Positions 1 to 64,000 of a DNA stretch of 64,000 bases are shown piece by piece. The stretch is from the NCBI RefSeq assembly GCF_000143415.4, contig NW_003314298.1, positions 1,641,931 to 1,705,930 of the forward strand, in the 5' to 3' direction. The position numbers were made by a program, and so were the translations under genes. The first letter of the stretch is position 1. Each line of letters opens with the position of its first letter. Under the pieces are notes generated by a model that searched no databases, was not told the origin of the DNA, and saw nothing but the letters and a program-made list of their open reading frames with translations. Source of the DNA: Selaginella moellendorffii (taxonomy: Eukaryota > Plantae > Lycopodiophyta).

Positions 1-2
1 GG

Positions 3-197
3 TACTACTCCCTGCTCAAGCGAATCGGGGAGCTCTTTCCCGGGCCTTCGAAAGCTACCAGAGCTTACTTGCATGCCGAGGAGGACGTCGAGGCCGCCTT
101 GAGAGCGGCTGGCTGGATCGTTCGTAACCGAGACATGACTGCCACCAGGTTCTACTTCTCGAGATTGTTGGAGGCGGTTCCTGTAGGATCTGCTTGA
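3..197 (+). CDS. CHLM: Mg-protoporphyrin IX methyltransferase, 3' end (partial, not in ORF track)
   Basis: Frame from nt 3 reads YYSLLKRIGELFPGPSKATRAYLHAEEDVEAALRAAGW...TRFYFSRLLEAVP, stop TGA 195-197. RIGELFPGPSKATRAYLH is the plant ChlM C-terminal signature. Confidence 0.93.
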   Translation, partial: YYSLLKRIGELFPGPSKATRAYLHAEEDVEAALRAAGWIVRNRDMTATRFYFSRLLEAVPVGSA

Positions 198-306
198 ATG
201 AATCTCACACTTGCAAGCGATTAGACTGAAGAGAAGTACAAACTTACTCGGAGACGAAGTAGAAAGAAGAGAAAAAAAACATTATTTTTCAGATATGAAC
301 ATAAGA

Positions 307-1682
307 TCACTCAACTTTCTTTGCGTCCTCGCATTTCAATGCTTTCAATTTACGGTACCCCTTGTCAGTCCCGAATATCCTGCAAAAACTCGGTCAGCCA
401 CGCCACCAAGAAGAATGCTACAGCTTACCAATCCATGTACGTGAAAGTCGATGCGTAGTTTCCGGATTTCGTGAAAAGCAGCCGATGATGATAATCGTGA
501 AAGTCCGCTCTACGAGAAGATATAGGTATATCATTGACCATTCCGAAAAGAAGTGAACAAAAACAAAAGCTAGACCCGACATACCCTCCGTAGATTGGAA
601 GAAATCTCGAAAGGCTCCACGGGAAGTCATAGCCGCAGTGAGCTTCAACCGTCTCGAGTACTCTTACGCTCATCCACAACCACAGCGTTATCAAATGCGG
701 TCCCGTAATAGCGGGGCCAAAAATCGTCGCAAAACCGAGAAAGAGAATTTCTGCTGGATGAGCATACTCCGATGTCAAACCAAAGGGAGTGGCATATCTG
801 TAAGCCCAGAAATGTACCATTGTCATGCCTGAAAGACGAGAAACAAGGTCACTCACTCGTGATGAACGCTGTGAACGTGCTTATAAAGCCATTTCGTGTG
901 CAGGACCCGATGGCCCCAGTAGAAGATGAAGTCTTCGAGAATGAAGTACGAAACAATTTGGAAAAGAACGGTCTTCCTGCAAAACCAGCGTCCATCAAAC
1001 CAGACTCGTCAACGAAACAAAACGTGGCTTACCATGAAGGAAAGGGCAATGTACTTCTGAAGCCCATGTATTTGAACGCTGGATAGGAAACAACCATGAG
1101 CGGCAGATTGACGCAGGTGTGGTACAACAACAAACGCAAGATGCACTTCTCCTGCGCTGCCGGTGTGTTCATCTTGCCCTGCTCGCTATCGTTAGAACAA
1201 GCTCTCATCGAAAAAGAAAGGAAAACAAAGAGAAAGAGTCCTCGTACCTGGATCTTATACTTCGTCATCCCCCACTTCTCCATCATAAGGTAGGGAATCC
1301 CGGACAGGAAAAAAACACTCTCATGAATGATAAAGCTGCCCAGTGATGCTAGCTGAAAATCACTGAAGTTGTTGATCAAGTACTGCAAAAAAGTACGATA
1401 CAAAGCGAAAGATAAATAGCCGGAAGAACACAACTCTCAAAAAACCAAGACAAAAAAAAGAAGAGAAGATGTTCACGAGCAACAATCAAGTCAGCTGTGC
1501 AAGCATCGCGACTTGAAACGAAATCTCGCGAGTAATTCAATGTGCTGTGCCTCGGAACTGGATGCGCGGCATTAGAGGCAGCATGCATCTCGATTGTGAA
1601 ATGAGGCACAGAGAAACGCGAAATATCTCCACAACAAGCAAGACCGACATACCAGCCACGCCGTTTCCAGCGCCGAAGCCAT
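307..1682 (-). CDS. SMO2: Sterol 4-alpha-methyl oxidase (SMO2-type), multi-exon
   Basis: Spliced: MASALETAWL|YLINNFSDFQLASLGSF...YATPFGLTSEYAHPAEILFLG...ETVEAHCGYDFPWS...DFHDYHHRLLFTKSGNYASTFTYMDW|IFGTDKGYRKLK. His boxes and GT-AG introns present. Confidence 0.92.
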
Positions 1683-1935
1683 TCCTCCTCCGCCTCTCCA
1701 GCCCTCGGCCCTAATCTCCTCGCGCCTCGCTCGCCAGATCTTTCCTGCATTACACCATCACGATTCAGCGCATCCGCCAGTGCCAGTCGATTGAATCTAC
1801 ATTGGCGCAGCGGGGAGGAGCACGCTCGTCGCCGCTCTCGCCGCTCTCGCCGCTCAAAGCTTCCTCTAAACCCTAAGAAATAAAAGGTAAAACATAAATT
1901 ATAACGGTCCTTTACACTGTTAGTTTAAAAAGCTT

Positions 1936-4190
1936 TCACGTGTGGAGATCAAGGATCAAACACCCGGGATTTACTTCCGACCATTTCAGTCCCTTTCGAT
2001 TCATGTAAGCGATTATCTGGAACAAAAAAAAAAACCGAGTAGAACATCTTTGCGATCAACTGGAAACAAGCAAACAAAAACTCACAGCTGGCTTTAACTT
2101 TGGCTTCCCATTTGCTGCGTGATTGCCACTGCCAGTGATCACAGTGAGCGTGTGCACAGCTGTGGAGAAAGCAAGAACACACGACTATCAGCTCCAGATC
2201 AAACACGAGGATTGGAGGAAAAAGGACAAAAAGAAGATCTAGCTTACAAGTTATGGCTTGGAGAGCGTCCAAGTGGAGCTTAAACAAGCGAAGTGCTTCG
2301 TCTACGTGTTGCGCGTGTAAATCAATCGTTATGTTGTTGTTATAGCCATTGTTCCTGCATGGGTTTGGACCATTTAGTCGAGAGAAACTCGGAAGACTAG
2401 AGAGTGGATTACTTGGTACGAAAAATTCGTTTGCTTTCTCTGTCTCTCGCCTGCAAAGCCAGCTGCCTGTACTTCCGACCCTGCAAAAGTGTGTAATAGA
2501 GAAAACAGTAAACGGAAAACCAGAAAATGAAAACAAAGGAAAAACGCTTGAGATGTTTTCTCAAAAACTTGGTTACCTTCTCCGAGAGATGACTTGCTAG
2601 GCTCCGGTGACCGCTTGAATAAGCTGCTGTAGCCTGGAAAACAAAGGTGATCCTATGCCATTTGCACAAGCATTGCATGAGACAGACCTTTAAGAAGCAA
2701 TCCTTCATTATCGACCAGTATTCGACTGCGCTTGCGTGCTCAGGCTCCAAGTTGTCCCGTCCATCTTCGATTAATCAGTGTGTCAGTCCTCTCACAAAAC
2801 ACAACGAGGCGTACCCTTTGAAATTTTGTCATCGATCTTCGACGGCCTTCTTGGTGCCTTGGGCTTGACTTTAACTTCTGTCCAATCGGATTCTTTCTCG
2901 ATCCGTGGATCGGGAGGCTTGAAAACTTTTTTGAGGAACTCTTGAGCGACCTCTTTCATTGGCGTCAGGCCCGCCTCGGACAGATAGTTCATTGCCGCGC
3001 TGCATAATACATTTTGTTTTTTTCTTGCAACAGTTCTTCACATACAAGTACCTGAAATCATTCTCCGTTGTTTTTAAGACCTCTTCGAGTGTCCTCGGGT
3101 CAACACTCGGGAAAGAGGATTTTAGTTTTTCTAAAACCTCCTGCCGAAAAGAAAATGTAATGACAACATTAAGAACAAAAAATGCCAATACCGAGCATAA
3201 AACTTCAGTCGCAAGCACTTGGTAAGACGACTCCTTTCCTTTCGTGAGCTGGTTTACATCGAGCAACTTGTTTGTGGCCAATTCCAATTGACTTCCGTGC
3301 TCCTGGAGAAAAACATTAGGTCCGTGACCAACAACAAACTTCACAAAAAAAACCTTGTAAATTCTTTCAACGTCCTCCGGATACTTGTCAGGAAAGGCTT
3401 CCCAGAGAGCAAGAACATCGTTTCGTTCTTCCACCTCCCGCTCGTTGGCGGTAGCCTCGCTCGACATAATCGCCAGTAGAGAATCCAGACTCTGCCAGTA
3501 ACTGTAACACGTAAATGCAAGAATAAATCATGCAAACGCAGGCATACAAAAGCGAGAAGAACTAAACAATCATATGAATTTTAGTCACGTACTCTCTGTG
3601 GATCGCCCTCACACTCGTCTGGAACAAGACAAGAAAGAATTAAAATAAAATCTAGCAGTAACAGAAAAATAATCGTACTTACATATAACATCGCGAACAA
3701 CGTCCATTCCAAGGTCGCCACTTAGCATAGAAAGAAGAAATTCTTCAAGCTCTTTGTTGTCGTTCTTTGGAACTTCTTCTTCCTTTGGCGAGAGCTCTTC
3801 AAGCCCATTCATCATCTTCTTCTTCTGATGCCTTCTCTTGCGTTTCTTTCCAGTGTCGGAGCAAGCTCGGACACTGGAAACGGTGCCCGAGCGGGCCACA
3901 GTAGTCCATTTCCTGGAACGAGACCTTCCTAGCAAATTTCTAGGAGAACCTTCGTGATCGTCGTCGCAAACCTGGCCCGAGCTCAAAACCTCGTCGCATT
4001 TCCCGTGAGCTACTGGAGATGCCCCATTTCCTTCGCTGCTACCTGAGATTTGCTGCTCCAGCGCCCCCGCGGCGGCATTCACGCTTCCATCCGCGGCATT
4101 GTACGCCGCGACGATCGATTTGAGCGACAGCTGAGGGAACGCCTCTCGCAGAAGGCGCAGCTCCAAAAATTCGTCCTCGATCACCGCCAT
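1936..4190 (-). CDS. Smr-domain protein with CUE-like repeats and DUF1771-like segment
   Basis: C-terminal TIDLHAQHVDEAL and VITGSGNH Smr motifs; final exon IIAYMNRKGLKWSEVNPGCLIL. Three L..xFP CUE-like helical repeats (LREAFPQ, LWEAFPD, LKSSFPS). Confidence 0.82.
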
Positions 4191-4195
4191 GGCAA

Positions 4196-4204
4196 AAACC
4201 CTAA
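4196..4204. promoter_or_regulatory. Telo-box (AAACCCTAA) just upstream of the Smr gene ATG; others at 1868-1876 and 5928-5936
   Basis: Exact AAACCCTAA/TTAGGGTTT matches near gene starts. Confidence 0.55.
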
Positions 4205-4247
4205 CGCGGAATCTTTCAAGTGGCCGTCCATTTCTATACAGTATCTC

Positions 4248-5837
4248 TCAAAAAACGCCCTCCTCTTTCATCTTTGCGTTGCCGGTCGGGCCCGAGGGAA
4301 AGTAGTCGAATCTTTCGAAGCTCCCTGGTGGGGACGAAGATGGCGACGCTATTCTCGAGCGAGCTTTGCCTTGGATCGTGGCTGGGCTCAAGGAGCCTTC
4401 GACTGGAAGCAAAAAACTTGTAAGAGTTTAAACTCTAAAGTCGTAGCGAAGCGAAAGAAGAAAGAGTTCTCGAGAGCTTACTTTGCCACTCCCAGACGAT
4501 CCGTGACTCGCCCCTGACGAGCTTTGGATGCTGGTCAATCCGTGAATCCTCGAGGACCAGGCGCTCCACCTGCGAGCGAAGTTTGATAAGAGAGATGGTC
4601 TTTATTTTTTTCGTTTTGTCTACCTCGAGCCACAACGCACGGTTCCTTCTCTCGCTTGGCCGGAGGAGATGGTCACGGAGCCGAGAAGCTACAATCCAAC
4701 GTTCGTTTCCCGGACTGCTGCCAAGCTGCGTTGCTTTTGCCTCCAATGCTTCGCAAACCTGGTAAGACTTGTAGATTGGAAACAACTACGGGGAAAAAGT
4801 TCAGTGACCTGTGCATAGAGCTCTTCCGCTCGGTTTAGTCTCGATTTGTATCGCCAATACTTGATGACAAAGGAAGCCGATACGTAAAGCTAGAAACGAG
4901 AACGGATGTCTTGAGGAGGTCTTATAAAAAAGCGTAGACAATACCACTGGAATCGTCATTAGCAGCTTCAAAAAGTTCTTAAACAACCATTCTCGAAGTC
5001 TGCATCCAAATGGCTTGTAGGCATCCACAAGATCAGCTGGACAGCAGAAAACACGCACGCTGCAAAATTACAAGGATTTGAGAATTAAACTCTCTTGACA
5101 ATGATCACGCACTTACTGACCCGCGAATCTTCGTCTCCAGCCAATGCGAGGCAATTCCAATGGCTTTTTCCTGAACCAGCCACAGCGTCGGACCTTGCAG
5201 CTTCGATGTTACCGGTTTCATAGCATCTAGAATTTCATCTTCCGAGAGCTGCAAGAGAAAAGAGATGAAAGAAAAAGCCATGGAAGAACGAATGCGAGGA
5301 GCAAACAAGCTAAAAATCACGAAGAACATACCCATACAGTTGTTCCTCCATCACAGACTGATTGTCCATTGATGGTACAAATATGATCCTTCATCAGCCC
5401 AGCCTGGCTCGAAAGAAAAAGAGGAAACTTTACTTGCAAAGGAAAAGAGCAAGAGAACTTACGAGCGTTTCAGCGCTCTTCTCGATCAAGCTATCCTCCA
5501 CGCAATGCTTCCCACGCCGCCTAAATCCCGTGAGACATTCCAGCTGCCCGTACTTGCAAATCCCATGCTCGGGACACGGGATGCAATTCTCTGCGCAAAT
5601 CCGATCATTGAGGATCACATTACTCTCAGCCTTACCGAAAGACCTGCTGTTGGTGTCGCAGAAGGGGAGATACAAGCCGCCGATCCAGCTGGAAATCTTG
5701 AGCGTGGAGACGGCGACAATGGCGGCCACTACCAGAATCGCGATTAGCTGCCATGCCTGCTCCGCCGATGGCAGCGATCGCTCGTCCAAAGGCTGTGGAA
5801 CCCTAGCTCTCCTCTTGGCGGGAGATTTCGACGCCAT
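4248..5837 (-). CDS. Inner nuclear membrane protein, MAN1/Src1 (MSC domain) type
   Basis: Two TM segments flank a luminal CIPCPEHGIC...LEC...C motif; C-terminal WIVASRLRDHLL and VLEDSRIDQHPKLVRGESRIVWEWQ. Confidence 0.82.
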
Positions 5838-5989
5838 GAAAGAAAAGCCCTAAACTTCATCAAAAGAACTTTGAGTCCGCATTAAAAATAAAGGCTAGAC
5901 CGCATTCGGCTTTATAAATATTAGGGCTTAGGGTTTTGTTGGCCAATTTTAGGGTAACTACGTTGATTTGGTTTCCGGCACTAGTGGCG

Positions 5990-6831
5990 ATGGGCAGAGA
6001 CCGTGGCAAAAATTGCGCCCAAAGAAAGGAGATTGAGCATGCACTTACTGAGACGAAGTTGCAAAAACAACGACGAGATGAGGAATTATCGAAAATCGCT
6101 CATATCATTCTTGTTGTTCTAAGGTAATGACGACGCAAATTTGTTCAGAGGGCCTCTTTTCATAATGTTCCTTCTTGTAGAGACTATGAGCGTCCTAGAC
6201 AGTTTGAGTATTCGAAACAAGCTTATGCCTTGAAAGCAATATGGAATTATCTTTCCGATGATTGTGAGATCAGCCAGGAAATACAGGACGGTTTGTTCCT
6301 CCTATTCCAGAAGCTGCGTTTCCCCGAAGGCCAACAGAAGATCGACATGGAATTGGATAAGAAATCTCTGAAAGTAGCAACATCTGAGGCTTCAGCAAAG
6401 GTGATGCCATTTTCTTGGGACCAAAGCTCACATTATTATGCAGGTCTTCTGTAACATCCTTATGGATGGGTGGAGCTTATTCAGGCAAAAATTCGAGCAC
6501 AAGCCTCTAGTGGTCTACCAAGCTGGAAAAAAGGTCCTGAACACATGGACTAATCTGGAATTCACCAAGGGAATCCAGGCTATGAAACAGGATCTTCTGT
6601 GGAAGGTGTATTTGAGTATATGGTATCTACGTGTCATGTATGATTTAATCATTTATTTACTTGCAGAGAATTGTAGAACACGTAGAAAGCTCACGAGCAG
6701 CTGCTTCAAACAATGATCCAGGGGCTAATCTGTGTCTTCCTTTTGATGATCAGAGTCTTAGATGTTGTATTTCGGGGAGAAGAAAGCTTAACATCTTAAT
6801 GACAGTCACTGGGCTGTTCTATGACAGGTAG
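5990..6831 (+). CDS. Hypothetical spliced protein (~225 aa), no recognised family
   Basis: ATG 5990 after a telo-box. Plausible GT-AG introns 6124-6180, 6401-6443 and 6606-6666 keep the frame open to TAG 6829-6831. The 3' exon structure is uncertain. Confidence 0.42.
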
Positions 6832-7025
6832 AAAGCTGATAGCTTTTGTAATTTCAACTTCCTAACACAAGCAATGTCTCGCAGTATAGGTTGGAGGTAA
6901 ACCATCAGCAGCAAATTATCTTTGCATTTGAACCTTATGATAATCAAGCTCACAAACAATATTTACTTAGTGTTTCAATTTATAGATTATAAACAGCTAA
7001 TGATCTTAAACATGCAAACATTTAA

Positions 7026-8624
7026 TCAAGAACATTCCTCCTCACAGATTCTTTCACGCTCGATCATATTGCTTGATGGCTTTAGAATTACGTGACGCAT
7101 GAGCGGACGATTAGTGAGTGATAAGTAGGGTAGGTCCTGTAAGTCAACAGGTAATTTATCGACTACAAGGCGCACACAAGCCTCACCTTGTCCGAGATGC
7201 TCATGGAAGCCATTTTATGACTTGCAAGCATTTCTTTCACCAAACATACGAGCCGTTCTTTTACTGCACCTGTATACATTTTCCCACCGCCATAATCCTG
7301 CAACCAAATTGGTTACTTGTGTGTGGCATCAAACATGGAAGCTCTTACCCCTTTGATATTTGCCCACTCGCTATCGCTCTCCAGGAAGTAACTCAGATAC
7401 TTGTAAGAAACATCAACCTGGAACAGAAAAGCTTGCAGCCGAGTCCAAAAGTTCAATCACAATCACCTCCAAATTGGCCCCATGTTTCTCATGCTCCTCT
7501 TTCGTGCTCCCTCCGCCACTAAAGGCATGCTTGCGTATCTATGAGGAAGACGGACAACTATCAACCTTGACAGGAGCAAGAGAAATACCTTCATTTCAAT
7601 CATAGGTGGATCGTCCGACAGAAACAACAATTGGCAGTTGCTGTTGAAAGTCTGCGCATTGCCTAGTTCGCCCTGCCACATTACTTATATGAGAACAGAT
7701 TGCCAAACTTTTTGTTTCACCTGTAGCATCGGGAGAGGTTTGAGTTGGACAACCGCTGGCTCTGGTAAATTAGCACGTTCAAAAGCAGCTTTGGGAAATC
7801 TATCCTGCAGAATTCAGGTTTTAAATCAAGGCACTCGAACGTCCGTCCGTAGCTTACTACCTGGCCAATTCTGAGACACTTCGTAAATGTCTCGCCGAGC
7901 AGAGTCTGGGGAAGGCGACAGAAAACGGCCTGCCGGAAATTTTCGTCAAGAGCCAAAAAGAATCACGAAAGAGAGAACCTCAACAAGTTCCTGCTGAAGA
8001 GCTGCCAGGTCCGTCTTCGCTCCACGTACAGCCTGAATATTTTTTCCATACAAAGCTTAGAAGTCCCCTTTCAAAGCCAGTATACCTCATTTATCAGCAT
8101 GTACTTTGAAACATCGACAACACTCCTGTAGATTCTGAGAGGGTAAAGATATGAGAGGGTAAAGTTCAGCTGACAAAAGCACTGTTTTTACCTGCTTGAA
8201 ATGGAGCGAGGAGTGAGAATTAAAGTGCGCGACTTGTCCAAGCCGCAGGCCAAAACACTCCTGGCCTGTGCATCAAAACACGCCTTTCTCTTGGCTGGAG
8301 TGATACCAAGCTTTGAATCCGTGCAGGAAAGGATAATGACAACAGGTGCCGCAGTAGCGGTTTGCACATCCCTAGGCAAGGAAAACATAAACAGTTTGCA
8401 AGAAATCCTGGGATGTGCTTACTTTACAAACTGAAGAGAAGCCAAATGACGCAGATCTAATTGTTCCGACACATCAAAGGTCCCCGCAAACAGATAAAAT
8501 CTCTCCTTTCCTTCCAAGAGCTCCGCCAACACACTGCAACACAAGGATGAGCGCCGGAACACAGCCGGCTGCATACAAACCTGCTGTTTTCCAGGAGACC
8601 ACGAGTGAGATACCGTGCCGCCAT
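7026..8624 (-). CDS. Cytosolic tryptophanyl-tRNA synthetase-like protein with degenerate catalytic motifs (pseudoenzyme)
   Basis: About 12 short exons reconstructed: MAARYLTRGLL..|FYLFAGTFDVSEQLDLRH..|APVVIIL..ARSVLACGLDKSRTLI|...|GELGNAQTF..|IRKHAFSGGGSTKEEHEKHGANLE|VDVSYKYLSYFLESDSE|DYGGGKMYTGAVKERL. These match eukaryotic TrpRS in order. Confidence 0.8.
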
Positions 8625-8640
8625 GCCTCAAAAACCCTAC

Positions 8641-8690
8641 TAAAGCCCTTAAATAAATGTTTGAATGCCCAGTTTCCTTTAAGGGCTTTA
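8641..8690. repeat. Perfect 13-bp inverted repeat in the divergent promoter between TrpRS-like and NCS1
   Basis: TAAAGCCCTTAAA (8641-8653) and TTTAAGGGCTTTA (8678-8690). Confidence 0.7.
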
Positions 8691-8798
8691 AGGGATTCTT
8701 GATGGGGAATTATTCCATGGAATGGCATGTAAAGTGGCAAAACTCATTGAGACTTTTTTTATTTTGGTTCACTGAAAATCGTGGACGCCACGACCTCC

Positions 8799-10554
8799 AT
8801 GAATGCAGCTTCAAGGATACTTGGAGCTATTGCGCCTCTAGCAGCGGCGCCATTCAGCTCCTCGCGGCAACAAGGTACTACACATTTCCGAAGATCCCAC
8901 ACCATGGAGCTGCATGAGGAGCGCGAGCTCCATCGCAATCTCCTCCGCATGCCACACAGGCCTGCATTCACAGCATCGCACTGCTTCTTGGAGCCGATCT
9001 GTGCCACTCTTCCCTCAAATCCAGATCCCTCGCTCGCAAGCCAGGACTTGGCGCCAGTGTGCAAAGAGGGAAGGCTCTTATCTTCATGGGATATGACATT
9101 CTTGTGGCTGGGCTTGGTCGTGGGAGTTCCAAATTACTATCTCGCTGGAAGCTTGGTGGAGCTCGGGATGGCTTGGTGGCAAGGAATTGGCACAGTCTTG
9201 CTTGCGAATGTGATCACGTACTGCATTCTCGTCTTAGCTGCGCATCCAGGGACCAAGTATGGGATTTCCTTCCCGGTTTTGTTGCGAGCTTCTTTCGGAG
9301 TGTTTGGAGCCAACGTCCCGGCTTTGCTGCGAGGCTTTGTGGCTTGCGGGTGGTACGGGATTGAGACTTGGATAGGTGGTGAGGCGATTTTCAGGATTGT
9401 GGACGTGATGTTGGGGAAGAACAGGTTCTCCAACTTGGCCGAGAGCTTGCCTTTGCTTGGGACTTCTGTTCCCGAGCTTGGGTGTTTTCTCCTCTTTTGG
9501 CTGCTGCAGCTGTGGATCGTGTGGAATGGGATCGAGAGCATTAAGAAGCTGGAGAAGTATAGCGCTCCGGTGCTTATCGTGCTCACGGTGGCCTTGCTTG
9601 TTTGGGCCGTCGTCGCTGCTGGGGGATTTGGAGCAATGCTTGCTGCTTCTTCGGCATTTGGACGTGGTGGTCGCAAGGAAGGCAAGTTCTGGCAAGTTTT
9701 CTTGCCTTCGCTTACAGCAAACATTGGAACGTGGTCGACTTTGAGCTTGAATATCCCAGGTATGGTTCCACCTTTCTTTTCTTTCTCCTCGCATGGTTGC
9801 ATCTCATTTCTTTTTTCTTCTTGCAGATTTTAGCCGGTACACTTATTCGCAGGCTGATCAAATCCTTGGCCAGGCAAGCCTGCCTCTTTTCATGGCCGCC
9901 TTCTCTTTCGTCGGCCTGGCAGTGACATCGGCTTCGGAAGTCATATTCGGACACGCCATATCCAACCCCATCGAGCTCCTTTCACGGATACGAGGTGGCT
10001 TTCTCGTTGCTGTGGTTTCACTCATTGGACTCAGCCTGGCCACTCTCACCACCAACATCGCAGCCAACGTCGTGGCACCGGCAAACGCACTCGTCAACCT
10101 CGATCCAAAGCGCTTCACCTACAGAAGCAGCGGACTCGTTGTGGCAGTCATAAGCGTGTGCTTCCTTCCGTGGAAGCTCCTCCAGACCAGCGAAAGTTTC
10201 ATATACGCTTGGCTAGTCGGCTACTCGGCACTTCTCGGCCCAATCGGAGGTATACTTCTTGCTGATTACTACATTCTCAGGCAACGAAAGTTGGATATTG
10301 ACTCCCTCTATTCCTCGAGCAACACAGGAAAGTACTGGTACTCCAAAGGTGTGAATCCCGCGGCAATGGTTGCTCTTACGGCTGGAATTCTACCCTGCAT
10401 TCCAGGCTTCCTGAGCACCGTCGGCCTACTGAAGCTCAAGATTCCAAGGGTTTTGCTAGCTCTGTATGATGGTGCATGGTTTGTGGGGTTCTTCGTGGCT
10501 GGACTCGTATACTTGACGCTTTCGTGCTTTCCCCGAGTGGAGAGAGGCGTGTAA
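8799..10554 (+). CDS. NCS1: Nucleobase:cation symporter-1 (plastid purine/uracil permease), one intron ~9760-9826
   Basis: Transit-like N-terminus; [47 protein letters not shown]|[25 protein letters not shown]. Confidence 0.92.
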
Positions 10555-10896
10555 GCATATCAACCTCTGTATAGTTGTCAAAACGAGGGAGCTGCGGAGT
10601 AACTTCACAGTGTTGCTTAATGACGCAACTCTATGCTCTCGAGAGCTAGATTTAAAACTTAGGCTTTGTACAATGCAGAATTGTAAAATGGTTTTTTGCA
10701 AGAGAAGTGCCTCGCTCTATAGGACATCTTACCTCAAAGCACTTAGCCCCACTTTTCGCTTTGGAGCCCATATGTCAACAAGCTATATGTAACTTTGGAT
10801 GGGATTGGATTGAATTTGATTGCCAGAAGGGGCAAACACCACACAAGGTTTCTGTTTTTCGAGTCGCTCCTGAGCTCTTGAGCCAAGTGCTCGGCC

Positions 10897-11246
10897 ATGG
10901 CTGATAAGAGTTATCCTTACGGCTATCCTCCTCAAGGTTTGCTTTGCAGCGAGAATCTTTGGGTGACATTTCGTTGGAAGGTTGTAACTCGTTTGTTATG
11001 TTCAGGTTACTATCCACAGCCACCTCCAGTGGCTCCTCCTCCGCAGTATTATGGCCCTTCTCATAGAGACCAAGGCTTTCTAGAAGGCTGGTAAAAGAAA
11101 ATCATGTTTTTTGCTTGTTGGTCTTCTAGTAACTTTTACAGAGACTAAATTTGCTGGGACAAATTTGCAGCTTGGCTGCCCTTTGCTGCTGCTGGTTACT
11201 GGATGTTTGCTGCTGCTGCGGCCCACACATGCTCATTGGATGCTGA
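10897..11246 (+). CDS. Cysteine-rich transmembrane module (CYSTM) protein, 3 exons
   Basis: MADKSYPYGYPPQ|GYYPQPPPVAPPPQYY..QGFLEG|CLAALCCCWLLDVCCCC..., stop 11244-11246. Confidence 0.88.
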
Positions 11247-11658
11247 TGATTCCCAATAGTATATTTGAAGCTCCACATCTGGAGTTTATATGGAGTTTTA
11301 GTAATTTCTTGGCTATGGTAGCGTTGGATCTTGCTGCGCTGCAAAATCATATACATATGCACCAATTATTTCTTATTTTTCGGTAAATTACGCAGATTTT
11401 CTGTGCAGACTTTGGAACCTATATATGATTGTGCTACTGCTCGAATGTGCTTGGCCCTCTGGAGAGGAAAGCTAAGGTTTTTGCTCCACTCACAACAAAA
11501 CGGTCACAATGGCTGGTCAACGTTTGGTGAACGTTGCGGAATATTCGATCGATGATCATGTAAAGGTAAAAGGTAAAAAACCGTTGACCCGGTACAAACT
11601 TGCGAGAGAAGCTTCAAGCTTGCCCTAAAAGGGTAAAAGGCAGGAAAAATTTTAGAAA

Positions 11659-13782
11659 ATGCCGGGCAATGGGCTCCGTGATGCCGCGGCGGGAGGAATT
11701 CTCGCTTGCCAGGGAGTGCAATGCAACTGCAGCCAGAGCGATGGCCTCGAGATCCTCTTCCGCGAGATCCTCAGCCTCCACAGCTACTGGAGCAGCTTCT
11801 TCGGCGCCGAGCTCGACGCTCCGCGGGTAAGGGTTTTTCTCCCCCAGCTGGTTGGAGCCGTGGAATCGGCAGCGCGGCTGGTCCGGAGCTACTCCAGCGG
11901 GCCATGGCTGCTCTCGTCGCTGCGCAAGCTTGAGAATCGAGATGGGTTCTTGCGCGCCGCGGAGATTGTGTGGAGGTATGTGGAAATCGTGCAGCGGCAG
12001 CTCGGAAGCCTGGATTTGACGATTGAGAAGAGGCGGATTTTGGCGAGGCTGGAAGAGAAAGTTGGGATTGAAAAGAAGGTATTGAGATGCTTGCTGGAAG
12101 AGGCGGCTGGCACCGATAGAATGGAACTCAAGTTCAAGGTGGAGGCCGAGAGAAGCTCGCGCATGCACAACTTAAAGCTGTTTGTTCAAGGGGGTAGGAA
12201 GATCATGCTCGACGCTCTCTCGCAGAAGCTGGATTCCACCGAGAGAATCTATTTCATCGATCCAAGGTCGCTGCTCTTGAGTGGAATCGTGTTGGGTGAC
12301 GCGAATTCTCTCGTGCAAAAAGGAAACTGGCTGGGACAGGCAGTGGCAGTGAAGAAGTGTGGCGATGGTTTTCGCTACTGCAGAGAGGCCGGGGTCTTCC
12401 AGCACTTCCAGCCGTCCCACCCGAACGTGATACAAGTCTTGGGAGAGTCCGAGGTTCCGGAAACAAAGGAGAAACTCCTCGTCATGGAGGAGAAGGACAG
12501 CGATCTAAAGAGATACTTTCACTCTTCCGGCCCGATCACGCAACTTCAAGCGGTGGACTTTCTGATCCAGATCGCTGGTGCGATGGTTTACCTGCACGGC
12601 AAAGACGTTTGCTACCGAGACCTCAAGCTCGAGAACATCATGATCGACGTCAAGTATCTGGAGCTCACTTTGGCGGACTTTGGCCACTCAAAACCACGCT
12701 TTGATCCTCTGGGAGACAACACTTGTCCCGTTGGAACTGTCAGCTACATGGCCCCGGAAGTTCTCGCTGGGATAACCTCCGGCCAGGATCCCGGCTATGG
12801 CTTCAGCGTGGACGTCTTCAGCTTTGGGATCGCTTGCTCCGAGATTGTGTCTGGACAGCCTCTGGAGCTGACGGTCCCTCTAACAAGGGAGGAACGAATC
12901 GAGCGATTGCGGCGTGGAGAGAGACCTTCGCTTCCAGAGTCTTGCCACCAGAAGCTCAAGCAGCTCATCACGCAGTGCTGGGATTTTTCGCCGAAGAACC
13001 GACCGACTTTCGAGGTGATCTACGAGAAACTCTGGGAGATCAAAGAAGAGCTCTTGGCCGGAAGCCCCGCTAGCACGGACCCGGGAGAAGCTTCGCCGGC
13101 GTCTGAGATCCAAGCCGCTGGGATCCAAAACTTGGCAATCACTGGAGCAAACACGGTGGGAAGCAAATCGACAGCAACTTGGCAGTACGTGAACGAGACG
13201 AGCTTCTGCGTGGTTGGGTGGCAAAGATACAGGGATCTAGAGTCCGAGGAGCCCCAGCTATCCTGGAAACTCTCGCTCACGTCAGGGACTTCGAGCGATT
13301 ACACCATCACTCCCGACGATCTCGACCGGCACATTGGCGTGATTTGCTTGCCGCTGGCTCTGGTCGATGGGAAGATCGTGCCAAGGCAACAGGCTCGCTT
13401 CACTCACGGAGCTCTCGTCTCGCAAGATCTGGCGATGGCGAGGGAGATGGAGAGGCACTTGAGGAAGGAACACGTTGCTTTCGACATCACCGTCGACCGC
13501 CGGAAGATCAAGCTCAACCTCTGCCACACCGACTACCATCTCGTGTGGCATATGGGAAGCACCAAGAACTTCCGCGGCCAGTTTGTTCGTGGAGACGTGA
13601 GCGTCGAGGTGGTGGGCGATTGCTCCATGGTGATCTCCAAGGCCAGCCAGAGCCAGAGAAGCACGATCGACTTCAAGGATTCTTACAGGAGGAACTTAGC
13701 AGTGCTTCTGATTCGCCATTTTTTGGAATCCAGTCCTTCCCAAAATGGATTGGACCACATTCCAACCCGGAAGACTTGGTAG
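11659..13782 (+). CDS. Intronless 707-aa kinase: MLKL/HeLo-like N-terminal helical bundle + TKL-type kinase + C-terminal Ig(A9)/PH-like module
   Basis: VAVKK, YRDLKLEN, DFG, GTVSYMAPE, DVFSFG. C-terminus has IQNLAITG, YTITPDDLDRHIGVICLP and RRNLAVLLIRHF. Confidence 0.85.
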   Translation: MPGNGLRDAAAGGILACQGVQCNCSQSDGLEILFREILSLHSYWSSFFGAELDAPRVRVFLPQLVGAVESAARLVRSYSSGPWLLSSLRKLENRDGFLRAAEIVWRYVEIVQRQLGSLDLTIEKRRILARLEEKVGIEKKVLRCLLEEAAGTDRMELKFKVEAERSSRMHNLKLFVQGGRKIMLDALSQKLDSTERIYFIDPRSLLLSGIVLGDANSLVQKGNWLGQAVAVKKCGDGFRYCREAGVFQHFQPSHPNVIQVLGESEVPETKEKLLVMEEKDSDLKRYFHSSGPITQLQAVDFLIQIAGAMVYLHGKDVCYRDLKLENIMIDVKYLELTLADFGHSKPRFDPLGDNTCPVGTVSYMAPEVLAGITSGQDPGYGFSVDVFSFGIACSEIVSGQPLELTVPLTREERIERLRRGERPSLPESCHQKLKQLITQCWDFSPKNRPTFEVIYEKLWEIKEELLAGSPASTDPGEASPASEIQAAGIQNLAITGANTVGSKSTATWQYVNETSFCVVGWQRYRDLESEEPQLSWKLSLTSGTSSDYTITPDDLDRHIGVICLPLALVDGKIVPRQQARFTHGALVSQDLAMAREMERHLRKEHVAFDITVDRRKIKLNLCHTDYHLVWHMGSTKNFRGQFVRGDVSVEVVGDCSMVISKASQSQRSTIDFKDSYRRNLAVLLIRHFLESSPSQNGLDHIPTRKTW

Positions 13783-13909
13783 GATAGAAACTATATCGAT
13801 GTAAATGATCTTTATATTGGATGTAAAATTCATGCGATGACAATGACAATAGAAAGAACAAAATGACAATAGAAAGATTTTGACCAAAGCTCAGAGGAAA
13901 AGAATGAGA

Positions 13910-15141
13910 TTAATCGCCAGTGTTGGCTGCGTCCATCCTCGGCATCTCTTCAGCAACCTTGGCAACGAAAAAATTCGTTAGAAAAGCGAGCAGGGATTAA
14001 AGCAACTCTTACCAGCTTCTGGAGGGTTTTGCGAGCGTCCATTCTAGCTTTGACCACCTCCGGATTCCAGGGGCAGTCAATGGCCACCGAAAGAGTCGCG
14101 ACCGCCCTGTCCATGAGGCAGCCGCTCCTATACCCGGTGGCTTTCATGGTCGCAAAGTTGACCATCCAATAGTCAGCGGCGACCTCCGTTGACGCGAGCG
14201 TCACCCTCGCCCTCTTTCGCCCGCGCGTCGCCGCCTGGAGTACCACCCGAGCATCTGGCTTGTCGAGCCGCACCATCTTCATGCTGTTATAATTCGTGAA
14301 GAGCACCTTCACCTGGAAAAAAGAACCAAAATCAGTGGCAATGCAAAATACAAGTCAACCACGTTGACCAGCAGGAGGAAATCAAGGACCTCGTCTTGCT
14401 GGATGGTGGTCTCTTCGCCCTCCTTGAGAACAATCTTGATCTCACGGCGATATCCAGTCATCAGGTTGACCTGCTCCATCCTCTCCAGGTCAATCTTGTA
14501 TGGCGTGCCGTTTGGATACTTGGCAGAGGTGAAGGCAGCCTCCAGCTGATCATCGGCCTCACCGCCTTGTTTCTTGCCACCAGCGCGCTTGCTACTCTCG
14601 AGCTTGGACTTCGCGAGCTTGATTCTGAGAGCAATGTCCGGTTCATACTGGACCCATTTCTTATGATTGTCGAGCCACCACACCCCCGGCTTAGTTGGAT
14701 ACGCGCGGCTCTTATTACTCGCTAGCACCTTCACCTGGGAAAAGAAGCAAAACACCCAAAAAGTCAGCGGCAAAGCAAAAAAAAGTCAACTCAAACGAGG
14801 ACCTCGTCTGGCTTGATGGTGGTCTGCTCGCCTTCCTTGAGAACAATCTTGATCTCGCGGCGGTACCCAGACCTCACGTTGACCTGGTGCATTCTCTCGA
14901 GGTCAATCTTGTACGGCATGCCGTTGGGATACTTGGTGGAGTTGTGGAACCCGATCTCCACATCCTTGGCCTCGCCACCTTGTTTCTTACCATCGGCGGG
15001 ATTGCTACTGCTACTATCGAGCTTGGACTTCGCGAGCTTGATGCTGAGGGCGATGTCCGGGGGATACTGGACCCATTGATCATCCTCCCGCCACCACACC
15101 CCCGGCTCCGTGGGATCCGCGCACTCCTTGGTGATACACAT
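13910..15141 (-). CDS. Standalone tandem WWE-domain protein (two near-duplicate WWE exons + one divergent repeat)
   Basis: Exons 15141-14803 and 14734-14390 each encode VWW...WVQY....A..I...YKIDLERM.QVN...GYRREIK. Exon 3 (from 14312) has YWMVNFATMKATGYRSG. A short terminal exon ends at 13910. Confidence 0.8.
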
Positions 15142-15263
15142 GTTGCCCTACACAAAGCTTCGCCAACTTTTTCTTTTAAACTTCTATGGCCCCCAAAAGC
15201 GGCCGATTCTTGCGGAGAAATCTTTAGCTCGCGCCATTAAAAGCATCAGTGCCCACATTGGGT

Positions 15264-15992
15264 TTAAGATAAGCTTTTTATCCATGGCATTGCCGTGGCG
15301 AAGAAGTCGCGGAGTTTGTCCGGGGATGGCAGCGACGAGCGCACCAGCGGGTGCTCCCGGATCGCGTCGAGGAGGGCGAGGAATCGCGGGCAGGCGTCGC
15401 GCGATGGCAGCCTCAGGCCCCCGACCTCGACGAGCGATTTGGAGCAGAGCGCGGTGGAGACGAGGACAATGTCAACGAGCCCGAGCTTCGCGCCACCGAA
15501 ATAGGGCGCGCGATTGCTCTTGCGCAGCTCCTCCTCGAGAATGTCGCAGCTGGCGAGGAAATCGTCCTGCCCGGTGGCCCGGAACACCACGTTCGCCGAT
15601 CCGGCAAAGATCTAGAGCAAAAGAATTCCCCCTGTCGATCGCGAGAAGAGCTCAAACTCGATCAACCATACCTTCTTCTCCACGAAATCTGCCCAGAATC
15701 GCTCCTGCGCTCGAGCGTATGGATCCCTGGGGAGAATCTCGTCGCCGCGATCGCGCCACTGCTCGTCGATGTACTCGATTATGACGCTGGATTCCGCGAT
15801 TGGCCTGCCGTTGTGGATCAGCACTGGGACTTTCTTGTGCACGGGATTGGATCGAAGCAGCAGTTCGCCCTTGCTCCTCACGTCCTGCTCGACGCGCTCG
15901 TAGGGGATCGACTTGAGCTCCAGCGCCAGCATCACGCGCATGGAGTAGGGGCTGGACCACACACACAGCAGCCTCACGCTCTCATCCGCCAT
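15264..15992 (-). CDS. Glutathione S-transferase, tau class, 2 exons
   Basis: WSSPYSMRV (catalytic Ser), SNPVHKKVPVLIHNGRPIAESSVIIEYIDE, PYFGG..LGLVDI. Confidence 0.92.
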
Positions 15993-16068
15993 AGCCAGGA
16001 ACTCAAAACCCTAGAAAAATAATTTTAAATTTTTAAAACGTTTGTGCGCGCAAGTCAAGCCTCGCAAG

Positions 16069-16783
16069 TCACGCCTGCGTTGTCACTAAGTGAAGATTGG
16101 ATTGAGATTCCGACACGTCCGCTGGAGGAGCGCTGGGTTCGTGCCCTCGAGAAGCCCTGGTGGATTCACGGTTCTCCGAAATCAAAACCATGAAAAGCTC
16201 TCGCAGGGCGAGCAAAGTCGATAGAGCAAATGCAGCGAAGCTTACGAATCCAATCGCCACTCCAGCAGTCACGGTGGATCCGGTCGAGAGTTTCTCACCG
16301 AGAAGTGCATACACGACATCGTCAACCAGTTTGACACCCACGGTAGCAGCGGAAGAACTGGCCATCAGTAAATATGCTAGAATCTGTGAGAACGACGCTC
16401 TTATCAATCGAAGCCTTACCTAGCAAATCAAAGCTCACACCTGATCAAGAGCGAAGATGATACTGGCAGTGACAACGCTGGGCTTCTTTCCTCTTGCCAA
16501 GATCAACCATACCAGGCTTCCAATTGCATACACACAAGCTACGACATTCATAGTCCCAGCAAACCTACAAAAACAAAAGAAGTGCTTTGGTGAGACTAAA
16601 TTTGATCATGGTCTTATACCTGGTTCCTTCTCCAAGTGCAAGAGTGTCTTGTTCAGAGTAATATTTTAGCTTGTCACCAAATATGAGACCGAAGGCAAGG
16701 GCCGTGACAATAACTTGGATTGATCTGAGAATAAAGGGACTCGCGCTTGAACAATCGAGAGGAGCTCCTCCATTGCTTGACAT
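16069..16783 (-). CDS. CASP-like (CASPL/MARVEL) four-TM protein, 3 exons
   Basis: FILRSIQ TM1; IIFALDQ|ILAYLLMASSSAA CASPL signature; AIGFVSFAAFALSTL TM4. Confidence 0.78.
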
Positions 16784-17564
16784 CTCCTCGCAAGAAAACA
16801 CGCAGGCCAGCCAGAGTTAAATACAAATCAGTCTCAATTATTGGATATACAATTAAGATACCAAGAATCTTTTACGGCAGCATTCGTTTTGGAGGATCCA
16901 ACGAGAAAGGTTTTTTTTCAATGGCCTTGTCCCACCCGATCATTCAGTTGCAGACTAAATGTCTTAAGGAACATATACAGGAAGTTATAATGTATCATAA
17001 TGAGTATGGATAGGTAGTCATGTCTTCATATTACACAAACTAAGATCAAATTAAATATTATAGGAGGAAAGGTATTGTTAAATATCTCTATTTTGCAAGT
17101 TATGAGAAAATTAGCCTAAATTAGATATTTCTATATTTTAATGTTTTATAGTTTTTTTTAAAACATTTACAACAAAAACATTCTTAAAAAGAAAAAAAAA
17201 GCACTCAATTTAATTCTTACTAATTGCTAAAGATAACTGTTTTTTTTTTTTAGGTCATGCAATTAAATATATATAAAATTGTTTTTTTTCTATTTTTCAA
17301 TATTAAATTTTGGGTGGTTTAAGTTATCTTGGAAAAAACTATAAATTTAATATTTCTCACTTAAAAAAGAATATTCTATTGGGAAGGACTTTCTTTTTTA
17401 ACCTTTTCGTATTTCTCGCCTTTATAGTGCCTTTCTATCTAGAAGCATTGCCAAGAAGAGCATGCCATCAAGAAAACAAGGAGCGAGGACCAAGAGCCTT
17501 CTAAGTTCTATAATGGTTGGGCAGCTCTAGTGCTCGTCCCAAGGAGATCAAAGCCCATCGTTGA

Positions 17565-17755
17565 ATGGCTCACACTGGATGTTCATGCTCTCGCTCGTTT
17601 CGAGCTGCTTGGTCTTCTTTGGAGCCCTTCTCGTGGTGGTCTTCTTTGTGGATTTTGGTACCGCTCTGGATTGTTTTGTCCCGCTCATCTGGGGGGCAGT
17701 AGAACGATGCTCGTCACTAAAGTCAAGGAACTGCGCCAGTGCATCTCGCCGTCTC
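17565..17755. repeat. Short dispersed repeat shared (inverted, blocks reordered) with 27630-27790
   Basis: Shared blocks GCTCACACTGGATGT..CTTCTTTGGAGCCCTT and CGATGCTYGTCACTAA.GTC.AGGA.CTGCGC. Confidence 0.55.
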
Positions 17756-17942
17756 AGTTTACTAGTGCCCAGATGGAATCCTTAATTAACTCTTTGGGTA
17801 CTCTTAAATCACACTCACTCAAGTAATAATACGTGTTTTTGGAGGGTCTCCCTAACACTCATGAATGAAGCTTTCAAATCCTTGGCATGCATGTGATGAA
17901 AGCAAGAATAAAAGAGGAAGGATCTCTTGAATCTCAAGTAAT

Positions 17943-18175
17943 TGGATTCACGGTTCTATCAAAACCATGAAGCGGGACGACAGAACAAAAGCACGAATCC
18001 AATCTTCCAGCAGTGGTCGAGTCTCACCCAGGAACATACACTATGATACCCAGGGGAAAGGGAAGAACAGCGCTAGACTTATCTAACGAAGCCCTCTCTG
18101 GCAATTCGTTAGTGATTTGTCACAAATTATTTTTTAGCTTGTCGACAATAACTTGGATTGGTCGAGCACAATCGA
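17943..18175 (-). pseudogene. Deletion-eroded relic copy of the CASP-like gene
   Basis: Colinear blocks TGGATTCACGGTTCT, ATCAAAACCATGAA, ACGAATCCAATC, TTTTAGCTTGTC, GACAATAACTTGGATTG match 16161-16760. Confidence 0.7.
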
Positions 18176-18239
18176 TTAAAATATAAAATCTAGAAACTAT
18201 TTAGGGCAGCAGTTCTTTGGCGTAGAAAGCGAGAAGACA

Positions 18240-18923
18240 ATGGCGACTGTGGAGCTGAGCAGCAACTATGGATTTGTGGTGTTGATCGTTGTGGCAAAGT
18301 TTGTTCTCAACGTTTGGATGATGTTGCAGGTCGGCAAGGCACGGAAGCGGTGAGTAATTGAGTGGATTTGGGGCTCGCCCATGGTTTTCTACTTGTTTTG
18401 CTTGATTTCTCTTTGTTTCCAGCTACAAGGTGCCTTACCCAACTCTGTATGCTCTTGAGAGCGAGAACAAGGAGGCCAAGCTATTCAATTGTGTCCAGGT
18501 TTTTCTCTGCTCTTCCTGGTGTAACATTTCTTCTTGATTGAATCGTTTTTTCTGCTTCATTTGCACAGAGGGGTCACCAAAACACTCTGGAACTCATGCC
18601 ACTCTTTCTCACTCTGCTCCTCCTTGGAGGTCTTAAGGTAGTGATGGAACTTTGTAGATTCAATCTAACGTTTTGCTTTTCCATGGATGTAGTACCCGAT
18701 TGTGGCAGCACTGTTTGGAGCTTTGTACATTGTGACTCGCTACTTTTATTTCACGGGCTACTCTACCGGCATTCCAGACAACAGGCTATCCATTGGGTAT
18801 TCTTCCGATTTATCAATCTTGGACGGTTTTTGGATGTTTGATTCGTGCAGGAAGTTTTCTTTCATTGGCCTGCTGGGACTTCTAGTGTGCACCTTTTTGT
18901 TTGGTATAGGATTACTCTTTTAG
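18240..18923 (+). CDS. MGST3: Microsomal glutathione S-transferase 3 (MAPEG family), 5 exons
   Basis: QVGKARKR|YKVPYPTLYA..FNCVQ|RGHQNTLE..|YP...RYFYFTGYSTG.P.NRL. Confidence 0.92.
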
Positions 18924-19498
18924 AAGTTTAGCTCGCAAAATACATGGAGTGTTTTGATCGTTCTCTCAAAATGTCTAAGAGAGTTTCTTTCGGTATTGAA
19001 GAATTCGTTTTTTACTTATGCAGAAACTCTTGGGCCCTTACGTTTGGGTGATTCACAGGTGATACTCAACAGTTTTGTATACTTGGATTAGGATACTATC
19101 AGATGCTTCCATATCATCAAGCTCCAACCAAAGAGAAATAGCAATGAGGTGTACATTTCTCCTCTTGCATGCTCCTAAAGCCAGCATTGCGCTGCCAGTC
19201 CTCAAGCAAAGAAGACGGCTGTGGCGATCAAGCCAGCAGCACTAGTCTCCGCCCTCCATCTGGTTTCATGAACCAACATGATCTGGTGGTGAAGGTCCAG
19301 CCATCGAGCGATAGGTGGGGATCATGGCAAAATTCACCAAAGTAACGGCAAGTGACTGGGAAAATAACATTTTGTAATTTCTTCAACAAAGACATTAGGA
19401 AAACTATGTATCCTGCAAGATCTCCATTATAAATTATAAATGAAAATATAAAGGAAATATAACTACTATTTAAATACTTAATCCCCTAAAAACATACA

Positions 19499-19524
19499 AG
19501 AGAGAGAGAGAGAGAGAGTGTGTG
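19499..19524. repeat. (AG)10(TG)3 microsatellite
   Basis: Directly visible. Confidence 0.9.
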
Positions 19525-20975
19525 TTTACATCACAATAGGCTTGTTATTGTTAGTGTTATTGTTAACTATTAGTGGTTGAGTGAGATTTTTTTCAGTAGT
19601 TGATTATGACAATTCTCCATTGTAAGATACAAAAAGTTAAATTATTAAAGAGCATTAATAAATAAACTCCCACTATCATTGATAACCATCTATTAAATGT
19701 TTTAAATAAAAATATACATTATATACATCTAATTAAAAGTTTGTTAAATTTTTTGTTGTATTTTTATTTACCACTATAGTAATAATTCTTCCTTTATAAA
19801 AACCATTATATTGACCATTTCTCCAGTTATTATTAATAAAATTAAGGTTTGTTAAAACTAGAAGCTATAATTTATAGTAGCTAATGTTTTTAAAAATATT
19901 ATAAACCATACTAGATTGCTCAAGGGGAAAAATACCATAAAAATAAATTTACCTTAATATAAAAATATTTTACAAATTAAATTCATTGAGTTTACTCAAA
20001 TAAATAACTATTTAATTCACAAACTACTATTAATTCCCTTTATTCTTTAGAGTATGGGTGGTGTTCAACTTCGCCGCACTAGTGTAAGAATTAGAGCAAT
20101 TTAGGCACAAATACATAAGTTTAGTTTTCCTTTTTTGTTTTATCCTTTTGGTATTCACTTTAGCTTTGTGTTTAATTTTGCTCTAAGCTGTGGCAACAAA
20201 AAGTGAGTTTTCCCATGACAATCCAACTGTTGCAATCTACTCTTCTCTCCAACCTGCCAATGACTGCCCACTCTTCTATTGGTAGAGAGTGAACTATTAA
20301 CAAAAAATTTCCCAAAGAGTTTAGTATAGAAATTAAACTACCTTACCTAACTATACATCTTTCAAGATAGGCTTGCTAGCCATAACCCACAACACACCTG
20401 AAGGAGCAGCTGAATTGCACCGTGAGTGAGATCTTACTTGATTCTCTCCTAGGACATTTTCATAACACCACATGCCATGGCTTGAATTAAGAGTTACCAT
20501 ATACAATACTTTGCCACCTTGACAGCTGTTGAAAGTGCTATAGTAACACCAGACACAAGGACAACATAAAGTTCATTTACATAATGTCATTGTAAGGTGG
20601 CAAATGGATAGTAACATTTATTGGAATAAAGATTGAATTTTTGGTATTTTAGATTGCCATAGCACAATAGCCCAACTCTTAGACCCATAAATACTTATAA
20701 TCCACTTTTCTCTCCAGCCCATTAATCGCCACCCATGCTTTGGCACACTTCCACAAGCAGAAAGTGAACATCAACAAGAAATTTCTAAACATTATCCCTC
20801 CCTGCTAGCAGCGGCAAGTTAGGAATATACATTGTGGTGATAGATAGATAGACTCACTAGTTTATTAGTCCTAAAGTTAAAGGTTTGATGCTTATACTTA
20901 AAAATATAGACCGTTGATCTGCTTACGACCGTTTGATTGAAGCTCACTTTTTAGGGCTTTGGGAAACAGGAGCTC

Positions 20976-22798
<1,823 letters not shown>

Positions 22799-22925
22799 AG
22801 TCGCGACCAAGAATTTTGTATGCTAAGAAACCAAAGTTTTAATAAACTCTCTCCATTTTCGAAGAAAGTTTGTGTAATATCAATGGTGGGTTAGAAAGAA
22901 TGTATGGCAAATAAATCAGTGTGTG

Positions 22926-24590
22926 TTAGTCCCACATGAGCTGCTGCTGCTGCTGCTGCTGGTAGAGATCCGGGAGCTCGTCTCGGTTGTAGAGGCACGG
23001 GTAGCAATTGAGCTGCGTGGCGGACGGCGAGTTTAGAGCAGGGATCATCTCACCTTGAAACATGAGAGCCAAGTTAGCCGGGTGATTCAAGCCGCTGCTG
23101 TAACTTAAAAGGTTTACAGGCACGGGGATGAGCTCCGGCGGTGGCCCCGGCATCTGCGACTCGAGCTCGAGCAGCGCGTAGAAATCCTCGTCCGGGCACA
23201 CCAATCCACCCCCTGGAAGTTCACCAAAGTGAGAGCTTTATCGCAGCGATCGATCAGATAAAACTAGCAACCAGAGAGCAAGAAAACTGTGAATCAATCG
23301 AAGCAAACTAGAACGAGTGCCCGGAGGATGAAAGAATCAAGAAAACTAGAGAATCAATCACTCGAGAATCTCACGAACTTACGGAAGGTGGTGGCGGTGG
23401 TGGTTTGCTCCACCTGGTCCTCGTCCCACACCTCGAAGAGCCTCAGCTGATAGATTCCTTCCTCGTTGACGGCGCTGGATTTGCCGTAGACCAGCGGCTG
23501 CTCGTCCGGGGAGTGGTGATCGTGATCGCGCTGGGCTTGATGGTCTTGGTGGAACAAGACATCACGCAAGAAGTTGCCGCCGCCGCTCCCACCGCTGTTG
23601 GATCCATAGCTCTCGCTCGTGGATTCCGGCTGGCTTTGCTGCTGGTGCTGCTGGTTGATCTGCTCGAGAAGACGGTGGTGGTGATAAGCAGCGGCAAAGT
23701 CGTCGTGATGATCATCGCCTCGAGCTCCATCGTCGTTGTAGTAGGACGAGGTGGCGATCGAGGAAGGATGGTCGTGGCTGTTCTTGGCGGCGGCGATCAA
23801 GATGCCGCCGCTCTTCCTGCTACTGTTGTTGCTATTGCTGCTCTTGCTGCTGGTGCTACTGCTCACCACCACCTGGTTGTGGTGATGACCAAGATAATGA
23901 TCTTCTTGCGCTTCTTTCCGGTGATGGCCGCCGCGAGCAAGATTGGAGCACAAGTCTTGGAGGTCCGGGGGATAGACCGGCAGCCCCGCTCGCATCCTCC
24001 GCTTGATCCTTGTGTTCCAGTAGTTCTTGATCTCGTTGTCAGTCCTTCCGGGCAACTAGAGCCAAGAAAGAAAGAGAGATGAGATGAGATATCATTCATC
24101 ACAGCATAGAGACAAGGAAAGAAGCAAAGAATGCAAGAAGAGAGAGCTCGAGGGAGAGGGAGAGAAATCGCAAAGAAGAGGAGAGAGCTCGAGAGCTCGA
24201 GAGCTCGAGAGAGATGGAAAAAGAGCTTGCCTGTGACGCCATTCTCGCCCACTTGTTGCCGAGCTTGGCATGGAGCTCGATGATGGTTCTTTCCTCCTCG
24301 GGGGTGAAGGCGCCCTTCTTGAGGTTGGGGCGGAGGTGATTCGCCCACCGCAGCCGGCAGCTCTTGCCGCAGCGCGAGAGGCCGCAGTTCTTCTGGACAT
24401 TGTTCCAGTTGCCCTCGCCGTGCTTGTGAACATAGCCCACAAGAATCGCGTCCTCGCTCGGCGTCCACGGCCCCTTCTTCAATCCCTTCACCGCGCCGCC
24501 GCCTCCTCCCCTTCCTCTTCCCTCCTCGCAGAGCTCCAATGCCACCGCCGCCGCCGCCGCCACTCCTCCTCCTTGCATTGGATCGCCCAT
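22926..24590 (-). CDS. GAMYB: GAMYB-like R2R3-MYB transcription factor, 3 exons (in-frame upstream ATG also at 24701)
   Basis: [36 protein letters not shown]|[16 protein letters not shown] followed by Box 1 RAGLPVYP. Confidence 0.85.
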
Positions 24591-24722
24591 GAGACTCCGC
24601 GGGTTCTTGATCTGCTGGCCTTGAGTTTGAGCGAATATACCCCAACGAGAAGATTCCCAGAAACGAGCACGAATATGCCCACCAAAGAATATGTTTCCCA
24701 TTTGAAATCGATTCCCTCCTCT

Positions 24723-26921
24723 CTACCGCGCCGAGATGGATTCATGGCGCCGTTCCCAGAAGTACATCATCGTGAGCACGGCTGCGTCGCGGGTGGATTG
24801 CGCCGTGAATTTGATCACGCACGAGCTGCCGTCGCTCCTCCGGAGATCGCACAGCATCGGCCCCGCGGGCGAGAGCTGGAGCGGGGCCGGGTGCTCGCGC
24901 CCCTGTGGGGAGTCCGAGAAGGAGTAGCGGACGTTCTTGGGATTTCCCTGCCCCCACCACAGGAGATAGTCCTGGCGATTGATGAAGAGCTTCCCCGTCG
25001 ACTCCCACCACCGCGGGCGCAGCTGGACCACCTTGAAGCTCGCCTGGCCGCCGGCGTAGCTCCTTTCGATCGTCTCCTGGAGCTCGCCGCCAAGCCCAAC
25101 CCTGCTGCTCGACTTCCTGGCCACGATCCCGGGACGCATCGTGGAGCTGAGCGGCAGGCACTGGAGCACCAGCTTCTTCCGGTACTCCGCGGCTGTGATC
25201 GTGCGGGTGAGCTCCGGGATGGAAGAAGACGAGGCCGCGGTGATCACTGGAACCAGCACCGGTGGCTGATGAGCTATTCCACTCTCGCCCTCGCAGATCC
25301 ACTGGCAGAGGACGAACGCGGCACCGTTCACTGCCCGCAACCGGACGCCAAGGTTGCTGCCAACCACCGGCGCTCCTCGCAGCCGCAGCTCCTCCACACC
25401 GGGAAGAACCACGCTGGATCGATCGTCGTGGTGGACGACGCTGACGCTGACGCTGTTGCTGCTGCTAGAGCTCGTCGTGTTGTTGTTGCTCGCGGTGGTG
25501 CTGCTCTCCGTGAGGTTCCACGCCAAGAGCTTCCTCTTGATACTGGCGAGCTCGCGCTCGATCTCCGAGAAGGCGGGGCGGGACTCGGCGTCGCCGCTCC
25601 AGCAGCGCGTAATGAGATCCCGGAGCTCGCCGGGGCACGACGCCGGGAGCTCGGGCCTCTTCCCGGAGTCGACCATCTCCCTGACTTCGTTGATCCCGAG
25701 CCATCGCTTGTCTCCAAACGGCGGTGATCCAGTGAGAACCTCGGAGCACAGCACGCCAAAGCTGTACACGTCCACCTTGCGCGAGTAGCCGCCCAGCGTC
25801 GCGGCCGCGGACGCCATCATCTCGGGCGCCATGTACCGCGGCGTGCCGCGGAGGCTGGTCAAGTCGTTGACCATGCTGTCAAAGCCGGTCCTCGCGATGC
25901 CGAAGTCAGTCAACAGAACGTTGACCATCCGCCGGTCGTTGCCGTCAAAGTCCACCAGGACGTTCTGCGGCTTAAGATCGCGGTGGACGACGCCGTGGTC
26001 GTGGAGGAATTGCGTACCGCGGGCGATCTGGAGGAGCAAGTCGATGGCGAGGTGGGAGGGCGCGCCGCCGCCACCGCCAGCGTCGAGGAAGCGCCGCAGA
26101 TCCATGCGCATGAGCTCCATCACGATCACCGGATCGCCATCGCCAGCGCCCAGGTAGCCGATCACCTGGAGGACGTGGGGGTGTGGCGCGACGAGCGCCG
26201 CCACCTCCCTCTCAAACGTGACGTCGTCGCGCTTGAAGACCTTGACGGCCACCGCCTGTCCCAGCCAGTCCGCGCGGTACACCGTCCCGGACGCGCCCTG
26301 CCCGAGCTTGTCCGCCGGCTCCCACGTCACGTCCGCCCGGCGGAGCATCGGCGGCGCCGCCGTATCGCCGCCGCCCTGCCTCAGCCGCTCCAGCGCGTGG
26401 GCGCTCACCGGGTCCCCCGCCTCGCGGACCCGATGCTCCAGCGCCGCCACCATCTTCTCGCGCTCACGCGCCTCCGCGCCCAGCAGCTCCTCGCGCACGA
26501 AGGATTGGTGCTCGAGGCACTTGTGGCGCAGGATCTCGCCGCCGCCGCCGCCAATCAAAACCCTAGCGCTCACGGCCTCCACGACCTCCTCCAGATCCTC
26601 GAGCACCGCCAGGAATTCGTCGCCGCTGTGGAGCCGCGCCGCCGCCATCTGGAGCCAGCAGCGAGCGCCGCCACAGTCACCCACCAGCTTGAGCGCGCGC
26701 TTGAAGATCTTCACCATCTCCAGCATTGCCGGGCCGGCGCGCGTCACGAATTCGGCCCTGGATCCGCCAGCCTTCCAGGCCAGCACGTAGCCATCGATCT
26801 GGGAGCAGCGGAGGTGGAGGGCGCGGCACTGGCGGCGCCGGATCTTGGCCGCCACGCTCGCGTGCCACAGCTTCTCTGTGAGCGCCGACAGCTCGAAGCT
26901 GCAAGCGATGGAATCCTCCAT
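24723..26921 (-). CDS. Intronless 732-aa kinase: MLKL-like four-helix bundle + active-type kinase + C-terminal Ig(A9)/PH-like module
   Basis: N-terminal IRRRQCRAL and MLEMVKIFKRALKLVGDC..CWL; GQGASGTVY, VAVK, HRDLKPQN, DFG, GTPRYMAPE; C-terminal LPGVEELRLRG, IERSYAGGQASFKV, TRDAAVLTMMYF. Confidence 0.87.
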   Translation of the reverse strand: MEDSIACSFELSALTEKLWHASVAAKIRRRQCRALHLRCSQIDGYVLAWKAGGSRAEFVTRAGPAMLEMVKIFKRALKLVGDCGGARCWLQMAAARLHSGDEFLAVLEDLEEVVEAVSARVLIGGGGGEILRHKCLEHQSFVREELLGAEAREREKMVAALEHRVREAGDPVSAHALERLRQGGGDTAAPPMLRRADVTWEPADKLGQGASGTVYRADWLGQAVAVKVFKRDDVTFEREVAALVAPHPHVLQVIGYLGAGDGDPVIVMELMRMDLRRFLDAGGGGGAPSHLAIDLLLQIARGTQFLHDHGVVHRDLKPQNVLVDFDGNDRRMVNVLLTDFGIARTGFDSMVNDLTSLRGTPRYMAPEMMASAAATLGGYSRKVDVYSFGVLCSEVLTGSPPFGDKRWLGINEVREMVDSGKRPELPASCPGELRDLITRCWSGDAESRPAFSEIERELASIKRKLLAWNLTESSTTASNNNTTSSSSSNSVSVSVVHHDDRSSVVLPGVEELRLRGAPVVGSNLGVRLRAVNGAAFVLCQWICEGESGIAHQPPVLVPVITAASSSSIPELTRTITAAEYRKKLVLQCLPLSSTMRPGIVARKSSSRVGLGGELQETIERSYAGGQASFKVVQLRPRWWESTGKLFINRQDYLLWWGQGNPKNVRYSFSDSPQGREHPAPLQLSPAGPMLCDLRRSDGSSCVIKFTAQSTRDAAVLTMMYFWERRHESISAR

Positions 26922-27734
26922 TTTCCATGGGGATTGGCCAGCGCCGTCAATGCGATCCGTCTTGCCCCCCTCGCCACGATTCTGGCCGCGCTCATCCACT
27001 CGGTCCCCTAGATTTCCTCCTCCCCTTTCCCCGGATTTTGGTGGCTTACCTCACTTGGCAAGAACAAGAGAATGATAGCGCGTAAAGAGTTTTTGCCCTA
27101 GAAAAGCATTGACCTTGTCATACTTTCCAGCGCTGACCGCGTGCCAAGCTGGGGAAATACTTAGATGGACGGTACAGATTCAACTCGATTTTGTCACCTT
27201 TTTTGTTAGAAGCACAGGAAAAATGGTTTTCAACGTCGCGCATCATACTTGGAATCTCCTTGGACTTTTGGCTTGCAAATTCTGGTGGGGTATTTTCAAT
27301 CTGATTTGCCGTTACATAACAAGAGCCAGTGACGATCGACACGAGATCCAAGTGTCACGGAGTGATTCTTCTGTCTCCTCAAATTCCCCCAGGACTTGTG
27401 AAACCAAACGCAGAGAAAAGGCTCAAAAGGCCCGAGGAGGTGTGCATCTGGCGGAGAAGATCCTTTAAGCGCAGTCAGCTAAATTCAATGCAAGTTAATG
27501 GTCTTTTGACCTAAATAAAAATTTGCTCAATCTTTCCTTTTGGATCTGGAATTCAAATAAGCCTTTAGGTGAAGGAGATCGAAAGCAAAGTTAGCGCAAA
27601 TCAAAGCGCCAGTCAACACTAACACGAAAAGGGCTCCAAAGAAGATCACATCCAGTGTGAGCCGGTCAGCGCGGTCAAGGTCTCGAGAAAGGTGGTGGCG
27701 CTTGTCAACGCGAGACGGCAAGAGGCACCAGCGC

Positions 27735-27960
27735 AGATCCTCGACCTTAGTGACAAGCATCGCCCAGATCAGATGGATCCAACGGTGTACTCGTTAACTT
27801 CTACATATCATAAATCATACTGTAAGAACAAAGCGTGATGACAGCAAAAAACAAAGAGAAAGGTTCCTCGACTCGACTTTAGTGACGAGCCTTATCCCAC
27901 TGCCCAAGATCAGATGGGATCCCCAATGGTCTACTCGTAATTTCTTTCACAGATATCATA
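27735..27960. repeat. Degenerate direct duplication (~85 bp unit) downstream of the XRN stop
   Basis: TCCTCGAC..TTAGTGAC.AGC...AGATCAGATGG..C.AATGGT.TACTCGT..TATCATA occurs at ~27738-27812 and ~27865-27960. Confidence 0.6.
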
Positions 27961-28010
27961 CAAAGCTACACACACTGCGAAATGATGAAAGCAAGAACAA
28001 AGAGAAGACA

Positions 28011-31870
<3,860 letters not shown>

Positions 31871-32659
31871 CTTCTATATCACTGCCTCTGTGTCTCTTTC
31901 CAAAATATACTATGCTAAACAAATACCCGATCACTGCTTTGTTGCCAACACTAAAGAAGAAGAACGACTTTCACGACTACAGTCCTGTGGAGACTTTAAA
32001 AAACGTCCACAAACAAACGAAGGGAGAAGGAAAACCAACAAAAAGGCGAAGAGGAGAGAAAGAAGAAAATGGTAGAAACTTTCTATCTGGATAGACAAGA
32101 CAAAGAAGGGGGATTTTTTTTTCAAGCTCGAGAAAAGAATGTGCGCTGGGCTGCTTCGCCTGGGAAAAATTCTGGCGGACTATCGGAAACAAGGAACTAA
32201 AGAAGGGCTCAAGAAGAAGGAACTGACGAGAAACACGCTGATTTTGGCAGAATAGCTGCCAGTGGAGGCTGAGACGCACTCTCTCCTACACTGTCCTAGA
32301 GATGGAGCAAGAAAAAAGAAAGAAAGAAAGCGCAGCGCTCACTGCCTAATGCTCGATCAATCGACGCTCCTACTGCTGGATGCATACCCCCACTCGACGA
32401 CGATCGATTTCCCCTCAAATCCTACATCGCGTCGCCTCCCATTGCGATCGATCCCACACCCTAACCCCAGGCGCACTGACGCGGCGCCCTAATCCTATAA
32501 ACCACAGGCATCTTTCTCTTTCCCCTTACTCGTTTCCGGTCGCCGGGCGGCGGGTTTCCGCCGACCGGGATTTGGTCGGCAGAAAAGCAAAGGACACACG
32601 TGGCCGGAAAGTAGGCCGACACGCCAAGTCGTTGTGGACCGGAATCGAACCCCGGGCCA

Positions 32660-34316
32660 CTAGAAACTTAGAAAATATGGGTGCCGCAACGCGGCGGCGG
32701 CCGAGAGCCTCTTTCGCCGCTCACACACGAGCCTCGACGCGAGCTCCCATCCTCTCCCAGCCCCGAGCTCCAGGAGCTCGAAGTTTGGCCTCAGTCGCGT
32801 TCGCTTCCTCCATGCTTTTAGATCGAAGTTAACTTCGCTCAGCTCTTTCTTCATCACTTCCACTGCGACTGGAGTTCGCAGATTCGGCGAGGCCATCTGG
32901 AGGAAGATGATCCCGACCGAGTACATGTCGAAGAGATCTGGACTGTTTAGCTGCAAGAAGAAGAAGAACGAAGAACACCGCCATGAAAACGTACAAAGAA
33001 AAAGTTCTTGACTTACTTGCCAGAGGATCGGAGAGAGCAGTGCGGCGATTGGAGCTGGCGGAGGCCGAGGAGTTTCCTCCGGCATCACGAACAGCTCCGG
33101 CGGGCAGTAGTCGGGATCCAGCATGCCTCGCTCGGGCACGTAGTTTTTTCCCACGCGAAGATCGGTGGCAGCACCGAAGTCTATGAACTTGAGCTTCGCC
33201 TTGTTGGTCACCACCAGATTCGCAGGCTTGACGTCGCGGTGGACGATCCCAGTCGCGTGCATTTTCTTGAGCGCTACGAGGATCTCTCGCAGTATTTTCC
33301 TGATCGTCAACGCCTTGCGTTTGAGTGGATCTTTCTCCCTGGAGCGACCGAGCAAAGGCTCTGCTAGATTCTCTGGAAACCTCCTGTCCTTCATGAAGTC
33401 CGCGAGTGTTGAATCTCCCTAGAAAAGATCAACGCTCCTCAGCAAGAGCAACAACAAAAAAGGAGAAAAAAGACACAAAGCTCACCTCGTACTTCCAGAC
33501 GAGCCATTTACCACCCTCGACAAATTGTCCTCGAGTAGAATCGGCCACAAAGCTCCCGAGAAAATCCGCGCACACATCCGGGGCAGCGCGAGCCATGCGA
33601 TAGTTAAACCATTCCTCCATCTCTCCGCTCTCGAGCGCTCCCTCGACGTCCATCTTCACCTGGCAAACTACGAGAAAAGCTTGTAACCAAAGCTCCAAGA
33701 GAAGTGAAACGCTCACCTTCTTGAGTGTGACTTTCTGGAACTTCTTGTATCCCTGGTACTCCTCGAGCCGCCGCGAGCGCTTTCCAATCTCTTGCTCTTG
33801 CTGGAAATCCTTGGGAAGAATCGCTCCAGCGTAAACTGTGCCAAACGATCCCTCTCCCAGCTTCTGACCCACGACGAAATCGCTCCTCTTGAGACCGCGC
33901 CGGCCCAAAGCTCGATCCACCACGGCCTGGACTGGAGCTAGGAAGTACGCATCCACAGCACCAAGAAAAACTCCCGGCTTGGCAGTGAGGTAAATCCATC
34001 CCAGCAGAGATCCCCCCAAAACCCCCACCTGCGAGGTATCGGGGAGCCTGGAAAACGAATCCAAGAGCTCGAGTCCTTGCTGCTTGGCGGAATCATCCTC
34101 CAGAACCACATTCTTGATCGCGTCTGTCAATACCTCCGCGATTCCCACGCTGCAAATCGCCACATTCCTGCGCGACGATCGCCCCAGGCCAAAGGATTTG
34201 CCCAGCGCCTTGAATCCAAACCCTAGGCTCCCATGGCCGGCGCGGCCAAGAAAGACGCTCCTGGAGCCAATGCTCGTGGAGACGAGCGCCGAGGAGCTGA
34301 AATTCCTGTCCGCCAT
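32660..34316 (-). CDS. STN8: Thylakoid Ser/Thr kinase STN8-like, 4 exons
   Basis: Transit peptide; WIYLTAKPGV TM; KLGEGSFGTVYAG; HRDVKPAN; DFGAATDLRVGKNY; LDPDYCPPEL; LNSPDLFDMYS. Confidence 0.9.
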
Positions 34317-34599
34317 CGCTGGGATATTTCACATACCTGGGGGTGTCCTTGCGCGAGAGATTCACAGCTAAGATAAGATGAATACTTGTTTGTGGTGGGC
34401 AGTGAATCTTGTGAGCGTTCTAAATGATTCTCCAATCCAACGGTAACACTTCATTAGGGTTCTTGGAGCCCTAGGATTTGAAAAGGCGCGCGATCGCAGA
34501 TACTTCTGTTTCTACAGGGTGTTACTCAAAGCCAAGAAGAAAAAAGATAAAGCTATCGCATTTCATATGTTTGCTTCTCGCTCTTTTCTTTCTTTTTCT

Positions 34600-35225
34600 G
34601 TTTTGCGGACATGTTTTCAGCTTGAGTTGCTGCAGGAGCTGGTGTATGAGTGGCATGAAATGCGAGGTTCACTCGATGGGAAAACCATCTTCAAACTCCA
34701 CTCTTTTCTGGAGATCTTGATGCTTATATCCAACTCTTGTCTTGATTGCCAAAACAGATTGGGCATATGCGAAGGAAGCAAGTGTTCTTGAGAGGCACCC
34801 AGCTCCAAACTCCGATGGTCACAAGAACCAAATATTCAAGGAGCATAGATCATCCTTTTGCCAGCAAAATGCGATGCGATGCAGGGGGAATTCGAAAAGA
34901 ACAGGGGACCTGTCTCTGTGCCAATGATCATCAATGCCGAAGAATCCTTTCATCGAACTTGAAGATCATGAATGCTATCGGTTTTCAACTCTTTTTCCGG
35001 ACGAAGGGTTCGAAAGTTTCCAAGTTCCATGCGAAAGATTCAGATTTTTGTTCGTTTGCCTCTCTTTCTCTTCTTGAATGTTTTTTATTTCCTTCAACGA
35101 TTTTTTCATCTTGAGTTGCTGCAGGAAGGTCTACGAGTGGCATTAAATGCGAGGTTCGGAAAGCCATCTTCAAACTCATCACTCTTCTCTGATAAAGCCA
35201 GCTGGACATATGCAAAGGAATCAGC
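34600..35225 (+). repeat. Degenerate tandem duplication of an exon-like segment
   Basis: CTTGAGTTGCTGCAGGA..GAGTGGCAT.AAATGCGAGGTTC..CCATCTTCAAACTC..CATATGC.AAGGAA at 34621-34780 and 35110-35220. Confidence 0.65.
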
Positions 35226-36299
35226 TATGTTTCAACTCTTTTTCCAGACGAGAGCATATACTTGTTTTCCATGCAACTTGTACAACGGTATGCTCGAAAG
35301 CTGGTCGGGAATTCTGGGCACTTTCAACTTATTTTTGTTTGGCTTGTGTAGGCGTAAGAGACCAGGAAAACTCGTGTATCATATCTTATGAAGGACCAAA
35401 GCTCTCCTGTCTCTAAACGTTGGGGTTTTGGTGATCTTAGCTCACGAGTCATGAAAGGAGGAGATGAAAATGCTAGACGTTATTTCGAGGATTTTCTACC
35501 AAATAATCGACATCCAGTTCTAATATTTCTTAATTGTGTTTGTGCAACACAAGATCTTTCACGAGTAGCAAAGTTTTAAGCTTATCAACCGGAAGATGAA
35601 CCGGCACCTCATCGTCTCTCCAACCTATGTGTCGACCACCAGCACTACTCTGTCACAGTCCGACTGCTGTAAAATTTGCACATTCTCTATTCTCTCTCTT
35701 GTTTTGCTCTTGGCACTCCACTTAGGAACTATCATAGAACTAATTCAACAATTAAATTCAATTAGATACCTATTTTTAATGATGCATTAGAACTACTTTG
35801 ACCACTGAATTAAATTAGATACCAATGAAAAAAATACATACTACTTAGCAACCATGATAGAACCATAGAATTCAATCAAATTCATAAAGTGCATATTACT
35901 TAGTAACCATTATAAAACCACTTTGACCATAGTATTCAATGCATAATTCTCTAAATTTCCAGTGCCTACCTAAAACTAACTATTGATGTAGACTACTAAA
36001 TACATGGAAATTAGACTGTTGCCACTGAAGACTTAGAATTTAACTAAGTTACACTTGACCAAAATTGGTCACTAATTGCTTTTTCTTGTTGGTGAACTCT
36101 TTCAATAGAGATATTATTGCAATAAATATGGCAATCAATTTGTTATTGGCAGTTAATACCTGCCCTCAGGGGGAGGTAGAATCTACATGGCAGCAAATAT
36201 TGCAAGGTTGGAAAAACACATGTCTTTTCAGGTAAAACTATGAAAAAGACTTATGAAAGGCGATCCACAACAAAGAGCATAGCTCACAGCACACAAAAT

Positions 36300-38720
36300 A
36301 TGATGAAATAGGCTCGCCTGTAAACCCTAAACCTAGCCATATGACCTACTAATGTGGCAAAGAAGCTGAGCTACTAGAAAAGTATGCATATGTGGCAAGA
36401 TGAAAATTCATGCTCATACATGATCATAACTGAGAAAAAAGTATTTACAAAACTTAAGTCTTTCATGGACAGGGCCTTACAAACAAGTGGTTTGCTAACA
36501 AATAAGCAAGTTTTTACTTGGGTAAATGCAAAATCATTGGAAGGCTATAATATGAAGGATTTAACCATATCAATTAGTGTCGACTGATGCACATTGTATC
36601 ACCATCTTAAAAGCATAGGTTATCCAATGAAAAATGTTGTTGAGTTTGAAGGGATTATTCAAGAACTTCTCCCACAACGCAAAAACTTGACAATATAGAG
36701 GATTTTGTATGTGAATAAGAAACTAAAATATAGAATCAAACGTGAGGTGATAAAAGCTGCTTTAGCCCATATTTATTTGAAGCCAATTCCCTGTATGCAT
36801 TTCAATGTAAAGTCACCCATAGAACTCTGGTGGATTGATAGTAAATATCTTACTATTTGATACAACCTTTTTTTTGCAGCTTATTGCAACTAAAGTCTTA
36901 GGGCATCTACTTATATGGAACTATTGATGCTAGTATATGCTTTAAGAGCATATGAAAAATGTCTCATGTGTTCTTTTGTTTGTTTACGTAGGGATATACT
37001 ACATCACAAGTATGCTTGTTTAAAGGGAAAAAAAAGGTTTAACTCTTTATGAATGCTACCACAGGATAATAGTATAGTTGGGTTGGCCAAAACACATGTG
37101 CAGTGACTAAATGGGGGAGTTTAATGAAATAGAAATAAATTTTGACAAATGCATAGGAGGGAAGTCATGTGTTTTTGCATGGTTCCTCAGTTCATAAATA
37201 GGTAAAACTTGCTCCTTTCTATGTATATTTGGTAATGATGATATTGCATTTGTAGAGGATTGACTTTTGAAGGGAAATATGGTGCAGCTTCAAAATGATG
37301 ATATTGACTATGGAGTGTCATAATATAATTGATATCAAGGATGACCAACATGCACATAGCTTGCGTGATGTCTTTTATATTGATTTCTCACAACGGCTTG
37401 AAGAGTATATAAATGCATGAAATTTGCATACAGTGCATACTATCACAAATAAATATACACATGTTTTGGCTAGACTTTTCCAACCCAATGAGTGTAGAGC
37501 AAGGTGATGACCAATTGCATTGTTTAATACCTTTAACTTCTATTTCTTGCAATATAGTCATGCCTTTCATAATAAAAGACATTGTAACATTAACAAACAA
37601 TGAAATCTATCAAAACCTGCCTCTAACACATTTTGATAAGGTATATAAGTTAGGGAAGCTGTGGCACGCCAGCCGGAGATCCATGGTTTGGAGATCTGGA
37701 GCCATGGCTTATGTTACAATGTGGCCGCCTAAATTCATTCATGCATTGAGTTTTTTTTTTTTTTATAGGAGTTATTATGCCTCTGCACTTATTAGAGTAA
37801 TATGGAATGCCTAGAGTTTGATCAAAAAGTCTTGTTATATCACACACTCATAACATCTCACAATACCCTTTTTTGTGTACTTGGAACATATCATTAAGTT
37901 CTTAAGACTACCTGTATAACAAATGAAAGCATGTAATGTGCTATTTGAAGTTGTGGATAGGTTATGATATATGTAGAAAAACATTTTATATTGACATATT
38001 TATAAGTGTCACACACATAATTATTTTCCCCTAAATCTCACAAAACTATTGATGCATAAACTCCACAAAGTTGTTGTCACAAAAATTCCACCAACCTATC
38101 TCTTTCCTAAACCATTTAACACTCACCAAATAGAGGTGATTGTTCAATGGCATACCTTAATTTATGCACAAACTACTCTACATCATGATACTTAATCTTT
38201 ATGGTGGATGAACAAATCACAACCTTGGGAAAATGTGGCTCTATATATGATGGTTGTGGTAGCCTAATGCAAGGGAAGATATCAATAATAATGTGTTGGC
38301 CATTAGCAAGGAACTCTATACTTATCACAAAGTGAAGAAGTATATGCAACTTTATATTGTTCATCGCTATCACCTCCGCTTCAAAAAATGCCCTTACAGT
38401 GGCTGGCATTCTCCAAGTGCAAGCATGTAACCACTCTTGGCCACTAAAACATTTGTCTTGACCACCGAACACCTGTAAGTAAATATTGAAAGATGCAATG
38501 AATTTTGAAAGTGTGAGACTTATAAGTTGTAAAGCAAATGGAAATATGGCATTTATGATGTCCACAAATTGAGTGTCAATGTGTAACATGATGGATATTG
38601 TGCAATGCCAAAAGTTTTTATGTAGAGCACTTAGAACCACCTCTGACTCCACAAAGAGTATGTGATTCACAATATATTTGATTGCATCCTCAAACATCTT
38701 CTAGTAACTAGCACCAGCTT
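36300..38720 (+). mobile_element. Heavily decayed TE-like coding remnant, family unassigned
   Basis: AT-rich. The + frame at 38173-38700 reads as protein-like with scattered in-frame stops, compatible with C>T decay. A possible HTH-like ISVD*CTLYHHLKSIGY lies at ~36570. Confidence 0.3.
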
Positions 38721-39029
38721 ACACCTTCACAAGGATCTCTATGTAGCCTCACAAAGTTTCACTCTCCCTTGTATCATTAATTGAATTATGTTAGACATCC
38801 ACATTATTTTGTGCTATATTTTGCATGGAGTTCAACATGTTTTACATGCATAGAGCATAGTAGCCAAGGTTGTGGCATGATGATATGCATTGCATCCATA
38901 CACTTGTGTAAAACATAAATCCCTAACTCTCAATGTGGGTGCTAAGAAGTCCAATGAATGTAATATATTTGGGAAAAAAAACTTTGACTTGGAAAGTCAA
39001 GCGTAAGAGTGGATGGTAGGCACACAAGA

Positions 39030-40223
39030 TTGGCTCCAAAGCTATGCCCGGCCACAGTGATGCTCAGTTCTTGGTCCCTGTCGCATCAATGAGGCTCCTG
39101 AGCGTGGAAACTATCTGATCACGGGCAGAGGTATTTCCAAACTCCTCGCCTGGATAAGAACGAGTGTAAAGTGTGGGAACATGGTCGGACACCAATACGG
39201 GAAACAAGCTTCCGGCCGCCACTGCTAGTTTCGCTGGATTCAGCCGAGGGAGGGGCAAGAGCGAGTCGATCTCCGACCATTCCCGAGTGAGCTCCATGCC
39301 CCGAAACGCAAGGAGGATGTCTCTTCGTCCCAGCCTCAAGCTTTCTTCGTCATTGGACATGGCTAGGTAGCCAGGCCAGGCAGTGTGGGGCTCCTTGGTG
39401 ATCTGTATCTTTGGTGCTGCCATAGATGTACTTGTGTATCGTGTAGCCAGTGTTGCCCATCCATGGTAAACGAGAGTGTCAACACAGCTCCCAATGATAA
39501 GCTGATGCCGGTGACCGCATTTGCCCTTGGTGGTCCTCAAGTGGCGGCAGAAAGGTTGCAGAGCCTCCGAGTCCTCACCGTGGTTAATTCCTTCGATGTG
39601 GTTACCAAGCTTCCGGGAAGCACTCTGGGCTACGTATCTCACGTTGGAGTGCTGCTGGAAGTTGTCCACACAGGCTTGACTTATCTGAAGCACAAAGCTG
39701 AGCATCAGCACTGCATAACTTGGAGCTCTATTTGCATCTCATAGGCAACAGAGTGCAGCCCTTCAAGTATCACCAGCTTGAACTTCTGAACAAGTGTGCA
39801 GATCTGCTGGCTAACCCAATTGTTCCACCCAAGTGGTGGAATACCCGAAGTATGGACATGGATGTCACCGTAGAAGAGGAAACAGGAAAATTATGTTTCA
39901 AGCTGACCAATGTTTCTGTAAATGATCTGCAAATGATCCAGAGTTCAGTTGAGTTAATAATGGACTTTTATGATCAAGCTGCTTTATATTCTCATTCCAG
40001 TCCAAGAAAGTCTTTTGAATCTGAGTTTGCAGATTACGTCCACTGCCAGCTTCTCCAACTTTGCTGGCGTCTAGATGGCCTGCCAAAACCAGCCAATGGC
40101 AGCTGTCCGATGGGGGTAGCTGTCAAAGGGTTATTTAATCAGCTTAAAGTTCCTGTTTCTTCAAACTCTTGGGATAATTTGATTTTTCATGTATGCAATG
40201 CGAGCCTCCAAACAAAGTGCTAG
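39030..40223. pseudogene. Class-3 lipase / phospholipase A1 pseudogene with internal inversion
   Basis: Minus strand 39440-39030: W.GYLAMS..LGRRDILLAFRG..SARDQI..(frameshift)SITVAGHSFG. Plus strand 39463-40223: PVTAF..GP.V..LRV..VN..DVVTKLP..HNLELYLH..LLNK..VPPKWW. Confidence 0.82.
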
Positions 40224-40790
40224 CAGGTTAATTGTCAAATTGCCTGCATAAATGTATGTACTGGATGTGGCGAAAAAGAGCAAAGCATGAGCTGTGATTA
40301 ACTTAAGTTTAATCAGAGCTAGCGACTCTTAAGTTCTAGGTAACATACTAATCCCTGACTTTTAAACCTTTTTTATAGCCAAATCCAGATATTCATACAC
40401 AACTTCCAGCCAAAGTATCTTATGGCATTATAGAGGATTTTGTAGCTATACAGACGTTGACTTCTAGGATACTATGAGGAAACATATAGTTATAGTTACT
40501 TCTTTTGATCTAGTTAAAAGTGGAACACAACAATTATTTAATTTTGATATTATTCCCTTCTGGCAAAATGTTTTTCTTGTTTTGGAAGTCAGACACACTG
40601 ACTTCCACAGCGTCAGTTGTTCAAGCACATGGTTCACGGGCACAGAAAACAAGGTCATGTAGATAATTCAAGCGTAGAGCTCCAGTAGAACACACACAAG
40701 GCCACCATTCTTGTCAACCGGAGCAGCTTGAAGAGGCCGAGGAGCAAGTGAACAGCTCTGAGCCACCATTGCTCGATTCTCGTCAGTGAC

Positions 40791-41128
40791 CAGCTCTGTT
40801 CAAACGGTTAAATGGTTCGCCAGGGGTAATTTCTGCAGAAAAATCATAGTGACGTTTCTCCACAAATGCTTCTACTTGTACTTAAATGTCATTTCGAACT
40901 TCTTGCTTTCCACCCCGGTGTCGTCATGAGTAGCCCTATCAACTTTGTACCAGCGTCAATGACTAACACCAACAAGTGACCCGTTTGTGTACCGATAAGC
41001 TGAATGTACCATAATCCATGAGATATCCACCTATCCTTGAAGAGCTAAACAAATTAAAATGAATTAAAACGACATAAAAACATGTTCAGGAAATGGTGGA
41101 TCAAGGTACTCACATCTGAAGAAACTGT
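40791..41128 (-). pseudogene. Deletion-compressed relic of the neighbouring XRN gene (source ~29705-30620)
   Basis: Colinear blocks CTGTTCAAACGGTT.AAATGGTTCGCCAGG, CTGCAGAA.AAATC.TAGTGAC, ACCGATAA, GAGATATCCACC, CAGGAAATGGTGGATCA, GGTACTCAC, CTGAAGAAACTGTA. Confidence 0.75.
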
Positions 41129-41257
41129 ATGCATTAGTTTCGAGTAAGCCATGGGAGTTACTATATTTACATTAAATATTTACGGTATATATTATAAATA
41201 TTTGTATGTATATTTATATATTTACAATATGAAGATGACCGATCTGTTCTGCTTGGA

Positions 41258-42705
41258 AGAACAACCATGAAAACATACAAAGAAGAAGTTCTCGACTTAC
41301 ATGCCAGAGGATTGGAGGGCGATAGGAGCTGGCGGAGGCCGAGGAGTTTCCTCCGGCATCACGAACAGCTCCGGCGGGAAGTGGTCGGGATCCAGCATCC
41401 CTCGCTCGGGCACGTAATTTCTTCCCACGCGGAAATCAGACCGAAGTCTATGAACTTGAGCTCCGCCTTGTTGGTCACCACCAGATTCGCCGGCCTGACG
41501 TCGCGGTGGACGATCCCAGTCGCGTGCATTTTCTTGAGCGTGGCAAGGATCTCTCGCAGTATTCTCCTGATCGTCAACGCCTTGCGTTTGAGTGGATCTT
41601 TCTCCCTCGAGCGACCGAGCAAAGGCTCTGCTAGATTCTTTGGAAACCTCCTGTCCTTCATGAAGTCCGCGAGAGTTGAATCTCCCTAGAAAAGATCAAC
41701 TCTCCTCAGAAAGAACAACAAAAAGAAAAAGAGAGAAAAAACACGAAGCTCACCTCGTACTTCCAGACGAGCCATTTACCACCCTCGACAAATCGTCCTC
41801 GAGTAGAATCGGCCACAAAGCTCCTCCGCGCACACGTCCAGGGCAGCGCGAGCCATGCGATAGTTAAACCATTCCTCCATCTCTCCGCTCTCCGCTCTCG
41901 AGCGCTTCCTCGACGTCCATCTTCACCTGGCAAACTATGAGAAAAGCTTGTAACCAAAGCTCCAAGAGAAGAGAAACGCTCACCTTCTTGAGTGTGACTT
42001 TCTGGAACCCCTGGTACTCCTCGAGCCGCCGCGAGCGCTTTCCAATCCCTTGCTCTTGCTGGAAATCCTTGGGAAGAATTGCTCCAGCGTAAACTGTGCC
42101 AAACGATCCCTCTCCCAGCTTCTGACCCACGACGAAATCGCTTCTCTTGAGACCGCGCCCCAGAGCTCGATCCATGGACTGGAACTAGGAAGTACGCATC
42201 CACTGCACCAAGAAAAACTCCCGGCTTGGCAGTGAGGTAAATCCATTCCATCACAGCAGCGATCCCCCCAAAACCCCCACCTGCGAGCTATCGGAGAGCC
42301 TGGAAAACGAATCCAAGGGCTCAAGTCCTTTGTGGCATCGTCCTCCCGCACCACATTCTTGATCGCATCTGTTGATACCTCCGCGATTCCAATGCTGCAA
42401 ATCGCCACATTCCTGCGCGACGATCGCCCCAGGCCAAAGGATTCAGCGCCTTGAATCCAAACCCTAGGTTCCTGCCGCCAAGAAAGACGCTCCTGGAGCC
42501 AATGCTCGTGGAGACGAGCGCCGAGGAGCTGAAATTCCTGTCCGCCATCGTTGAGATCTTTCACATACCTGGGGGTGTCCTTGCGCGAGAGATCCGCAGC
42601 TAAGATAAGATTTGTTGTGGGCTCGAAGCGCTCTAAATGATTCTCCAATCCAATGTTTGGTTCTCACTTCATTAGGGTTCTTGGAGCCCTAGGATTTGAA
42701 AAGGC
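41258..42705 (-). pseudogene. STN8 duplicate, 3'-truncated with frameshifts, includes the promoter (source ~32975-34487)
   Basis: Close nucleotide match including introns. Small indels shift the frame, HRDVKPAN is HRDVRPAN, and the last exon is absent. Confidence 0.93.
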
Positions 42706-42869
42706 AGTTACATAGATTAACGAGTACTTGCTTAACAAATGCTGGGTGGTTTACAAAGAAGTTCAATATAAAACTTCTTTATAGACAATGTTAATTGTAA
42801 AAACAGAAGGATCTTGAGGAAGGAGGTGGCTTTAGCGTGTGGTGTTTTGAACTTTAATTCTAAATCCAT

Positions 42870-43765
42870 GTGGTGATGTGCATCTTGATAAAGCCACATA
42901 AAGTTGTTCATGAGTGAAAACTGGGTGGGGCAAATAAACTCCAACTTGGTCAAATGTTTGTCCTTGGCATTTAGAGATTGTTAAGCAGTAACCCAAACGA
43001 ATTGGAAATTGTCATTTGAACATTTTGAATGGAATTTCTATATTTGATGGTTTTAGTGTGATACGTGGGATAAAAACTCTTGTTCCTTTAAATTGCCCCA
43101 TAACAATTTCACAATCTAAAACATTTAGTAGTGCATTTTTCAGGATGAGACGTGTGCCATTGCATAATCCTGCTGATGGAGACATATTTCTTAAGAGCAT
43201 AAGAATAGCACCTTGTTTGAGAGAGATGGGAGACTAGAAGGTGTGATAGAATTTAGGAATTCTGTTGGAAAATTTTCAAGATGTTCAGTGTCAACAAAAT
43301 TAATGCTTTTGTAGATGTATGTATCACCTTGTAATCTAGAGACAATAGTGTTGTTGACTGCAAATGTATCATTGTTAAGTGGGGTAAGTATGACTCGATT
43401 GGCTACAATATAAGGGTTTGAAATATCAAGTACTGAAGGGTAGACAAAATCAATAATTGATGAATAAATTAGTTGTGTATGAAGTAATAAAATGGAGTTA
43501 GAAGGTAAAGATGGTAAATTTTCAAAATTTTCATCATTTCCAACTTTGAGAAGCCATTCAAACCATGATTTATCACTTTTAGTAAGCCGCATATTTGTTT
43601 TCAAAGATAACTTTCTAAATAATCTCCATAATTTATTCATTCTTACAGAACTTGAAACAATTTATGCTCTATGTCCATGTGGAATAACTAGAAGTGTTTG
43701 TTTAAAGTCCCCATTAGTGACAACAATTATGCCACCAAAAGGTAATGATGTATTTTTTAAGTCTC
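42870..43765 (-). pseudogene. Helitron Pif1-like helicase, C-terminal part
   Basis: PFGGIIVVTNGDFKQTL, LKTNMR, ILTPLN, MLLRN..GLCNGTRL, RVFIPRI, with frameshifts and stops. Confidence 0.88.
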
Positions 43766-46700
43766 TGTAGCGCACGTGGTTTTGACCCTTTTTCCTATGG
43801 TGATTTACCATAGGATAACACCACGAAGCGGAACCTAAACCCTCTTTGTGCCACGTGACAGATGCCACGTGTCACATACCACGTGTCCATGCCACGTGTC
43901 CTTAGGAACCCGAGGTTCAGGGCCTTGGGCCACTGAACGAAGGAACGGTGCCAAACTCCCAAGCGTGACGCCAAGGAGTGATGAAACTGGACCACGGAGC
44001 AACTCCCGAGCATATAGCCCAAGGAGCGAAGGGACAGGGGCCCGGAGCAACTTGGAACAGTCCTAGAGCAACCAGCATCCCAATGCCAGGACCAGCACGC
44101 AAAACGGAGCCAAACGGAGTCTGGCGCTATTTCGGCATACCGGTGGCCTAACGTGAGAATATGGGTACTCCACCAGCAAGCATGGAATGGAACTTGGGCT
44201 TAGACCCAAGCCGGACGCAGAACAAGGACAGGCACGCAAGCGGGAGCTAGACTATGCCTCAGGTTGGTCGGCCATGCCCGACCTACCCACTATCCCTACT
44301 ATACATTTGGAACCCCCCATAGCCCCCCCCCCCTTGAGGAACACACGCTTTGGGCTTTCACCCCAAGCCTCCCTTAGTATCAGGAGTTAGTCTCTGGGAC
44401 AAACTCGAAACTTACTAAATATGGAATGTCCTTAGATTGCGAATTTGGACACGGGACGAACACCATTGTGTTCAGGCCGATCTCTACATTCCGTAGATAT
44501 GCCAAATGAGCAAATCTAGACACTTTCCATAAATAGCATTTGGGACCGAAATGAGACTAACACAAAGGGCATGATAGCGAGGGTGTTTGGCAGACACGGT
44601 AAGCTATCATGTAGCGATATTGAGGGACCAATCTCAATACGCGAGGGTTCTTGTCACTAGCCAGTGCAAGACATGACGAGACGGGAACTCCTTACCGGGC
44701 TAAGTATGCTTAGCTAATAACACGTAGGAATTCCGTCCTTATGCTCGTCCGGTCTAAGTACACTCGAAATGCCCAGTTAACTCCACTAGCACAAGAGGGA
44801 CTGATAAAGGGTCCAGCAATACCGACCTCCTGCCATCGTGGCAGTAAGGTAAGAGTGTCCGTAAGGACTGGTCGACAGGTAACTTTCGATACCCAAAGTC
44901 ACATGCGCGACACTCTCCCCCCCTTGGGAAGATCGACGTCCTCGTCGATGCACACTCGAGTCTAGAATACCGCCAAGGAAACAACTCCAGAAAAAGTTCA
45001 CGGTACTCACACTATGTGAGAAATGCACCAACTTAAATGAGTTAAGGGGGCAACCTCTTTGTCTAACGCAGATGCGCTACCAGCTCAGACACCTTCCGGC
45101 CGTCGCCGACAAGGAAATGACCAACGGAGTCAGCCACCCCTGCTGCTCTGGGAGTCACCCAGCTTACAAAAGTGTGATATGCCCTGCCCGCAGGAACATA
45201 GAGAGAGAAGCCAGAGGCCCCTACCCTCCTAAGCAAAGAAACCAAACCCGTCGGTAAGGTTTAGATAGACTACTGTAAACAGGCAGTTAGAGTTGTTTAC
45301 ACGGTCACGCCCTTTCAACGGAATAAGGAACATCGACAAAGAGGCGGGTTATGTGACCAGTCGACAGTAGCTACCCCATGACTAGAGATTTCACCATGCA
45401 CACGAAGTGCCGAAGCCAGTCTGCCTATACTGGCCCAAACGCAAAGATCAATGGATGGACAATATCAAAGTCAGAGACAATGATATCTGAGAAGCTTAAT
45501 TACTAGTGATTATATCTTAGAGTAGAACACAAAAGTATTCCAAGTAAGTTATCATCCGATAAACTAGTATTATAGGATAAGAACCACCAAGATCATCATA
45601 ATTTGGCAAACATAGGAATCACCATCCAACAAAATTCAATAGCAAGTAGATCATCAAGGAAACTCAATGATAAAGTTTAACTATTAAAGATTGCAGACAG
45701 AATGCTAAACAACTTACGAAAGATAACTCAAAGAACACAAAGTATCATTGACTGACAAGCAAAATGCTCGCGAATGTATCACCCAAAGGAAATAACATCC
45801 AAATCTATCAAAACTAACTCAAGCAATAATCAACAGAACAAAATGAATGTTGCAAAGCAAGCAAATATAGTGTTCATGCCAATCATCGCACTAGCCAATC
45901 CAGATAGATCCCAGCCAATAACACTAAGGAACTCAAGTTGCCTAAGCAAGTGTCAGCAACATCCTACTGATGTCTCAAACCCAAGAGACCAATCCAGAGC
46001 AAACCACAAAGAACATGTGGTATTGCGAAAAGCCAAAAGCCATCAAAGAGAACAACCAACTATCATGAAAGATCGTCAATTAGCCCATCAATGTAGTGAT
46101 GTATAATCATCGTTGAAGAAAGAATCTACCATCCCGAAGAATAGCAAATAATTCCAAACCAACAATAATCAAGCAAAACTTGTGATAAGGACAATCAACT
46201 ACCCTAGATGAGAGTCAATCATCACCAATGATTGCTAGATGCAAAACCAACTTCAACATCGAAGCTAAAGAGCCAAAAATGCCTTCCCCGAATAACTCCG
46301 GACAAATGGAACAATGAGTATAAAACTCAAGGAACCGAAAGTTCAAAGAAGTCTATAACCAAGTCTTGTCTAACAATGATCACGAGTCACATAGAAGCTA
46401 ATTTCAATGCTAAAGAAGAAATCATGGTGCAACCCACAATATCTTCCTCAACACATCCATAAGCTAAACTTTATAATGCGAAAGCTAATGAAGAGCATGT
46501 CTGCATCAATCCAAAAGCCAAGCATAACGAAGTTATGCTTAACAAGTGATCATTAAACGATCCTCCATGAATCCATCTGTAGCAAGACGTAGCTCATATC
46601 GTAACAAGCACAAGGGGAATCATCAATGATCAATATATTCCAATTCAAACCCAATAAGGATTCAAACTTTCCAATATTGATCACTAACTCTTTCGCTTGT

Positions 46701-49700
46701 AGAGTTAGCATAGTCCACGACTAAATTACTTTTTTAAGGAAAAGCTAAAGCTCAACCTCTACTAAATAATCTCGTCTAGTACACAACTAACTCAAACTTG
46801 CCACTCAGCTTTGTTTGAACGTCAATGCAGTTGCTAACTAGCAATTGCACGAATGCCAACAACACAAAGCTACAGCCAATCATCAACACTATCTTCATCA
46901 AGACTAATGAAACTCAATATCAATCCTAAGGATAGACATCGCATCTCACTTGAATCTCAACATTAATAATATCAATGACAAGGCATCACTTCAATGCCAT
47001 CAACATCAGGACAAAGCTAGAAGAAAGCAAGAGTGAATCACCACTCGGAGCTTTCCAGCAACCAAGCTAACCAAAGTCGAAGATACTATACTTAGTATCC
47101 GAGACCAATCCTTCAGCAAAACTCAGTTACAAATAACACATCATCAAGGAGTGACTCACCACGTCCAAGACTCAATGAAATCCAACACTACAGACTAAAC
47201 GCAACCAAATGATATCGACAGAAGTAGAGTCGACATGCCAACATGGAAAACCCATGTAAGCCTAACGACACGATCCTCCGCAACACCATCCGGTAAAGCA
47301 AGCCCATCACTGCTGAATCATTATCAAGTGCAGCAAGTGTCACAGTCTTTGACAAAATCTACAAGCAATCACTAGTTGCAAAGCAACCAACAATCACTCT
47401 TCAACTTGTCTTCACAAGACCCAAACACCAAACTCATGCCATCGAGTCACATACTTGTCCAACATGAACATAATACCCCAGGTACGAGATAAAAGTTCAT
47501 AGACAAGCACAAACTAAATGACCACTCGAATCCAACTCAACCGCAATAAGCTCACTAATGCATTTAGTCAATAGCTCTGAACATGCCTTAAAGAGGCTAG
47601 CCATGCATGATCAACACTCAGTTGAAACTAAAGTGAAGACCATAAGATGGATCTATATTGGTACACAACCTCCTCATAGACAAAGCTATAGTACGGGTAC
47701 CAACATCTCAACCTCAAACAACTAAGTTGGACATCACCATCCTCAGCCAAGGCGCAGGGCCACCAAGACCAAGTCAAGATCAGTGAGAGCTCACTACTCT
47801 CATAGAGTCTAACGAAATGCAAAGTGCAACCTGCCACCAAGCATAACGCTACAAAAGAAAGGCACAAGGGTCACCTTTCTAGAAAAGTGCAACGGCCACT
47901 TTTCTACACTAACTCTAGACTCTATCCAACTTAATTGCCTTAGCCTCAAAAGTTAGCATCCCTTTCGGGCTGCATCATACAAACTACCTACTAAGATTTA
48001 AGCCAACCGAAGTCAACTCCAACCCCTTCACTAGTTTGTACTGGCTTTCGAAAATGGAATGGTTTTCGGACAAAATGATCAATAAATCAGCCATTGGAAA
48101 AGTCTAAGAAAATTTGTGGAAAATTTCCATCCTAGAGAAAGAATGACTCTCAGTCCAGGATTGCAAACTTTCAAGACTCAACCAACTTCATCCTACAAAC
48201 AACTTCACATAGGTTCACCTTAACACAGATTCTTATGACCCAATAGCATGCTTAAGCATCGAACATCTTTGCCCATTTTCCGATATTCAACACCGACATC
48301 CGCAAAGTGCAAAATGAACATCCAAGGCTTGATCACGAAGACCACATCTTTGGATATCCACATTGCACTAACACTCTTCTTCAATCACCTTCAAGATCTA
48401 ATGTGAAGCCGAAACACTAACAAGAAAAATGACATGGAAAATCAAGCTCTAAGGAAAATTCCTCATCACTCGAATCAACAATGCCACTTCCACTAACACA
48501 AGTGCTAGCGATGTCAATGCATCAACCTCACACCTTCTCCATCCAATAATCTACTCCAAGTGCTAACGGATCAATAGATGAGCTATAGCAAATGAATGCT
48601 ACAACCCATTCCCAACACCTTATGGGCAAACCCTCAAGGAAACAAGGTACCAACTTAAGCTTAGCATAATGGACCACTATAGAGAATCCAGTCAAAGCTA
48701 CTACAATGCTATTTCGTGCAAGTAGACTAGCTTCTCCATCAACCACTTTGGGGTTGATCATCATTTACCCAAGCAACTTCGTAAACATATTGCTCATTAT
48801 CACATGGATATGATATAAATCGCAATGACTTGATCATCAATCAAGCAACACTATGAGCATCACCCATGTCACTACTACAAAGGTTTACGTAAGTATCAAG
48901 TGTCAACTCGATTCAATAAAATGCAACATAAATGCCACACTCCACCAATAGAGGTTTACGACACCCAACACCACTAACTTTTGTTCACAACACGGACAAA
49001 CTCATGCCACTCTCTTTCCGACCAAACTCAACACTAATCCAACACCAAGCTACTCAAGGAGCAATAGCAAGGTTCCCCGGAAAAGAATTGAGCATTGCAA
49101 CCCAAGTCTTCCAATAGCAAGCTTAGACAAAATGGTATAGCACTTCACCACTATCCATCCCACAACTCACTATTGTAAGACCACCATCTCCAACATGCAT
49201 CAAGATAGGGACTCTTGATTGCATGATGTGAATACAAGCAATGAGTTAACACCTCGTTGCGAATCATTTCTCCAAAAGAGAAGATGATTTACGTATTTGA
49301 TCCTTCGTCCCTGACGACTCTCTTTCCGGCCTCATCTTGACTAAACCTCAAGTTTGCTTTCGCACTACCTTCAGTTCAATCCAAGAAAAATTTATGAGAG
49401 AGCACGGCCATGATTACTTGAACCAATAGACTAATCCCTATAGTCTTGATTGATCCACTTATAATCATACCTAGGAAGGATCCACTAGTGCCGTGCTAAA
49501 CAGCTACGGACCAGCCTATTCGCCACTCATAGCAAACTCAGGTAGGTTTGCTTTCACCCATGGTACAAGGAACAACTTACGGAACCACCGATAGGCTAAC
49601 ATTAATCCTGCCAACTCAAAGTGTAACCTCGAGTTGCTAATGTGCCTCACTCACGAGCTCAAGCTCAAACTCGTGCAAACGGAACATCTCCAAACCATCC

Positions 49701-51042
49701 TATGAGCCCAAGCGCAAGCTCACATCATAAGGTACAACAAGGTAACAATATCCATACCCAAGGAACCAATTGCGAAGCCTTTGCACCCAAACGTGTACCC
49801 ACTCGGATCATCGTTTTCATCTCTGCGTATACAACAAGACTAGTTGCCCAATCTCATTGAATAGTACCCGCTGAGACTCATTCTCTGATACCAAATGTAG
49901 CGCACGTGGTTTTGACCCTTTTTCCTATGGTGATTTACCATAGGATAACACCACGAAGCGGAACCTAAACCCTCTTTGTGCCACGTGACAGATGCCACGT
50001 GTCACATACCACGTGTCCATGCCACGTGTCCTTAGGAACCCGAGGTTCAGGGCCTTGGGCCACTGAACGAAGGAACGGTGCCAAACTCCCAAGCGTGACG
50101 CCAAGGAGTGATGAAACCGGACCACGGAGCAACTCCCGAGCATATAGCCCAAGGAGCGAAGGGACAGGGGCCCGGAGCAACTTGGAACAGTCCTAGAGCA
50201 ACCAGCATCCCAATGCCAGGACCAGCACGCAAAACGGAGCCAAACGGAGTCTGGCGCTATTTTGGCATACCGGTGGCCTAACGTGAGAATATGGGTACTC
50301 CACCAGCAAGCATGGAATGGAACTTGGGCTTAGACCCAAGCCGGACGTAGAACAAGGACAGGCACGCAAGCGGGAGCTAGACTATGCCTCAGGTTGGTCG
50401 GCCATGCCCGACCTACCCACTATCCCTACTATACATTTGGAACCCCCCATAGCCCCCCCCCCCTTGAGGAACACACGCTTTGGGCTTTCACCCCAAGCCT
50501 CCCTTAGTATCAGGAGTTAGTCTCTGGGACAAACTCGAAACTTACTAAATATGGAATGTCCTTAGATTGCGAATTTGGACACGGGACGAACACCATTGTG
50601 TTCAGGCCGATCTCTACATTCCGTAGATATGCCAAATGAGCAAATCTGGACACTTTCCATAAATAGCATTTGGGACCGAAATGAGACTAACACAAAGGGC
50701 ATGATAGCGAGGGTGTTTGGCAGACACGGTAAGCTATCATGTAGCGATATTGAGGGACCAATCTCAATACGCGAGGGTTCTTGTCACTAGCCAGTGCAAG
50801 ACATGACGAGACGGGAACTCCTTACCGGGCTAAGTATGCTTAGCTAATAACACGTAGGAATTCCGTCCTTATGCTCGTCCGGTCTAAGTACACTCGAAAT
50901 GCCCAGTTAACTCCACTAGCACAAGAGGGACTGATAAAGGGTCCAGCAATACCGACCTCCTGCCATCGTGGCAATAAGGTAAGAGTGTCCGTAAGGACTG
51001 GTCGACAGGTAACTTTCGATACCCGAAGTCACATGCGCGACA
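43766..51042 (-). mobile_element. Non-autonomous LTR retroelement A (7277 bp; LTRs 43766-44912 and 49896-51042)
   Basis: Two 1147-bp TG..CA LTRs; tRNA-iMet PBS (revcomp TGGTATCAGAG) 49883-49893; PPT 44913-44925; TSD GTCTC on the left and GTC.. on the right (cut by gap); no gag/pol ORF. Confidence 0.93.
43848..43900. promoter_or_regulatory. Cluster of four G-box/ABRE motifs in the LTR (also 49978-50030, 52244-52292, 58399-58449)
   Basis: GCCACGTGAC, GCCACGTGTC, ACCACGTGTC, GCCACGTGTC within 53 bp; one motif is mutated in the 52244 copy. Confidence 0.6.
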
Positions 51043-51045
51043 GTC

Positions 51046-51145
51046 NNNNNNNNNNNNNNNNNNNNNNNNNNNNNNNNNNNNNNNNNNNNNNNNNNNNNNN
51101 NNNNNNNNNNNNNNNNNNNNNNNNNNNNNNNNNNNNNNNNNNNNN
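51046..51145. other. Assembly gap (100 N)
   Basis: Run of n. Confidence 0.99.
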
Positions 51146-51234
51146 TGCATGAGTGTGAACCATATTTATTTCATCCCATAACAATATGTTAGTAGTTTTG
51201 ATTCTTATACCTGCTTCACTATTAGCAGTTATAG

Positions 51235-54200
51235 TGTCGCGCATATGACTTCGGGTATCGAAAGTTACCTGTCGACCAGTCCTTACGGACACTCTTACCT
51301 TACTGCCACGATAGCAGGAGGTCGGTATTGCTACACCCTTTATCAGCCCCTCTTGTTCAAGTGTTAGTAAACTAGACTTTGCATCTGTACTTGGGCGGAT
51401 GAGCATAAGGACAGAATTCCTAAGTGTCTATTCAGCCAAGCATACCTGGCCTGGCTTTTTAGTTCTCTTTTGCTCTGTCTTGCACTGGCTTGACAAGAAC
51501 CCTCGTGTATTGAGATTGGTCCCTCAATATCGCCGGATGATAGCTTACTGTGTTTGCCAAACACCCTCACTATCATGCCCTTTGTGTTAGTCTCATTTCA
51601 GTCCCAACTATTTATGGAAAGTTTCCAGATTTGCTCATTTGGCATATCTACGGAATGTAGAGATCGTCCTGAACACAATGGTGTTCGTCCCGTGTCCAAA
51701 TTCGCAATCTAAGGACATTCCATATTTAGTAAGTTTCGAGCTTGTCCCAGAGACTAACTCCTGACACTAAGGGTGGCTTGGGGTGAAAGCCCAAAGCGTG
51801 TGTTCCTCAAGGGGGGGGGGGGCTGTGGGGGGTTCCAAATGTATAGTAGGGATAGTGGGTAGGTCGGGCATGGCTGACCAACCTGAGGCATAGTCTAGCT
51901 CCCGCTTGCATGCCTGTCTTTGTTCTGCGTCCGGCTTGGGTCTAAGCCCAAGTTCCATTCCATGCTAGTTGGTGGAGTACCCATGTCCTCGCGTTAGGCC
52001 ACCGGTATGCTGAAATAGCGCCAGACTCCGTTTGGCTCCATTTTGCGTGCTAGTCCTAGCATTGGGATGCTGGTTACTCTAGGACTGTTATAAGTCGCTC
52101 CGGGCCTGTCCCTTCGCTCCTTGGGCTTTATGCTCGGGAGTTGCTCCGTGGTTCGGTTCCGTCACTCCTTGGCTCCATGTTTGGGAGTTTGGCACCGTTC
52201 CTTTGTTCAGTGGCCCAAGGCTTTGAACCTCGGGTTCCTATAGACACGTGGCATGGACATGTGGCATGTGACACGTGGCATCTGTCACGTGGCACAAAGA
52301 GGGTTTAGGTTCCGCTTCGTGGTGTTATCCTATGGTAAATCACCATAGGATAAAGGGTCAAAACCACGTGCGCTACATTTGGTATCAGAGGATGAGTCTC
52401 AGCGAGTACTATACAATGAGATTGGGCAACTAGTCTCGTTGCATACGCAGAGATAAAAACGATGATCCGAGTGGGTACACGTTTGGTGCAAAGGGTTCGC
52501 AATCGTTCCTTGGGTATGGTTTTTGTTACCTTTTTGTACCTAATAATGTGAGCTTGCTCTTGGGCTCATAGGATGGATTTGAGATGCTCCGTTAGCACGA
52601 GTTTACGCTTGGGCTCGTGTGTGAGGCACATTAGCAACTCGAGGTTACACTTTGAGTTGGTGGGATTAATATTATCCTATCGATGGTTCCATGAGTTGTT
52701 CCAATGGTTCTATAAGTTGTTCTATGTACCGTGGGTAAAAGCAAACCTTCCCTGAGTTTGCTATGAGTGGCAAATAGGCTGGTCCGTAGCTGTTTAGCAC
52801 GGCACTAGTGGATCCTTCCTAGGCATGGTTACAAGTGAATCAGTCAAGACTGTAAGGATTAGTCTATTGGTTCAAGTAATCATTGCCGTACTCTCTCATA
52901 AACTTTTCTTGGATTGGATTGAAGGCAGTGCGAAAGCAAGCTTGAGGTGTAGTCAAAAGATAAGACCGAAAAGAGAGTCGTCGGGGACGAAGGATCAAAC
53001 ACGTAAATCATCTTCTCTTCTTGGAGAGATGATTTGCAACGAGGGGTGACTCATTGCTCGTGTTCACATCATGCAATCAAGAGTCCCTATCTTGATACAT
53101 GTTGGAGATGATGGTCTTACAAATGGTGAGTTATGGGATGGATAGCGGTGAAGCGCTAAACCATTTTGTCTAGGCTTACTATTGGAAGACTTAGGTTGCA
53201 ATGCTCAATTCTTTTCTGGGGAACCTTGCTATTGCTCCTTGAGTAGCTTGGTGTTGGATTAGTGTTGAGTTTGGTCGGAAAGAGAGTGGCATGAGCTTAT
53301 CTGTGTTGTGAACAAAAGTTAGTGGTGTTGGGTGTTGTAAATCTCTATCGGTAGAGTGTGGCATTTATGTTGCATTCTGTCAAGTTGAGTTGGCACTTGA
53401 TATTCATGTAAACCTTTGAAGTAATGACATTGGCATTGTTTGTGGTGTTGCTCAATTGATGATCAAGTCATTGTGATTTCTATATCATATCCATGTGATA
53501 ATGAGCAATGTGTTTACGAAGTTGCTGGTTAAATGATGATCAACCCCAAAGTGGTTGATGGTGAAGCTAGTCTACTTGCACGAAGTAGCATTGTAGTAGC
53601 TTTGACTGGATTCTCGATGGTGGTCCATTATGCTAAGCTTAAGTTGGTTCCTTGTTTCCTTGAGGGTTTGCCCATAAGGTGTTGGAAAGGGTTGTAGCAT
53701 TCATTTGCTATAGCTCATTAGTTGATCCGTTAGCACTTGGAGTAGATTGTTGGATAGAGAAGGTGTGAGGTTGAGGCATTGACATTACTAGCACTTGTGT
53801 TAGTGGAAGTGGCATTGTTACTTCAAGTTATGAGGAATTTTCCTTAGAGCTTGATTTTCCATGTCATTTTTCTTGTTAGTGTTTTAGCTTCACATTGGAT
53901 CTTGAAGGTGGTTGAAGAAGAGTGTTAGTGCAATGTGAATATCCGAAGATATGGTCTCCGTGATCAAGCCTTGGATGATCACTTTGCATTTTGGCGGATG
54001 TCGGTGTTGGATGTCGAAAGTATGGGCAAAAAGATGTTCGAGGCTTAAGCATACTATGGGTCATGAGAATTTGTGTTGAGGTGAACCTCTGTGAAATTGT
54101 TGGTAGGAGGAAATTGGTTGAGTTTTGAAAGTTTGCATTTCTAGACTGAGAGTTATTCTTTCTCTAGAATGGAAAGATTTTCCATAAATTTTCTTAGACT

Positions 54201-57200
54201 TTTCCAATGGCTGATTTGTTATCACTTTGTCCGAAAACCATTCCATTTTCATAAACCAATACAAACTAGTGAAGGGGTTGGAGTTGACTTCGGTTAGCTT
54301 AGACCTTAGTAGATAGTTTGTATGATGCGGCCCAAAAGGGATGCTAACTTTTGGGGCTAAGGCAATTGAGTTGGATAGAGTCTGGAGTTAATATAGAAAA
54401 GTGGCCGTTGCACTTTTCTAGAAAGGTGACCCTTGTGCCTTTCTTTTGTAGCGTTATGCTTAGTGGCAAGTTGCACTTTGCATTTCGTTAGACTCTATGA
54501 GAGTAGTGAGCTCTCACTGATCTTGACTTGGTCTTGGTGGCCCTGCACCTTGGCTAAGAATGGTGATGTTCAACTTAGTTGTTTGAGTTTGAGATGTTGG
54601 TACCCGTACTATAGCTTTGTCTATAAGGAGGTTGTGTACCGACATGAGTCCATCTCATGGTCTTCACTTGAGTTTTGACTTAGTGTTGATCATGTGTAGC
54701 TAGCCTCTTCAAGGCATGCTCAGAGCTAGTGACTAAATGCATTGGTGAGCTTATCACGGTTGAGTTGGATTCGAGTAGTCATTTAGTTCGTGCTTGTCCA
54801 TGAACCTTTATCTCGTGCTGGGGTATTACGTTCATGTTGGCCAAGTATATAACTCGATGACTCAAGTTTAGTGTTCGGGTCTTGTGAAGGCAAGTTGACA
54901 AGTGATTGTTAGTTGCTTGGCGACTAGTGATTGCTTGTAGACTTCATCAAAGACTGTGACACTTGCTTCGCTCGATGAAGATTTAGTAGTGATGGGCTTG
55001 CTTTACCGGATGGTGTTGCGGAGGATCGTGTCGTTAGACTTACATGGGTTTTCCATGTTGGTATGTCGACTCTACCTCTGTCAATATCATTTGGTTGCGT
55101 TTAGTTCGTGGTGTTGGATTTCATAGAGTCTTAGATGTGGTGATTCACTCCTTGAGGAAGTGTTATTTGTGACTGAGTATTGTTGAGAGATTGGTTTCGG
55201 ATACTGAGTAAAGTATCTCCGACTTTGGTTAGCTTGGTTGCTAGAGAGCTTTGAGTGGTGATTCACTCGTGCTTTCTTCTAGCTTTGTTCTAGTGTTGAT
55301 GGTATTGAAGTGATGCCTTATCGTTGACATTGTTGATGTTGAGATTTCAGTGAAATGAGATGTCTTTCTACAAGATTGATGTCGAGTTTCATTAGTCTTG
55401 ATGAAGATAGTGTTGATGATTTGGCTATAGCTCTGTATTATTAGCATTCGCGCATTTGCTAGTTAGCAACTGTGTTGACGTTCAAATAAACTGAGTGGCA
55501 AGTTTGAGTTAGTTGTGTTCTAAACGAGGTTATTTAGTAGGGTTAAGCTTTGGCTTATCCTTGAAAAATGATTCAATTGTGAACCATGCTAACTCTACAA
55601 GCGGAAGAGTTAGTGATTGATATTGGAATGTTTGAATCCTTATTGGATTTGAGTTGGAATATATCAATCATTTGATAATTCTTCTTGTGCTTGTTATGAA
55701 GTGAGTTACGTCTTGCTATGGATGGATTCATGGAGGATTGATTAGATGATCACTTGTTGAGCATAGCTTCGTTATGCTTAGCTTTTGGATTGATGCAGAC
55801 ATGCTCTTCATTAGCTTGGCATTATGAAGTTTAGCTTATGGAAGTGTTGAAGAGGATATTATGGGTTGCACTATGATTTTTCTTTAGCATTGACGTTAGT
55901 CCATGCGAGACTCGTGATCATTATTAGGCAAGACTTGGCTATAAACTTCTTCAAACTTTTGGTTATTTGAGTTTTCATGCTCATTGTTCCATTTGTTAGG
56001 AGTTGTTGGGGAAATGCATTTTGGCTCATTAGCTTCGATGTTGACGTTAGTCTTTGCATCTAGCAATCATTGGTGATGATTGACTATCATCTAAGATAGT
56101 TGATTATCCTTGTCAAGGGTTTTGCTTGATTATTGTTGGTATAGAATGATTTGCTGTTCTTTGGGATGGTAAATTCTTTCTTCAATGATAATTATGCATT
56201 TCTCTCTTGTTAGGATGATTGATGATCTTTCATGGTGGTTATTTGTTCTCTTTGATGGTTTGTGGCTTTTCGCAATATCACATGTTCTTTGTGGTTTGCT
56301 TTGGATTGGTCTCTTGGGTTTGAGACATCCATAGGATGTTGCTGATGCTTGCTTGAGCAACTCTAGTTCATTGGCATTGTTGACCAGGATCTATTCAGAT
56401 TGACTTCTATGATAGTTGGCATGAATGGGTGTTTGTTGGTCTTACCGCATTCATTCTGTTCTGTTGATTATTGCTTGAGTTAGTTCTGATAGGTTGGGAT
56501 GTTATTTCCTTCGGGTGATACATTCGCGAGCATTGTGTTTGTTAGTCAATGATACTTTGTGTCTTTTGAGTTATCTCTAGTAAGTTATTGGCTTACTGTC
56601 TACTATCTTCGGTAGTTAAGTTTCATCATTGAGTTTACTTGATGATATACTTGCTATTGAATTTTGTTGGATGGTGAATCCTATGTTTACAAATTTTGAT
56701 GATCTTGGTGGTTCCTATACTATACTCGTTTATCAGATGATAACTTGCTTAGAATACTTTTGTGTTCTACTCTAAGATTTAATCATTGGTAATTAAGTCT
56801 CTAAGATATCATTGTCTCTGACTTTGATATTGTCCATCTCTTGATCTTTGAGTTTGGGCCAGTAATGGGCAGACTGGCTTCGGCACTTCGTGTGCATGTT
56901 GAAATCTCTAGTCATGGGGTAGCTACTATCGACTGGTCACATAACCCGCCTCTTTGTCGATGTTCCCTATTCCGTTCGAAAGGGCGTGACCGTGTAAACA
57001 ACTCTAACTGCCTGTTTACAGTAGTCTATCTAAACCTTGCCGACGGGTTTGGTTTCTTTGCTCAGGAGGGTTGCGGCCTCTGGCTTCTCTCTCTATGTCC
57101 CTGCGGGCAGGGGTGTATCACACTTTTGTAAGCTGGGTGACTCCTAGAGAAGCAAGGGTGGCTAATTCCGTTGGTCATTTCCTTGTCGGCGACGGCCGGA

Positions 57201-58533
57201 AGGTGTCTGAGCTGGTAGCGCATCCGCGTTAGACAAAGAGGTTGCCTCCTAACTCATTTAAGTTGGTGCATTTCTCATATAGTGTGAGTACCGTGAACTT
57301 TTTCTGGAGTTGTTTCCTTGGCGGTATTCTAGACTCGAGTGTGCATCGACGAGGACGTCGATCTTCCCTAGGGGGGGAGAGTGTCGCGCATGTGACTTCG
57401 GGTATCGAAAGTTACCTGTCGACCAGTCCTTACGGACACTCTTACCTTACTGCCACGATGGCAGGAGGTCGGTATTGCTGGACCCTTTATCAGCCCCTCT
57501 TGTTCAAGTGTTAGTAAACTGGACTTTGCATTTGTACTTGGCCGGATGAGCATAAGGACGGAATTCCTAAGTGTCTATTTAGCCAAGCATACTTGGCCTG
57601 GCTTTTTAGTTCTCTTTTGCTCTGTCTTGCACTGGCTTGACAAGAACCCTCGCGTATTGAGATTGGTCCCTCAATATCGCCGGATGATAGCTTACCGTGT
57701 CTACCAAACACCCTCGCTATCATGCCCTTTGTGTTGGTCTCATTTCGGTCCTAAATGCTATTTATGGAAAGTTTCCAGATTTGCTTATTTGGCATATCTA
57801 CGGAATGTAAAGATCGTCCTGAACACAATGGTGTTCGTCCCGTGTCCAAATTCGCAATCTAAGGACATTCCATATTTAGTAAGTTTCGAGCTTGTCCCAG
57901 AGACTAACTCCTGACACTAAGGGTGGCTTGGGGTGAAAGCCCAAAGCGTGTGTTCCTCAAGGGGGGGGGGGGGGGGGGCTGTGGGGGGTTTCAAATGTAT
58001 AGTAGGGATAGTGGGTAGGTCGGGCATGGCCGACCAACCTGAGGCATAGTCTAGCTCCCGCTTGCGTGCCTGTCTTTGTTCTGCGTCCGGCTTGGGTCTA
58101 AGCCCAAGTTCCATTCCATGCTAGTTGGTGGAGTACCCATGTCCTCGCGTTAGGCCACCGGTATGCCGAAATAGCGCCAGACTCCATTTGGCTCCATTTT
58201 GCGTGCTAGTCCTAGCATTGGGATGCTGGTTACTCTAGGACTGTTCCAAGTCGCTCCGGGCCTATCCCTTCGCTCCTTGGGCTTTATGCTCGGGAGTTGC
58301 TCCGTGGTTCGGTTCTGTCACTCCTTGGCTCCATGCTTGGGAGTTTGGCACTGTTCCTTTGTTCAATGGCCCAAGGCCTTGAACCTTGGGTTCCTATGGA
58401 CACGTGGCATGGACACGTGGCATGTGACACGTGGCATCTGTCACGTGGCACAAAGAGGGTTTAGGTTCCGCTTCGTGGTGTTATCCTATGGTAAATCACC
58501 ATAGGATAAAGGGTCAAAACCACGTGTGCTACA
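51235..58533 (+). mobile_element. Non-autonomous LTR retroelement B, same family as A, opposite orientation (LTRs 51235-52377 and 57382-58533)
   Basis: TG..CA LTRs; PBS TGGTATCAGAG 52380-52390; PPT AGGGGGGGAGAG 57370-57381; perfect TSD TATAG (51230-51234 and 58534-58538). Confidence 0.95.
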
Positions 58534-58538
58534 TATAG

Positions 58539-59120
58539 TGAAAGTTGATGTTTCATTTATTGGAACTGAAAGTTTAAAAGTAGTATGTGAAGTTTGGCCA
58601 TTATAAAGTAAAGTACTTGCAATTCCTGTCCAAGCCATACTAACAACATTTATTTTTTTCAGTTGTAAAATATTTATAAGAGTGTTAAGAAGAAATGTTT
58701 TACCAGTACCACCAGGACCATCAATGAAAATGTATCGATTATGCTCAGTTGGGTGATCAATAACATTAAGAATATCATTAAAAATATTTAACTGATCTTG
58801 ATTAAATTGAGGAATATTTTGTTCAACATTTTGATATATTTGTGTTGAGTTGACAATATTTTCATCATCAAAATTTTCAGACGGCATAGGTAGATGATAG
58901 TTTTGATTAGTTTTGCCATGCATTTTCATTTTAATATTTATATCATATAAAGCATATTCATAATGAAAAATTGGATTTGTTTGCATGAAATCCTCAGAAA
59001 AGAAGTCTTTAAATTTATCCCACAAGAGGTAAGGATCTTTTGGAGTGCAAAAGATACAAAGTAATACAAATAATTATCTTAATTGTGATGGCATTTTAAA
59101 AAAGCAAACATCTTTTAAAC
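58539..59120 (-). pseudogene. Helitron helicase N-terminal part (Walker A)
   Basis: MPSQLR*LF, LWDKFK..SEDF, FNQDQ, FIDGPGGTGKTFL, AWTGIASTLL..GQTSH. Confidence 0.88.
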
Positions 59121-60427
59121 GGCTCATGGGAATTTAAGAGGTAAGTGCTCTTAGTGGCTAGAGTGTTTGTTTATTCTTCTGTCTCCTAGATCATGTAGCT
59201 CCTAATACTTGGCAAGGTCGGGTACAACCCATTGCTGTGTCGCCAATCCCAGTCGAGGAGGTGTCGGAGAGCACCGAGAATTTCGACCAGAGCCATCTCA
59301 TTGGAGAGGGCTCGTATGGTCGAGTTTATCTTGCAAAGCTGCGCAATGGGCAGTCCGTGGCTCTCAAGAAGCTCGATTCGAGCCCGCAACTGCATGAGGA
59401 CTTCGTCTCTCAGGTATGCGCCAGTTCTTCCTAAAGAGTTGTTTGGTGATCTCTCTTCTAAGGTGTCAAGGCAGTCGAGGCTCAAACACGAGAATATGGT
59501 GGAGCTCCTTGGATACTGCATTGACGGCCCTCTGCGTGTTCTCGCGTTTGAGTTCGCGGAGATGGGATCTCTCCATGATATTCTTCACGGTTGGAAAAAC
59601 TTATCTTTCTCTTGCGTTTTTGTTTTGCGATCATGTCTCAAGAGCGTTTACAGGCAGGAAAGGTGTGCTTGGATCGAGGCCAGGGCCTGTGCTGGACTGG
59701 ATGCAAAGAGTAAAGATTGCGGTTGGAGCGGCCAGAGGGCTAGAGTATTTGCACGAGAAGGCCCAGCCACCAGTCGTCCACCGAGACATCAAGTCGAGCA
59801 ACGTCTTGCTGTTCGAGAACTACGCAGCTAAGATTGGAGACTACAACCCGAGCAACCAGGCACCGGACATGGCTTCACGGCTGCATTCGACTCGGGTTCT
59901 GGGATCATTCGGCTACCACGCACCAGAGTGAGTTTCAAAGCGGGAGAAAAGTTGTGTTTCATTCGACGACCTTCGATCTTCGATCTTCGCAGGTATGCGA
60001 TGACCGGGCAATTAACTCAGAAGAGCGATGTCTACAGCTTTGGAGTTGTTCTTCTGGAGCTTCTCACGGGAAGGAGGCCAGTTGATCCTTCAATGCCTCG
60101 GGGCCAGCAAAGTCTGGTGACATGGGTGGGATTTTTCTTCTTCGTTCCCATTTTGTTTTCATTTCCATTGGTAACCCATTCGCTGGCTGGTTTGTTCTTC
60201 CTTTGTCTTAGGCAACGCCGAGGCTGACCGAAGACAAAGTGACGCAGTGCGCGGATCCAAATCTCAAGGGAGAGTACCCTCCTAAGGGCCTGGCCAAAGT
60301 AAGAAGTGATCTCTAGTCTGGAGGCTATTGACAATGGCATTGTGGTTTCCATCTCCAGTTTGCTGCAGTTGCTGCCTTGTGTGTCCAATACGAAGCCAAC
60401 TTCCGGCCAAGCATGAGCATTGTGGTC
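59121..60427 (+). pseudogene. Captured genomic fragment of a PTI1-like receptor-like cytoplasmic kinase (introns retained; no start, C-terminus truncated)
   Basis: [25 protein letters not shown]|[37 protein letters not shown]|[28 protein letters not shown]|ATPRL, FRPSMSIVV; flanked on both sides by Helitron ORF. Confidence 0.9.
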
Positions 60428-63008
60428 ACATTTTTCCTATTCAGTATTATCAGCTATAAGCCCCATTGCATCTACAATTTGTTGAAATGTGTCATAATAA
60501 ATATTGTTAACTGTCTTGAGATCTTTGAAAGACTAAGCACCTTTTTTATGGAGTAAAATAAGACATAAATGATATAGTTCAACATTAGATAGCGACACAG
60601 AATATATTCGGGGAATGACATTTCTTGTATGTCGAATTTGCCAATTATGAGTATAAGGGTTAAATGTATAATATAAAGGGATTTCAGGATATGTATATTG
60701 TCTAGCATTTGGGTCATTTATATTTAATTCAAACCATTTTGTTAACAGCATACCATTTTGAGTAGCTCTTTGAAGTGCTATTTGTTTAGAACCTTCTATA
60801 AAATAGACGTTTTGAAAATTTGGAAGATGGATAGGAAAACGAATTATAAGGGTTGAACGACCATGCATTTTAAATTTAAAAAGTCTCCATATTGCCTCTG
60901 AAGTAAATATATAACATGTATTTAAAAATGTTAAGATTTCATCCCAATTTAAAATATTATCAGGTTGTTGGGTTGTTGAATGGATTTCAATTGTAGCACA
61001 ATCATAACCTTTATAAACATATTGAAATAAATACTTAATACTTTTTATAGTAGCACAAATTTCAATATTAATATGAGCATTATATTTTTTACAAAGGTAT
61101 TTATTATAAGGCACTACCCAATGATTATCAATATAACACCCATTTTTTAGAAATGTACAGCCATTATCAGGTCTATAATAATCTGGATATCCATCAACAT
61201 TAAAAGTAGTTTCATAATTAAATTTTTTTGGATAACCTTTTGAGCAAGTGCCATTTTCCATGCAAAAACTATTAGGGTAAAGAGGCCCACATGGACCATA
61301 TATCATATGAGATATAATTATTTTAGAAATTTCAGGTTCATCTTGAGGATCAAGCAATTATGCCGTTATGTATTGGTCAATAGCATTACAGTCTTTAATC
61401 TTGTTTTCATGAGATAAAATCCCTAGAAAGTGACAATGTGGAAAGCCTCTCTTTTGAAATTCAATTACATATATAAAAGCAATACAATTTCCAAAAATAT
61501 GGTTTTTAGTAATATCATTCAAAAATTCTTTAAGCTTGATATGAAATACTCTAGAAACCAAGTCTGGACAATCCTCAGGGCTTTCATTTGGATGTAAGTT
61601 TTTAGAAATTTCTGGCCATTTGGGATTGCATGTAAAAGTAATGAAAAGATCTAGCTTTGAAAAATGAATAACTATAACCATTGCATCTTGATAATTTTGT
61701 TGCATTGCTCTAGGGCCACCCCTAAAACTTGAAGGTAAAATAGCAATCTTGCTTGGATTTATATTTTCATTAGTAGCACGGTTTGCAACATAATCCATAA
61801 GACTAGTATACATTTCAACTCGCAATTGTTTTTGATGAGTGTGATAGTAATTCAAATTATTGCTTTCAACTTTTACATAAGCATCGACAATATATTGTTG
61901 TGTGAGTTTTCCTGCATGTAAAATTTGATCAAAACCAAAGTGTATTGTGTCTCTTATAGATAAACAATATGCATAATATTGGAGCAATGTAATTCGACGT
62001 CCGAAATTAAAAATATTTTTGTGCCAACCTCTATCACCAAAAGGAAATATTAATGGGTAAACCATTGGATCACAATTATAATCAAGTGTTGAGATACATT
62101 TAGAATTGCTTGCAGTTGGATATATACAAATTTCATGACTATGTGGTGGTTCTCCATCATCACTAACAAACACAACAACAACATCATTTGTCCATGGAAC
62201 ATTATAACGTCATGGATCAGTTCCTTCAGTTTTTAATAACATGTAAACACCACATATAGGATAACCTGAAAGCGTAGTAGAACAAATTTCTTCTTGTTCC
62301 ATTTCATACATCATTTTGAGCATATGGGTTAACATGACGAAGGAGAGCATCAAGATGTTTAAATAAGTTTGTCTCACAGCTTGAATTAAAAGGGTTTTGC
62401 TTTCTTATATTTGTAGCTATTAGAGTATCAAGCATATAAAGTTGTCCATAAGTTCGATATTAACCTTTAGAAAGATGTGCTGAAACAATATTATGATATA
62501 TTTGACCATAGATTTTAAAGCAATAAGGACCATGACCTTTTACAATATCAATATTAGAAGACATAGATGCAAAAGCAAGAGCACTATTGTAATGTCTAAT
62601 ATTTGTTTTATTTTTCTTGTAAAGTGAAAGTAAATCAAATGGTAAGGGTGAAATTGGAAGTAATATAACTTGGTTATTCTGGCAACACATTGAAGAGTTT
62701 TCATCTTTAAAATGCAATGTATTATAAAAAGTACAAACAAATGATAAACTACCAATATTAAAATTTATTATATTAAAGTCATTATAAATGTTATGGCTTG
62801 CTAGTGTGGTATTCATGGGTGGAAGTGGTGGATTTAATATTGCTTGATATATGTAATTGTCATAATGACATGCATGTAAGGTTCCAGATGCTTCTGAATG
62901 TCCAACTGATTGCTGTATATAGTTATTATCATGATTAATATTTTGGTGTATAGACTCATTATCATGATTATTTTGAACAGCTATAGTATGTGTATCATGA
63001 TCAATCAT
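60428..63008 (-). pseudogene. Helitron Rep (HUH endonuclease) region, decayed
   Basis: YNSALAFAS, QQYIVDAY, LPSSFRGGPR.MQQNYQDAM, LFITFTCNPKWPEI, EFQKRGFPHCH, VVPYN, HINIE, KYLFQYVYKG. Confidence 0.92.
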
Positions 63009-63112
63009 AGTTTCAAAGGCATCTAAATCTCCATTAGATTGTGTACTATGTCATATGGTTCTCAAAAGATGGTGGAGGCAAGGCATTTTCAGTCACTTTG
63101 ATTATAGGTTTG

Positions 63113-63114
<2 letters not shown>

Positions 63115-63150
<36 letters not shown>
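63115..63150. repeat. (TA)18 microsatellite at the junction of two Helitrons
   Basis: Directly visible. Confidence 0.92.
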
Positions 63151-63151
<1 letters not shown>

Positions 63152-64000
63152 TAGCAATTGCCCAGCAAATGCTGGGTGGTTGGCAAATTTGATGCCATTT
63201 GAAGAGGTTTTCTAAGCTTAGCTAAGTTTGCTGTTTGATCAACTCCACAATTGAAAGACATTCTCATAACTAAATGTGTTATAAGCATTATATAAGCTAG
63301 ATTAGATAACTGTTGAGTTGCATTGCTCCATTTTGAACACAAAAAGCCCAAAGAATACTTCCAAGTCCATCTTTGGTGCAAGTGTTGGTACTTGCTCCTC
63401 AGCCTGCTAGAGAGGTTCCTGGGATGAGCGAGAAACCATTATATTGCAATGAGAGCTGCACTCAAAAAGCAATAGGATGAAAACTGTACCTCTGCCATTA
63501 GCAACTAAATAGCACATGCCATAACCAAAATGGGACAGCACCCAAGGCACACTTGTCAATGCCAGCTTTGTTGTGGTGTGCATTTGAAACTCACAACTTC
63601 ATGGTTGGATATAGAATTGTGCCATGTTTTTGTCAGTCTACTTAAGAATTTCAGCATAGACTGTATTCACAGTGTAAAAGTGTTGATCATGTGGTATAAG
63701 ATTGCCTTGAAGGGGGGTTGCAAGCACTTGAACACGAAGTTGTTCAGGTGATCTACACCTTGACAGAGCAACATAAAGTTGACCATGTGTGAAAACAGGT
63801 TGGGGGAGGTAAATGCCAACACGGTCGAAAGTTTGGCCTTGGGCTTTAGAAATAGTTAAGCAATAACCCAGACGAACTGGGAATTGTCTTCGAGACATCT
63901 TGAAAGGGATTTCAACATCAGAAGGTGTAAGGGTAATACGTGGAATAAAAACTGCGCGATCCCTTGAATTGTCCCGTGATAATTTCACAATCTAAAACGT
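63151..64000 (-). mobile_element. 3' end of a second Helitron (helicase C-terminus + canonical terminator)
   Basis: RRQFPVRL..CLTISKAQGQT..VFTHGQLYVALSR (63638-63988); minus strand ends CCCAGCATTTGCTGGG-CAATTG-CTAG|T at 63151. Confidence 0.93.

What the first reader, a model, noticed from the sequence alone, without database searches (positions are those of the whole stretch)
7026..8624. TrpRS paralog with all catalytic signatures replaced but gene structure intact (pseudo-synthetase)
Seen after manual splicing, and invisible as one ORF: TGRGPS becomes AGTFDV, the HIGH equivalent HLGH becomes DLRH (~8447-8458), AIDQ becomes RIGQ, and KMSAS becomes NAQTF (~7646-7660). The N-terminal extension is missing. 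The C-terminal anticodon-binding domain is well kept (KHAFSGG, HGANLE, VDVSYKYLSYFLE, GKMYTGAVKERL). All exons are open with GT-AG junctions, which argues for selection rather than decay. Known: TrpRS is a homodimer with tRNA bound across subunits, and inactive TrpRS paralogs forming heterodimers are described in some protists. Inference: a tRNA-Trp-binding regulator or a dead heterodimer partner in a land plant.
Basis: partly seen in the sequence, partly recalled or inferred. Interest (0 to 1): 0.82.

Follow-up and report, generated by a model that had tools for sequence, protein, structure and literature searches.

The report
Dead tryptophanyl-tRNA synthetase copy in Selaginella
The spikemoss Selaginella moellendorffii expresses a correctly spliced extra copy of its tryptophan-tRNA charging enzyme whose catalytic site is destroyed but whose tRNA-anticodon-gripping domain is intact, so it probably still binds tRNA-Trp without being able to charge it.

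Summary
On the minus strand, 8624..7026, a 12-exon gene with 11 GT-AG introns of 47-57 nt encodes 345 aa. RNA contigs from four studies show all 11 junctions. The protein equals the public model SELMODRAFT_418391 of Selaginella moellendorffii, filed as a hypothetical protein.

It is a DNA-level duplicate of the land-plant cytosolic TrpRS gene. All 11 introns keep the positions and phases seen in Marchantia and Diphasiastrum. Exon 1 lost about 60 codons.

Against 117 canonical TrpRS, nearly all Trp, ATP and acceptor-arm residues are replaced or deleted, and Pfam PF00579 no longer matches. The C-terminal anticodon-binding domain keeps 14 of 15 invariant columns and all seven conserved CCA-anticodon contacts. 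The Rossmann domain keeps 25 of 75 (p=1.7e-5).

Neutral simulations never kept the frame open, and a rough allelic omega is about 0.3. The gene is therefore a maintained pseudo-synthetase, not a decaying pseudogene.

The function is inferred: tRNA-Trp anticodon binding, alone or as the anticodon-holding half of a dimer. No ortholog outside this species was found, but search sensitivity was limited. Entamoeba has a precedent, a TrpRS homolog that does not bind Trp.

I class it as a new member of a known kind, of moderate interest.

The parts
6970..8658 (-). Transcript of the TrpRS-like gene: about 34 nt 5' UTR, 1038 nt CDS in 12 exons, about 55 nt 3' UTR.
   Evidence: RNA contigs of 4 runs end at about 6970-6995 and 8645-8658 and are spliced at all 11 junctions.
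7026..8624 (-). Coding region from ATG 8624-8622 to TGA 7028-7026. It encodes 345 aa, identical to SELMODRAFT_418391 (P0004).
   Evidence: and the assert.
8628..8630 (-). In-frame TGA two codons upstream of the start codon. It rules out a longer N-terminus on this mRNA.
   Evidence: Sequence read.
8581..8624 (-). Exon 1, 14 codons plus 2 nt. It is the truncated remnant of a canonical first exon of 74-91 codons and ends at the conserved phase-2 intron.
   Evidence: No N-terminal remnant lies upstream.
8470..8487 (-). AGTFDV in place of TGRGPS. In human numbering the changes include R162T, G163F and S165V, which remove ATP phosphate contacts.
   Evidence: residue roles from PMC2275098.
8446..8457 (-). 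DLRH in place of the HIGH-type HxGH signature (H170D, G172R; H173 is kept).
7861..7872 (-). RIGQ in place of AIDQ (A310R, D312G). It is flanked by two 3-residue deletions that remove LIP/C and PYF, including Y316.
7646..7660 (-). NAQTF in place of KMSAS (K349N, M350A, S351Q, A352T, S353F).
7196..7615 (-). C-terminal helical anticodon-binding domain, residues about 217-306 (exons 8-11 with introns 8-10). It has no indels. F231, S232, G234, H241, T281, G282 and K285 correspond to human F377, S378, G380, H387, T427, G428 and K431.
   Evidence: contact residues from PMC1538984. AF2 pLDDT is about 97 here.
7026..7136 (-). Exon 12. It keeps the RPL remnant of the canonical C-terminus and adds a lineage-specific tail of about 25 residues that is predicted to be disordered.

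Best explanation
This is an expressed pseudo-synthetase. It arose as a genomic duplicate of the cytosolic tryptophanyl-tRNA synthetase gene in the Selaginella lineage. It has lost the N-terminal domain, the Trp pocket, the ATP site (HIGH, AIDQ, KMSAS) and the acceptor-arm contacts. It has kept a folded Rossmann scaffold and an essentially canonical anticodon-binding helical domain.

Shown: descent from the plant TrpRS gene, the exon model, transcription and splicing, loss of catalytic residues, retention of anticodon-contact residues, and constraint on the reading frame.

Inferred: the protein cannot form Trp-AMP or charge tRNA. It still recognises the CCA anticodon loop of tRNA-Trp. It therefore acts as a non-catalytic tRNA-Trp-binding protein, for example in sequestering, chaperoning or sensing, either on its own or within a dimer.
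For: Homology:
- phmmer gives E=1e-36 to human and bovine TrpRS.
- The AF2 model has pLDDT 82.9 and pTM 0.83. Its best Foldseek match is the human TrpRS-tRNA complex 2AKE, TM 0.74.

Descent:
- All 11 introns share position and phase with the canonical Marchantia and Diphasiastrum genes.

Expression:
- All junctions appear in RNA contigs from 4 studies, and 16 RNA runs hold the sequence.

Loss of catalysis:
- 19 catalytic-site positions that are 85-100% conserved in 117 canonical TrpRS are replaced or deleted.
- The residues that recognise discriminator base A73 (D99, K102) are absent.
- There is no Pfam PF00579 hit.

Domain-specific constraint:
- The anticodon domain keeps 14 of 15 invariant columns, against 25 of 75 in the Rossmann domain (Fisher p=1.7e-5).
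- Its identity to plant enzymes is 47-53%, close to the 49-61% of mammal or oomycete enzymes against plants. The Rossmann domain shows 28-30% against 66-71%.

Selection on the frame:
- 0 of 300 neutral simulations stayed stop-free.
- The two S. moellendorffii copies differ by 9 residues in 291 codons (dN about 0.015). The neighbouring gene's allelic contigs give dS of about 0.05, so omega is about 0.3.
Against: - No binding or activity data exist.
- No ortholog was found outside S. moellendorffii, so long-term conservation across species is not shown.
- The omega estimate borrows dS from the neighbouring gene. It also assumes that SELMODRAFT_411225 is the allelic copy.
- The 9 allelic replacements are not depleted in the anticodon domain (4 in about 90 residues against 5 in about 200).
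- Three variable anticodon contacts differ from human (D382S, I384K, L426Y), although these positions also vary among canonical enzymes.
- The AF2 model is driven by an alignment of canonical enzymes.
- Only the window's allele is seen in the RNA contigs.
Confidence: 0.6

Rival explanations
1. It is the anticodon-holding subunit of a heterodimer with the canonical TrpRS. [quoted passage not shown] A dimer of one canonical subunit and this paralog could therefore charge a tRNA whose anticodon is held by the paralog. That would be an unfused analogue of the Leishmania TyrRS pseudo-dimer, or alternatively a dominant-negative regulator.
For: Cross-subunit tRNA binding in hTrpRS (PMC1538984). Half-of-the-sites reactivity (PMC2275098). 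The L. major TyrRS pseudo-dimer has one active site and one anticodon site (PMC9978631). The paralog shows exactly the complementary pattern, a dead active site with an intact anticodon domain. Parts of the CP1 helices are recognisable (ACG.D, T.I., Y..VV.V.K...N).
Against: CP1, which forms the dimer interface, keeps only 6 of 20 invariant columns and carries a 10-residue deletion. No interaction data exist. The canonical S. moellendorffii TrpRS was not retrieved, so no complementary degeneration could be looked for. I found no published TrpRS heterodimer of this kind.
Confidence: 0.2
2. It is a functionless relic. The gene is a transcribed, still-open duplicate on its way to becoming a pseudogene, and its expression is a by-product of the bidirectional promoter shared with the NCS1-like neighbour.
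For: It is found only in S. moellendorffii. Its tree branch is extremely long. The two copies differ at about 3% of residues. The intergenic space to the divergent neighbour is only about 120 bp. The second copy's public model lacks exon 5 and the last exon.
Against: At 28-35% identity to its parent, the frame has no stop or frameshift, and every indel is in frame. All 22 splice dinucleotides are intact. No neutral simulation stayed open. Erosion is strongly domain-specific (p=1.7e-5). The rough omega is about 0.3; at dS 0.05 neutrality would give about 34 nonsynonymous changes, and 10 are observed. Splicing is efficient in all runs.
Confidence: 0.12
3. The Rossmann domain has taken on a new function. 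The remodelled pocket binds another small molecule or a protein partner, and the anticodon domain is kept only as a structural or docking module.
For: The Rossmann core strands and several pocket residues remain (G161, S166, H173, Q284, I311, Q313, D314). The model folds with pLDDT 72-94 in this domain. Human T2-TrpRS uses its open pocket for a non-translational interaction (PMC6103731).
Against: No ortholog set exists to show a new conserved pocket. The residues kept with the highest fidelity are exactly the anticodon contacts.
Confidence: 0.06
4. It is still an active, unusual TrpRS.
For: UniRef names it automatically as a tryptophanyl-tRNA synthetase. H173 and Q313 are retained.
Against: K349, S351, S353, R162, H170, D312, K200 and Q194 are replaced and Y316 is deleted. 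The N-terminal domain needed for Trp activation and A73 recognition is missing. There is no Pfam hit.
Confidence: 0.02

Closest known systems
Canonical eukaryotic cytosolic TrpRS (human WARS1; plant orthologs such as Marchantia P0073 and Diphasiastrum P0102)
   Same: The fold is the same (TM 0.74-0.77). The 12-exon gene structure is the same, with all 11 intron positions and phases. The C-terminal anticodon-binding domain is the same and keeps the conserved CCA contacts.
   Different: It lacks the N-terminal domain, starting at about human residue 127. HIGH, AIDQ and KMSAS, the Trp and ATP ligands and the acceptor-arm loop are replaced or deleted. Rossmann-domain identity is only 28-30%. There is no PF00579 hit. 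It carries a 25-residue disordered tail.
Divergent TrpRS homolog of Entamoeba histolytica (PDB 3HZR; Merritt et al. 2011, as summarised in PMC3940080)
   Same: It is a eukaryotic-type TrpRS paralog that coexists with canonical TrpRS. It is reported to lack Trp binding and to be unlikely to charge tRNA-Trp. It is a structural match to the model (TM 0.77).
   Different: Its origin is presumably independent, in an amoebozoan rather than a lycophyte, though I ran no joint tree. I could not read the primary paper, so I do not know which motifs or anticodon contacts it keeps. The Selaginella protein is also N-terminally truncated.
Double-length TyrRS pseudo-dimer of Leishmania major (Larson et al. 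2011, via PMC9978631 and PMC9437257)
   Same: It is a class Ic synthetase in which one half has lost the active site while an anticodon site is retained. The logic of cross-subunit tRNA binding makes such a half useful.
   Different: It is a TyrRS, not a TrpRS. The two halves are fused in one polypeptide, whereas here the gene is separate and no partner has been demonstrated.
Human T2-TrpRS and mini-TrpRS fragments
   Same: They are N-terminally shortened TrpRS forms with a non-translational role. T2, which lacks residues 1-93, acts through its open pocket (PMC6103731).
   Different: They are made by proteolysis or alternative splicing of the active enzyme and keep all catalytic motifs. The Selaginella protein is encoded by its own gene, starts still later, and has a destroyed active site.
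Other aaRS-derived pseudoenzymes (GCN2 HisRS-like domain, HisZ, SLIMP), cited from my own knowledge
   Same: They share the concept of synthetase descent, loss of aminoacylation, and retained ligand or tRNA binding used for regulation.
   Different: They come from different synthetase families, are widely conserved and have demonstrated functions. This one is so far restricted to one species and is untested.

Membership tests
Eukaryotic/archaeal-type TrpRS (class Ic aaRS, EC 6.1.1.2) | Homologous Rossmann-fold catalytic domain plus C-terminal helical domain | tested here: met
   phmmer E=1e-36 to human TrpRS. Foldseek TM 0.74-0.77 to TrpRS structures.
Eukaryotic/archaeal-type TrpRS (class Ic aaRS, EC 6.1.1.2) | HIGH-type signature (HxGH) and the TGRGPS loop | tested here: not met
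   DLRH and AGTFDV. H170, G172, R162, G163 and S165 are 100% conserved in 117 canonical enzymes and are all replaced.
Eukaryotic/archaeal-type TrpRS (class Ic aaRS, EC 6.1.1.2) | KMSKS-type signature (KMSAS) | tested here: not met
   NAQTF; K349N, S351Q, S353F.
Eukaryotic/archaeal-type TrpRS (class Ic aaRS, EC 6.1.1.2) | AIDQ motif and Trp-binding residues (Y159, Q194, E199, K200, Q284, Q313, Y316) | tested here: not met
   RIGQ (D312G); Y159F, Q194I, E199D, K200S, Y316 deleted. Only Q313 and Q284 are kept, and Q284 depends on the alignment.
Eukaryotic/archaeal-type TrpRS (class Ic aaRS, EC 6.1.1.2) | N-terminal fragment that recognises discriminator base A73 (D99, K102) and supports Trp activation | tested here: not met
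   It is absent. The ORF starts at about human residue 127, with an in-frame stop upstream.
Eukaryotic/archaeal-type TrpRS (class Ic aaRS, EC 6.1.1.2) | Anticodon (CCA) contact residues F377, S378, G380, H387, T427, G428, K431 | tested here: met
   All seven are identical (F231, S232, G234, H241, T281, G282, K285).
Eukaryotic/archaeal-type TrpRS (class Ic aaRS, EC 6.1.1.2) | Pfam PF00579 (tRNA-synt_1b) above the gathering score | tested here: not met
   No family matched even at E<=1. The canonical control P0005 scores 71.8 bits.
Eukaryotic/archaeal-type TrpRS (class Ic aaRS, EC 6.1.1.2) | Trp activation and tRNA-Trp aminoacylation activity | not testable with these tools
   This needs ATP-PPi exchange and charging assays.
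Land-plant cytosolic TrpRS gene lineage (by descent) | Shared exon-intron structure: 11 introns with phases 2,2,2,0,0,0,0,0,0,0,0 | tested here: met
   Nine introns fall in the identical alignment column. Two lie within 3-5 columns in gapped regions. All have the same phase as in Marchantia and Diphasiastrum.
Pseudo-synthetase (maintained non-catalytic aaRS paralog) | Catalytic residues lost while the ORF, splicing and expression are maintained | tested here: met
Pseudo-synthetase (maintained non-catalytic aaRS paralog) | Purifying selection on the retained part | tested here: inconclusive
   Domain-specific retention is strong (p=1.7e-5). The rough omega is about 0.3. No ortholog set or second-haplotype DNA was available for a proper dN/dS.
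Asymmetric class Ic dimer (Leishmania TyrRS pseudo-dimer type) | Physical pairing of a catalytic half with an anticodon-binding half | not testable with these tools
   The gene is not fused. The partner and dimerisation are unknown. CP1 is poorly conserved.
Unprocessed pseudogene | Disabling mutations, loss of splicing or expression, omega near 1 | tested here: not met
   There are no stops or frameshifts. All junctions are used in RNA. The rough omega is about 0.3.

The most novel reading that the evidence does not exclude
The paralog is the dedicated anticodon-holding subunit of a heterodimer with the canonical Selaginella TrpRS. One catalytic subunit and one tRNA-gripping subunit would be encoded by separate genes. 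This would be a naturally split, unfused version of the asymmetric class Ic dimer, able to tune or gate tRNA-Trp charging.
Probability: 0.18. Interest if true: 0.72.

Novelty: new member of a known kind. Interest (0 to 1): 0.5.

Why it matters
Catalytically dead synthetase paralogs are a recurring route to new tRNA-linked regulators. A 2022 review table lists none derived from TrpRS (PMC9437257). The only precedent I found is an uncharacterised Entamoeba homolog.

This gene is a clean natural dissection of TrpRS. The whole active site, the acceptor-arm contacts and the N-terminal domain have been eroded, while the anticodon-binding domain is kept at canonical quality in a gene that is transcribed and correctly spliced. 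That makes a specific hypothesis directly testable: a stand-alone tRNA-Trp anticodon reader, or the non-catalytic half of an asymmetric dimer.

It also corrects a database name. UniRef calls the protein a tryptophanyl-tRNA synthetase, which it almost certainly is not.

Its reach is limited because it has so far been seen in only one species.

Tried and rejected
- Single exons gave nothing in Pfam or PDB searches because they are too short and too diverged.
- The spliced protein has no reference and I did not type it. Instead an exhaustive search with the 59-aa exon 3 piece recovered the second copy, P0001. That led to P0004, the window's own protein.
- The maximum-likelihood tree of 42 sequences cannot place the paralog. 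Its branch is about 10 changes per column and attaches, unresolved, near the base of the green-lineage sequences. I rely on intron positions for descent instead.
- The canonical S. moellendorffii TrpRS was not recovered. It was not among the 120 listed hits of the profile search, and the region-restricted search produced only 34 candidates.
- DNA of the second copy (SELMODRAFT_411225) is not on record. dN/dS was therefore approximated from protein differences and the neighbour gene's allelic dS.
- No remnant of the lost N-terminal exon sequence lies upstream, and there is no second TrpRS copy anywhere in the window.
- The Merritt 2011 paper (PMC3066001) is not held.
- No list of dimer-interface residues was found in the papers I read.
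- Literature searches for this gene, or for TrpRS heterodimers with inactive paralogs, found nothing.

Full report
**What is there.**
Reading the minus strand of 6500-9300 and assembling the open segments gives a 12-exon gene from ATG 8624 to TGA 7026. The CDS is 1038 nt and encodes 345 aa. Its 11 introns are 47-57 nt, and all are GT-AG and frame-consistent. An in-frame TGA at 8630-8628 sits two codons before the ATG, so the short N-terminus is a property of the mRNA and not of the model.

**Expression.**
Sixteen RNA runs hold 15-43% of the sampled words of 6900-8900, as expected for a spliced message. Contigs of four runs from four studies were laid on 6300-9800. They show all 11 junctions exactly as modelled, with no differing letters, and cover about 6970-8658. 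No contig links to an upstream exon. The neighbouring plus-strand gene, an NCS1-type transporter by its translation, begins its transcript at about 8776. The two genes are therefore head to head, about 120 bp apart. Contig word depths are of the same order as the neighbour's: higher in two runs and lower in two.

**Identity.**
Single exons are too short for Pfam or PDB searches. An exhaustive search of 1.84 billion representatives with the 59-aa exon 3 found one real relative, P0001. A word-indexed search with P0001 then returned two Selaginella moellendorffii proteins:
- SELMODRAFT_411225 (P0001, 298 aa).
- SELMODRAFT_418391 (P0004, 345 aa).

P0004 is identical to my spliced model (and the assert). 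It lies on GL377602.1 of GCA_000143415.2. GenBank calls both proteins hypothetical, and UniRef names them automatically as tryptophanyl-tRNA synthetase. Neither matches any Pfam family, whereas a canonical control scores 71.8 bits on PF00579. Homology to eukaryotic cytosolic TrpRS is nevertheless secure:
- phmmer gives E=1e-36 to human and bovine TrpRS chains.
- An AlphaFold2 model has pLDDT 82.9 and pTM 0.83.
- Its best Foldseek matches are human, Plasmodium and yeast TrpRS at TM 0.72-0.77.

**Descent.**
I mapped the canonical TrpRS proteins of Marchantia (P0073 on L003) and the lycophyte Diphasiastrum (P0102 on L001 and L002) onto their genes. Both have 12 exons, with intron phases 2,2,2,0,0,0,0,0,0,0,0. 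The paralog has the same series. Nine introns fall in the identical alignment column, and the other two lie within 3-5 columns in gapped stretches. It is therefore a DNA-level duplicate of the embryophyte cytosolic TrpRS gene. It is not a retrocopy and not a transfer. Exon 1 has 14 codons instead of 74-91, so the N-terminal loss lies within the first exon. No remnant is detectable upstream. A tree cannot date the duplication, because the paralog's branch is about 10 changes per column and attaches without resolution near the green-lineage sequences.

**What was lost.**
I aligned the paralog with 117 canonical eukaryotic TrpRS and indexed the alignment on human numbering. The roles of the residues come from the human structures (PMC2275098; PMC1538984).
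- Replaced: Y159F, R162T, G163F, S165V, H170D, G172R, Q194I, D197C, D198T, E199D, K200S, A310R, D312G, K349N, M350A, S351Q, A352T, S353F.
- Deleted: Y316.
- These positions are 85-100% conserved in the canonical set, and nearly all are 96-100%.
- The helix that reads the discriminator base A73 (D99, K102) is absent.
- A 10-residue deletion removes the GIFGF..D.IGK loop region that touches the acceptor arm.
- Two 3-residue deletions flank the former AIDQ motif.

Trp activation and tRNA charging are therefore very unlikely.

**What was kept.**
The seven conserved anticodon contacts of human TrpRS are all identical in the paralog: F377, S378, G380, H387, T427, G428 and K431. K431 is the residue whose mutation costs about 290- to 790-fold in activity. 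The contacts that differ (R381G, D382S, I384K, L426Y) lie at positions that also vary among canonical enzymes, and R381 contacts the bases only through its main chain.

| Measure | C-terminal helical domain (human 363-452) | Rossmann domain |
|---|---|---|
| Columns at least 95% invariant in canonical enzymes, kept in paralog | 14 of 15 | 25 of 75 |
| Gap columns | 0 | 19 |
| Paralog identity to six plant enzymes | 47-53% | 28-30% |
| Mammal or oomycete canonical enzyme against the same plants | 49-61% | 66-71% |

The difference in retained invariant columns gives Fisher p=1.7e-5. The model's confidence is about 97 in the C-terminal domain and 72-94 in the Rossmann part. It falls below 50 in the tail, residues 310-345.

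**Selection or decay.**
Random substitutions that take a plant TrpRS CDS of 343 codons to 33% identity need about 560 hits. They leave 11.8 stops on average, never fewer than 3, and 0 of 300 runs stayed open. The real gene has no stop, only in-frame indels and 22 intact splice dinucleotides.

For the recent past, the two S. moellendorffii copies differ at 9 residues in 291 shared codons. That needs at least 10 nucleotide changes and gives dN of about 0.015. The allelic RNA contigs of the adjacent NCS1-like gene show 12 synonymous and 7 nonsynonymous differences, giving dS of about 0.05. If the same dS applies, omega is about 0.3.

This estimate is rough. dS is borrowed from the neighbour, the copy relationship is assumed, and the counts are small. 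The nine replacements are also not depleted in the anticodon domain, although four of them sit at positions that vary in canonical enzymes. None touches an anticodon contact.

**How it most likely works.**
Human TrpRS binds each tRNA across the dimer, with the acceptor arm in one subunit and the anticodon on the helical domain of the other. It also shows half-of-the-sites reactivity. A protein that keeps only the anticodon-reading module on a folded scaffold is therefore best read as a non-catalytic tRNA-Trp binder.

Whether it acts alone or inside a dimer is open. The pattern of a dead site with a live anticodon domain is the one seen in the non-catalytic half of the Leishmania TyrRS pseudo-dimer. 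However, the CP1 region that forms the TrpRS dimer interface is as eroded as the rest of the Rossmann fold: it keeps 6 of 20 invariant columns and has a 10-residue deletion. I therefore give the specific heterodimer model about 0.2.

**Distribution and novelty.**
No ortholog turned up outside S. moellendorffii. All other hits are canonical enzymes at 27-36% identity. The sensitivity of these searches was limited:
- The exhaustive search used only the most diverged exon.
- The indexed searches need shared 5-residue words.
- Only 120 of 621 profile hits were listed.

The ESM Atlas returns a Pfam-less cluster of 63 proteins, with a 443-aa representative, as the nearest neighbour by features (0.93) and as a fold match (TM 0.77). 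It has no taxa or ids, so I could not tell whether these are relatives.

In the literature I found no mention of the locus tags, no paper pairing Selaginella with TrpRS, and no TrpRS heterodimer with an inactive paralog. A divergent Entamoeba TrpRS homolog that lacks Trp binding is the nearest precedent. A 2022 review lists no TrpRS-derived aaRS-like protein.

**Verdict.**
This is a new, uncharacterised member of the known class of pseudo-synthetases. It is well supported as a real, maintained gene. Its function is inferred only.

Noticed in passing
window 8776-10554 (+): An NCS1-type nucleobase transporter gene with a long N-terminal presequence lies head to head with the TrpRS-like gene, with about 120 bp between the transcript ends. 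RNA contigs show two allelic forms of it, with 12 synonymous and 7 nonsynonymous differences in about 980 nt. Only one form of the TrpRS-like transcript was seen in the same runs.
   Followed up: partly
P0001 (SELMODRAFT_411225), not in the window: The public model of the second S. moellendorffii copy lacks exon 5 and reads through the last intron, ending VRLVCAL. Whether this reflects gene prediction or real splice-site changes could not be checked, because its DNA is not on record.
   Followed up: partly
ESM Atlas: A cluster of 63 'hypothetical proteins' (443-aa representative, no Pfam family, taxa not recorded) is the nearest neighbour of the paralog by language-model features (0.93, 168 of 256). 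It also shares the TrpRS fold (TM 0.77). It may be another set of degenerate TrpRS-like proteins.
   Followed up: no
L001 and L002 (Diphasiastrum complanatum CM055105.1, 12.55 and 12.78 Mb): Two loci about 195 kb apart encode the identical 402-aa canonical TrpRS. They have the same 11 introns but different intron lengths, for example 15150 against 2910 nt. This looks like a recent segmental duplication.
   Followed up: no
P0009, P0010, P0075: Some public TrpRS models are unusually long: Oxalis oulophora at 786 aa (999 bits, possibly a doubled TrpRS), a JGI protein fused to spermine-synthase-type domains (713 aa), and Closterium fused to malate/lactate dehydrogenase domains (756 aa). These may be annotation fusions.
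   Followed up: no
P0002, P0003: The 59-aa exon 3 piece also matched two very long proteins (2741 and 1684 aa) through 38 and 12 repeated stretches at 34% identity. This is probably a repeat or compositional match unrelated to TrpRS.
   Followed up: no

What the first reader, a model, noticed from the sequence alone, without database searches (positions are those of the whole stretch)
11659..13782. Second, highly diverged copy of the same bundle-kinase-Ig/PH architecture 11 kb away
Seen: same domain order and also intronless, with shared anchors (WLGQAVAVK, HP.V.QV.G, L.LNxxDYxLxW..G..KN.R, R..AVL...F), yet strongly diverged elsewhere and lower in GC. The Gly loop is eroded (LGDANSLV) and HRD is YRD, but K, D and DFG remain. 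The two genes lie on opposite strands. Inference: an old, retained, fast-evolving family, possibly a sensor/helper or kinase/pseudokinase pair.
Basis: partly seen in the sequence, partly recalled or inferred. Interest (0 to 1): 0.75.

Follow-up and report, generated by a model that had tools for sequence, protein, structure and literature searches.

The report
Diverged spikemoss kinase with Ig-PH tail
A spikemoss (Selaginella moellendorffii) gene encodes an intact but faster-evolving second copy of a kinase related to the plant cell-death protein MLKL, ending in a SCAB1-type Ig-PH module; it has lost its ATP-clamping glycine loop, and nothing in the DNA shows that it works as a pair with its neighbour.

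Summary
Window 11659-13782 (+) is an uninterrupted 707-codon ORF, and NCBI already annotates exactly this protein for Selaginella moellendorffii. It is collinear with the 758-codon ORF at 24723-26999 (-): 27% identity, E 9e-49. The C-termini align on their own (E 2e-9); the N-termini barely do (E 0.02).

A profile of the family places its kinase domain nearest the plant MLKL structures 6LBA and 6KA4. This copy keeps K, E, D, N, DFG and APE. YRD is normal, as in PKA. All three Gly-loop glycines are gone.

Its kinase branch is about 2-2.5 times longer than those of its paralogues. The kinase-fused tails evolve 6-9 times faster than the canonical plant module.

The helical head is short and could not be shown to be an MLKL-type bundle.

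The "pair" idea lacks support: the genes are convergent, 10.9 kb apart with three unrelated genes between them, and have the same architecture.

New here: the Ig-PH (IG_AIR9+DUF7046) module is streptophyte-wide and is also fused to other kinases and to a Ricinus NLR.

The scan had already noted this family at other loci of this genome.

The parts
11659..13782 (+). Whole single-exon gene, 707 aa plus stop (copy A)
   Evidence: The ORF is listed. The exact protein is in NCBI/EukProt (P0066). Coding-type GC3 periodicity starts at 11659 and runs to the stop.
11659..12243 (+). N-terminal all-helical head plus linker helices (aa 1-195); kind unproven
   Evidence: AF2 predicts helices H5-19 through H181-188, but pLDDT is 27-56. 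Similarity to the heads of B and P0085 is weak and collinear (E 0.02 to 8e-4). No Pfam hit. The language-model search gives only sub-threshold leads to MCAfunc/PUB10_N/DUF7792.
12256..13059 (+). Protein kinase domain (aa 200-467), TKL type, nearest to plant MLKL kinase-like domains
   Evidence: Pfam Pkinase E 8.8e-36 and PK_Tyr_Ser-Thr E 7.2e-33. PDB matches are DLK at 76 bits and AtMLKL2 (6lba) at 74 bits. The family profile scores 6lba 2e-50 and 6ka4 1.5e-49, above BRAF at 1e-45.
12283..12315 (+). Degenerate glycine-rich loop (aa 209-219)
   Evidence: Alignments and the motif print-out. The Pfam Pkinase match starts only at profile position 44. The other haplotype is identical here.
12352..12354 (+). 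Beta-3 lysine K232 (VAVK)
   Evidence: Invariant column.
12613..12630 (+). Catalytic loop Y319-R-D-L-K-L (YRD in place of HRD); N326 follows at 12634-12636
12676..12684 (+). DFG motif (D340-F-G)
13120..13404 (+). Ig-like (AIR9 A9 / SCAB-Ig type) domain, aa 488-582
   Evidence: Pfam IG_AIR9 is below the cut-off (17.3 bits, E 0.004). AF2 gives strands E9-E103 of the model. It aligns with the SCAB1 Ig half.
13429..13731 (+). PH-like domain (Pfam DUF7046 type), aa 591-691, ending in the R..AVL....F helix
24723..26999 (-). Neighbouring paralogue (copy B) with the same architecture and a canonical GxGxxG/HRD/DFG kinase

Best explanation
SHOWN.
- This is an intact, single-exon Selaginella moellendorffii gene for a 707-aa protein with three parts: a short all-helical head, a TKL kinase domain, and a SCAB1/AIR9-type Ig-PH tail (Pfam IG_AIR9 + DUF7046).
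- It belongs to a Selaginella family that also includes the neighbour B and the tandem protein P0085.
- As a family, the kinase domains are most like the kinase-like domains of the plant MLKLs AtMLKL2 and AtMLKL3.
- Unlike those pseudokinases, this copy keeps K, E, D, N, DFG and APE.
- It alone among the live-looking units has lost all three Gly-loop glycines.
- Its kinase evolves about 2-2.5 times faster than those of its paralogues.

INFERRED.
- It is a retained, functionally shifted paralogue, not a pseudogene.
- It is probably a weak or non-canonical ATP user that acts mainly as a regulated scaffold.
- The Ig-PH tail either takes it to phosphoinositide or cytoskeleton sites, or serves as a fast-evolving integrated bait that mimics SCAB1/AIR9-type host proteins.
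- The family's behaviour points to intracellular stress or immune surveillance of the kinase-fusion-protein / MLKL kind, with this copy acting alone or with unlinked partners. That behaviour includes expansion, swapping of C-terminal domains, long tail branches, and independent fusion of the same module to other kinases and to an NLR.
For: Gene integrity.
- Intact ORF, exact match to an annotated protein, coding periodicity over the whole ORF.

Tail.
- The AF2 model has pLDDT 86.5 and pTM 0.81.
- Foldseek's top hits are SCAB1 Ig-PH 8y47 (8e-10) and 4dix (2e-9), over 218 columns.
- The profile of the module hits 4dix by sequence at E 1.3e-4.
- The profile search of 1.84 billion proteins found 31 carriers of the module; those scanned with Pfam carry IG_AIR9, most of them also DUF7046.
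- This tail gives BLASTP E 8e-18 to P0071.

Kinase.
- Pfam hits and catalytic residues.
- The family profile's best single-domain PDB matches are 6lba and 6ka4, with shared WLG, VMELM.KDL and LQIA.GM.YLH signatures.
- The Selaginella units form a clade (99/98). Branch lengths: A 1.75, B 0.70, P0085 unit 1 0.84, dead unit 2 3.09.
- This copy has more private changes in 12 of 12 relative-rate tests, p 0.016-0.45.

Constraint.
- Amino-acid differences between the two haplotypes are 2.0%. That is similar to B (2.3%), P0085 (1.4%) and the non-kinase Ig-PH gene P0078 (1.7%).

Surveillance reading.
- Tail end branches are 2.0-2.9 against a median of 0.32, and against 0.70 for Selaginella's own non-kinase Ig-PH protein.
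- The module is also fused to RLCK-type kinases in Erigeron, Tagetes and Rhododendron, and to an NB-ARC-LRR protein in Ricinus.
- MLKL-type proteins with live kinases are immune components in cereals (PMC10951266; bioRxiv 10.64898/2026.08.07.743466).
Against: - I have no transcript or protein evidence for this copy.
- The RefSeq model on the other haplotype (XP_024531133.1, 550 aa) starts at M155 and so lacks the head. The head may be broken or unused there.
- The head is short, modelled at low confidence, and hits no MLKL-associated Pfam family.
- An Asp at the second Gly-loop position may abolish nucleotide binding, so the protein could be catalytically dead despite its K/D/D triad.
- The faster rate, the lower GC3 than B and the eroded loop are also what a decaying duplicate would show.
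- The immune reading rests on analogy and on family behaviour. No pathogen or cell-death data exist for any lycophyte member.
- The PDB holds few plant TKL kinases, so 'nearest to MLKL' is relative to solved structures only.
- For this copy alone, DLK (76 bits) and 6lba (74 bits) tie.
Confidence: 0.45

Rival explanations
1. Copies A and B work as a dedicated pair. A, with its damaged kinase, would be the sensor or pseudokinase partner, and B, with a canonical kinase, the executor. The model is NLR sensor/helper pairs or the kinase-pseudokinase units of tandem kinase proteins.
For: - The genes are linked within 15 kb, and the same pair occurs on both haplotypes with consecutive RefSeq numbers XP_024531132 and XP_024531133.
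- A has a degenerate Gly loop while B is canonical.
- The same family contains a fused live-plus-dead tandem, P0085.
- MLKL proteins do act in genetically linked pairs in wheat (bioRxiv 10.64898/2026.08.07.743466).
Against: - The orientation is convergent, not head-to-head, with 10.9 kb and at least three unrelated genes between the two.
- Both proteins have the same head-kinase-Ig-PH layout, so no integrated-domain asymmetry exists.
- A keeps K/D/D. It is closer to the live unit of P0085 (38%) than to the dead one (28%), and it does not group with the dead unit in the tree.
- GC3 differs strongly (0.70 vs 0.87), which argues against a shared regulatory and compositional history.
- Presence on both haplotypes is trivial for allelic scaffolds.
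Confidence: 0.12
2. Copy A is a decaying duplicate. It is still open by chance or through recent relaxation, has no function of its own, and is on the way to becoming a pseudogene.
For: - The Gly loop is lost, with a five-residue irregularity.
- The head is shortened.
- The gene model on the other haplotype is truncated to 550 aa and differs by a 3-aa indel.
- Its branch is the longest among the live-looking kinase units.
- The Pfam IG_AIR9 score is below the cut-off.
Against: - The copy has diverged about 70% in sequence from B (dS saturated), yet 707 codons stay open.
- Every catalytic and structural kinase anchor survives.
- The tail still folds confidently into Ig-PH and keeps all eight invariant and most near-invariant columns of a 27-sequence plant alignment.
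- Haplotype amino-acid divergence (2.0%) is no higher than for B or for the non-kinase Ig-PH gene.
- Its branch (1.75) is well short of that of the truly dead unit 2 of P0085 (3.09).
Confidence: 0.15
3. Copy A is an ordinary localised signalling kinase with no surveillance role. The Ig-PH tail is simply a targeting domain, like that of SCAB1, that places the kinase on phosphoinositide membranes, actin or microtubules for housekeeping or developmental regulation.
For: - The tail is a SCAB1-type Ig-PH.
- SCAB1 binds PI3P and phosphatidic acid and regulates actin (abstract of PMC10730221).
- AIR9 A9 domains belong to a microtubule-associated protein (abstract of PMC3488599).
- AtMLKLs associate with microtubules (bioRxiv 10.1101/681015).
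- A SCAB1-kinase complex has been crystallised (8y47).
Against: - A targeting domain under housekeeping constraint should not evolve 6-9 times faster than the canonical module of the same plant lineage.
- Earlier scan notes report that the family swaps C-terminal domains and duplicates units in this genome. I verified this only for P0085.
- The same module sits at the end of an NLR in Ricinus, the classic position of an integrated decoy.
Confidence: 0.2

Closest known systems
Arabidopsis MLKL1-3 (plant MLKL, DUF1221-kinase; structures 6LBA, 6KA4; bioRxiv 10.1101/681015)
   Same: The kinase-like domain gives the best single-domain PDB sequence match to the family profile (2e-50 and 1.5e-49). 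The WLG, VMELM.KDL, LQIA.GM.YLH and GERP motifs are shared. The match to 6ka4 runs about 50 residues upstream of the kinase into the brace region. The layout is a helical region followed by a kinase fold.
   Different: AtMLKLs are pseudokinases: the aligned 6lba and 6ka4 chains read R for the beta-3 K, HGD or HGE for HRD, and GFG for DFG. This copy keeps K, D and DFG. The DUF1221 head is not detectable here by Pfam. The C-terminus is an Ig-PH module, not a serine-rich region. Plant MLKLs were described for seed plants.
Pm13 and R3AK: cereal MLKL-type kinase fusion proteins with catalytically intact kinases (PMC10951266; bioRxiv 10.64898/2026.08.07.743466)
   Same: A helical head, a brace and a kinase that keeps its catalytic residues. 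They are the nearest functional precedent for an 'MLKL with a live kinase' acting in immunity.
   Different: The Pm13 kinase belongs to the RLK/Pelle LRR_8B group, not to a TKL/AtMLKL-like group. Their heads are recognisable MLKL_NTD / MCAfunc / Cbl-N domains. They have no Ig-PH tail. Their function is proven genetically; nothing is proven here.
SCAB1 Ig-PH domain (PDB 4DIX, 8Y47) and AIR9 A9 domains
   Different: SCAB1 joins this module to actin-binding and coiled-coil regions, not to a kinase. Identity is only 16-18%. This copy scores below Pfam's cut-off for IG_AIR9 and gives no DUF7046 or SCAB hit of its own.
Neighbour copy B (24723-26999, P0068) and the tandem paralogue P0085 (XP_024525978.1)
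   Same: The same head-kinase-Ig-PH order. The kinase units form one clade (99/98). The heads share a Cys motif. Monophyly of the three tails is not rejected (p-AU 0.2).
   Different: Identity is 36-38% in the kinase (B and P0085 unit 1 share 46%). The Gly loop is lost only here among the live-looking units. The head is shorter. GC3 is 0.70 against 0.87. In the free tree this tail sits with an unnamed 800-aa non-kinase protein (P0071, 91/86), not with B and P0085.
Angiosperm kinase-Ig-PH fusions (Erigeron XP_043612288.1, Tagetes KAK1417735.1, Rhododendron XP_058206117.1) and the Ricinus NLR-Ig-PH fusion (XP_015576965)
   Same: A kinase or an NLR followed by IG_AIR9 + DUF7046 at the C-terminus.
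   Different: Those kinases are RLCK / RLK-Pelle type, 23-24% identical to this one. They have no helical head. Their tails are slowly evolving and nest within angiosperm clades, so the fusions are independent.

Membership tests
Eukaryotic protein kinase superfamily (Pfam PF00069 / PF07714) | Profile match above the curated cut-off | tested here: met
   Pkinase 124.1 bits (cut-off 31.7); PK_Tyr_Ser-Thr 114.4 bits (cut-off 23.1).
Eukaryotic protein kinase superfamily (Pfam PF00069 / PF07714) | Catalytic residues: beta-3 Lys, alpha-C Glu, HRD Asp, catalytic-loop Asn, DFG Asp, APE | tested here: met
   K232, E243, D321 (as YRD), N326, D340, and APE at 365-367.
Eukaryotic protein kinase superfamily (Pfam PF00069 / PF07714) | Glycine-rich loop GxGxxG | tested here: not met
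   Anchored on W224, the three Gly positions read L, D and S. The Pfam match starts at profile position 44.
Classical pseudokinase (lacks at least one of beta-3 K, HRD D, DFG D) | Loss of one of the three catalytic residues | tested here: not met
   All three are present. Only the Gly loop is degenerate, so activity is uncertain but the definition is not fulfilled.
Plant MLKL (kinase fold plus an N-terminal 4-helix bundle annotated DUF1221, MCAfunc or Cbl-N, as defined operationally in bioRxiv 10.64898/2026.08.07.743466) | N-terminal four-helix bundle of the HeLo / MLKL_NTD / DUF1221 / MCAfunc kind | tested here: inconclusive
   No Pfam hit at E <= 1 for the head of A or of B. AF2 predicts all helices but at pLDDT 27-56. 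Foldseek returns kinases only. The language-model search puts both heads nearest MCAfunc / PUB10_N / DUF7792 clusters, at scores of 0.76-0.79, which is below the trusted level.
Plant MLKL (kinase fold plus an N-terminal 4-helix bundle annotated DUF1221, MCAfunc or Cbl-N, as defined operationally in bioRxiv 10.64898/2026.08.07.743466) | Kinase-like domain specifically related to the AtMLKLs | tested here: met
   The family profile scores 6lba at 175 bits and 6ka4 at 172 bits, above BRAF at 159. For this copy alone, 6lba (74 bits) ties with DLK (76 bits). The comparison covers solved structures only.
Plant MLKL (kinase fold plus an N-terminal 4-helix bundle annotated DUF1221, MCAfunc or Cbl-N, as defined operationally in bioRxiv 10.64898/2026.08.07.743466) | Catalytically dead kinase-like domain and serine-rich C-terminal region (DUF1221 clade, bioRxiv 10.1101/681015) | tested here: not met
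   The catalytic triad is retained. The C-terminus is a folded Ig-PH module.
SCAB1/AIR9-type Ig-PH module (Pfam IG_AIR9 PF23197 + DUF7046 PF23080) | Pfam matches above the cut-off | tested here: not met
   IG_AIR9 scores 14.8-17.3 bits against a cut-off of 27.5. There is no DUF7046 hit.
SCAB1/AIR9-type Ig-PH module (Pfam IG_AIR9 PF23197 + DUF7046 PF23080) | Homology to bona fide carriers of the module over both domains | tested here: met
   BLASTP of this tail gives P0071 8e-18, P0072 3e-12 and P0078 5e-12 over about 200 residues. The profile search returns 31 carriers. All eight invariant columns of the 27-sequence alignment are kept.
SCAB1/AIR9-type Ig-PH module (Pfam IG_AIR9 PF23197 + DUF7046 PF23080) | Two-domain Ig + PH fold as in SCAB1 (4DIX) | tested here: met
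SCAB1/AIR9-type Ig-PH module (Pfam IG_AIR9 PF23197 + DUF7046 PF23080) | Phosphoinositide / phosphatidic acid or cytoskeleton binding | not testable with these tools
   Needs lipid-overlay, liposome or co-sedimentation assays.
Genetically paired immune receptors (sensor/helper) | Head-to-head or immediately adjacent arrangement, with an integrated domain in only one partner | tested here: not met
   The genes are convergent, with 10,940 bp and at least three unrelated genes between them. The two have identical architecture.
Kinase fusion / tandem kinase immune receptors of cereals | Kinase joined to a non-kinase integrated domain | tested here: met
   Kinase plus Ig-PH in a single ORF. This is a descriptive criterion only.
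Kinase fusion / tandem kinase immune receptors of cereals | Demonstrated disease-resistance function; extended beta-finger motif (Poaceae-specific, bioRxiv 10.1101/2025.07.14.664643) | not tested
   The function cannot be tested in silico. I did not examine the beta-finger.

The most novel reading that the evidence does not exclude
The Selaginella head-kinase-Ig-PH family may be a lycophyte relative of the plant-MLKL (DUF1221) kinase lineage that still has catalytic residues, that is, the state before that lineage became a pseudokinase. On this reading, copy A is caught part-way along the same road: Gly loop lost first, K/D/D still in place.

In parallel, the SCAB1/AIR9-type Ig-PH module may be a recurrent integrated bait across land plants. 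It is fused to MLKL-type kinases in Selaginella, to RLCKs in Asteraceae and Ericaceae, and to an NLR in Ricinus. That would imply that pathogens commonly target cytoskeletal Ig-PH proteins.
Probability: 0.2. Interest if true: 0.75.

Novelty: new variant of a known kind. Interest (0 to 1): 0.5.

Why it matters
Plant MLKLs and kinase fusion proteins are a fast-moving topic in plant immunity, but they have been described almost only in seed plants and cereals. A lycophyte family would give an outgroup for asking how the plant MLKL pseudokinase arose. This family joins an AtMLKL-like but catalytically equipped kinase to a folded Ig-PH module, and it has members that range from canonical (B) through Gly-loop-less (this copy) to dead (P0085 unit 2).

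The side result also gives a concrete, testable candidate for a new class of integrated domain: the same Ig-PH module has been fused independently to other kinases and to an NLR.

Taken alone, this copy is one more diverged member of a family that the scan has already met several times in this genome.

Tried and rejected
- **Word-based homologue searches.** I ran the whole protein, the region 480-707, and the three-sequence profile A3. They returned only the allelic protein P0001 plus generic kinases, and did not even return B or P0085. They therefore say nothing about family size.
- **P0002 (Eleusine).** It looked like a relative at E 7e-61, but it is a generic Raf-like kinase that matches only in the kinase domain.
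- **DNA of the other haplotype.** I could not check the head on the other haplotype or compute a haplotype dN/dS.
- **dN/dS between A and B, per domain (NG86).** dS is 1.3-1.9, which is saturated, and GC3 differs strongly between the copies. The ratios (head 0.60, kinase 0.41, tail 0.77) are not trustworthy.
- **Upstream exon.** I searched 10400-11800 for an exon that could supply the missing first helix. Nothing scored above noise.
- **Fold of the head.** The AF2 model of aa 1-470 has pLDDT 27-56 in the head, and Foldseek returned kinases only. The ESM Atlas structure rows were generic helical bundles with TM <= 0.54.
- **Two-sequence C-terminal profile against the PDB.** No hit. Only the 27-sequence profile reached SCAB1.
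- **Ordinary Raf-like MAP3K.** Rejected, because the family profile prefers the AtMLKLs and because of the architecture.
- **YRD as a defect.** Rejected, because PKA-type kinases carry YRD.
- **Literature.** I found no paper on DUF7046, on kinase-Ig-PH fusions, or on MLKL-type genes in Selaginella or other lycophytes. The Selaginella genome paper PMC3166216 is not held.
- **Allelic window in the scan's notes.** Look-ups by words and by sequence were blank.
Full report
**What is there.** The window holds an uninterrupted 707-codon ORF at 11659-13782 on the + strand. Its ATG is the first codon but one after an in-frame TAG at 11653-11655. Coding-type composition (GC3 > GC1 > GC2) begins exactly at 11659 and continues to the stop. 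The 900 bases upstream show no such periodicity.

The exact 707-aa translation is already an annotated protein in NCBI and EukProt (P0066), so the CDS is a single exon. The closest database protein, P0001 (XP_024531133.1, Selaginella moellendorffii, 550 aa), is 98% identical. It lies on a different scaffold, next to XP_024531132.1, which is the counterpart of the neighbour gene. I take it to be the second haplotype of the assembly.

The genome is therefore the spikemoss S. moellendorffii. Earlier notes of this scan say the same.

**The comparison with the neighbour.** The second gene is at 24723-26999 on the - strand: 758 codons from a GTG, or 732 aa in NCBI's model from M27.

| Comparison (A vs B) | Result |
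|---|---|
| Full length | 27% identity over 726 columns, E 9e-49 |
| C-terminal thirds alone | E 2e-9, 22% identity |
| N-terminal parts alone | E 0.023 |

The quoted anchors are present, apart from one spacing slip: R..AVL is followed by F after four residues, not three.

GC is 56.1% against 67.1%, and GC3 is 0.70 against 0.87. The neighbour is the unusual one, because other genes in the window have GC3 of 0.58-0.64.

The genes are convergent, with their 3' ends 10,940 bp apart. Between them lie two ORFs that each carry a WWE domain (Pfam E 5e-9 and 4e-7). A glutathione-transferase-like ORF and the start of an adenylosuccinate synthetase gene also lie there; I named those two by eye.

**The kinase domain.** Pfam places a protein kinase domain at aa 226-459 (Pkinase E 8.8e-36). 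The following residues are all present:
- the beta-3 lysine (K232);
- the alpha-C glutamate (E243);
- the catalytic-loop Asp and Asn (D321, N326);
- DFG (340-342) and APE (365-367);
- the alpha-F Asp (D385) and the alpha-H/I Arg (R448).

YRD in place of HRD is not a lesion. PKA and many AGC kinases carry YRD (my own knowledge).

The real defect is the glycine-rich loop. Anchored on the following Trp, the GxGxxG of the neighbour corresponds here to L-G-D-A-N-S, so all three glycine positions are lost, with an Asp at the second. The Pfam match starts only at profile position 44. The other haplotype is identical in this stretch.

By the usual K/D/D definition this is not a pseudokinase. Normal ATP clamping is nonetheless doubtful.

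**Which kinases it resembles.**
- For this copy alone, the best PDB sequence matches are DLK/MAP3K12 (76 bits) and the plant MLKL AtMLKL2, 6lba (74 bits). BRAF follows.
- For a profile of A, B and P0085, the best single-domain matches are 6lba (2e-50, 175 bits) and AtMLKL3, 6ka4 (1.5e-49, 172 bits). BRAF scores 1e-45. The only higher total comes from an EGFR chain that matches twice at under 100 bits each.
- The alignments share conspicuous motifs: WLG before beta-3, VMELM.KDL, LQIA.GM.YLH and GERP. The match to 6ka4 runs about 50 residues upstream of the kinase, into what is the brace in MLKL.

In those same alignments the AtMLKL chains show R for the beta-3 K, HGD or HGE for HRD, and GFG for DFG. 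This agrees with their description as pseudokinases (bioRxiv 10.1101/681015). The Selaginella proteins keep the catalytic residues.

This comparison covers only solved structures. A plant-wide TKL tree is still needed.

**How fast it evolves.** In a tree of kinase domains, the Selaginella units form one clade with support 99/98.

| Kinase unit | Branch length from the family node |
|---|---|
| Copy A (both haplotypes) | 1.75 |
| Copy B | 0.70 |
| P0085, first unit | 0.84 |
| P0085, dead second unit | 3.09 |

Pairwise identities agree: A-B 36%, A-P0085 unit 1 38%, B-P0085 unit 1 46%, A-P0085 unit 2 28%. In Tajima relative-rate tests with six outgroups, this copy has more private changes in 12 of 12 comparisons, by ratios of about 1.3 to 1.9. 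Only some comparisons are significant (p 0.016-0.45).

dN/dS between A and B is not usable, because dS is 1.3-1.9 and so saturated.

Amino-acid differences between the haplotypes:

| Protein | Differences | Percent |
|---|---|---|
| Copy A | 11 of 550, plus a 3-residue indel | 2.0% |
| Copy B | 17 of 732 | 2.3% |
| P0085 | 16 of 1141 | 1.4% |
| P0078 (non-kinase Ig-PH protein) | 10 of 592 | 1.7% |

So this copy is not an outlier.

**The tail.** Pfam gives only a sub-threshold IG_AIR9 match (E 0.004-0.025). I therefore searched a profile of the two C-termini against 1.84 billion representative proteins. It found 31 proteins at E <= 1e-3.

Those I scanned carry IG_AIR9 (PF23197), most of them followed by DUF7046 (PF23080). 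They come from across the streptophytes: Klebsormidium, Spirogloea, Sphagnum, Physcomitrium, Riccia, Selaginella, Psilotum, Welwitschia, Amborella, Eucalyptus and others. This copy's tail matches them directly, for example P0071 at E 8e-18 and 29% identity. That is better than its match to the tail of its own neighbour, at E 9e-7.

Structure evidence for this copy's tail:
- The AlphaFold2 model of aa 480-707, built on a 27-sequence alignment, has pLDDT 86.5 and pTM 0.81. It shows a beta-sandwich, a helix, and a second beta-sandwich capped by a C-terminal helix.
- Foldseek's top hits are the Ig-PH domain of the actin-binding protein SCAB1: 8y47 at 8e-10 and 4dix at 2e-9, over 218 columns.
- The 27-sequence profile also reaches 4dix by sequence, at E 1.3e-4, in both halves.

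The tail of this copy is thus a SCAB1/AIR9-type Ig-PH module.

**The tail in evolution.** In a tree of 28 modules, the three Selaginella kinase-fused tails have end branches of 2.91 (A), 2.46 (B) and 2.03 (P0085). The median is 0.32, and Selaginella's own non-kinase protein P0078 has 0.70.

The free tree puts A with the unnamed 800-aa protein P0071 (91/86) and B with P0085 (94/89). Long branches make these positions unsafe, and a single clade of the three kinase tails is not rejected (lnL difference 1.5, p-AU 0.2).

The same module is fused elsewhere:
- to RLCK-type kinases in Erigeron and Tagetes, which are sisters in the tree;
- to an RLCK-type kinase in Rhododendron, which sits in another clade;
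- to an NB-ARC-LRR protein in Ricinus, which carries three A9 domains plus DUF7046.

Those kinases are only 23-24% identical to this one, so the fusions are independent. I found no paper that mentions DUF7046 or such fusions.

**The head.** The first 195 or so residues are predicted all-helical, but at pLDDT 27-56. A fold comparison is therefore meaningless, and Foldseek returned kinases only. No Pfam family matches the head of A or of B at E <= 1. DUF1221, MCAfunc and MLKL-type models are among those that do not match.

The head aligns weakly but collinearly with the heads of B and of both P0085 units, around a shared Cys-x6-Cys-Ser motif and a WL motif (E 0.02 to 8e-4 in a four-sequence database). 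It has only 16 residues before that motif, where the paralogues have about 30-57. The first helix is therefore shortened. No upstream exon that could supply the missing helix was found.

The protein-language-model search put the heads of both A and B nearest the same three plant clusters (MCAfunc, PUB10_N, DUF7792). The scores were 0.76-0.79, which the tool rates as leads only. MCAfunc is one of the three annotations by which a recent preprint defines plant MLKL heads (bioRxiv 10.64898/2026.08.07.743466), so the lead points the expected way. I count the 'MLKL-like bundle' as unproven for this copy.

The RefSeq model on the other haplotype starts at M155 and omits the head. I cannot tell whether that reflects a lesion there.

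**The pair idea.** Nothing in the sequence singles the two genes out as a functional pair.
- They are convergent, separated by unrelated genes, and have the same three-part layout.
- Known sensor/helper pairs are typically adjacent, and differ in which partner carries the integrated domain (my own knowledge of NLR pairs).
- This copy keeps the catalytic triad and is closer to the live unit of the tandem paralogue than to its dead unit.

The idea remains possible, since MLKL-type proteins do work in linked pairs in wheat, but it is untested.

**What it most likely is.** I read this as a retained, functionally shifted paralogue in a Selaginella-expanded family of AtMLKL-related kinases with Ig-PH tails.

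Against simple decay:
- the ORF is open despite saturating divergence from B;
- every kinase anchor survives;
- the tail is confidently folded and keeps the invariant columns of the plant module.

The loss of the Gly loop and the intermediate branch length suggest weak or non-canonical nucleotide use, with a mainly regulatory or scaffolding role. This step is inferred.

The tail could be a targeting device. SCAB1 binds PI3P and phosphatidic acid (PMC10730221, abstract), and AtMLKLs associate with microtubules. It could instead be an integrated bait. I lean to the second for three reasons: the tails are fast-evolving, the family shuffles C-terminal domains, and the module also ends an NLR. The evidence for domain shuffling comes from earlier scan notes on other loci; I verified only P0085. 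This step is analogy, not proof.

**Earlier notes of the scan.** The same family was noted before in this genome:
- the neighbour B (s1-334453);
- tandem versions (s1-408405, s1-355730, s1-398767);
- single versions (s1-418248, s1-410847);
- an EDC4-tailed version (s1-431093).

I tested the SCAB1/AIR9 lead directly on this copy, and I confirmed the tandem protein P0085. One note's statement that the kinase-Ig-PH combination occurs only in Selaginella needs amending. With a different kinase family and no helical head, it also occurs in three angiosperms.

**Limits.**
- The word-based protein search missed even known paralogues.
- No eukaryotic genome DNA other than the window was reachable.
- I did not obtain a family census, transcripts or haplotype dN/dS.

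Noticed in passing
window 14312-15141 (-): Two adjacent ORFs each carry a WWE domain (Pfam E 4.9e-9 and 3.8e-7). They lie just downstream of copy A on the opposite strand and are probably exons or repeats of one WWE-domain gene. A further ORF at 13950-14312 has no family.
   Followed up: partly
window 15264-15992 (-): ORFs that by eye look like the N- and C-terminal halves of a glutathione S-transferase. Not scanned.
   Followed up: no
window 24000-28000: Copy B sits in a GC-rich island (window GC 0.58-0.62, gene GC3 0.87). This is far above the neighbouring genes (GC3 0.58-0.70), including its own paralogue 11 kb away.
   Followed up: partly
P0001 (XP_024531133.1), allelic to window 12121-13782: The RefSeq model of the other haplotype starts at M155 of this ORF and so lacks the helical head. 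It also differs by a 3-residue indel (MHNL to I at aa 169-172) and 11 substitutions, including D316G just before YRD.
   Followed up: partly
P0073 (Ricinus communis XP_015576965, 2033 aa): An NB-ARC plus RPS2-type LRR protein that ends in three AIR9 A9 domains and a DUF7046. This is an NLR with an integrated Ig-PH module (Pfam).
   Followed up: partly
P0089 (Erigeron XP_043612288.1), P0074 (Tagetes KAK1417735.1), P0087 (Rhododendron XP_058206117.1): Angiosperm RLCK-type kinases fused to the same IG_AIR9 + DUF7046 module. The two Asteraceae tails are sisters and the Rhododendron tail sits in another clade, so there were at least two further independent kinase fusions.
   Followed up: partly
P0071 (800 aa, from Logan assemblies, unnamed): The nearest relative of copy A's tail (29% identity, E 8e-18; tree support 91/86) is a non-kinase protein of unknown species. 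Its first 587 residues match no Pfam family.
   Followed up: no
window 60533-62173 (-): Two long AT-rich ORFs that by eye resemble the helicase-like protein of a Helitron-type transposon. Not scanned.
   Followed up: no

Follow-up and report, generated by a model that had tools for sequence, protein, structure and literature searches.

An expressed Selaginella gene for a predicted MLKL-like helical bundle, a kinase with intact catalytic residues and an Ig–PH tail

The window analysed here, a 64,000-nucleotide stretch of the Selaginella moellendorffii genome to which all coordinates refer, contains on its minus strand a complete gene for a 732-residue protein. The protein is built of three parts: a helical N-terminus with its brace, a protein kinase and, after a low-complexity linker, a folded C-terminal tail. 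A second gene with the same order of parts lies 11 kb away. The features are as follows.

24723..26921, minus strand: coding sequence of the MLKL-like kinase with Ig–PH tail, complete and intronless, 732 residues plus stop
26922..27085, minus strand: 5′ untranslated region; RNA contigs stop at 27072, 27076 and 27085
26559..26921, minus strand: predicted MLKL/HeLo-like four-helix bundle, residues 1–121 (AF2 helices 18–52, 55–81, 89–95 and 100–121; pLDDT 30–63)
26337..26558, minus strand: predicted 'brace'-like helices between bundle and kinase, residues 122–195 (helices 127–168 and 171–181; pLDDT 53–68)
25512..26336, minus strand: TKL-type protein kinase domain, residues 196–470 (Pfam match and motif alignment; model pLDDT 80–97)
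25407..25511, minus strand: Ser/Thr/Asn-rich linker, predicted disordered, residues 471–505 (pLDDT below 50 at residues 471–502)
25092..25406, minus strand: A9-type Ig β-sandwich (IG_AIR9/SCAB-Ig-like), residues 506–610, assigned from homologues (seven strands, pLDDT 75–94)
24726..25091, minus strand: PH-like domain (DUF7046/SCAB-PH-like), residues 611–732 (one helix, seven strands and a C-terminal helix at 708–723)
11659..13782, plus strand: paralogue of 707 residues, intronless, same three-part order (tblastn and open reading frame; end-to-end BLASTP E 6e-48)

The reading frame and its transcription are directly observed. Translation starts at an ATG and runs through 732 uninterrupted codons to a stop; a program-made frame of the same gene extends upstream to a GTG at 26999. 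Contigs assembled from RNA runs span 24231..27085 without a single joint inside the 732-residue frame, which is the ground for calling the gene intronless. One of them also holds the spliced intron of the downstream gene, and it is therefore derived from RNA. On the upstream side, contig depth drops past 27046–27166, and coverage ends at about 27072–27085. The initial annotation had proposed one intronless, three-part frame at this position; the unbroken contigs agree with this, and every string it quoted is present in the translation.

The other haplotype carries an intact allele of 737 residues (XP_024531132.1) with 22 differences from the 732-residue protein, and the two haplotypes differ solely by substitutions and by five glycines inserted into a Gly run. 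This allele, together with two paralogous loci that can be aligned end to end, indicates that the frame is more than a chance one. Older gene models split or truncate these genes (partial EFJ28680, 166 residues; XP_024531133, 550 residues, for the allele of the paralogue). Such models, and the presence of a 50-residue, 96%-identical kinase fragment in an unrelated 954-residue gene model, might suggest a mis-assembled or decaying chimera without function. However, the 732-codon frame is unbroken, RNA contigs run continuously over all three parts, the second haplotype is intact and the order of domains is kept in two diverged paralogues. We regard the chimera as effectively refuted.

An exhaustive profile search found the bundle–kinase–Ig–PH architecture in Selaginella only, at three loci, all of which are intronless. 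The neighbouring paralogue (11659..13782, plus strand) is 27% identical to the 732-residue protein. It has a degenerate Gly-loop and YRDLKLEN in the catalytic loop, with DFG and APE retained; RNA-run assemblies contain up to 0.89 of the words sampled from it. The protein of the third locus, XP_024525978, is arranged as bundle–kinase, bundle–pseudokinase and Ig–PH, and is thus a tandem kinase–pseudokinase. The genes surrounding these loci are housekeeping genes, and no resistance-gene clusters were seen there. Judged from these profile searches, the architecture is confined to the Selaginella paralogues, in line with the earlier suggestion that it is lineage-specific. One further candidate, P0056 (731 residues, with a kinase at the same position), was rejected: its composition and a C-terminal coiled coil point to a bacterial kinase, and outside the kinase domain nothing in it resembles this family.

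The kinase domain is the best defined part of the protein. Pfam assigns it with an E value of 3e-43 over residues 203–458, and the alignment of catalytic motifs is complete: G207xGxxG212, K227, E239, H313-R-D315, K317, N320, D339-F-G, A365-P-E, D384 and R448. The motifs named by the initial annotation, GxGxxG, VAVK, HRDLKPQN, DFG and APE, are all in place (GQGASG at 207–212, VAVK at 224–227, HRDLKPQN at 313–320, DFG at 339–341 and APE at 365–367). Since all catalytic residues are kept, the kinase probably transfers phosphate. Among 177,635 PDB sequences, the best single-domain kinase matches are AtMLKL3 (6KA4, 111 bits) and AtMLKL2 (6LBA, 106 bits), with MLK1 and CTR1 scoring below both; an EGFR construct tops the list merely through the sum of two matches of about 64 bits each to its duplicated kinase domain. 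The Selaginella kinase and the AtMLKLs have in common such idiosyncratic motifs as WLGxxxAxK.F, VMELM..DL and IDLLLQIARG..FLH. A word-index search with the whole protein returned kinase matches only, mostly bacterial. Separately, we observed that a gene model of 954 residues, otherwise unrelated, contains the 50-residue fragment of this kinase mentioned above.

For the N-terminus, the initial annotation had proposed an MLKL four-helix bundle on the basis of strings that we located at residues 27–35 (IRRRQCRAL), 66–83 (MLEMVKIFKRALKLVGDC) and 88–90 (CWL). In the AF2 model, the N-terminus and kinase together superpose on the cryo-EM structure of AtMLKL3 (6KA4, chain residues 12..530) over 428 residues with an r.m.s.d. 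of 3.5 Å, the pLDDT of the N-terminal part being 30–68. The brace, residues 122–195, falls inside this alignment (pLDDT 53–68). Structural matches to the kinase only align about 250 residues, compared with 428 for AtMLKL3, which alone among solved structures aligns over both the N-terminus and the kinase. In the Foldseek search, 6KA4_A ranked second among more than 500 matches (506 alignment columns) and had the top query TM-score, 0.46. The alignment underlying the model held no MLKL sequence and no templates were used; proteins combining a kinase with Ig–PH were included as anchors, and the depth at the N-terminus was three to four sequences. A single-sequence AlphaFold run on the 732-residue protein gave a mean pLDDT of 38.

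Sequence-based searches of the N-terminus gave fainter signals. Pfam MLKL_N matched the allele in register at a sub-threshold E value of 0.091, DUF7792 matched the paralogue, also below threshold, at 0.022, and the nearest language-model neighbours were MCAfunc, MLKL_N and RPW8 at 0.78. No Pfam family scored over threshold on this region. DUF1221 (PF06760, the N-terminal family of AtMLKL) and MCAfunc were unmatched up to E 10 in the protein and its paralogues, and the isolated N-terminal piece returned nothing from Pfam even at E 10. Against PDB sequences, a five-sequence N-terminal profile did not find MLKL and the N-terminus alone gave no meaningful match; a word-index protein search with the region returned only the protein itself. 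It is the model that suggests an MLKL-like fold and packing. The proposed bundle is thus borne out in part: it superposes on AtMLKL3, whereas low pLDDT, a sub-threshold MLKL_N match (E 0.09) and the unmatched DUF1221 and MCAfunc families leave the assignment short of firm.

A different picture comes from predicted structures. Of the AlphaFold DB matches that take in the N-terminus, several P. patens-style accessions and Ceratodon P25848 (residues 772–1292) rank best, covering the query from about residue 1–20 to about 490; Physcomitrium patens is suggested by the UniProt accession style, as the tool names no organism. Many moss kinases, and the phytochrome-kinase of Ceratodon, have a similar unit of helical N-terminus and kinase, so that this unit may be a scaffold of general use in signalling and not a death executor. 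The protein could accordingly be read as an ordinary signalling kinase, in which the helical N-terminus serves regulation or oligomerization throughout an old land-plant TKL family, no membrane is permeabilized, the likeness to MLKL reflects shared scaffold ancestry and the tail serves to localize the protein. The intact catalytic residues would suit it, as would the finding that Pfam put no MLKL, DUF1221 or MCAfunc match above threshold, and kinases of the GRK2 type likewise run from a helical domain through the kinase to PH without a death function. Yet AtMLKL3 remains the sole solved structure to align on both N-terminus and kinase, no other single-domain solved structure is as close to the kinase in sequence as the AtMLKLs, and the Ser-rich linker is placed as in MLKL; we consider this reading improbable. 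In the literature on MLKL in bryophytes, we found only NLRtracker counts of 'MLKL' proteins.

The tail is predicted with higher confidence. In the AF2 model it consists of an Ig sandwich, seven further strands and a final helix, with pLDDT of 80–97, and the strings LPGVEELRLRG (506–516), CQW (539–541), QCLP (587–590), IERSYAGGQASFKV (618–631) and TRDAAVLTMMYF (710–721) all map to it. Searches with this tail by itself were empty: the isolated C-terminal piece, too diverged, returned nothing from Pfam even at E 10, PDB sequences gave no meaningful match to the tail alone or to a two-sequence C-terminal profile, and a word-index protein search with the region retrieved only the protein itself. 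Fold searches with the whole model were dominated by kinase matches. A profile built from the tails of the two copies in the window, used in hmmsearch, retrieved 31 proteins with E values down to 1.3e-14 and about 205–225 residues aligned. When 28 aligned modules of this family were submitted to Pfam, IG_AIR9 was assigned in 27, DUF7046 in 24 and SCAB-Ig in 19. The family profile in turn matches the Ig–PH structure of SCAB1 (4DIX_A) with an E value of 8.7e-10, profile positions 11–205 aligning with chain residues 16–210 of 230 and spanning both the Ig and the PH sub-domains. The link to SCAB1 is a transitive one, from the protein to the IG_AIR9 and DUF7046 family (E 1e-14) and from there to 4DIX. 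By sequence homology, the tail belongs with the land-plant family that carries IG_AIR9 and DUF7046, which upholds the earlier proposal of an Ig(A9) and PH tail of the SCAB/AIR9 kind. A literature search on DUF7046 and IG_AIR9 found nothing. For the Ig–PH region of SCAB1, phosphoinositide binding at an atypical site has been described (PMC10730221).

Integrated domains usually betray themselves by repeated fusion to proteins of immune type. The Ig–PH module sits in a CC-NB-ARC-LRR protein of Ricinus, a predicted gene model with three Ig and one DUF7046, and in the asterids Erigeron, Tagetes and Rhododendron it is joined to cytoplasmic kinases of the CrRLK1L/LIP2-like kind. Such fusions are what would be expected of an integrated decoy, as the initial annotation had allowed: the Ig–PH tail would mimic effector targets of the coiled-coil–Ig–PH type, effector action on it would switch the kinase on and free the bundle, and sensor and executor would be joined in one chain. 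Two further observations agree with this, namely the likeness of the Selaginella tandem kinase–pseudokinase paralogue to the tandem-kinase resistance proteins of cereals and the resistance conferred by MLKL_NTD-kinases of the Pm13 type (PMC10951266). However, the members of the donor family are all named 'uncharacterized', the tail shows no excess of allele change (6 of 227 residues, versus 6 of 270 in the kinase) and the neighbouring genes are of the housekeeping kind. A decoy is, on balance, unlikely. Its broader form, in which the coiled-coil–Ig–PH family is a conserved effector target whose module was captured as bait at least three times (in Selaginella MLKL-like kinases, in asterid RLCK-type kinases and in the Ricinus NLR), we hold to be rather unlikely. 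If true, the Selaginella proteins would be single-chain sensor–kinase–executioners and, of the MLKL-type immune receptors that contain an integrated domain, the oldest known.

The reading that we favour, with a probability of about 0.68, is that the gene is expressed and codes for a relative of the plant MLKLs specific to lycophytes, with a predicted N-terminal bundle and brace, a kinase complete in its catalytic residues, a disordered Ser/Thr-rich linker and a SCAB1/AIR9-A9-type Ig and PH tail, the Ig–PH module having been copied from the conserved land-plant family of coiled-coil–Ig–PH proteins. We infer a catalytic activity, binding to lipid or cytoskeleton and, if any, a role in immunity or cell death. 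The Ig–PH module would recruit the protein to a membrane that bears phosphoinositides or to a cytoskeletal partner, or would bind a ligand. Auto- or trans-phosphorylation by the kinase could then control when the bundle comes free of kinase and brace, and the released bundle would act at the membrane, as in MLKLs.

Lycophyte relatives that look catalytic and end in a folded Ig–PH tail bear on the origin of the MLKL pseudokinase and on the control of the bundle. In flowering plants, Ig–PH also occurs in an NLR and in cytoplasmic kinases of the receptor-like type, which marks out a conserved but uncharacterised plant family as a candidate hub or target of effectors. Being small, free of introns and easy to express, the Selaginella proteins lend themselves to direct tests of kinase, lipid-binding and cell-death activity.

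Among known systems, AtMLKL1–3 have a four-helix bundle, brace helices, a TKL-type kinase fold and a Ser-rich region in the order predicted for the Selaginella protein (cryo-EM structures 6KA4 and 6LBA; Ser-rich region, Mahdi et al. 2020, bioRxiv 10.1101/681015); the Ser/Thr/Asn linker of the Selaginella protein occupies the place of that region. The AtMLKLs are pseudokinases, with ALRHF, HGELN or HGDLN and no DFG, whereas the Selaginella protein has K227, HRD and DFG. Their tails are disordered and without a known domain, whereas here the linker leads into a folded Ig–PH. The DUF1221 signature expected for AtMLKL was undetected by Pfam in the Selaginella protein, and the present gene comes from a lycophyte, while the plant MLKLs on record are those of seed plants.

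The statement of the initial annotation that angiosperm MLKLs carry pseudokinases holds for AtMLKL2 and AtMLKL3, which are without catalytic motifs, but not generally, as activity is predicted for Pm13 and for hundreds of MLKL_NTD-kinases of Poaceae (PMC10951266). The combination of an MLKL-type bundle with an active kinase is therefore not new in itself. Pm13-type proteins, classed as kinase fusion proteins in immunity (PMC10951266), and the rice 'ARPK' protein with MCAfunc and Pkinase (PMC8049495) resemble the Selaginella protein in that an MLKL-type bundle, predicted in the latter, precedes a catalytically complete kinase. They differ in having a kinase of the LRR_8B/RLK-Pelle and not the MLKL/TKL type, an N-terminus recognisable by sequence as MLKL_NTD or MCAfunc, and no Ig–PH tail. 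An HMM survey did not find a protein combining MCAfunc and a kinase in Selaginella (PMC8049495).

In SCAB1 (4DIX, 8Y47), as in the model of the tail, an Ig sandwich leads into a PH-like barrel with a terminal helix, and the family profile matches it at the E value given above. In SCAB proteins this part is preceded by an actin-binding domain and a coiled coil and there is no kinase, whereas the first 470 residues here are bundle and kinase, and Pfam matched neither SCAB-ABD nor SCAB_CC. The tail is nearer to the IG_AIR9 and DUF7046 family than to SCAB. Members of that family ('AIR9-like A9 domain-containing protein') occur in Physcomitrium (XP_024365714), Amborella (LOC18434840), Riccia and Welwitschia, and show full-length homology to the Selaginella tail over about 205 aligned residues at about 24% identity, with the motifs G..G, QW, TADD, C.P, F.V and RD..VLT..F in common. 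In place of bundle and kinase they carry a long N-terminal coiled coil (the SKALSYRQDVLEENIRLTYALQ block).

In the light-sensor kinase of Ceratodon purpureus (P25848) and the P. patens-style kinases, the best predicted-structure matches to N-terminus and kinase (query 8–468), an Ig–PH tail is not detectable by sequence, and the partner in P25848 is a phytochrome sensor. Tandem kinase proteins are similar in layout to XP_024525978, whereas the 732-residue protein has a single kinase. Kinase fusion immune receptors, which join a kinase to an integrated non-kinase domain and confer race-specific resistance, are paralleled in architecture by the kinase and Ig–PH of this protein and by its tandem paralogue. 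NLRs with integrated domains provide the last parallel, the same Ig–PH module lying within the NLR of Ricinus.

The kinase gene, matched by exact look-up to Selaginella moellendorffii, is expressed, and its product has a demonstrated domain composition: a predicted helical N-terminal region, a kinase with intact catalytic motifs and an Ig–PH tail. What the initial annotation observed is confirmed. Within the structural interpretation, the kinase and the tail are strongly supported and the bundle moderately. The relevant features are as follows.

11659..13782, plus strand: window paralogue (P0171/P0172), 707 aa, intronless, 27% identical to the kinase protein and 11 kb from the kinase gene.
23354-24701, minus strand: R2R3-MYB gene, head-to-tail with the kinase gene and directly downstream of it.
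24723..26921, minus strand: kinase gene ORF, 732 codons, beginning with ATG.
L001:10001-13426 (S. moellendorffii GL377571.1), plus strand: XP_024525978, 1141 aa, intronless, third family member.

The kinase gene is real, intronless and transcribed, because its ORF is unbroken, contigs from RNA runs cross it without a joint, and one contig carries a spliced intron. A purely mechanical ORF reaches GTG at 26999. The RNA contigs come from four runs, each of a different study; they extend over 24231..27085, have no joint within the ORF, and their coverage ends at ~27072-27085. One contig that spans the kinase gene contains the spliced intron of the next downstream gene and is therefore RNA-derived rather than contaminating DNA. 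An intact allele on the other haplotype, XP_024531132.1 (737 aa, named 'uncharacterized protein LOC112346415'), differs by 17 substitutions, spread evenly across the domains, and a five-glycine insertion. The sequence strings quoted in the initial annotation are all present where expected.

The MYB gene has two candidate start codons: the first in-frame ATG (24701), at a distance of 21 nt from the stop codon of the kinase gene (24723-24725), and another ~110 nt beyond it. One RNA contig of 3625 nt joins the two genes: it starts at the 5' end of the kinase gene, crosses the kinase ORF and continues into the MYB exons, with the intron at 24056-24230 (minus-strand GC..AG) removed. Such a contig might be explained by read-through, by UTRs that overlap or by one transcript shared between the genes. 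Separately, a third scaffold carries P0080 (SELMODRAFT_418594, 954 aa), an old, unrelated gene model in which residues 349-398 are 96% identical to kinase aa 219-268 (50 aa); either a piece of the gene was captured there or the model is a chimera.

Residues 203-458 form a protein kinase domain (Pfam, E 3e-43). Alignment with paralogues and other kinases locates every catalytic element: the G207-x-G-x-x-G212 loop, K227 within VAVK, the αC glutamate E239, H313-R-D315 with K317 and N320, D339-F-G, A365-P-E, D384 and R448. In the whole set of PDB sequences, its nearest single-domain relatives are Arabidopsis MLKL3 (6KA4, 111 bits) and MLKL2 (6LBA, 106 bits), with MLK1, Roco4 and CTR1 ranking behind. 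The PDB alignments reveal unusual motifs common to the kinase and the AtMLKLs around β3, the hinge, helix E and the C-lobe. Where the kinase protein has its intact catalytic motifs, however, the AtMLKLs have ALRHF and HGELN or HGDLN, without DFG. An EGFR construct tops the PDB list solely through the summing of two ~64-bit hits from its duplicated kinase domain.

The proposed MLKL-like N-terminal bundle is moderately supported. The N-terminus of the protein has no Pfam match. Residues 14-118 of the allele give a sub-threshold MLKL_N match, in register with profile positions 7-109 of 142 (E 0.091), and a paralogue matches DUF7792 (E 0.022). Language-model neighbours of the N-terminus are the MCAfunc, PUB10_N, MLKL_N and RPW8 clusters at 0.78, which the tool's own calibration makes a lead only. 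The pattern QC..L..RC, AL.L, WL, F is kept within the Selaginella family. AlphaFold was run without templates on a checked alignment that comprised three full-length Selaginella relatives (one split in two), four kinase–Ig–PH proteins, 30 kinase domains and 22 Ig–PH modules, and that contained no MLKL sequence. The resulting model places four helices at 18-52, 55-81, 89-95 and 100-121, followed by two brace-like helices (127-168 and 171-181), with pLDDT of only 30-68 across bundle and brace.

In a Foldseek search with the whole model, the AtMLKL3 cryo-EM chain ranks second of more than 500 matches, over 506 alignment columns and with the top query TM-score. With VIA-align, 428 residues superpose at 3.5 Å between positions 1..472 of the model and 12..530 of the chain; kinase-only matches each align ~250 residues. 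This predicted likeness is striking despite the low N-terminal pLDDT. In AlphaFold DB, the matches that take in the N-terminus are the C-terminal half of the Ceratodon 'light-sensor protein kinase' and several kinases listed without an organism, whose UniProt accessions are in a style suggestive of Physcomitrium patens. Over the helical N-terminus and kinase (query residues 8-468), the best reviewed-protein match is Ceratodon purpureus P25848, residues 772-1292 (E 5e-24); from the models, this classic phytochrome–kinase chimera seems to have the same bundle–brace–kinase unit as its C-terminal half. With moderate confidence, we regard bundle–brace–kinase as a putative old land-plant scaffold that includes the seed-plant MLKLs and that the kinase protein has.

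After a disordered linker rich in Ser/Thr/Asn (aa 471-505), the AlphaFold model is again confident: seven strands (508-607), a helix (612-624), seven strands (626-705) and a terminal helix (708-723), a predicted Ig sandwich with a PH-like barrel behind it. A tail profile made from both copies in the window was run with HMMER, exhaustively, against 1.84 billion representatives; it picked up 31 further proteins, with E-values as low as 1.3e-14. The majority come from land plants (including Physcomitrium, Riccia, Welwitschia, Amborella and Eucalyptus), are 720-890 aa long and carry the Ig–PH module at the C-terminal end, together with a long coiled coil; all are named 'uncharacterized' or 'AIR9-like A9 domain-containing'; a literature search on the family's Pfam names found no paper. 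Pfam detects IG_AIR9 in 27/28 aligned modules, DUF7046 in 24/28 and SCAB-Ig in 19/28. The 28-module profile matches the fused Ig–PH domain of SCAB1 (4DIX_A) at E 8.7e-10, profile positions 11-205 on chain residues 16-210 of 230, spanning both sub-domains, and language-model features computed from the tail itself lead to the same clusters (0.94). The initial annotation was therefore correct in assigning the tail to the Ig(A9) + PH modules of proteins related to SCAB and AIR9; IG_AIR9 + DUF7046, not SCAB, is the nearest family.

The module also occurs at the C-terminus of CrRLK1L/LIP2-like cytoplasmic kinases from Erigeron (P0139), Tagetes (P0125) and Rhododendron (P0137), an independent fusion in asterids. 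A Ricinus communis CC-NB-ARC-LRR gene model (P0124, XP_015576965, 2033 aa) has three IG_AIR9 and one DUF7046 within its LRR region (residues ~1440-1850), and this predicted protein resembles an NLR into which the module has been integrated. It is possible that the Selaginella tail is likewise an integrated decoy, as first proposed, the one observation in favour being this recurrence in immune-type fusion proteins. A reading just as sober is that the protein belongs to an old kinase family of mosses and lycophytes and does ordinary, localised signalling. By analogy with AtMLKL3 and animal MLKL, the bundle may be held by the brace and kinase and freed upon phosphorylation, which the kinase domain could itself supply. 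The literature describes the SCAB1 Ig–PH domain as an atypical site of phosphoinositide binding (PMC10730221), and by analogy the tail may bind phosphoinositides or a cytoskeletal partner.

The bundle–kinase–Ig–PH order was found only in S. moellendorffii, at three loci (kinase gene, window paralogue and XP_024525978), a lower bound: P0171/P0172, although part of the query profile, were not returned, so a 50%-identity representative library can hide members and absence is weak evidence. The window paralogue has a degenerate glycine loop and YRD instead of HRD; up to 0.89 of its sampled words are present in RNA-run assemblies. In RefSeq, the allele of this paralogue is represented by XP_024531133 (550 aa, 'probable LIM domain-containing serine/threonine-protein kinase'), a model that lacks the bundle because it begins within the brace. 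XP_024525978 comprises a bundle and intact kinase, a second bundle and degenerate kinase (ELSD in place of HRD, without DFG or APE) and the Ig–PH module, a kinase–pseudokinase tandem reminiscent of cereal tandem-kinase resistance proteins. Its neighbours are housekeeping genes (GrpE, Whirly and MFS).

The kinase protein is thus a relative and variant of the plant MLKLs, not a canonical member: it probably shares their scaffold and has in them its closest solved kinase-like domain, but its catalytic motifs are not those of a pseudokinase, it shows no DUF1221 signature and it bears a folded tail. Predicted active kinases behind an MLKL-type bundle are already known from Pm13 and 714 Poaceae MLKL_NTD-kinases, although these carry another kinase type, LRR_8B (PMC10951266). 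Rice-type MCAfunc + Pkinase proteins, absent from Selaginella in an HMM survey (PMC8049495), are another bundle–kinase example. What is new here is the combination with Ig–PH, an MLKL-type kinase that is apparently active, and the occurrence in a lycophyte.
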